A stretch of DNA of 17,150 nucleotides from an uncultured archaeon. GTDB taxonomy: Archaea; Asgardarchaeota; Heimdallarchaeia; Heimdallarchaeales; Heimdallarchaeaceae. The stretch is from the NCBI GenBank assembly GCA_964534625.1, contig CAZHRF010000053.1, forward strand, positions 1-17,150, written 5' to 3'. A program made the position numbers and the translations under genes. Below are positions 1 to 17,150 of this stretch, piece by piece. The notes beneath the pieces were generated by a model. The model was not told the DNA's origin, ran no database searches, and saw nothing but the letters and a program-made list of their open reading frames with translations. Within the stretch, counting starts at the first letter, position 1; each line of letters starts with the position of its first letter.

Positions 1-34
1 TTCAGATAAATATTTATATTATTATCAATATAAT

Positions 35-226
35 ATGTCCCAAATGAATGATTTAATAGAATGTGGAGATTTTGAAATATATCTTGAAAATGATTGGTGG
101 ATTATCCGTCATAAAGAAACAGGTGAAGAACTAGGGAAGTTTTTAACTAAAGATGATGCTCTTGATAAAGCGTCTTCGTTTCTACAAGATGACGATGAAA
201 GGGAAGAATATGAATCAGTCTGTTAA
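35..226 (+). CDS. Small acidic 63-aa protein; candidate substrate/partner of the adjacent radical SAM enzyme; central part resembles a DUF2188-like small domain
   Basis: ATG at 35 preceded by TATA-like TTTATA at 13-18. Stop overlaps the probable rSAM start (ATG 210) by 17 nt. WWIIRHKETGEELGKFLTKDDALDKA resembles the W-x-V...F-x-T-K-x-[DE]-A pattern. D/E-rich tail ends in Cys. Confidence 0.75.
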   Translation: MSQMNDLIECGDFEIYLENDWWIIRHKETGEELGKFLTKDDALDKASSFLQDDDEREEYESVC

Positions 227-1652
227 AAAGGATCTTGATGCATTCTTTTTTACATATAAAAATCACCAGTTCTTACTAGACCCACTCACTCAATTTTTTT
301 GGAAACTCCAAGACAAAAATTTATCTTTGATTTTTTACTCAAAAAATAATTTTTCACTAGACTATCTATCTCAAACCTCGTCTTGTACATCAATCAAAAA
401 GACACTTTCGGATATGCATTCTCTATCAAGAAGAGGATATTTTGTTCAAAAACGAAATCATCCAAAAGGAAAAAGGGAAAGGAAAAGAGTTAGAAATATT
501 CAATATATCATCATCAATCCAACTCATGATTGCAATCTTGATTGTTGGTATTGTTATGCATCTAAATTAAGAGAAAAAGAAAAAAACTCTGTTGAACCTT
601 CATTTAAATTTATTAAGAAGACTATTGATTACTTTCTTAATCGTCATTCACAAAAGTCCAGTTCTGAACCTTTTGGGATTAATCTCTTTTATACTAGTGA
701 GATTACTTTACACTTTAAGCTTTTTCAAGAAACCCTTGATTATTTATCACAGGTAAAAACTAATTACCCATTCCCAATTTATCTCTTTCCTCCTTCTACA
801 AACTTTTTAGAGCCATCGCCTGCATTCGTTAATTATATCAATAATTATGGTCACCTTATAGTTTCATTAGATTATTCAAATAAGAAACAGATTGAAACTG
901 CCTTACAAAATTTGAACAAGATACAAGAAAATACAACTAAGCAAGTGATCATACCATATCATCCAGATAAAGGGACTTTTCATGATATATATGCAGACAT
1001 GAAGGAATACTTCGATATAATATCCATTCGCCCAGCAAGACTTGGTTTAGATATGACAAAAAAGTGGGATATAACTTCAATCCACGATTTTCAACAGGAC
1101 TTATCTTCATTGATTTCTTATATAACAGAACTAAATGACCACGACTTATTCTTTTTTCTAAGTTCTTTAGGACCCTCAGACTATCTCTCTCGTTTTCTTA
1201 ATAGAGTTATTACCAGAACTAAAATTAATAATAGATGTCCAGCAGCTATTAAGGCAATAACAATTGATCCTAATGGGGAGTTTTATCCCTGCTCAGGTTT
1301 GATAGGTCAAAAGAAATATTGTTTAGGTTCAATTAATCAAGGTTTTGTCCTTAAATCTAATTCACTTAACACATTTTCAAAATTTGTTGATCAAAATGAG
1401 AATTGTGAGAAATGTCCAATAAAATATTTTTGTGGAGGGCATTGCATTGAATGGGGTGAACGAATCAAACCTTCCGTTTCTTATTCTGAATGTACAATTA
1501 ATTTGGAATATATCAAAGCATGTATATATTTAGCTTATCATCTTAAAACTCATAGAACATCGGTCTTTAATGAATATCTTAAAGAAAAAAAAATAAAAAA
1601 TAGGCTAAATTATCCTCTTTATTTTGAGGATTTTTCAACCATATTTAGGTAA
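210..1652 (+). CDS. Radical SAM / SPASM domain protein with probable N-terminal RRE (PqqD-like) domain
   Basis: CxxxCxxC motif CNLDCWYC. SPASM motifs CPAA...IDPNGEFYPC, CEKCPIKYFCGGHC (Cx2Cx5Cx3C) and a distal Cys. N-terminal FTYKNHQFLLDPLTQFFWKL...LSRRGYF is RRE-like. Start moved from 153 to the in-frame ATG at 210 to avoid a long overlap. Confidence 0.9.
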   Translation: MNQSVKKDLDAFFFTYKNHQFLLDPLTQFFWKLQDKNLSLIFYSKNNFSLDYLSQTSSCTSIKKTLSDMHSLSRRGYFVQKRNHPKGKRERKRVRNIQYIIINPTHDCNLDCWYCYASKLREKEKNSVEPSFKFIKKTIDYFLNRHSQKSSSEPFGINLFYTSEITLHFKLFQETLDYLSQVKTNYPFPIYLFPPSTNFLEPSPAFVNYINNYGHLIVSLDYSNKKQIETALQNLNKIQENTTKQVIIPYHPDKGTFHDIYADMKEYFDIISIRPARLGLDMTKKWDITSIHDFQQDLSSLISYITELNDHDLFFFLSSLGPSDYLSRFLNRVITRTKINNRCPAAIKAITIDPNGEFYPCSGLIGQKKYCLGSINQGFVLKSNSLNTFSKFVDQNENCEKCPIKYFCGGHCIEWGERIKPSVSYSECTINLEYIKACIYLAYHLKTHRTSVFNEYLKEKKIKNRLNYPLYFEDFSTIFR

Positions 1653-2037
1653 GAAAACCAAACAATATTGGAACTCCTCGATCTATAAACTCTATATTCA
1701 CATTAAAAAGATGAAGTAAAACAATTAATAGCCAACATAAAGCCAACCATAAGGTTATTGTAGCTACTGATGCCCACACAGCTTTTTTTGTTGTGACATC
1801 CCCAGCCATGTCCCATAACATGAAACAGATTAAAAAGGCTACTATTCCCAGCATTGCTCTTTCAGCAAAAGGTAGAAGGTTAAATACCCATAAAAAGGAT
1901 ATTGCCACAGCCATAATTAGATTGAGCCAACTCCACTTTTTGACTTCACTGGAAAACATTGCAGCGCTAATAATTGCAGCAGCCAGATAAAAGAGTCCTG
2001 TCAAAATTGCCAATAAAATGATTGTCTCGAGTGCCAT
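1645..2037 (-). CDS. Hypothetical 4-TM membrane protein
   Basis: 130-aa ORF with four hydrophobic segments. Convergent with the rSAM gene (8-nt overlap). Confidence 0.8.
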   Translation of the reverse strand: MALETIILLAILTGLFYLAAAIISAAMFSSEVKKWSWLNLIMAVAISFLWVFNLLPFAERAMLGIVAFLICFMLWDMAGDVTTKKAVWASVATITLWLALCWLLIVLLHLFNVNIEFIDRGVPILFGFLT

Positions 2038-2081
2038 ACAAATGTTTTATAATTCGTGTAAATAAATATTGTTGACAATTG

Positions 2082-2465
2082 CTACTCGTCTATCCACCTA
2101 TAAAGATGACTCTGACAGTTCGCTCTACAATCACTATTTCCAAAATTTGTTATTGGTTCTAATTCAGCTATTGAATGCATAATCTGACTTAAAAGACATT
2201 CATTTTTAGCACGTAAGTTAATCATTATACCTTTTATTACGGTTTCTTTTAAACTAGTAAGTTGATCTATATGCCAGTGAATCTTTTTTTTATTTCTTAA
2301 ATGCCTAGATAATCTGGCTCTTAATCCTCCAGAACCAAATGCTGAACCCACATAAAAGTAATAACCAGCCAATAAAACTATTTTTTCTTTAGCGATTTTA
2401 ACTTCTACTTGTTTCTTAAGTTGTAAAAACAAAATATACGCGCCTTTCCAGCCTTCAGTATATAT
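2082..2465 (-). CDS. DUF123-family GIY-YIG (Uri superfamily) endonuclease; start codon uncertain
   Basis: GYYFYVGSAFGSGGLRARLSRH, KKIHWHIDQL and FGNSDCRANCQSHL are DUF123 motifs. The conserved KGAYIL lies in frame at 2447-2430, upstream of the TTG at 2432. The 2465 end assumes a tentative ATA start. Confidence 0.85.
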   Translation of the reverse strand: MYTEGWKGAYILFLQLKKQVEVKIAKEKIVLLAGYYFYVGSAFGSGGLRARLSRHLRNKKKIHWHIDQLTSLKETVIKGIMINLRAKNECLLSQIMHSIAELEPITNFGNSDCRANCQSHLYRWIDE

Positions 2466-2489
2466 ACTTATAATTCCTTGCAGATCAGA

Positions 2490-3515
2490 TTACCCTCCTC
2501 CAGCTTTTTTCCAAAACTTTTCTGCCATTTCCAATTCCCCCATTGATTCATATATATCACCTAGCATTTCTAAAGCATCTACATTGTTTTTATTGTATTT
2601 CAATGCTTCTTTAAGATAGGTAATTGCGTCTTGCGATTTTTTGCTTACCCATAAAAGTGAGGCAATATCAATACTCGCTTCGATAAATCCAGGATCTTTA
2701 TTTAAACATATATTGTATAAAACCAACGCATCATTTATTTCTGCGATAGAGGCTTTTATAACAGCTTGTTTATAATAGCCTAAAGGATTATCAGGTTCTA
2801 ATTCCGTTAATTTATTATATACAACCAAAGCTCCATGTAAGTCTTGATTCTTCTCCAAAATATTTCCAAGTTGTAACCAAGCAGAAAAATTGTCAGGATC
2901 TATTGATGTCACTTTCTCAAAATATTCGATGGCCTTCTTTTTATTGTTAATATCTTCATAATATTGGCCAATTTGAAGCATTATTTGCACATCATTTTCT
3001 GTAGCTAAATTTTCTGCACGTAATAACATATTCCAACTAGTTACATCGTTTCCCATTTTTTTATAAATATCAGCTAATAATGAATAAACTTCAGCATCTT
3101 CATTCAAGTCTATTGCTTCATTTAAGATCTCAATCGCCATAGGATATTCTCCTTTTTTATAAAGCAGCTCCCCATATTTTTTTAACAATTCAAAATTCGG
3201 GTTCACATTTACTGCTTGTGAATATGCAAAGAGAGCTTGTTCCATGTTGCCTAATTGTTGATATGCGTCCCCCATCAATTCTAGAATTTCAGCATCTTCT
3301 GAATTAATTTCCATAGCCCTCGATAAATATTGAATACTAGATATAATTTGACCTTTTCTCAGATAGGCTTGACCTAACAAGTAAAAAAAAGTCGAGTCAT
3401 CTTCATATTCATTAATGCACCCCTCTAATTCAGTTATCGCTTTATCATATTTTTTCTGTTCTAGTAATGAATAGATATGTATGAAGAAATTTGTGTCCGG
3501 TGCTGATTTGTCCAT
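2490..3515 (-). CDS. Tetratricopeptide repeat (TPR) protein
   Basis: Repeated 34-aa units such as FFYLLGQAYLRKGQIISSIQYLSRAMEINSED and AWLQLGNILEKNQDLHGALVVYNKLTELEPDN. Probable start ATG 3515 (MDKSAP); the upstream extension to 3632 looks non-coding. Confidence 0.92.
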   Translation of the reverse strand: MDKSAPDTNFFIHIYSLLEQKKYDKAITELEGCINEYEDDSTFFYLLGQAYLRKGQIISSIQYLSRAMEINSEDAEILELMGDAYQQLGNMEQALFAYSQAVNVNPNFELLKKYGELLYKKGEYPMAIEILNEAIDLNEDAEVYSLLADIYKKMGNDVTSWNMLLRAENLATENDVQIMLQIGQYYEDINNKKKAIEYFEKVTSIDPDNFSAWLQLGNILEKNQDLHGALVVYNKLTELEPDNPLGYYKQAVIKASIAEINDALVLYNICLNKDPGFIEASIDIASLLWVSKKSQDAITYLKEALKYNKNNVDALEMLGDIYESMGELEMAEKFWKKAGGG

Positions 3516-3815
3516 GTTTTTTTCTTGTTTATTATAACTAAAAAATATTGTGAATGGATGAATTTTACTTGAGTATTTCTTGAATGATCTATTCTTGGAA
3601 TGAAAAGAAAGATAGATCCCCGCCTTGAACATATGACTTGTTCTTAGGTCTAGTAGGATGGAAATGAATGAAATCTATCTTTAGTAATTTTAATTGATCA
3701 TTATAGAACAGTGGTTTTGTTCAATTCTAAATATTAGAAGCGTTTCCTTGAAAAACTCACTAAAACCCAGATAACCAACCTTTATAAATGGAAAACTCTT
3801 TTTATAAATTGTATT

Positions 3816-4703
3816 ATGTATCAGATTATTACAAAAAGAGATGACAAATTTGGCTATAGAGTTATAGAATCGAATCTTCCAAAAACTGATGATGATACAA
3901 TTATATACCTTCCAGAAGTATCTACTACAAAAACTACTCATATGAAATATGTTTCCAAATATACTCAAGAAAATGGCACTATTATTGTCAAGCTTGTTAG
4001 AAGTGATGGGTTAGATCCTTTTGGTCGTCCAAAAGCTTTAGCTCATAATCTTTTGTTGTCTCCTGAGGAATACAATAATAGATCGTTAAGTTATTTTGCT
4101 TCACCTCTTCTAAAAAGCATGTTTGATGATATCACAAAAACACCTAACTTATTAAGTGTAGATATGTTTGAAAAGAAAAATAATCTGATTCTTGAAGTGT
4201 TGGATCTTGCAATAATAAGAGAGATTATTGTGGCAGCAATGATACAAGAACAAGTAGTGCTGATTCCTAATTTAGATCAAGAAAGTCTGTTAGATCTTGC
4301 TAGCCTCATTGATAAAGCCATCCCTTATGAAGCCTCATATGATTTTTCACTTATTTCCTATGCAGATAAAACTTGCTCAGATAAACTAATTCATAATATA
4401 TTGTATCTGTTTGCAGATAAATATAGAGGGAAAAAAGAAATAAAAATAAAAAATATTCAAGCGAAGTCAAGAAAAATTGCTAAAGAAGAAAAAGAGTATC
4501 TGAATAAATACATTGAAATGATTATTAATGAAGATTATACTAACCTTATTAGGGAGCATGCAAGATGGGTTATTGGCATGTATTATGATACACATAAAGA
4601 TTTACAGAAAGAGTTCACTGCAAGATATCAGTTAAATATACCATTTGGCCGGAGAAATAAATTCCATCAAAAATATGTTAAATTTATGTCCAAATTTAAT
4701 TGA
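3816..4703 (+). CDS. GAP1-N/M-like (DENN-related) domain protein
   Basis: N-terminal YQ...GYRVI and GLDPFGRPKALAHNLLL match the D-x2-GR-x4-5-H pattern of GAP1-N2-type domains. The central IIVAAMIQEQVVLI...IDKAIPYEASYDFSLISYA resembles the cDENN/GAP1-M core. Helical C-terminus. The CDS itself is secure; the family call is by eye. Confidence 0.6.
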   Translation: MYQIITKRDDKFGYRVIESNLPKTDDDTIIYLPEVSTTKTTHMKYVSKYTQENGTIIVKLVRSDGLDPFGRPKALAHNLLLSPEEYNNRSLSYFASPLLKSMFDDITKTPNLLSVDMFEKKNNLILEVLDLAIIREIIVAAMIQEQVVLIPNLDQESLLDLASLIDKAIPYEASYDFSLISYADKTCSDKLIHNILYLFADKYRGKKEIKIKNIQAKSRKIAKEEKEYLNKYIEMIINEDYTNLIREHARWVIGMYYDTHKDLQKEFTARYQLNIPFGRRNKFHQKYVKFMSKFN

Positions 4704-4738
4704 AGTTTTTTAGCTGTGGTTTATTGAAAAATTTCTAT

Positions 4739-5044
4739 CTATTCTAAAACGTTAACTTTATCTTCCATCTTCCGCTCTTTATCTCTTCGATCATCAATTT
4801 TTAAAGAGGTTATAATCCGTTGACACCCTAAATCAATCATTTTTTCATGTGCCCTCTTAGTAACCGCTAAGATGTCTTCAAGACTATTTGCTTCAACAAT
4901 TGTACCCATGGGGTGTGTGAGTGTTCTGATACCAGGATAACTCTCTATTTCTTTTTTTATTTCTTTGATATACTTGGATAAACTAGTTCCTTCTCCTAAA
5001 GTTGATACTACCAATTCTGCAATTATCTTATAGTTTTTTGTCAT
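4739..5044 (-). CDS. MTH1187/YkoF-like thiamine-binding protein (UPF0045)
   Basis: IIAELVVSTLGEGTSLSKYI, HPMGTIVE and RIITSLKIDDRRDKERKMEDKV are characteristic of the family. Confidence 0.93.
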   Translation of the reverse strand: MTKNYKIIAELVVSTLGEGTSLSKYIKEIKKEIESYPGIRTLTHPMGTIVEANSLEDILAVTKRAHEKMIDLGCQRIITSLKIDDRRDKERKMEDKVNVLE

Positions 5045-5237
5045 GATTTGTCAATTATTTTGTCAATTTTAAAACTTTCAATTCTAACTTTTCCTTTAAG
5101 CAAAAGTATTATTAAGTGTGTATTATTTGAGATAATGTAAAAACTAGTAGAAATGTATTTAAAAACTTAAACAAAACAACTATAAACATTAAAATCTATT
5201 AATCTGTAACTTGCAAATATAAAGGGGTTGATTAAAG

Positions 5238-6401
5238 GTGAACTTAGAATTACTATTGTATGACACAAATGTAATTGCAAAAGGAGTTGCTGCATTAGCC
5301 TTATTTGTTGGTACTATATTCACCGTTTATATAGGGAGAAAACAACAGTCACCTTTTTATCGTAGTTGGTCTGTTTTTCTTTTCGGATATGGCATTTTTG
5401 AAATCGTTAGTATTTATGAATATTTGCTAATTGAATTCCATCTCAATGAAGAATTATATAGTGAGCATCTTTTACTTCAAGCATATCGTTTATTACAATC
5501 CTTCCAAACTCTTTCTATTATATTATTGTTTGGTGCATGTTTACAACAATCAATGATTTTGCCCCCTAAATCCGCCTATGTATTACAAGCCGCCCTTTAT
5601 GGTACGTTTCTTTACTTCATTTGGATACCTCTCGATGAAATGATCAAAAACTTCAATACTCTTAACATCACCCTATTTTCATTAGTTCCTACAGATATTT
5701 TTGGTTTCGGTCTCTCAATTTTAATTTTTGCCAGTGCTTCACTATTAATTCCTATTTATGTCAGATATTCCCAAGCTTACAAATCTAGCAAAGAAAAACG
5801 TTTGCGTATCAAGCGTGATTTTACTTTCATCATGATTTTAATGATCACCACCTTAAGTGGTTTTATGATCGTCAGGAGAGCAATACAAAAAAGTTATCAA
5901 AGTGATGGTTCGTATAGTAATTTTGGATTAATAGAAACACTTGTTACTATGTCCCTTATAATAGTTGTAGCAATTTATCAGAGTCTTTCACTCAGTCATG
6001 GTATAAAAACCATATTATTGGCTGATAGAGAGGGTAATCCTATTGTTGCATATTCTCCATTAAAAAGAGAGCAATTATCTTCTGAAGATAAAATTATTGC
6101 TGTGTCAGGTTTTCTTTCAAGTTTTTTCCATTTCGTTAAAGAGTATATTGCATCTTCTAAAGATGAAACATTTAAAGAAGTTAAAACAACGAACTCTACT
6201 TTTACTTTTTTTGTCCAAGACAAGTTTTTCTTAATAATCCAATCCAAAATTTTGAGTAATATTCTAGAACAAGCAGCTACAGCAACTCTAGAAGAGATAA
6301 ATAACATTCTTGATAGCTTTAATGTAAATGATTTGCCATCAAGAGAACAAGTAAAGACGATTATAGAAAACCTAGATAAATCATTCTATTTATTGGCTTA
6401 A
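5238..6401 (+). CDS. 7-TM membrane protein with C-terminal longin-like domain
   Basis: About 7 hydrophobic helices in aa ~12-250. These are followed by IKTILLADREGNPIVAY...IAVSGFLSSFFHFVKE...FKEVKTTNSTFTFFVQDKFFLIIQ, a beta-beta-alpha-beta-beta-beta-alpha-alpha longin pattern. GTG start. Confidence 0.75.
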   Translation: MNLELLLYDTNVIAKGVAALALFVGTIFTVYIGRKQQSPFYRSWSVFLFGYGIFEIVSIYEYLLIEFHLNEELYSEHLLLQAYRLLQSFQTLSIILLFGACLQQSMILPPKSAYVLQAALYGTFLYFIWIPLDEMIKNFNTLNITLFSLVPTDIFGFGLSILIFASASLLIPIYVRYSQAYKSSKEKRLRIKRDFTFIMILMITTLSGFMIVRRAIQKSYQSDGSYSNFGLIETLVTMSLIIVVAIYQSLSLSHGIKTILLADREGNPIVAYSPLKREQLSSEDKIIAVSGFLSSFFHFVKEYIASSKDETFKEVKTTNSTFTFFVQDKFFLIIQSKILSNILEQAATATLEEINNILDSFNVNDLPSREQVKTIIENLDKSFYLLA

Positions 6402-6452
6402 TATACAAATAATACCAAAAAAAGGATATTATATGAGAATTAAGATCGTTGA

Positions 6453-7391
6453 TTATTTAGAAGCGATATAAGCTAGAATTATATTTACAATGATACGGAT
6501 AGCTGTGGTCATTGCCAATATCCAAAATCCCGTTAATATCCATTCGGATTTTATTTTGTGCAAAAACTGTGGTGCTGTCCAAGAGGCTATTATTGTTCCT
6601 ATTGCTAGAAAGGGAACATAAGCCCATTCAACTGAAGCAAACCTTAAACCGACCCCAAATGGAGTGGTAAGCATTATGGTGAATGTTGAAGTAGCAGTTG
6701 CTATTGCACCTGGAACGCCTAATACCATAGTGAGAATAGGCACATAAATAACACCGCCTCCAAGTCCAAGCAAAGAACCAAAGAATCCACCGAAGAAAGC
6801 TAAAATAACTCCAGGAAATAATTTCACAGTATATTTGAAAGGAACATCTCTTTTATCGGAAAATTCTCTATCAAAAATCCATTTTTTATACCAAGGTAAC
6901 TCAGAATCATCAATCGCATATAATGGTTCTTCTTTTTCAATACCTAGTGCAGATCTACGTTTCTCTAGGAATATCATAACTATTTTGTATAGAGAAATAG
7001 CTAACATAGTTATTCCAAAAAGAATTTTTATAATATCAATACTTGCTGCAACACCTGTATTTTGCTCTTGTAAGGGTTTTATAATAAAAGCAGCTAAAAA
7101 AGCACCTGTTACTGTTCCTGGTACTGCAAAGATAACAAATCTCAGAGCAATAGCAAAATCAATTCTTTTTTCTCTAATATAAGAGATACTACCGCTTATA
7201 CTCGTGAAAATTATTACCCCTAGGGAAGTCGCAGTAGCTTTATCCCCATCAAATCCATACACTAAAACCAATATAGGAACCGTGATAAGACCACCACCTA
7301 TACCAAATGTCGGGGAGATGGCACCTATTAACAGTCCAAATACTATAAGACCTAATATTTCTAATAAAGTAAAACCAAGTAATAAAGACAT
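6453..7391 (-). CDS. Sulfite exporter TauE/SafE (TSUP) family permease
   Basis: Duplicated motifs FGIGGGLITVPIL...ATATSL and LLGLGGGVIYVPIL...ATATS; about 8 TM segments. Confidence 0.93.
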   Translation of the reverse strand: MSLLLGFTLLEILGLIVFGLLIGAISPTFGIGGGLITVPILVLVYGFDGDKATATSLGVIIFTSISGSISYIREKRIDFAIALRFVIFAVPGTVTGAFLAAFIIKPLQEQNTGVAASIDIIKILFGITMLAISLYKIVMIFLEKRRSALGIEKEEPLYAIDDSELPWYKKWIFDREFSDKRDVPFKYTVKLFPGVILAFFGGFFGSLLGLGGGVIYVPILTMVLGVPGAIATATSTFTIMLTTPFGVGLRFASVEWAYVPFLAIGTIIASWTAPQFLHKIKSEWILTGFWILAMTTAIRIIVNIILAYIASK

Positions 7392-7477
7392 TTTTCGTCG
7401 TATTCCTCTTTAAATTTTTTTTAAACGAGGGTTAAAAAATTTATCCTTTTAAACGTAACAAACTGAAAATGAAAAAA

Positions 7478-8155
7478 TTAATTTCTTTTCCCTTTCTTTT
7501 TCTTTAATTGGTCTTCAAACATCATAGGATACGTACGAAATGCCAGATTAAGCCGTATATAACCAATAACATTTATAACACTAAAAAACAACACACCAGC
7601 TATACCTATAATACTAAAAAATAATGCCAAATTTTCATGTATCCTTAGAATAATATACGAAATCAAAAATAGAAGATATACTAAAGCCAAACCAAAATGA
7701 CCTAAAGGGAGGAATATTTTAGGTTCTTTGATTATGTAATCTTCAGCCCATAACTCTTCCATTTGGTCAATTAATAGGTAGAAACCATATCCGAGCAAAC
7801 AATATGCCCCTACCATCATTAGAAACGCCAAATAGTATAAAATAATGGATCCTGTTTCTGTAATAGATACAAACGTAATCTGTGCAATCCCTATTAAGAT
7901 CGAACCGCTAGCGATAAAAAGGCCTATTTTTTCACCTAAAGTCCACGGATAGTCGTTGTTAGTTTTAAATCTATATGATGCATATGAAATACCCAAATAT
8001 GCCAATATTAAGGGGATATAAAGAATATGAGATTGATTAAAGTCAATCACGATGGTATTTAATAAAAATCTTCCAAAGATTATCAATAATATTTGAAAAA
8101 TTAGTAGCATAATGCTACCACTTGAGATAAATTTCGCTAATTTGTATCTTTCCAT
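7478..8155 (-). CDS. ~6-TM membrane protein, paralogue 3 of a tandem trio
   Basis: Six hydrophobic segments. Shares motifs with the two upstream genes (LPLGHFG; VIGYIRL). Confidence 0.85.
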   Translation of the reverse strand: MERYKLAKFISSGSIMLLIFQILLIIFGRFLLNTIVIDFNQSHILYIPLILAYLGISYASYRFKTNNDYPWTLGEKIGLFIASGSILIGIAQITFVSITETGSIILYYLAFLMMVGAYCLLGYGFYLLIDQMEELWAEDYIIKEPKIFLPLGHFGLALVYLLFLISYIILRIHENLALFFSIIGIAGVLFFSVINVIGYIRLNLAFRTYPMMFEDQLKKKKGKRN

Positions 8156-8184
8156 TTTTATCGCTCTCTCTTGGCCATATTTGA

Positions 8185-8853
8185 CTATTCATCACCATAA
8201 ATATCTTTTCTATATTCTTCTTCTTCAATTATTTGTTGATACTTCAGTCTGAATATAGAAACCAATCTATAATAACCTAAAATGATAAAAAATCTCGCAA
8301 CCAAATTAAGAAAGAAAGTTATGTTTTCAAGAAGTATTTGCCCATCCCCATGGCTTATTATCCATATAAAAATCATTACGATAGTCAAGATACCATACCC
8401 TATTGAAACAAAAGGATTAACAACAAATGCCATCTCACCTTTTTCATGTAAATCATTTGTTATTTTCCGTATGTATAGATAAGCAATAGTTAGATTTAAG
8501 TAATAGATTACATTAAAACCCAAATTGACTATACTCAAAGGCGGTGTGGCTAAACTAGCGCCTATTTTTGGTATTAAAGACAAGTTTATTTGTATGATTT
8601 CTATTCCTGCACTAATAAAAAGTAGAACTGATACTAGTAACGTAGATTTTCTATGGTGATTTTCTTTTTTAAATTCATTTCTTAATCTCAAAAACGCTAT
8701 TCCCAATAGTACAAATAGCATATCAATAATAATTGCTATAACAATAACAAATACTTCACTAATTGTTTGTCCAACAATTAAAGCAAGATTTGCTATCAGT
8801 AATCCAAAAAAGCTGTAGTATAAATGTTTGGCAAGATCTTCATCTGAAATCAT
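8185..8853 (-). CDS. ~6-TM membrane protein, paralogue 2 of a tandem trio
   Basis: Six hydrophobic segments; motifs VSIGYG and ILGYYRL. Confidence 0.85.
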   Translation of the reverse strand: MISDEDLAKHLYYSFFGLLIANLALIVGQTISEVFVIVIAIIIDMLFVLLGIAFLRLRNEFKKENHHRKSTLLVSVLLFISAGIEIIQINLSLIPKIGASLATPPLSIVNLGFNVIYYLNLTIAYLYIRKITNDLHEKGEMAFVVNPFVSIGYGILTIVMIFIWIISHGDGQILLENITFFLNLVARFFIILGYYRLVSIFRLKYQQIIEEEEYRKDIYGDE

Positions 8854-8864
8854 CTTTTTACCTC

Positions 8865-9830
8865 TTACTTTATATAGGGGTTTTCTTCACCACATTCGGG
8901 ACAATATTCTGCATCATGTTCAAGTTCTAAGCCACATGATATACAAAACATTTTTTTCTTTCTTTTTTCGTCTCTTTCTATTTGTTTTTCAACCAATGTT
9001 TTTGGACTATTTTCGTTTATATAATTCAAATTTACTGATTGAAATGATTGAGGACTTGTTGGGTTTTTTGCAGTCCCATTACTTTCCATATTGGGATAAG
9101 ACAATTGGTTAATCATATTCATAAAATCTTCAGGTACTTTATCCAAAACAAGTATCGCTCTTCTTAACCTTAACATGCCAAGGATAATTAGTACTAAAAA
9201 GCCCACTTCCATGAATTCAGTTATAGTATAGAGGACGGTATACTGATCTCTAGGTTGTAAACTTGCATCTAACATTTTTTCTATAGGTATGATAACTGTA
9301 ATGAGACTATGCACAGATTGTAGTCCAAAACCTATTACTAGTAAGAGCCCCATATTAAATAGATTTCTTCTAATCATCTCAAAAAGTTTAAAGACTTTTT
9401 GAATTATAAAAAAACTAAAAGAAATTCCAAAAAAGAACATAACATTAAGAGCATTAATAATCCTAAACATATTTATAGAATGCTCTACACTATCCATTAA
9501 ATCAAGTAAAAAAAATATTGAATTAAATAGATAGCCAGAACTCGATAACAAAAGCAAAATTGCCCCCGATTTCAGAACGTTACTGACGTCTAGATCACCT
9601 AATGCTATTTCCGTTTGCTCATTTTTATGCTCCAATGAAGATTCTGCCTGACTAAAAATATAGAAGCCATAAGCCATCCAAATTAAAAGAGAAGCATAGA
9701 TTAGATCAGAAAACTTTGAGACATAGAAGTATATTTTATCGAACAATTGTAAAATTGAGATAATCATTACAACAAAAGAATAGATAAGTGTGGACTTCAA
9801 TATCGGTGACCTAACTCTCTCTGAAATCAT
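8865..9830 (-). CDS. ~6-TM membrane protein with C-terminal zinc ribbon, paralogue 1 of a tandem trio
   Basis: Motifs LVIGFG and ILGMLRL, a polar linker, then CISCGLELEHDAEYCPECGEEN. Probable start ATG 9830 (MISER), 23-30 nt downstream of TTTAAATA. Confidence 0.85.
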   Translation of the reverse strand: MISERVRSPILKSTLIYSFVVMIISILQLFDKIYFYVSKFSDLIYASLLIWMAYGFYIFSQAESSLEHKNEQTEIALGDLDVSNVLKSGAILLLLSSSGYLFNSIFFLLDLMDSVEHSINMFRIINALNVMFFFGISFSFFIIQKVFKLFEMIRRNLFNMGLLLVIGFGLQSVHSLITVIIPIEKMLDASLQPRDQYTVLYTITEFMEVGFLVLIILGMLRLRRAILVLDKVPEDFMNMINQLSYPNMESNGTAKNPTSPQSFQSVNLNYINENSPKTLVEKQIERDEKRKKKMFCISCGLELEHDAEYCPECGEENPYIK

Positions 9831-9852
9831 CAATTCAGACTTAGATGAAGCA

Positions 9853-9860
9853 TATTTAAA
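9853..9860 (-). promoter_or_regulatory. Archaeal TATA box (TTTAAATA) for the membrane-protein trio; probably leaderless transcript
   Basis: Minus-strand TTTAAATA 23-30 nt upstream of ATG 9830. Confidence 0.5.
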
Positions 9861-9877
9861 CTTGTGGACTGATGGAT

Positions 9878-10606
9878 TTATAGATGACCTTCTAACCACT
9901 CACGTATTATTTCAAATGCTTGCTTATATCCCGCATCCATGGGAATAACGTGACCTCCTCTTTCTATCCATTTAATCTCTTTATCTTTTATAGGTATGAC
10001 TTCATAAATTTCCTTTGAATAGTTAGGGGGGACTTGAGTATCTTTTTCAGCATGTAAAATTAATGTGGGAACCGCTATAAGAGGAAGTCTTACACGCATT
10101 TCTTCCAATAATTTGTCAAGTTCTAAGACGCTTTTAGTGCTAAACTTGTCATACCCATGATCTCTACATCGTTCCATTGCATCCTCGTCTTCCCAATAAG
10201 AGGTCATAGCTTTATTCCATGGCTTAAGATATTTAATGAAAGGAAATAGTTTAACAAGATAAAAAATTTTATCGGGAATTTTAATTGGTCCAGCCATACC
10301 AATTATACCGTCAAGACCAGGATTATTTACCGCCAGATAGTAAGTAATAGCGGCGCCCATTGACAATCCCACTACAAATGTTTTATCTATACTTTTTAAT
10401 TTGTCTAATTCTTGCTGAGCATGGTCTATCCATTCGACCCAAGTATGCTGCTTGTGATCTTCAGGTGTTGTTCCATGACCAGGTAAAAGAATATTGTTTA
10501 CAATATAACCCTCATCATGCAAAAATTGCTCTAAAGGTTCCATCTCATAATCTGAACCCGTAAAACCATGAATAAGCACTATTCCTATCTTTTCCTTATC
10601 ATTCAT
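9878..10606 (-). CDS. Alpha/beta-hydrolase, carboxylesterase/monoacylglycerol lipase (Est/YvaK-like)
   Basis: IHGFTGS, LPGHGT, nucleophile elbow GLSMG, catalytic Asp in AEKDTQV and His in GGHVI. Confidence 0.93.
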   Translation of the reverse strand: MNDKEKIGIVLIHGFTGSDYEMEPLEQFLHDEGYIVNNILLPGHGTTPEDHKQHTWVEWIDHAQQELDKLKSIDKTFVVGLSMGAAITYYLAVNNPGLDGIIGMAGPIKIPDKIFYLVKLFPFIKYLKPWNKAMTSYWEDEDAMERCRDHGYDKFSTKSVLELDKLLEEMRVRLPLIAVPTLILHAEKDTQVPPNYSKEIYEVIPIKDKEIKWIERGGHVIPMDAGYKQAFEIIREWLEGHL

Positions 10607-10702
10607 AAGAAGTCTATAAAGGAAATAAAATATATACTTTCTGGAATCATAATAAGTATGAACACAGGATTTAATATGTGGAAATTTTTCCTGAAAAGGT
10701 AG

Positions 10703-10933
10703 TTATATTGTCTCAACATATGTTAATCTAATGGGCACAAGTTTTCCATTTCGAGTTTCAACTTTTCCTTGTTCTAGTAATGTATCTAAAGCTCTTTGAA
10801 CGCGAAACAAGATATTCAAATTATCAATCCACATATATTTCAAGAGCTCGTTTTGAGACTTGGGTCCTTCTTGACACAAAATGCTTAATATGTGGTCTTC
10901 AATAAATTTTATGTTTAGCTCACTTTCACTCAT
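10703..10933 (-). CDS. Small winged-helix-like protein
   Basis: ILSIL...GPKSQNELLKYM...RVQRALDTLLEQGKVETRNGKL fits a wHTH pattern; has its own TATA box. Confidence 0.7.
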   Translation of the reverse strand: MSESELNIKFIEDHILSILCQEGPKSQNELLKYMWIDNLNILFRVQRALDTLLEQGKVETRNGKLVPIRLTYVETI

Positions 10934-10957
10934 ACAACGAATTATACCAGATTTCAG

Positions 10958-10965
10958 TATTTAAA
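10958..10965 (-). promoter_or_regulatory. Archaeal TATA box (TTTAAATA) for the wHTH gene
   Basis: Minus-strand TTTAAATA 25-32 nt upstream of ATG 10933. Confidence 0.5.
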
Positions 10966-10987
10966 GATGCCAGATACCATATTTAGT

Positions 10988-11557
10988 CTAAAGTTCTTCT
11001 TCATAATAGTCACGTTTATGATAGCATCCCAAAAAGATGTTAAAACGAGGAACGGTCTCTTTGTATTTGCGAAAAGGATACCCATGTAATTCTTCTAAAT
11101 AAATGTCTTTTTCAACAGATGATAATATAAAACATATCAAAGCCATAAGTGCAAATAAATTAGATAATATACTATGATTGATAAGTATAAGTGCAATACA
11201 ATTTAAGATCAATCCAAGAGTTACTGGATGTCTAACATAGGCATAAATTCGTAAATTACGGAATTTTGTCAATTCTTTTATTCCTCTTTGATTAATCCAT
11301 CGTTTTCTTTCCCACAAAAAACCTGCCAAAATAAGAGAAAACGCAATTAATCCAGTATAAAGGCCAAATTGAACCATTAACGGGGGAGCATCATATTCAC
11401 CTATATTATAGAATGCAATGCTTAAAATCATCAATAGAAAAGCTATATTCTGAAAAATTTTATATCTTATGCCTTTATATGTATTAAATATAAGCCAAAT
11501 TATTAGATAGATACCAAGAACGATCAATACCACCCAAAACCAAATCGAATCAATCAC
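10988..11557 (-). CDS. Isoprenylcysteine carboxyl methyltransferase (ICMT/PEMT, Ste14-like) family membrane protein
   Basis: Multi-TM protein with IYAYVRHPVTLG and LEELHGYPFRKYKETVPRF motifs. GTG start. Confidence 0.85.
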   Translation of the reverse strand: MIDSIWFWVVLIVLGIYLIIWLIFNTYKGIRYKIFQNIAFLLMILSIAFYNIGEYDAPPLMVQFGLYTGLIAFSLILAGFLWERKRWINQRGIKELTKFRNLRIYAYVRHPVTLGLILNCIALILINHSILSNLFALMALICFILSSVEKDIYLEELHGYPFRKYKETVPRFNIFLGCYHKRDYYEEEL

Positions 11558-11646
11558 AAATAAGAATCAATACCCTTATTTATTAGATTTATGTATGAGT
11601 TGATTTTTTGCACATTTTTTATAATTTTCTTGTAGTCATAAGTGAT

Positions 11647-11808
11647 TCAGTTACCATTCACACTCAGACAAAACGGACTACCCACGACGTACATTATCCC
11701 CGGACGAAAACGCAGGGAGAATACTTTGCGATTAATATTAGCACCAGCATTACAATCAGCGTGCACAATTACTCCAGTAGAAGAACGAAACATTCCTCGA
11801 TAAAACCT
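11647..11808 (-). pseudogene. tnpB: 3'-terminal fragment of tnpB (IS200/IS605/IS607-associated RNA-guided nuclease), RuvC-III region only
   Basis: RFYRGMFRSSTGVIVHADCNAGANINRKV...GIMYVVGSP matches the TnpB C-terminal consensus R-x2-RGLF-x-S-x2-G-x2-I-N-A-D-x-N-[GA]-A-x-N-I-x-RK. Visibly more GC-rich than its flanks. No upstream TnpB sequence. Confidence 0.85.
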
Positions 11809-11860
11809 AAAATTTTGGTCAATCAAAATCTTTTTTATTTGAATCAAATTTAATTATGAT

Positions 11861-11865
11861 GGTGA
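11861..11865 (+). promoter_or_regulatory. Shine-Dalgarno GGTGA of the peroxiredoxin gene
   Basis: GGTGA 6 nt before ATG 11872; typical archaeal SD. Confidence 0.6.
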
Positions 11866-11871
11866 ACTAAA

Positions 11872-12525
11872 ATGGAAAAAGAACATAATATACCATTAAT
11901 AGGCGATAAATTCCCCGAAATGAAAGTAACGACAACGCGCGGAGAAAAAAACTTACCCGATGACTATAAAGGCAAATGGTTAGTACTTTTTAGCCATCCG
12001 GCAGATTTTACTCCAGTATGTACAACAGAATTTGTGTCTTTTCAGAAGCATTATGATCAATTTAGAGAATTGAACACAGAGCTGTTAGGACTGAGCATAG
12101 ACCAAGTATATGCCCACATTAAGTGGGAAGATTGGATCCGAGACAATATTGAAGTTGAAATTGAGTTTCCTATTATTGCTGATCACGGCGATATAGGCAG
12201 AAGATTGGGTATGATCCACCCTAACAAAAGTGCTAGTACGGTTCGAGCTGTCTTTATTTTAGACCCAGAAAGTATTGTTCGCGCTATTCTATATTATCCT
12301 CCCGAATTAGGCAGAAATATGGATGAAATCGTGAGAATGATAAAAGGTTTCCAAGTTGCAGATAAACACAAAGTGGCGATTCCAGCCAACTGGCCAAACA
12401 ATGAGCTTTTTGGTGATCATGTTATCGTACCTCCAGCTAATAATGTTGAAGATGCAAAGAAAAGATTAGAAAGTGATAAACACGAATGTTTAGATTGGTG
12501 GCTTTGCCATAAAAAAGTCGAGTAA
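11872..12525 (+). CDS. Peroxiredoxin (Prx6 subfamily, archaeal type with C-terminal CxDWWxC)
   Basis: [15 protein letters not shown] peroxidatic motif, [24 protein letters not shown] and CLDWWLC. Confidence 0.97.
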
Positions 12526-12538
12526 GAATTGACAAAGA

Positions 12539-12561
12539 TAGCTATAGTTGAAATATAGCTA
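12539..12561. terminator. Hairpin between convergent genes; possible bidirectional terminator
   Basis: Perfect 8-bp inverted repeat TAGCTATA-(GTTGAAA)-TATAGCTA, followed by T-rich tracts on the + strand. Confidence 0.5.
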
Positions 12562-12563
12562 AT

Positions 12564-14042
12564 TTATTTTCTTTTTTTTATATCCTCTACAGTCTTTTTC
12601 TTTGTATTTTCCTTGTAGGAGATCGTATCTTTATCTATATATCCAATTGCTAAAAAGTTGGGCGAATCGCTCATCTCTATTAGTAAGGAGGTAGATTGTC
12701 CCTCACCCAGATACAGTTTGGGAATGTATCTGCTACTGTCAACTCTTCTTATTTGAGTTATAGGAGGCGATTGATACAATTCTTTTCCTATGGTTATCAT
12801 TAATCTATCATTATAATTACCAAATTTTTCAACCTTTTTCCATATATAGATCGTATCTTGGTAATTCTTTTTGAAAATAAGTATTCCCCTAAATATTGTT
12901 TCTATTAGGAGAACAATAATTAATAGATGCAAGAAATATATGAATACATCGAATGTATATGTTAGAAGTAAAATTACACCAAATAAAATTAAGAAATAAG
13001 AAAATAGTATATAAATGAAAGGCATATAGTCTGGTACCTCTTTTTTTGAAATATTAGGAAATACCGGAAAGTTTTTTTCTTTTTCGTATTGTTTTTTTCT
13101 ATTATGCTGAATGGAAAGGAAAGATCCTTTTTCTTTAAACATCGGACATATAAATGACAAAATGGTATAAAATCGAATATTCAATTGGTATTGATTTAAC
13201 ATAGTTTGTTCGTTTTGTATTTGGCATTTTGATTGAAAAAAACTAAAGTTTGATGTTTTTGCTGTTTTCTTCCAGTTTTTTAAAGGACCATAATTTTCCA
13301 TATATTTAAGTTCATTATTGAGTAAATATGCGGTTGAGCAGACTATTAATGGTATGAAATAAAGGATTAAGTTCATTATTGGTAATGGATTTAGGGAAAC
13401 TAGAACTGATTCTTTACTTTTCTCCGACAAATAGATATGAGAGATAAAGGTATAAATCCCAAAGATAATAAACATTAGAAAACATAAAAAGTATCCGCTT
13501 TTTCTTGATTTGGTATCGAGATGGGCAGATTCTCCTTCTTTTATAATTGATCTCTGAAAGAAAAATTCATACATTCTTTTTGATTCTTTAATTGTCTCTA
13601 TAGTTAAAGCAGTCATAAAAAGAGGAAACAAAAAGTAATAACATAACCACACTGCTGGTGAAACTCTGGAAAGATAAATCATCCCTGACGTACTTAATAA
13701 AGATCCTATAAACAATGCTTTCAGTTTAAAACTCACATATAACCATATAATCAGAATATTATGAAAAGAAACGCGTGGATTGGCGATTGGAATAGAAAGA
13801 GCATCAGTAAGTAATTTTTCACTTATTAATAAATCGCTGTTATAGTTTTTGATAAAATATTCTGCTGACATATGTCCTTTTTTCACATTTGTGAAATCAA
13901 TTACATTTTCTCTTTGTGTATGCGAAACATTATTTTCATAGAAATCTTGATAATATTCTACTTCACCTTTTTTTACAAAAGTTTCCGATAGTACCCTAAC
14001 TCTTTTTCTTTCCTTCTCAGGCTTGAAGTGTTTTTTATTCAT
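12564..14042 (-). CDS. Hypothetical polytopic membrane protein with a C-terminal soluble beta-rich (possibly PH-like) segment
   Basis: 492-aa ORF with about 7-8 hydrophobic segments. Starts 5 nt after the helicase stop. Confidence 0.75.
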   Translation of the reverse strand: MNKKHFKPEKERKRVRVLSETFVKKGEVEYYQDFYENNVSHTQRENVIDFTNVKKGHMSAEYFIKNYNSDLLISEKLLTDALSIPIANPRVSFHNILIIWLYVSFKLKALFIGSLLSTSGMIYLSRVSPAVWLCYYFLFPLFMTALTIETIKESKRMYEFFFQRSIIKEGESAHLDTKSRKSGYFLCFLMFIIFGIYTFISHIYLSEKSKESVLVSLNPLPIMNLILYFIPLIVCSTAYLLNNELKYMENYGPLKNWKKTAKTSNFSFFQSKCQIQNEQTMLNQYQLNIRFYTILSFICPMFKEKGSFLSIQHNRKKQYEKEKNFPVFPNISKKEVPDYMPFIYILFSYFLILFGVILLLTYTFDVFIYFLHLLIIVLLIETIFRGILIFKKNYQDTIYIWKKVEKFGNYNDRLMITIGKELYQSPPITQIRRVDSSRYIPKLYLGEGQSTSLLIEMSDSPNFLAIGYIDKDTISYKENTKKKTVEDIKKRK

Positions 14043-14047
14043 TTATC

Positions 14048-17000
14048 TCACATCCAGATGATTTTTTTGTTGACTTTTACTTTTTTCTTCTGCTCTCTAT
14101 GAACAGATTCAAGATATGCTCTGTCAAGTAAAGTTCCAACAGAAACCAATCTTGACCAAATAACTTGGGCTATTTTTGCTTCATCAGCTTTTAGTCCATA
14201 AAGTCCAATCCAGTAAAATCTAAGGGGATTTTCTATTTTTTCTATTTTTTTGATTGTTAATAGAGGTAATGCATATCCAAATTGGTTTAAATGGAAAAGA
14301 TTCTGAATTGCTTCCACTAGTATTTCATCAGTGGAATGAGATGAAAGTCTAAAATAGTTACCTGAACGCTTTTTTATAGAAATATTTTGAAATTCCTTAG
14401 CTATAAATGATATATTGGTGCTTAATTTTCCTGTTTTCTTTAAATATTCATCAAGTATAGAATACATTTCAAAGACATTTTTAACAATATCTTCTATTTT
14501 TTCATTTTTATGCAGTAAAATATCTTTTCGCTTATATTGATAGAAATTCTCCTCTATAATTTTTCTATCAAAGAGTTGAAAATACTTATCTTTAATCCTA
14601 GTTAATTTTAACATTGGCTTATCGAAAGCTACATCAAAAGATAAGGCTTCTAAATTTTCATAGTCTTGGTCGATTTTCCACAGATCTAAGTATCGATGAC
14701 GTTCATGCGCTTTTTTCTTCATCTCTTCATTGAAGAATCTAATACGATAGCATAATTCAATAATATCTTCTTGCATTGACGGATAAGCGTGTCCTATACC
14801 TTTTTCAATTACACCATCTTCGGATAATCCATAGAAATGCTTGTGTTTTCTTACTATGTTGAAAAAGTCACTTAGTCCATAAGGGATTTCAGGATCAACT
14901 ACTGCCACATCCCAAATATTGCTCAATTTAGTATAATTTTTCTCATCAATCCTATAAGCTCTTCCTTTAGTTTGAATAACAGTTTGATAGGCTGATACTG
15001 AAGTAAGATCAACTAAGGTATTGAGTTTAATAGAATCCCATCCTTCGCCTAGAATCGATCTTGGTCCGATTAGACAACGGATTAATGATTTCTCAAACAG
15101 ATATGTAAAAAAAAGCGTAAAAATACCTGTTTTCCAATCTGAACCTGATCCTTCTATCAAACACAATCCATTTTGCAATTTTTTATCCTTTAATTTGAAA
15201 TCCAATCTTAATTTTTTACTCCAATTCAAAGCTTCCCTTTCAACAAAAGCAGTTATATCTTGATCAGCAATAATTACATCTTGAAGTAATAATACTGCTT
15301 CTAAATCTGCCAGTTGTCTATCATTACATATTTTCTCTATAAGTAAGGTTAAATGTGGTGATGAAGCATTATCAAATACAACTACAGCATGTAAATCGTT
15401 GTTCATCTTTTCTTTTTCAAGTTTAAGTATGTCTAATACAGCTTCAATCCTATTTTTGCTTTCATGCAAAACTTCAAAAACGAATTTCTTTGCAGATAAT
15501 AACTCGTCAAAGCTGGTTATATTTTGATAAAAAAAGTCTAAAGATTTAATAAAAGAATCGTTTTCTGTTACTCCTTCTTTCCTATTTTTAGAGAGATATA
15601 TACTATAATACAAATATAATAATTTGAACTTTTCAATAACTGAAAATGATGATTCATTTTCCTTAGTTTTCTTTTCTTTTTCTTTTTCTTTTTCTTTCTT
15701 TTTGTCATTCTTTGATTCATCAATCACTTTGTGTTTTGCTTCTTCTAATATCGAAAAATGATCTAGTAGAATATTATTGTCTAATGCTAGATCTTGTAAC
15801 CATCTCTTTGGAGTCTTTAATTTTTTTAGTCTTTTTCTTTCAAACAGTTGGTCTAATTTGTTCCAATATGGTTTTAGTTTTTTTAGTTCTTCTTCTGAAG
15901 GAGTTGTAAGATAAATTAAGTCTTGATAGGGAGCTAAATTTCTTTGTTTGACTGCAGCAGGTGTGGGTATTTCAACATTCACTTTCCCAAATAACAATTT
16001 GTAAATATGCGTTTCATATGCTTCCTCTTCCTCATCTAATAAGGGAGGAGTTGCAGTTAGACCAATAACGAAAGGATAATTAAATTCCTCAATTAAGTAA
16101 TTAACAATATGTGCCCATACAGCAGTTAAGTGATGACATTCATCTAGAATTATCACTCCTATACCTTTTTCTTTAATTTTTTCAATTATATCTACTGTGT
16201 TGGGATGCAAGATATCTTTAATAGATAAATCTGTGATGTCTTTGTTGAAAATTGTTTTTTTTCTTATTTTTGATATATATGGCTGAATTTCAGCTTGATA
16301 CTCCCTTGATTCTCTAAAAACTTCTTTGAACTTCTCAATTGAAGTGATAGCCATATCGGGAAATAGAGTTTTACTTTTTTCTTTCCAATGCTCTAAATAG
16401 TCTTTGAACCACATAGCCTCTGCATATTTAAATAACAATTCTTCATCCCTATTATAGACAGAAAAACGGTGATATGTCATCGAAATAATTGGTGCATGTG
16501 AATATGAATTACTTGTTCCAAGCATGGTATTAATGACGGGGGAATCGTCTGGTAAAAAAAGAGAAATTTTATCAATCCATTGCTGTTGAGTTGAATAATT
16601 GGGAGATAAAACAAGAGCGTTTGTTTGGAGTCTTTTGATTAATTCTAAACCAATAATTGTTTTACCAGAACCGGGTGGAGAAACAACATAAAATTTTCTC
16701 TCAAGTTTATCACGAACATCCTCGAATTTTTCAAGAATAAGTTTTTGAGATTGCCAAAAATCTCGTTGAAACGCCATTTGTGTTACTGGATTTTTATCAA
16801 ATTTTCCATCTCGATCTAGATCAAATCGTATATCTCGATAACTGGATATTGGTTGTTCTATATAAGAATCATATGGTAATTCTTTTTTACAATAGGGGCA
16901 GTTTGAATTGATCGTATACCAGTTTTTTAGATGATTTTGATGAAAAACAGTTCGACAATTTTTGCAAATTTTAACGTTTGACTCAATATCAAATGGACTA

Positions 17001-17119
17001 AAACAAATCCCACACTTAATAACTTCTGCTCTACAATTTGAACAAAATTTTTCGGAAATACTTATACAGTGAGAACAGTTCAAACAGATATAATCCATTT
17101 TTCTCATTTTATTAAGCAT
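14048..17119 (-). CDS. SF2 DExH helicase (ResIII-like) with N-terminal zinc ribbon and RING-type zinc finger
   Basis: Q motif FQRDFWQSQ, Walker A SPPGSGKT, DECHH, GLTATPP, ILGEGWD and QTKGRAYR. N-terminal CLNC..CSNC, then CGIC-x12-CKNC-x4-H-x2-H-x3-W-x6-CPYC. True start may be ATG 17107 or 17098. Confidence 0.92.
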   Translation of the reverse strand: MLNKMRKMDYICLNCSHCISISEKFCSNCRAEVIKCGICFSPFDIESNVKICKNCRTVFHQNHLKNWYTINSNCPYCKKELPYDSYIEQPISSYRDIRFDLDRDGKFDKNPVTQMAFQRDFWQSQKLILEKFEDVRDKLERKFYVVSPPGSGKTIIGLELIKRLQTNALVLSPNYSTQQQWIDKISLFLPDDSPVINTMLGTSNSYSHAPIISMTYHRFSVYNRDEELLFKYAEAMWFKDYLEHWKEKSKTLFPDMAITSIEKFKEVFRESREYQAEIQPYISKIRKKTIFNKDITDLSIKDILHPNTVDIIEKIKEKGIGVIILDECHHLTAVWAHIVNYLIEEFNYPFVIGLTATPPLLDEEEEAYETHIYKLLFGKVNVEIPTPAAVKQRNLAPYQDLIYLTTPSEEELKKLKPYWNKLDQLFERKRLKKLKTPKRWLQDLALDNNILLDHFSILEEAKHKVIDESKNDKKKEKEKEKEKKTKENESSFSVIEKFKLLYLYYSIYLSKNRKEGVTENDSFIKSLDFFYQNITSFDELLSAKKFVFEVLHESKNRIEAVLDILKLEKEKMNNDLHAVVVFDNASSPHLTLLIEKICNDRQLADLEAVLLLQDVIIADQDITAFVEREALNWSKKLRLDFKLKDKKLQNGLCLIEGSGSDWKTGIFTLFFTYLFEKSLIRCLIGPRSILGEGWDSIKLNTLVDLTSVSAYQTVIQTKGRAYRIDEKNYTKLSNIWDVAVVDPEIPYGLSDFFNIVRKHKHFYGLSEDGVIEKGIGHAYPSMQEDIIELCYRIRFFNEEMKKKAHERHRYLDLWKIDQDYENLEALSFDVAFDKPMLKLTRIKDKYFQLFDRKIIEENFYQYKRKDILLHKNEKIEDIVKNVFEMYSILDEYLKKTGKLSTNISFIAKEFQNISIKKRSGNYFRLSSHSTDEILVEAIQNLFHLNQFGYALPLLTIKKIEKIENPLRFYWIGLYGLKADEAKIAQVIWSRLVSVGTLLDRAYLESVHREQKKKVKVNKKIIWM
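15667..15702. repeat. Imperfect (TTTTTC)n microsatellite encoding a KE-rich tract in the helicase
   Basis: TTTTC TTTTC TTTTTC TTTTTC TTTTTC TTTC, which translates on the minus strand as KKKEKEKEKEKK. Confidence 0.6.
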
Positions 17120-17126
17120 TTGGTAC

Positions 17127-17134
17127 TATATAAA
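17127..17134 (-). promoter_or_regulatory. Archaeal BRE/TATA (AGAAAC TTTATATA) for the helicase-membrane protein unit
   Basis: Minus-strand TTTATATA preceded by a purine-rich element. The spacing fits a start at ATG 17107 or 17098 better than 17119. Confidence 0.5.
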
Positions 17135-17150
17135 GTTTCTAAAACTAAAA

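Follow-up and report, generated by a model that had tools for sequence, protein, structure and literature searches.

Most of what is known of radical SAM/SPASM maturases concerns peptide natural products of bacteria. In the CteB/SCIFF system of Clostridia (5WGG/5WHY; TIGR03974), the enzyme is paired with a 45-aa peptide that carries six cysteines ('six-cysteines-in-forty-five'), and this two-gene cassette is conserved through the whole lineage without a protease or an exporter. The structural study of CteB reportedly found that, with its seven-Cys SPASM pattern, auxiliary cluster I keeps an open site, which is filled by a Cys of the substrate. In anSME, the auxiliary clusters are fully ligated. 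PapB acts on PapA (freyrasin, a ranthipeptide; NF047865), a substrate with repeated C-x3-D motifs in which the acceptors are Asp or Glu residues near the Cys and the Cys is N-terminal to the acceptor. Mycofactocin offers a further arrangement, wherein the precursor MftA ends in G-V-Y and the C-terminal position of the residue targeted by MftC is essential. Genes next to those of radical SAM/SPASM enzymes can also encode free-standing helpers, PqqD and MftB among them.

There are few cases in which enzymes of this class modify whole intracellular proteins, namely QhpC and, recently, CrpA. The radical SAM/SPASM enzyme QhpD (TIGR03906) installs Cys-Glu and Cys-Asp thioethers in the small protein QhpC, the small subunit of quinohemoprotein amine dehydrogenase (PMC13692751). 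CrpC of Methanococcus voltae (TIGR04463), an archaeal RRE/radical SAM/SPASM enzyme, modifies the protein CrpA and not a short peptide, and the N-terminal folded domain of CrpA contributes to binding (PMC13692751). Both pairs serve as precedent for protein, rather than peptide, substrates (PMC13692751). Furthermore, catalytic proximity profiling separates sactisynthases from ranthisynthases (PMC13692751).

The stretch of DNA analysed here (the window; 17,150 nt) is one entire contig, so that position 1 is a contig end. Its first genes encode a small protein and a radical SAM/SPASM enzyme that very probably form an undescribed protein-modification pair, because the small gene precedes the enzyme gene in nearly every genome of one archaeal family and nowhere else. 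Searches of the literature on DUF2188 with radical SAM enzymes and on Asgard RiPPs returned nothing on this small-protein/enzyme family. The features of the locus are as follows.

Positions 12 to 18, forward strand: predicted TATA box ATTTATA of the two-gene operon, with an A-rich, BRE-like stretch before it.
Positions 44 to 226, forward strand: small-protein gene, 60 aa from the probable start ATG 44 (ATG 35 would make 63 aa).
Positions 191 to 223, forward strand: codons of the predicted disordered acidic tail, residues 53-63 in ATG-35 numbering, the proposed modification site.
Positions 210 to 1652, forward strand: gene for the RRE/radical SAM/SPASM enzyme, 480 aa from ATG 210.
Positions 210 to 494, forward strand: N-terminal RRE-like domain, enzyme aa 1-95 (AF2 model; CteB alignment).
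Positions 531 to 554, forward strand: CxxxCxxC motif (C108, C112, C115) for the radical SAM [4Fe-4S] cluster (sequence; homologue alignment).
Positions 1236 to 1493, forward strand: SPASM domain with seven invariant Cys (Pfam SPASM; TIGR04085; alignment to CteB).

A first-pass annotation of this DNA had reported a 63-aa ORF at 35-226 that overlaps a 480-aa ORF at 210-1652 by 17 nt, and both ORFs are present as claimed. The smaller one is a real gene, although its start is probably ATG 44, because this column is the first residue in 25 of 25 aligned homologues and the spacing to the TATA box fits (25 nt from ATTTATA to ATG 44, just 16 nt to ATG 35). Differences at its three codon positions (0.26/0.20/0.49) identify it as a coding sequence under purifying selection. 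The TATA-like box that had been noted ahead of it recurs as ATTTATA or ATTTAAA after a purine-rich run, about 25-30 nt before the small-gene ATG, in almost every one of the 28 loci compared, and archaeal promoter architecture suggests that this element acts as a promoter. At the junction with the enzyme gene, the 17-nt overlap of the window gives way in other loci to gaps of up to about 7 nt, an organization suggestive of translational coupling of the enzyme gene to the small gene.

Homologues of the pair are labelled Heimdallarchaeaceae, which bears out the Asgard origin that had been surmised. Of the 30 genomes of this family, 27 contain the enzyme and 28 the small protein, each as a single copy; a further 370 genomes from elsewhere in the phylum contain neither. 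In the sole genome with the small protein alone, that protein is cut by a contig end, and completeness is 82% and 76% for the two genomes that have neither gene. In all 28 loci having upstream DNA, the small gene immediately precedes the enzyme gene, a pairing far above chance, and the upstream small ORF is thereby shared by the enzyme homologues as the first-pass annotation had anticipated.

That annotation had also allowed for an ordinary DUF2188-like protein occurring widely without a radical SAM enzyme. No small-protein relative lacking the enzyme was found, either in the cluster search or in an HMMER scan of 1.84 billion representatives. Neither of the two genomic conditions that the first-pass annotation had named as counting against its idea was borne out, and its interpretation is supported. 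The small-protein family is sharply bounded, with 78 clusters that all match at E <1e-19 and none weaker, and the full HMMER scan with its profile returned three representatives plus spurious repeat matches. The latter, five extra matches in all, were rejected because each is long and matched in multiple stretches; Pfam classed two of the three that were submitted to it as FG-GAP repeat proteins and placed the third in no family. The pair is vertically kept and almost universal in a single family of the Heimdall-group Asgard archaea, a group that counts among the nearest archaeal relatives of eukaryotes known so far. It can serve as a marker specific to the family and may offer a way into the physiology of Heimdallarchaeaceae.

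The radical SAM and SPASM features of the enzyme agree with those claimed for it. Its conserved CxxxCxxC motif (C108-x3-C112-x2-C115, with C112 and C115 invariant and C108 at least 90% conserved in the homologue alignment) and strong fold matches to CteB and anSME place it in the radical SAM superfamily; the Pfam Radical_SAM model is sub-threshold on the window's enzyme (20.2 versus 29.5), and its homologues have precomputed PF04055 matches. The SPASM domain scores above cut-off with both PF13186 (23.5 versus 21.5) and TIGR04085 (47.5 versus 27). Its seven cysteines (C343, C361, C399, C402, C408, C412 and C428) are invariant in 15 homologues, and with their spacing (C343...G355-x4...C361, C399-x2-C402-x5-C408-x3-C412, C428) the enzyme belongs to the SPASM subfamily, which is defined by a C-terminal seven-Cys pattern for two auxiliary clusters (Cx9-15Gx4C...Cx2Cx5Cx3C...C).

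An RRE-like N-terminal region had likewise been proposed. RREs are PqqD-like winged helix-turn-helix domains that bind the leader and consist of a sheet of three strands with three helices after it. The AF2 model of the first ~75 aa is compatible with such a domain, showing three strands (12-16, 19-24 and 29-33) and then three helices (39-45, 50-56 and 60-74), with pLDDT values of only 44-69 at aa 31-60 and 81-90. Helix 60-74 aligns with the N-terminal region of CteB in a profile search. The N-terminal 85-100 residues matched no PqqD/RRE model of Pfam at E <= 10, and the segment with the first two helices is deleted in most enzyme homologues.

CteB is the closest structurally solved relative of the enzyme by both sequence and fold. 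It is the best match in a PDB profile search (5WGG; E 1.1e-22, full length, including the N-terminal domain) and the top Foldseek match (TM 0.66-0.73 over about 460 columns), and all seven SPASM cysteines of the enzyme align with cysteines of CteB, the count being seven and not eight. However, identity is only about 17-24%, and the SCIFF maturase model TIGR03974 gives 73.4 bits against a cut-off of 425, which places the enzyme outside that family. The same is true of PapB, the top NCBIfam match (82.2 bits over aa 102-414; cut-off 340), which lacks the N-terminal domain, and of QhpD (61.5 bits; cut-off 453). These best models represent thioether-forming maturases, and an uncharacterised nif11-type model scores beside them (73 bits). 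The CrpC model gives only 24.6 bits. Because the enzyme scores far under every curated NCBIfam equivalog cut-off, its reaction is not transferable by homology.

The small protein is the better conserved member of the pair, with 40-61% identity among homologues versus 30-38% for the enzyme. In the ATG-35 numbering used for its residues, C10, Y16, W22 and C63 show no variation and W21 is conserved to at least 90%; of the other residues that the first-pass annotation had listed, H26 and the Tyr of the terminal YESVC are not conserved. The AF2 model (pLDDT 78) contains four strands within residues 7-36 and one helix at 39-52. Residues 54-60 have pLDDT values below 50 and are predicted to be disordered. 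Length varies solely in the acidic linker, which precedes a terminal consensus E-x-[E/G]-S-[V/T]-C-stop, represented in the window by E58-x-E60-S61-V62-C63-stop. E58, S61 and C63 do not vary among the homologues, and conservation of E60 is 90% or higher. No signal peptide is present on the small protein. Within this genome, it is the only protein with an acidic S-[VT]-C end.

Relatives of the small-protein core are difficult to recognize. A Foldseek search of the PDB with the small-protein model returned nothing at E <= 0.001, and its top rows were beta-propeller blades. DUF2188 (PF09954) weakly resembles the core, with matches in six of 26 family members (E <= 10; best E 0.0049) that all fall under the Pfam cut-off; one database member bears the UniRef name DUF2188, and the best look-alike in the atlas is a DUF2188 cluster (score 0.85). 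The window's own small protein does not match the DUF2188 Pfam model. In contrast to DUF2188, the small protein has an invariant N-terminal Cys-Gly, an acidic tail and a terminal Cys, all of which are specific to its family. No paper found links DUF2188-like proteins to radical SAM enzymes.

These characteristics, taken together with those of the enzyme, make it reasonably probable that the locus is a two-gene operon for a small cytoplasmic protein and a radical SAM/SPASM enzyme that modifies its tail, with the product kept in the cell. By analogy with the best-matching maturases, the modification would most likely be a cysteine thioether. The pairing and its distribution, the class of the enzyme and the conserved residues are observed; we infer all three elements of this proposal, namely the small protein as substrate, the tail as site and the thioether as chemistry. 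The small protein would dock on the enzyme through its DUF2188-like core, the N-terminal strand of that core or both, and the flexible acidic linker would place the C-terminal hexapeptide E-x-[E/G]-S-[V/T]-C-COOH at the active site. There, by analogy with CteB, PapB and QhpD, the thiolate of the terminal Cys may bind the open iron of auxiliary cluster I, while a 5′-deoxyadenosyl radical would take hydrogen from a nearby tail residue, for which the invariant E58 is the best candidate and E60 and S61 are alternatives. Formation of the thioether (-2 Da) would close a small ring at the extreme C-terminus, and the modified protein would be the end product and remain intracellular.

Co-folding of the two proteins, which had been suggested earlier, gives this proposal a weak pass. 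The score of 0.51 (best control 0.02) lies above a mark that 58 of 80 solved complexes and two of 110 mismatched pairs attain, in the range at or below 0.60 where only seven of those 80 complexes and both passing mismatches are found. Contact agreement between runs is at least 82%, and the pLDDT of the partner is at least 70.

Synteny is generally conserved within this family, so that the mere adjacency of the genes says little about whether the small protein is a substrate. The small protein might instead be an accessory factor, such as a chaperone, a cluster or electron donor or a regulator, or the two genes might be linked only by operon history. PqqD and MftB provide examples of helpers encoded in such a position, and the two invariant cysteines of the small protein could bind metal. 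However, the enzyme already has its own RRE-like domain, the fold of the small protein in its AF2 model is not an RRE fold, and the invariant motif that closes its predicted disordered tail is what a substrate would typically carry. Furthermore, the conserved neighbourhood offers no alternative candidate substrate, and tblastn (E <= 1e-10) matched none of the upstream genes c2-c5 to any part of this genome, which is 90% complete. We consider an accessory role or a purely historical linkage quite unlikely.

The genes near the pair encode a Ras GTPase, a membrane protein, a DUF123 protein and a TPR protein. The first-pass annotation had left room for an upstream extension of the locus, but the operon stops at the small gene, and what lies upstream is the gene of a Ras-family GTPase, transcribed divergently. 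This GTPase was considered as a second substrate and rejected, as a C-terminal Cys is lacking in 14 orthologues. A gene at 10988-11557, which might have encoded an ICMT-like methyltransferase acting on a C-terminal Cys, was rejected as unlinked; it lies 10 kb from the pair, and Pfam gives just a weak NnrU match. A second radical SAM gene (cluster c15), found downstream in most relatives, was likewise considered as a partner and rejected, being missing in seven of 18 loci, the window included, and without a match in this genome.

The conserved neighbourhood of 17 loci contains neither a protease nor a transporter, in agreement with the earlier statement that no protease or ABC exporter is visible. 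This bears on whether the pair makes a classic RiPP, in which a folded leader would be cleaved off and the modified C-terminal peptide exported as a bioactive natural product. The locus does pair a dedicated enzyme with a neighbouring small gene product, as RiPPs require; the enzyme has the RRE/radical SAM/SPASM architecture of RiPP maturases, and the small protein is laid out like a leader plus core. Nevertheless, the 'leader' has a fold and varies less than the enzyme, the proposed core comprises just about six residues, and a signal peptide is lacking. In addition, a single-copy pair present in approximately 28 of 30 family genomes with conserved synteny is unlike sporadic biosynthetic clusters. 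An exported natural product is therefore, in our judgement, very unlikely. The term 'RiPP-like' used by the first-pass annotation fits the enzymology of the pair but probably not its biology. Because the proposed substrate has a fold of its own and is more strongly conserved than the enzyme, and the pair is single copy, family-wide and without a protease or exporter, the evidence points to an intracellular modified protein and not a secreted natural product.

In these respects, the pair is closer to SCIFF or QhpC than to a secreted RiPP. It shares with CteB/SCIFF a lineage-wide, two-gene cassette that lacks a protease or exporter and the same seven-Cys SPASM pattern. It differs in its archaeal lineage and in a folded 60-aa protein with two cysteines, one strictly C-terminal, where SCIFF has its short six-Cys peptide. 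As in the Qhp system, a small modified protein would be kept in the cell; in contrast, dehydrogenase subunits, QhpG and an exporter are not found nearby, and the substrates are unrelated. CrpA is large, Cys-rich and repetitive, unlike the 60-aa, two-Cys protein described here. The tail is Glu-rich, in keeping with the Asp/Glu acceptors of PapB, although C-x3-D/E follows neither Cys. Moreover, the donor Cys of PapB and CteB substrates is N-terminal to the acceptor, whereas a tail acceptor here would be N-terminal to the Cys. What is unusual is that a small folded protein, the proposed substrate, is more conserved than its enzyme, and that the likely target is a single Cys at the extreme C-terminus. 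The outcome would be either a new thioether topology, with the acceptor N-terminal to the terminal Cys, or a new C-terminal reaction.

Two observations count against the preferred proposal. A plain thioether leaves the strictly last position of the Cys unaccounted for, and C10, the second invariant Cys, has no role in the proposal. The Cys is strictly the last residue at 28 of 28 loci and also in the 78 database clusters, as would be expected if the same substrate underwent chemistry at the C-terminus itself to yield a protein-borne reactive group or cofactor. The terminal Cys could, for example, undergo oxidative decarboxylation in the manner of MftC, optionally with cyclisation onto the penultimate Val/Thr, or the Cys could undergo anSME-type oxidation. 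The S-[V/T]-C end resembles the end of MftA, MftC too is a radical SAM/SPASM enzyme that acts on the last residues of a small product encoded just upstream, and anSME is among the Foldseek matches of the enzyme. However, MftC-type models are not among its top NCBIfam matches, and the anSME model gives just 29.5 bits. The seven-Cys pattern is also unlike the fully ligated clusters of anSME. Finally, the terminal residue is Cys and not Tyr, partners corresponding to MftB, D, E and F are missing, and no peptidase, oxidase or glycosyltransferase is conserved near the pair. C-terminal chemistry of these kinds thus appears unlikely, and cysteine thioether formation in the tail remains our preferred reading. 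We assign a similarly low probability to a reaction new to radical SAM/SPASM enzymes on the strictly C-terminal Cys, for example decarboxylative or carboxylate-dependent cross-linking, that would supply a protein-borne cofactor or reactive group to the core physiology of Heimdallarchaeaceae.

Two minor observations concern the genome and the origin of the DNA. One further ORF in the genome ends in SVC; it is hydrophobic and probably a chance ORF. The window stretch is present only in four DNA sequencing runs of one microbial-mat study, which may be the source of this DNA, and no RNA sequencing run is listed as containing it. Contigs from the runs show no differences from the window, and those of two runs reach ~4.3 kb past window position 1.

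Both reading frames described in the first-pass annotation are real: a small one at positions 35-226 (63 aa) and a long one that begins at a conserved ATG at 210 and encodes 480 aa before its stop codon at 1650-1652. As had been noted, the small ORF overlaps the start of the long one by 17 nt, and the junction is tight in every locus, ranging from this overlap to a gap of about 7 nt. The window is a complete contig of 17,150 bp (C53, or CAZHRF010000053.1, of a 3.37-Mb, 32% GC assembly in 120 contigs), which puts the two genes at a contig end. The small ORF is present and coding, but its start probably requires revision. All homologues (58-68 aa) begin at the column of the second ATG (44), and a purine-rich stretch and an ATTTATA/ATTTAAA element are conserved 25-30 nt before it. 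On these sequence grounds, the small gene most likely spans 44-226 (60 aa) on a near-leaderless transcript, rather than starting at ATG 35. Homologues differ mostly in the third codon position (0.26/0.20/0.49), the pattern of a genuine coding sequence.

We surveyed 400 genomes of the phylum, comprising 30 other genomes of the window's own archaeal family and 370 others. The enzyme encoded by the long ORF occurs in 27 of the 30 family genomes, always in single copy, and in none of the 370 others. A profile search located the small protein in 28 of the 30 and again in none of the 370. In the lone genome with the small protein and no enzyme, a contig end truncates the gene, and the two family genomes that carry neither gene are 82% and 76% complete. 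Furthermore, wherever a locus includes upstream DNA (28 loci), tblastn places the small ORF directly 5′ of the enzyme gene, without exception. In a collection of 5.8 billion proteins, the small-protein profile matched 78 clusters, all with E < 1e-19 and nothing weaker. Five further matches, all long and multi-stretch, came from an exhaustive HMMER scan of 1.84 billion representatives; three of them were scanned with Pfam, which identified two as FG-GAP repeat proteins and assigned the third to no family. Therefore, the separate occurrence of either partner, which the first-pass annotation had held would count against it, was not found.

The small protein is better conserved than the enzyme (40-61% versus 30-38% identity in the same genomes). 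Numbered from ATG 35, its invariant residues are C10, G11, Y16, W22, G34, F36, A42, Q51, E58, S61 and C63, and a stop codon directly follows the terminal cysteine in every homologue. An AF2 model (pLDDT 78) has four strands (7-36), a helix (39-52) and an unstructured acidic tail; the core weakly resembles DUF2188. Length varies only in the acidic linker of the tail, which has the constant end E-x-[E/G]-S-[V/T]-C. The acidic S-[V/T]-C end is unique to this protein among the real proteins of the window's genome. An SVC end is also present on a single hydrophobic ORF, apparently a chance one.

The cysteine motifs reported for the enzyme are borne out, with Pfam SPASM and NCBIfam TIGR04085 both above cut-off:

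C108/C112/C115: CxxxCxxC
C343, C361, C399, C402, C408, C412, C428: canonical 7-Cys SPASM motif

The top full-length NCBIfam models are peptide or protein maturases (PapB, 82 bits; nif11-type, SCIFF and ScfB-like orphan, 73 bits each; QhpD, 61 bits), at scores four- to twelve-fold under the equivalog cut-offs. Among 5.8 billion proteins the enzyme has just 14 close relatives (33-38% identity), of which those that are named are labelled Heimdallarchaeaceae or Heimdallarchaeota; a second tier consists of bacterial SCIFF maturases (19-25%). A profile of the enzyme family aligns with CteB (PDB 5WGG; E 1.1e-22) over a span that includes the N-terminal domain and all seven SPASM cysteines. Likewise, the AF2 model (pLDDT 77, pTM 0.82) matches CteB with a TM-score of 0.66-0.73 over about 460 columns, with TigE and anSME next best. 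The proposed RRE-like region fared less uniformly. Its three modelled strands and three helices have RRE topology, at moderate confidence, but no Pfam RRE model matches the N-terminus and the segment with the first two helices is missing from most homologues. This region is likely homologous to the CteB N-terminal domain, with leader binding a putative function.

The small protein is the putative substrate, as suggested by its strict co-occurrence with the enzyme, the translational coupling of the two genes and the invariant motif that closes its disordered tail. The nearest relatives of the enzyme, moreover, all have substrates encoded next to them, whether peptides or proteins. Co-folding of the two with SAM and three clusters scored 0.51 versus 0.02 for the best control, with at least 82% contact agreement between runs and a partner pLDDT of at least 70. 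Among 80 solved complexes, 58 attained the mark applied, as did 2 of 110 mismatched pairs, but at 0.60 or under only 7 of the 80 did so, along with both passing mismatches, and the modelling lends weak support to a complex. In CteB structures, the 7-Cys SPASM pattern reportedly leaves an open iron on auxiliary cluster I that is bound by a substrate cysteine. By analogy, the shared pattern implies that a substrate cysteine would bind there. Our preferred reading is a thioether linking C63 to a residue of the tail, for which invariant E58 would be the best candidate, because Cys thioethers, in many cases to Asp or Glu, are the products of the closest characterised relatives. However, the acceptor/donor order would be reversed relative to PapB and CteB substrates. 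This reversal, the always-last cysteine and the invariant C10 leave room for other C-terminal chemistry.

The enzymology is that of a RiPP-like system, but the biology seems to be of another sort: the ‘leader’ is a folded domain conserved better than the enzyme, both genes are single copy and family-wide with stable synteny, and no processing or export genes are attached. Specifically, the conserved neighbourhood (10-20 kb in 17 relatives) holds no protease or transporter, extending the absence first noticed in the window. The best analogue in genomic pattern is SCIFF of Clostridia, a lineage-wide two-gene cassette, with QhpC or CrpA. QhpC and CrpA are proteins cross-linked by a radical SAM/SPASM enzyme (PMC13692751). 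Neither a link between a DUF2188-like protein and a radical SAM enzyme nor a description of the small-protein family was found in the literature searched. The original observation is confirmed, and its reading as peptide or small-protein modification is supported at the genomic level. The pair represents a new family, with a putative new type of substrate, in the established RRE/radical SAM/SPASM maturase class, and it is probably an intracellular protein-modification system specific to this archaeal family.

Gene order is conserved in the 17 relatives. The neighbours include the following, where C104 is another contig of the window's genome and L043 a relative's locus:

C104:71-595, adjoining window position 1 (orthologue L043:9109-9636, −): Ras-family small GTPase (Pfam Ras, E 5.5e-38)
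Window 1645-2037 (−): membrane protein, 130 aa, no Pfam match, convergent with the enzyme gene
L043:11847-12983 (+): second radical SAM protein, 378 aa, Radical_SAM and Fer4_12, N-terminal Cys-rich segment, no SPASM
L043:6470-8975 (−): two adjacent proteins (c4, c5) of about 400-450 aa, no Pfam match, conserved in 16 relatives

The GTPase, which lacks a C-terminal Cys, is on the opposite strand upstream and diverges from the small gene, with about 100 nt of intergenic DNA between the two, in 14 of the 17 relatives, and probably in the window's genome also. There the GTPase orthologue lies at the start of C104, and the reverse complement of that contig's opening bases closes with TTCAGAT, the seven bases with which the window starts. 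Joining the contigs would put a TAA stop in the small-ORF frame, separated by a single codon from the window's first complete in-frame codon. Two runs of one microbial-mat study have public contigs that extend about 4.3 kb past window position 1, which is compatible with this join because C104 is 4,367 nt. The contigs probably abut, with the assembly break inside the divergent promoter region (window 1-34, C104:1-70). Given the divergent GTPase and the in-frame TAA, the small gene is the first of the operon, which has no upstream extension of the kind that had been suggested.

Beyond the GTPase are c4 and c5, without tblastn match (E ≤ 1e-10) in the window's genome, and then a GNAT acetyltransferase and an enolase-superfamily protein. 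Downstream, the membrane-protein gene overlaps the 3′ end of the enzyme gene by 8 nt and keeps its position in 14 of 18 loci. In 11 of 18 loci, the second radical SAM gene is found shortly downstream of the two genes; the window lacks it, and tblastn detected no copy in its 90%-complete genome. DUF123, a TPR protein and an unknown protein follow in conserved order. This wider synteny says little on function, because gene order is generally conserved among such closely related genomes. Farther along the window, 10988-11557 (−) has weak Pfam matches only, to NnrU (E 2.7e-4) and DUF2162.

Follow-up and report, generated by a model that had tools for sequence, protein, structure and literature searches.

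The longin fold is used in eukaryotes as a docking platform for small GTPases, and longin domains are usually paired with another longin or with a roadblock domain. The tri-longin Rab exchange factors (Fuzzy-Inturned/CPLANE, Mon1-Ccz1 and BLOC-3) are peripheral complexes in which chains with three consecutive longin domains form heterodimers. Asgard archaea encode dozens of small GTPases together with longin and roadblock proteins. Fusions between GTPases and longin domains have already been published for these archaea (Klinger 2016 as cited in PMC4917890; PMC10933270). Some functions of longin domains are independent of GTPases, as seen in SNAREs, in coat subunits and in SRP receptor alpha (PMC10933270). 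In the genome of Lokiarchaeum no lipid-modification machinery was detected, and the question of how soluble parts are tethered to membranes was raised (PMC4917890). In actinobacteria, a membrane kinase works together with a roadblock protein and a Ras-like GTPase in the G protein systems known as conservons (CvnA-D; PMC13343842). Finally, Asgard “7TM proteins” and a “class C GPCR” cluster of structures are mentioned in a 2026 preprint, whose accessible text does not speak of a fusion to longin domains.

The gene considered here lies in a 17,150-nt stretch of DNA (the window; G+C about 30%) from an uncultured archaeon of the Heimdallarchaeaceae, and encodes a predicted seven-helix transmembrane (TM) bundle followed by a single longin domain (7TM-longin). 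It adds an architectural variant to the known Asgard longin repertoire, and no description of a polytopic membrane-longin fusion was found in the literature searched. Its longin domain has the same fold and topology as the first longins of the tri-longin exchange factors and as the TRAPP core subunits Bet5 and Trs23, and its motif resembles the start of those domains: a hydrophobic strand, G-x-P, and then S-G-h-h-S-A-h-x-x-F. Unlike these systems, the protein has only one longin domain (residues 253-387), has no TRAPP partners and is fused to a 7TM bundle. The Asgard longin proteins described in the literature searched are soluble, or are fused to GTPase, TRAPPC3, roadblock or two-component modules, whereas this one is polytopic. 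Its closest analogues in logic are the eukaryotic longin/roadblock GTPase platforms and the actinobacterial conservons. With the latter it shares the logic only: these employ a histidine-kinase-like sensor and an MglB-type roadblock platform as separate proteins of one operon (PMC13343842). The present protein, by contrast, joins membrane part and platform in one chain, has no kinase and is not encoded next to a GTPase gene. The coordinates of the features are collected in Table 1.

Table 1. Position, strand and basis of the features discussed, numbered from the first nucleotide of the window.
Feature	Position	Strand	Description and basis
Putative DENN-like gene	3816-4703	same strand as 7TM-longin gene	295 aa
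Putative Shine-Dalgarno-like element AAAGGGGTT	5221..5229	+	5' of the GTG start; read from the sequence, function putative
7TM-longin gene, whole	5238..6401	+	387 aa, stop 6399-6401; ORF list and translation
Predicted seven-helix TM domain	5238..5993	+	residues 1-252, N-terminus predicted outside; hydropathy, AF2, VIA-align, positive-inside count
Basic, predicted cytoplasmic TM5-TM6 loop	5763..5816	+	residues 176-193, with KSSKEKRLRIKR; translation; basic in orthologues too
Predicted cytoplasmic longin domain	5994..6398	+	residues 253-387; AF2 domain model, Foldseek, VIA-align, profile search

The reading frame starts with GTG, with AAAGGGG 10-13 nt 5' of this codon. An antisense ORF (5996-6307, minus strand) falls within the conserved gene and was regarded as spurious. 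The preliminary description of this locus had proposed about seven TM helices, a basic loop between TM5 and TM6 and a soluble longin-like domain from about nt 5997, and all three hold. Seven hydrophobic segments were identified by Kyte-Doolittle hydropathy, and the full-length AF2 model, built with 11 homologues (pLDDT 75.8, pTM 0.67, the longin part being of only moderate confidence), likewise contains seven TM helices, at residues 3-35, 41-70, 76-104, 110-129, 154-184, 187-220 and 226-250. These helices mostly reach pLDDT values of 80-94, and a small hairpin is present within the TM4-TM5 loop. The stretch KSSKEKRLRIKR corresponds to residues 182-193, between TM5 and TM6, and its basic character is kept in the orthologues. 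The start of the soluble domain is at residue ~253 (nt ~5994), and the domain includes the motif IKTILLADREGNPI...SGFLSSFFHFVKE that had been quoted for it. Across 20 orthologues, the mean number of lysines and arginines is 11.6 in the 33 predicted cytoplasmic loop positions versus 3.55 in the 68 outer ones; under the positive-inside rule this bias indicates an N-out/C-in topology, so that the longin domain would be cytoplasmic. The proposed architecture as a whole, seven TM helices with one C-terminal cytoplasmic longin domain, is supported by structure prediction (AF2), by the Foldseek and VIA-align fold searches described below and by the positive-inside count.

The C-terminal domain (residues 252-387) was also modelled alone with AF2, from a 23-row alignment that included paralogues, and with higher confidence values (pLDDT 86.6, pTM 0.81). 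DSSP assigned strands and helices to this domain model in the order E7-12, E17-22, H33-53, E63-65, E70-75, E79-85, H90-106 and H118-132, corresponding to a longin topology (beta-beta-alpha-beta-beta-beta-alpha-alpha) with no N-terminal helix, and the same order is present in the full-length model. The longin-like assignment of the preliminary description was upheld by a Foldseek search of the PDB, in which longins led the 56 matches at E<=1e-3: the TRAPP longins Bet5/TRAPPC1 and Trs23/TRAPPC4 came first (E 1.3e-5), followed by zeta-COP, the N-terminal domains of AP sigma and mu, Mon1-Ccz1 and Fuzzy. When the domain was compared by VIA-align with 48,161 representative chains, the best match was the first longin domain of Fuzzy (LD1, 7q3d_C; Z 13.0, 2.8 Å over 123 residues), and further matches were Mon1 (9rs7_A, Z 12.5), VAMP7 (Z 11.6) and the longin of a Lokiarchaeal Roadblock-Longin protein (PDB 8yqg, Z 11.5), which comes from the same phylum and belongs to the same superfamily. 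The best 50 matches listed were all longin or roadblock proteins.

Roadblock/LC7 domains of the MglB type have the order alpha-beta-beta-alpha-beta-beta-beta; they begin with a helix and carry no more than one helix at the C-terminal end. The domain modelled here opens with a strand directly after TM7 and closes with two helices, and in VIA-align the longins cover approximately residues 4-136 of the domain model, whereas roadblock chains align only with residues 1 to ~110. For these reasons the roadblock reading was rejected, and the absence of an N-terminal helix together with the two C-terminal helices identifies the predicted domain as a longin. At the level of sequence, Pfam gave no match to the protein at E<=0.1 and, with the threshold relaxed to E<=10, nothing but noise; no significant match was returned by a PDB sequence search with the full-length profile. 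The profile of the domain gave a weak signal to Trs23 (E 6.4e-4), a 7TM-longin protein from another family (L069) scored 24.9 bits against Intu_longin_1, for which the Pfam cut-off is 23.7, and the paralogues gave only sub-threshold Pfam matches, to Sybindin, Fuz_longin_1, Intu_longin_1 and Robl_LC7. On the basis of the models and fold searches we have high confidence that the C-terminal domain folds as a longin, with sequence support that is weak but consistent.

Direct searches retrieved few close relatives, all annotated as “hypothetical protein” of Candidatus Heimdallarchaeaceae, and a word-indexed profile search yielded no additional ones. A profile search of 301 Asgard genomes identified full-length orthologues in all 28 of the sampled genomes of the same family (E 1e-115 to 1e-152), as well as a 353-aa paralogue in the same genome. 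In the orthologues the longin part is the best conserved, with a mean pairwise identity of 66% versus 52% for the TM part; within it, strands 1 and 2 and helix alpha1 are conserved most. The genome itself (3.37 Mb, 89.8% complete) carries about nine ORFs in which six to seven TM helices are followed by a longin domain. A profile of the TM part only found matches in 57 of 201 Asgard genomes: 21/21 from the own family, 21/40 and 8/10 from two further families, and 0/43 from one more. Nearly all of these matches fall in ORFs of 350-450 aa, which is the size of a 7TM-longin protein. Because the TM module is almost confined to ORFs of this length, the 7TM part and the longin domain most likely work as a single unit. 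Among 20 loci fetched, the members from more distant genomes also have six to eight predicted helices followed by a longin domain, some of them with an extra tail of ~80 aa. Pfam has no model for this family. 7TM-longin is a real and conserved two-domain family and more than a chance combination; its architecture, longin fold, topology, conservation, paralogue family and fixed domain pairing all have direct support in the analyses given here.

The TM part had been called receptor-like. In VIA-align, residues 1-252 were aligned with GPCR bundles of classes A, B, C, F and T and of the adhesion class, at Z 15.9-13.7 and rmsd 3.5-4.5 Å over 210-240 residues, values only slightly above the Z of ~13-14 that helical bundles reach by arrangement alone. 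De novo GPCR-like folds and a rhodopsin-like chain were aligned as well. Being so near to background, these scores point to a GPCR-type seven-helix arrangement and not to homology. Pfam detected neither 7tm nor other TM families in the protein even at E<=10, the DRY, NPxxY and CWxP motifs were absent on direct reading of the translation, and the best receptor match in the PDB sequence search had an E value of 0.89. The term “receptor-like” is therefore appropriate for the fold only: there is no sequence homology and no GPCR motif, and PAQR, ceramidase and rhodopsin structures give similar Z values. With GPCRs the protein has in common the seven helices, the predicted N-out/C-in orientation, a basic TM5-TM6 loop and a bundle that can be superposed at Z 14-16. 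Unlike them, it shows 5-12% identity in these alignments, lacks a 7tm Pfam family and has as its proposed output a built-in longin domain instead of a heterotrimeric G protein.

The same preliminary description had proposed GTPase regulation as the output of the protein. The genome contains ~46 small GTPase-like ORFs and, according to the profile of the longin domain studied here, 46 longin-like ORFs. In three of the latter (C2_5741, C62_10319 and C21_33972) the longin domain is located C-terminally of an Arf-family GTPase domain, confirmed for two of the three by Pfam Arf matches (E 1.8e-28 and 3.3e-32). About twelve others carry the longin domain at the C-terminus of TPR proteins of 650-750 aa, and the remainder comprises proteins with an N-terminal longin and stand-alone domains. 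No small GTPase gene is present in the 17-kb window, nor beside the orthologues in the flanks examined. Taking the family as a whole, three of ~25 loci have a small GTPase gene within flanks of 3-4 kb, compared to ~2.7 expected by chance from 46 GTPase-like ORFs in 3.37 Mb, so that no enrichment of GTPase genes near family members was found. One of the paralogues (C11_35882) follows a Rab-like GTPase gene (C11_37541) on the same strand at a distance of 529 nt, and the orthologues of both are neighbours too in two genomes of another genus, with 34-35% identity between the 7TM-longin orthologues. This conservation is weak evidence, since gene order is broadly conserved in the family. A distant lineage (L082) has a winged helix-turn-helix (wHTH) gene, a 7TM-longin gene, a TPR protein with a weak longin match and a Ras-like GTPase on one strand. 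The genome also harbors an unfused cluster on contig C15, consisting of a longin, a 6TM protein, a 164-aa ORF, an Arf-like GTPase, a 7TM protein and a protein with an N-terminal longin. This cluster has the same types of components (longin, GTPase and 7TM) as the fused protein, which differs in having no neighbouring GTPase; its 7TM proteins gave hhalign probabilities <1% with the TM module studied here, and those of the C15 and C95 GTPase clusters, as well as the three neighbouring multi-TM genes, all remained <2%. Taken from the logic of its domains, regulation of a GTPase by this protein is plausible, and the Arf-GTPase fusions and the Rab-like neighbour of the paralogue are in line with it, but the protein itself has no GTPase neighbour and the frequency of such neighbours in the family is about that of chance.

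The reading that we favour, and to which we give roughly even chances of being right, is that of a membrane-fixed longin docking platform for a small GTPase or a GTPase-longin protein, with the 7TM part as its anchor and possibly as a sensor. Among the points in its favour, the best structural matches of the longin domain, Fuzzy LD1, Mon1 and the TRAPP subunits Bet5 and Trs23, are longins of GTPase platforms. The seven helices would keep the one longin domain at the cytoplasmic side of the membrane. There, either by itself or together with a second longin or a roadblock domain, it would bind one of the many small GTPases or GTPase-longin fusions of this archaeon, and such docking would recruit the GTPase to the membrane or regulate it there. 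Besides anchoring the platform, the bundle might act as a sensor that modulates it. We infer the binding of a GTPase or longin partner, a possible sensing role of the 7TM part and the direction of regulation, be it as exchange factor, as GAP or through recruitment.

A longin platform welded to a 7TM bundle would offer a direct route to membrane localisation, and makes proteins of this kind candidate partners of archaeal GTPases at the membrane. If sensing does take place in the 7TM part, the closest relatives of eukaryotes would possess a compact signalling device leading from membrane to GTPase; if not, the family would still be a new membrane-anchored class in the large longin repertoire of Asgard archaea. 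In its strongest form, the proposal would be that of a receptor and a GTPase regulator in one polypeptide, in which a 7TM part sensing a ligand or the state of the membrane switches a longin domain that loads or unloads an Arf- or Rab-like GTPase. We consider this version unlikely. If true, it would represent an archaeal answer to the membrane recruitment of GTPases without lipid anchors, and a functional precursor of the way in which eukaryotes couple membrane sensors to longin/roadblock GTPase regulators, as in the lysosomal Rag machinery.

Other readings place the function, or the origin, of the 7TM part elsewhere. It may itself be the effector, for instance by acting as transporter, as channel or as a hydrolase of the PAQR/ceramidase kind, with the longin domain as a regulatory or dimerisation module unrelated to GTPases. 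The fit of the bundle to adiponectin receptor 2 (Z 14.5) and to alkaline ceramidase 3 (Z 14.1) is close to its fit to GPCRs, the invariant polar residues Q104, R213, R214, S251, S253 and H254 are placed at helix ends or in short loops, and the neighbouring genes include membrane and envelope functions (TauE, a WecB-like epimerase in other genera, and three multi-TM proteins). However, no Pfam transporter or enzyme family was matched, and it is the longin domain, not the TM part, that is most conserved. The 7TM hydrolases of the PAQR and alkaline ceramidase families have conserved zinc-binding His/Asp residues inside the bundle; among the 57 positions that are invariant in 20 orthologues there is no such His/Asp cluster, the sole invariant histidine being H254 at the TM7-longin junction, and the PAQR/ceramidase variant was rejected on this ground. 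An effector role of the 7TM part in general appears quite improbable to us. Equally little credence is given to a sensor with a transcription-factor output, in which the 7TM part would sense and the longin domain would bind or release a winged-helix regulator instead of a GTPase. This possibility is suggested by the f14 lineage, where 7TM-longin genes of 430-440 aa are found directly 3' of a conserved gene on the same strand, with a gap of 0-40 nt, in 11 gene pairs from 9 genomes. The upstream gene (~240 aa, or ~320-340 aa in a few loci) encodes HTH_HVO_0163_N and HTH_20/TrmB-type wHTH domains. The f14 proteins are, however, distant paralogues with the extra ~80-aa tail, and no wHTH neighbour occurs beside the orthologues of the protein studied here, the best match to the wHTH profile in its genome being on another contig. 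Moreover, a regulator gene that adjoins a membrane gene may merely control the transcription of that gene.

A further reading concerns origin alone, and as such it is compatible with the docking platform as well as with a wHTH output or an effector role: the protein may be a divergent HisKA_7TM-type sensor that has lost its kinase output and gained a longin domain, descending from a prokaryotic lineage with no kinship to eukaryotic receptors. An hhalign comparison of the TM profile of the family with Asgard HisKA_7TM domains gave a probability of 68-69% (P 4e-5), in register from TM1 and against 0.3% for the reversed control, although moderate false scores are frequent for TM profiles. In addition, one f14 member (L061) combines a longin domain with a weak match to PF16927 (E 4.5e-4, positions 3-216 of 224), and one of the nearest Atlas clusters, queried with a homologue, bears the automatic name HisKA_7TM. 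On the other hand, no match to PF16927 at the Pfam cut-off was obtained for the protein, its orthologues, its paralogues or ten diverse members, and its whole genome has no match to this model at E<=1. Membership of HisKA_7TM is therefore rejected at the Pfam level and remains a remote lead; a descent of this kind is possible, if rather doubtful.

The proximity (~0.5 kb) of the gene to a putative DENN-like gene on the same strand had been taken as a hint of a signalling or trafficking neighbourhood. Only four DNA sequencing runs contain the stretch, all from one microbial-mat study that is possibly its source, and no RNA run containing it was listed. Orthologues of the putative DENN-like gene were found in 27 of 30 sampled relatives of the same family. 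In four genera the two share a strand, and this gene precedes the 7TM-longin orthologue by 4-18 kb, whereas in a fifth genus it is 30-40 kb away and on the opposite strand. In the window, an antisense Thiamine_BP gene separates the two. An operon was therefore rejected, given this intervening gene and, elsewhere, the 4-18 kb of variable genes or the opposite strands. The synteny that had been proposed as a check does exist, as a shared conserved block, but with a variable spacing and, in the fifth genus, with a different orientation, and the link between the two genes amounts to a weak one, of block synteny among relatives and not of an operon. In the five relatives compared, the block consists of radical-SAM, DUF123, TPR and DENN-like genes, a variable insert and the 7TM-longin gene, and continues with WecB-like, TauE, three multi-TM, hydrolase and ICMT-like genes, so that it spans approximately the whole window. 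The short distance of 0.5 kb between the putative DENN-like and the 7TM-longin gene in the window is attributable to a loss of the variable insert.

Nearly the whole window corresponds to a single gene block that is kept across the genera of the family, as compared with five relatives (L089-L093). The order of the block is radical-SAM/SPASM, TM130, DUF123, TPR, DENN-like, a variable insert and the 7TM-longin gene, followed by WecB-like, TauE, three multi-TM genes, alpha/beta hydrolase and ICMT-like. The variable insert, which comprises a DsrE-like trio, a flavoprotein and a secreted peptidase-like gene, is absent from the own genus when compared with these relatives, as is the WecB-like gene at its block position. 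In five out of five compared genomes the 7TM-longin orthologue has the three multi-TM genes within 1-4 kb on its downstream side, and in one genus they come directly after it; no relation between these genes and the 7TM module of the fusion protein was detectable.

Elsewhere in the same genome (G000), the C11 contig locus L094 groups a 7TM-longin paralogue, a Rab-like GTPase and a divergent TPR-longin protein of 669 aa. The Rab-like GTPase is located 529 nt upstream of the paralogue on the same strand, and another genus preserves this adjacency in two complete genomes. A further contig (C15) carries a same-strand cluster of six genes. Their products are a 218-aa longin-motif protein, a 6TM protein, a 164-aa ORF, an Arf-like GTPase of 175 aa, a 7TM protein of 268 aa whose gene is 5 nt from that of the GTPase, and a protein of 452 aa whose longin is N-terminal. 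This cluster is the unfused counterpart of the 7TM-longin fusion. Genome-wide (3.37 Mb), about 46 ORFs carry the longin-type domain of the fusion protein and about 46 are small GTPase-like; in about twelve proteins of 650-750 aa, TPR repeats are followed by a C-terminal longin domain.

In another Asgard family (loci L077-L086), 7TM-longin genes of 430-440 aa have a conserved gene 0-40 nt upstream on the same strand. This partner, of ~240 aa but about 320-340 aa long at a few loci, carries HTH_HVO_0163_N and HTH_20/TrmB-type winged-helix domains, and together the two genes look like a conserved two-gene unit.

Coordinates of the features discussed
Feature	Location	Strand	Remark
Gene block	window 153-11557		
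Three multi-TM genes	window 7478-9899	(-)	last one with zinc ribbon
GTPase-associated paralogue locus (L094)	G000 C11:35882-41240		
Six-gene cluster	G000 C15:29426-34154	minus	
Winged-helix gene and 7TM-longin (example pair)	L082:2882-3598 and 3602-4888		
Outer-loop insertion	window 5436-5474		residues 67-79, around EFHLNEELYSE
Antisense ORF	window 5996-6307	(-)	103 aa

Within the fusion gene itself, the first outer loop contains a 13-residue insertion that is present in the own genus, whereas orthologues of other genera are devoid of it. The antisense ORF, wholly comprised in the conserved longin-coding part, is most likely spurious.

Follow-up and report, generated by a model that had tools for sequence, protein, structure and literature searches.

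Asgard archaea are close relatives of eukaryotes, and the question raised by the locus described here is whether one of them has built a ubiquitin ligase onto a nucleic-acid motor and, if so, whether the two parts work together. The gene lies on a 17,150-bp contig (C53, CAZHRF010000053.1), the whole of which is the window analysed, from a Heimdallarchaeaceae archaeon, and its product joins a Zn ribbon and a RING finger to an SF2 helicase in one chain (Table 1). We propose that in this protein a motor probably carries a ligase, whose activity and target are both putative. As an explanation of the whole protein, the fusion of motor and ligase has in our judgement about an even chance of being correct.

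Table 1. Features of the RING-helicase gene and its membrane partner (positions in the window; ~ marks approximate residue boundaries).
Feature	Position	Strand	Details
Zn-ribbon/RING/SF2 helicase gene	14048..17119	(-)	1023 aa; probable start M8 at 17098
Zn ribbon	17033..17086	(-)	C12/C15/C26/C29; DZR E 1.2e-4
RING finger	16886..17014	(-)	residues 36-78; C4H2C2; I38, W67, P75, K78
RecA1 lobe	15905..16783	(-)	residues ~113-405; Q motif, Walker A, DECHH, TATPP
Walker A	16658-16678	(-)	inside RecA1 lobe
DECHH	16130-16144	(-)	inside RecA1 lobe
Helical insert		(-)	residues ~218-316; within RecA1 lobe
Variable helical insertion	15464..15895	(-)	residues ~409-552; after first strand of RecA2
RecA2 lobe	14675..15463	(-)	residues ~553-815; GEGWD, QTKGRAYR, RKH
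C-terminal region	14051..14674	(-)	residues ~816-1023; no recognised family
Downstream membrane gene	12564..14042	(-)	492 aa; six predicted helices; no known family

The reading frame runs without interruption, and the N-terminus of the protein is complete even though the contig stops 31 nt beyond it, since an in-frame TAG lies three codons 5' of the ORF; comparison with orthologues suggests that the true start may be M8. The junction between RING and helicase falls inside single contigs in each of three runs of the probable source study, and in a second study one contig of a strain about 90% alike spans 13547-17150, so the gene is not an assembly chimera. With the same architecture present in two complete genomes (G005 and G006), an assembly or ORF artefact is ruled out. 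The Zn ligands, W67, the CPxC and the helicase motifs that the first-pass annotation had listed are all found in this ORF.

Was the N-terminal domain rightly called a RING by that annotation? Both sequence profile and fold say so. Eight predicted Zn ligands follow one another in cross-brace order (C36, C39, C52, C55, H60, H63, C74, C77), and the Pfam profile zf-RING_2 (PF13639) matches residues 35-78 with a score of 29.8 bits (cut-off 27.3), at 35.1 bits when the RING domain alone is the query, and in 15 of 15 fusion proteins of this type. With this profile above its cut-off and a ResIII match at E 1.9e-17, which covers the RecA1 lobe only, the call goes beyond chance. Arkadia, RNF24, RNF165 and listerin are its sequence matches in the PDB. 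Among the top 50 fold matches of the model (pLDDT 89.9), almost every one is a RING or a U-box (Z 5.0-7.5; the best with Z 7.5, rmsd 3.0 and 68 aligned), so that a check for a non-RING Zn finger returned RINGs and U-boxes instead; RAG1, Slx1 and Prp19 are among them, proteins whose RING or U-box domains are best known for roles other than E3. By its sequence and its modelled fold the domain is a true RING. A PHD finger was considered and rejected: the central ligand spacing is PHD-like, but the profile, the fold and the position of the Trp, in the helix following ligand 6, are those of a RING, and the PHD profile has no match in the helicase protein. The spacing CxxC...CxxC-x4-H-xx-H...CPxC is of the C4H2C2 type, with C-x2-C-x4-H-x2-H at the center and not the C-x(1-3)-H-x(2-3)-H-x2-C of the canonical RING-H2 (C3H2C3), and C4H2C2 is the standard RING type of the host genome.

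The genome was also checked for ubiquitin, E1 and E2, and all are present, the two E2s with their catalytic cysteine, together with a JAMM protease. A ubiquitin ending in GG adjoins an E1 and a UEV protein on contig C36; a second cluster, on C72, holds a Ubl, an E1, a RING, a JAMM protein and an E2; and a third locus, on C1, carries a canonical E2. Two of the three outcomes that the first-pass annotation had set against its own proposal, a non-RING Zn finger and a genome without E2 or ubiquitin, thus did not turn up.

By sequence, the hydrophobic residues that bind E2 and the basic linchpin are in place (Table 1), and I38, W67 and K78 correspond to I30, W58 and R69 of the srfp E3 of C. subterraneum, all three of which are required for srfp activity (PMC5654768). 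The E2-facing Trp is invariant among the fusions, position 38 is I, L or V in 15 of 15 and position 78 is K or R in 13 of 15; the Zn ribbon is missing from 2 of the 15. A co-fold of the RING with one of the host's two E2s scored 0.35 against 0.12 for the best control, which favours the pairing weakly and may reflect likeness to solved structures since RING and E2 are a textbook pair; at least 91% of the contacts are shared between runs, and the partner pLDDT is at least 87. The co-fold mark was reached by 58 of 80 solved pairs and 2 of 110 mismatched pairs, and at 0.60 or under stand both of those mismatches and only 7 of the 80 solved pairs. This low score could also be taken to mean that ribbon and RING have no ligase activity and form a non-catalytic Zn module instead, one that binds protein or nucleic acid or serves in oligomerisation. 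The non-canonical ligand spacing would suit such a module, as would the replacement of the sixth ligand (by E, R, Q, A or N) in 8 of the 11 proteins of one subclade of the fusions, subclade B. However, proteins that have lost the Zn ligand still keep the surface Trp, the Ile/Leu and the basic linchpin, the helicase studied here retains all eight ligands, and srfp is active despite shifted ligands of its own (PMC5654768). We hold the non-catalytic module to be quite unlikely, and consider it likely that the RING binds E2 and is active as an E3.

The rest of the chain had been described as a complete helicase, and two RecA lobes with every listed motif agree with this: PPGSGKT at residue 148, DECHH at 326, GEGWD at 691, QTKGRAYR at 716 and RKH at 757, as well as TATPP, PTPAAV and APYQD. 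The two lobes with motifs I, II (DExH), III, V and VI place it in SF2. Motifs I, II, III and V are intact in 14 of 14 full-length fusions, and an active ATPase is predicted from them with high confidence. The variable insertion contains a Lys/Glu-rich, low-confidence stretch, is only 22% identical to that of the orthologue (RecA lobes, 55-63%), and appears to sit where Hef and RIG-I have theirs; residues 815-1023 gave no usable Atlas match. In VIA-align the best structural match of the motor is XPB (Z 18.8, rmsd 4.2, 355 aligned), with Snf2 proteins below it at Z ~15, and in Foldseek the helicases of RIG-I, MDA5 and Dicer come about level with XPB. A Snf2-type motor was rejected on this ranking and on the lack of a SNF2 Pfam match. 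The protein is not an XPB orthologue either, scoring 38.2 bits against a cut-off of 610 with NCBIfam NF045503, and is XPB-like at the level of the fold only. The Res subunit of a type III restriction enzyme was also set aside, no nuclease or methyltransferase match being found in the protein or the scanned neighbours. A scan for promoters and terminators at the locus, of a kind unsuited to archaea, stayed at chance level.

The parent family of the motor consists of uncharacterised helicases of 900-1050 aa annotated as ResIII or DEAD, from bacteria and some archaea (P0038, P0098, P0019). They match at E down to 1e-101 and have PTPAVV..LAPYQDL, GEGWD, RKH and a C-terminal W motif in common with the fusions; none has a RING, six having Zn ribbons only. 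We found 15 RING-helicase fusions, some in metagenomes and others in 8 of the 83 Heimdallarchaeia genomes; the RING is absent from all of the ~260 other relatives, in agreement with the first-pass annotation, which had this subtype in bacteria without one. To judge from these relatives, the motor can do without the RING, and so patchy a distribution speaks against a core role; within the same family, the fusion was not found in 25 genomes of one genus. A search for related loci with the helicase protein alone as query returned none. The fusions split into two subclades. Those of subclade A, which includes this helicase, have all eight Zn ligands and always a private six-helix membrane gene downstream; those of subclade B usually have seven ligands and no membrane partner gene. 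A single origin of the fusion is favoured (support 88/96) but not proven: two origins were not rejected for the helicase tree (p-AU 0.19), and one clade was not rejected for the RING-only tree (p-AU 0.52), which has just 48 columns and is uninformative.

It is worth pointing out that RINGs of the C4H2C2 type occur on 11 proteins of the host genome with unrelated architectures; 10 of these RINGs are C-terminal or sit on small proteins, their fusion partners being Dna2, winged-helix/PCI repeats and membrane proteins. This RING type is a mobile, promiscuous Heimdall module, and for that reason the fusion alone is no proof of functional coupling. The RING could be an active E3 that is independent of the motor cycle, an add-on that regulates how the helicase, or its membrane partner, is sorted or turned over. 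The many unrelated proteins given the same cassette, the low model confidence of residues 96-109, which link the RING to the motor, and the large majority of RING-less relatives all point that way. Yet the position of the RING and its approximate distance to Walker A are constant across three families and two orders, and between two Heimdallarchaeum genomes the RING (dN 0.079, dS 1.15) is similar to the RecA lobes: purifying selection acts on both RING and motor, and as strongly on the one as on the other. With these constraints in mind we regard the uncoupled add-on as unlikely. That ligase output is tied to nucleic-acid engagement is predicted tentatively, at a little under even chances.

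The membrane gene starts 5 nt after the helicase stop. Subclade A helicases alone were found to have it, and of the 83 genomes it occurs in precisely the 3 that encode one. A TM-like segment is present at the C-terminus of 128 of 219 RING-less relatives (58%) against 0 of 14 RING fusions, the C-terminal region here being without the transmembrane hairpin seen in many of them; no relationship was detectable between the partner and that hairpin region, nor had the partner a usable Atlas match (best 0.80). It evolves fast (62% identity, dN 0.23), the neighbouring housekeeping genes being 94-96% identical. One could see in this an antiviral or anti-plasmid system with the motor as sensor of foreign nucleic acid, the RING as builder of ubiquitin chains and the membrane protein as effector, much as RIG-I works with RING ligases, and with ZNFX1 as a precedent (10.1101/2025.09.05.674436). 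This overlaps the motor-ligase explanation and adds a specific biological role; the fast-evolving partner, the patchy distribution and the presence of RIG-I and MDA5 among the Foldseek matches would be in keeping with it. However, XPB is ranked first by VIA-align, subclade B has no membrane partner, and two Heimdallarchaeum genomes have the locus in synteny, with metabolic genes around it. The neighbourhoods inspected hold no defence genes save one weak MazE/PIN pair, which leaves the defence role suggested in the first-pass annotation without a defence neighbourhood. The sole PADLOC match, to the Pbe system, is partial and covers the helicase part of PbeA (267-471, E 1.2e-10) with the partner gene unmatched, and Pbe was rejected. 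We consider the antiviral reading improbable. The first-pass annotation was silent on the membrane partner, on the degenerate Zn site of subclade B and on the RING as a promiscuous module.

Among known systems, XPB/Rad25/Ssl2 (XPB of TFIIH and archaeal XPB-Bax1) is closest to the motor core in both sequence (profile E 5e-17) and structure, from which the present helicase differs by large extra insertions and the N-terminal RING, with no Bax1-like nuclease seen adjoining. The RING fold and the Ile/Trp/Pro/basic linchpin are common to srfp of Candidatus Caldiarchaeum subterraneum and to the eukaryotic RING-H2 E3s Arkadia/RNF111, RNF165, RNF4 and listerin, and the host E2 carries the matching loop motifs YPF and TPA; unlike those E3s, this predicted one has C4H2C2 spacing, a Zn ribbon ahead and a 900-residue motor attached. 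Rad5, HLTF, SHPRH and Rad16 also have a RING and an SF2 motor on one chain. In Rad5 the RING is inserted within the motor; here it is N-terminal, the motor is XPB/ResIII-like and not Snf2, and a HIRAN domain was not detected in the protein. A motor of non-Snf2 type makes this fusion independent of Rad5, Rad16 and SHPRH, as the first-pass annotation had surmised, and the resemblance to these proteins and to HLTF, where RING and motor likewise share a single chain (PMC4666394), is convergence and not orthology. The RING-helicase is not ancestral to any known eukaryotic RING-helicase. Control of ubiquitin transfer by a nucleic-acid motor is a concept met in RIG-I and MDA5, with RING ligases in trans, and in UPF1. 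ZNFX1, an SF1 RNA helicase with RING-like E3 activity, shares it (10.1101/2025.09.05.674436), but all of these differ in helicase family and domain order, and for the present helicase an immune role is improbable.

How might the ligase on its motor work? An XPB/ResIII-like SF2 helicase of a mostly bacterial family would have gained the host's standard Zn-ribbon and RING cassette at its N-terminus inside Heimdallarchaeia. Driven by ATP, the motor may bind and translocate on double-stranded nucleic acid, most likely DNA, like XPB or Hef, while the RING would bind a ubiquitin-loaded host E2 through I38, W67, P75 and K78 and act as an E3. Its target could be whatever the motor brings near: the helicase itself, the adjoining membrane protein, or some protein trapped on the nucleic acid. 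Removal by the proteasome or ESCRT would follow. The six-helix partner might keep the enzyme at the membrane, replacing the cis transmembrane hairpin of many RING-less relatives. A more specific version, a nucleic-acid-activated prokaryotic ubiquitin ligase whose XPB-like translocase switches the RING on upon engaging DNA or RNA and has a dedicated partner that tethers it to the membrane, is somewhat unlikely in our estimate.

Work on archaeal ubiquitin E3s has so far dealt with small RING proteins that stand alone and for which no natural substrate is known (PMC5654768). Where a RING is fused to a motor, the fusion itself indicates where it is likely to act, and the whole system (ubiquitin, E1, two E2s and the helicase) can be reconstituted from one genome, so that it becomes directly testable whether eukaryotes' archaeal relatives had already tied nucleic-acid processing to ubiquitin transfer. 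The fusion is conserved, with relatives elsewhere RING-less, and is new relative to the literature searched, in which no description of it was found (PMC11354881, PMC13700489 and PMC13734099 included; most subscription papers lay outside its scope). It also shows clearly how a signalling domain of eukaryotic type has been grafted onto helicases of a family with mostly bacterial named members. If the mechanism holds, then, counting the RING-tailed Dna2 of the same genome, the Heimdallarchaeia would already have connected nucleic-acid motors with ubiquitin transfer on two occasions, independently of eukaryotic Rad5/HLTF and of ZNFX1.

The fusion of a Zn ribbon, a RING and an SF2 helicase in one chain is real and not an artefact. 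Since an in-frame stop lies just upstream of the ORF, the N-terminus is complete despite the contig end at 17150, and every Cys, His and helicase motif listed in the first-pass annotation is present in it. Pfam places zf-RING_2 at residues 35-78, over its cut-off, and also matches ResIII and DEAD. The junction between the RING and the helicase is bridged by contigs of the probable source study and by a ~90%-alike strain from a second study, and two single-contig genomes code for a matching architecture. The closest relative, a protein of Candidatus Heimdallarchaeum endolithica, is 45% identical over 99% of the length; the complete Heimdallarchaeum genome G006 and the host genome belong to one family, Heimdallarchaeaceae. 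No description of a RING-helicase fusion of this kind was found in the literature searched.

Genes and gene clusters of the window and of its host genome (G000; C, contigs; L, loci)
Feature	Location	Strand	Description
Zn-ribbon/RING/SF2 helicase gene	window 14048-17119	minus	single intact ORF, 1023 codons
Membrane partner gene	window 12564-14042	minus	492 aa; six predicted membrane helices; starts 5 bases past the helicase stop; without known family
First ubiquitin cluster	G000 C36:4678-12194 (L004, L005)		ubiquitin with GG end, E1, UEV-domain protein, ESCRT-like/Vps4-like genes
Second ubiquitin cluster	G000 C72:869-6704 (L002, L006)		Ubl, E1, RING membrane protein, JAMM protease, E2
Dna2-RING	L116:97-3078 = G000 C5:67796-70777	minus	complete Dna2 nuclease-SF1 helicase, 994 aa; C-terminal C4H2C2 RING
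PCI/winged-helix-RING	L115:50-2110 = G000 C16:28349-30409	minus	687 aa; PCI/winged-helix repeats; C-terminal ribbon and RING

That the fusion is a motor-ligase is, taken as a whole, evenly balanced between belief and doubt. The RING would quite probably recruit a host E2 loaded with ubiquitin, the motor would very probably be an active ATPase, and the fusion would ubiquitylate what the motor sits on or beside, be it a nucleic-acid-bound protein, the membrane partner or the fusion's own chain. In this it would work like HLTF/Rad5 (PMC4666394) and ZNFX1 (10.1101/2025.09.05.674436), yet it lies outside both families.

The RING identity proposed at first pass holds up in structure. Of the top 50 structural matches to a model of the N-terminal domain (pLDDT 89.9, with 15 fusion N-termini as input), nearly all are RING or U-box domains, the best at Z 7.5; such modest scores are expected of a domain of just 50 residues, and the sequence evidence agrees, the PDB sequence matches being RING E3s (Arkadia, RNF24, RNF165 and listerin). 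The C4H2C2 pattern of Zn ligands differs from the canonical RING-H2 and is usual among the RINGs of the host genome. Residues I38, W67 and K78 have as their counterparts I30, W58 and R69 in srfp, a small RING E3 of Candidatus Caldiarchaeum subterraneum, where substitutions at these positions abolished or impaired ubiquitylation in vitro (PMC5654768). Constraint on the RING equals that on the RecA lobes (dN 0.079, dS 1.15 between two Heimdallarchaeum genomes). The fusions, 15 proteins in total, split into two fully supported subclades. All eight Zn ligands are kept in subclade A (the window protein, the Heimdallarchaeum proteins and the collected relative P0004); in subclade B (11 proteins, some of metagenomic origin and the others from families f4 and f6) the sixth is lost in 8 of 11, with the Trp present in all and the basic linchpin in most. 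A ribbon and RING serving as a non-catalytic Zn module seems unlikely.

For the ligase reading, the first-pass annotation would have counted a genome with no E2 or ubiquitin against it; the host has ubiquitin, E1 and E2. Clusters such as the first one in the table have reportedly been described for Asgard archaea. An E2 on contig C1 is canonical and conserved across the order, where 46 of 47 genomes have it. Its predicted complex with the RING, a textbook kind of pair, scored 0.35 against 0.12 for the best control, with contacts at least 91% consistent and partner pLDDT of at least 87; of 80 solved complexes just 7 passed at so low a score, as did the two mismatched pairs that passed at all, and the co-fold hardly shifts the odds. 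In the second cluster, the Ubl has an acidic N-terminal extension and ends in TAG, not GG, and the E2 has an insertion preceding the catalytic Cys.

The family of the motor is large and uncharacterised, with 519 representatives that reach E 1e-30 or better; its named members beyond Heimdallarchaeia are nearly all bacterial, with one Altiarchaeota protein. The motor's fold is nearest to XPB (Z 18.8, rmsd 4.2 over 355 residues; profile E 5e-17), with Hef, UvsW, RadD and Snf2 proteins ranking below. By analogy with XPB, Hef and RIG-I-like motors, it would most likely be a translocase on double-stranded nucleic acid, DNA or RNA; no nuclease domain was found in the helicase protein. RIG-I and MDA5 are among the Foldseek matches, and no defence-island marks were found in the fusion neighbourhoods inspected; an antiviral sensor-effector, which overlaps the motor-ligase reading, is distinctly improbable. 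XPB orthology was considered and rejected. The helicase insertion holds a Lys/Glu-rich low-complexity stretch (window 15661-15711, residues about 470-487), lacking in orthologues, at which public contigs break. A Lentisphaerae family member (L082:5887-9781) lies 31 nt behind a same-strand reverse transcriptase gene.

Homologues of the membrane partner follow the helicase at all subclade A loci with downstream DNA seen, and of 83 genomes exactly three, the ones whose helicase is of subclade A, carry the partner gene. Of 219 RING-less relatives, 128 have a TM-like segment behind the core, as against 0 of 14 RING fusions, suggesting that the membrane anchor is provided in trans by the partner. 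In subclade B both partner and TM segment are missing, so membrane attachment would be inessential to the fusion. Other neighbours are metabolic or housekeeping genes that vary by lineage. Elsewhere in the window, a 63-aa acidic ORF overlaps a radical SAM/SPASM gene (35-1652), and the stretches 5238-6401 and 7478-9899 encode multi-pass membrane proteins that fall in no Pfam family, the last with a C-terminal Zn ribbon.

The RING is a mobile module in the host genome, where 11 of the C4H2C2 type are found and at least four other proteins bear the ribbon and RING cassette; only the helicase copy is N-terminal on a large protein. A regulatory E3 uncoupled from the motor is a somewhat unlikely account of it. 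RING fusions are common in Heimdallarchaeia, and each single one therefore carries less weight; the helicase and Dna2 make two motor-RING fusions in one genome, which raises the interest of the theme. RING-bearing ORFs of ~690 aa, present in most genomes of the order, may be orthologues of the 687-aa PCI/winged-helix protein, possibly a conserved scaffold-type E3.

The first-pass annotation placed this helicase subtype in bacteria without a RING, and the RING profile matched only Heimdall-type members among ~275 collected relatives. Fusions occur in 8 of the 83 genomes of the class, across three families and two orders; the RING-less helicases of other Asgard families group apart in a long-branched clade of their own. 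A careful helicase tree unites subclades A and B at 88/96, a two-origin tree survives the test (p-AU 0.19), both branches are long, and the RING-only tree is uninformative on the number of origins. One fusion event followed by many losses is favoured as the more plausible history. From the distribution we infer transfer from bacteria, the tree being unrooted. Six RING-less relatives (P0014, P0025, P0031, P0073, P0123 and P0233) carry only Zn ribbons at the N-terminus, one to three each, so this end of the helicase tolerates added Zn modules; in the tree, P0025 and P0123 stand apart from one another and from the RING clade.
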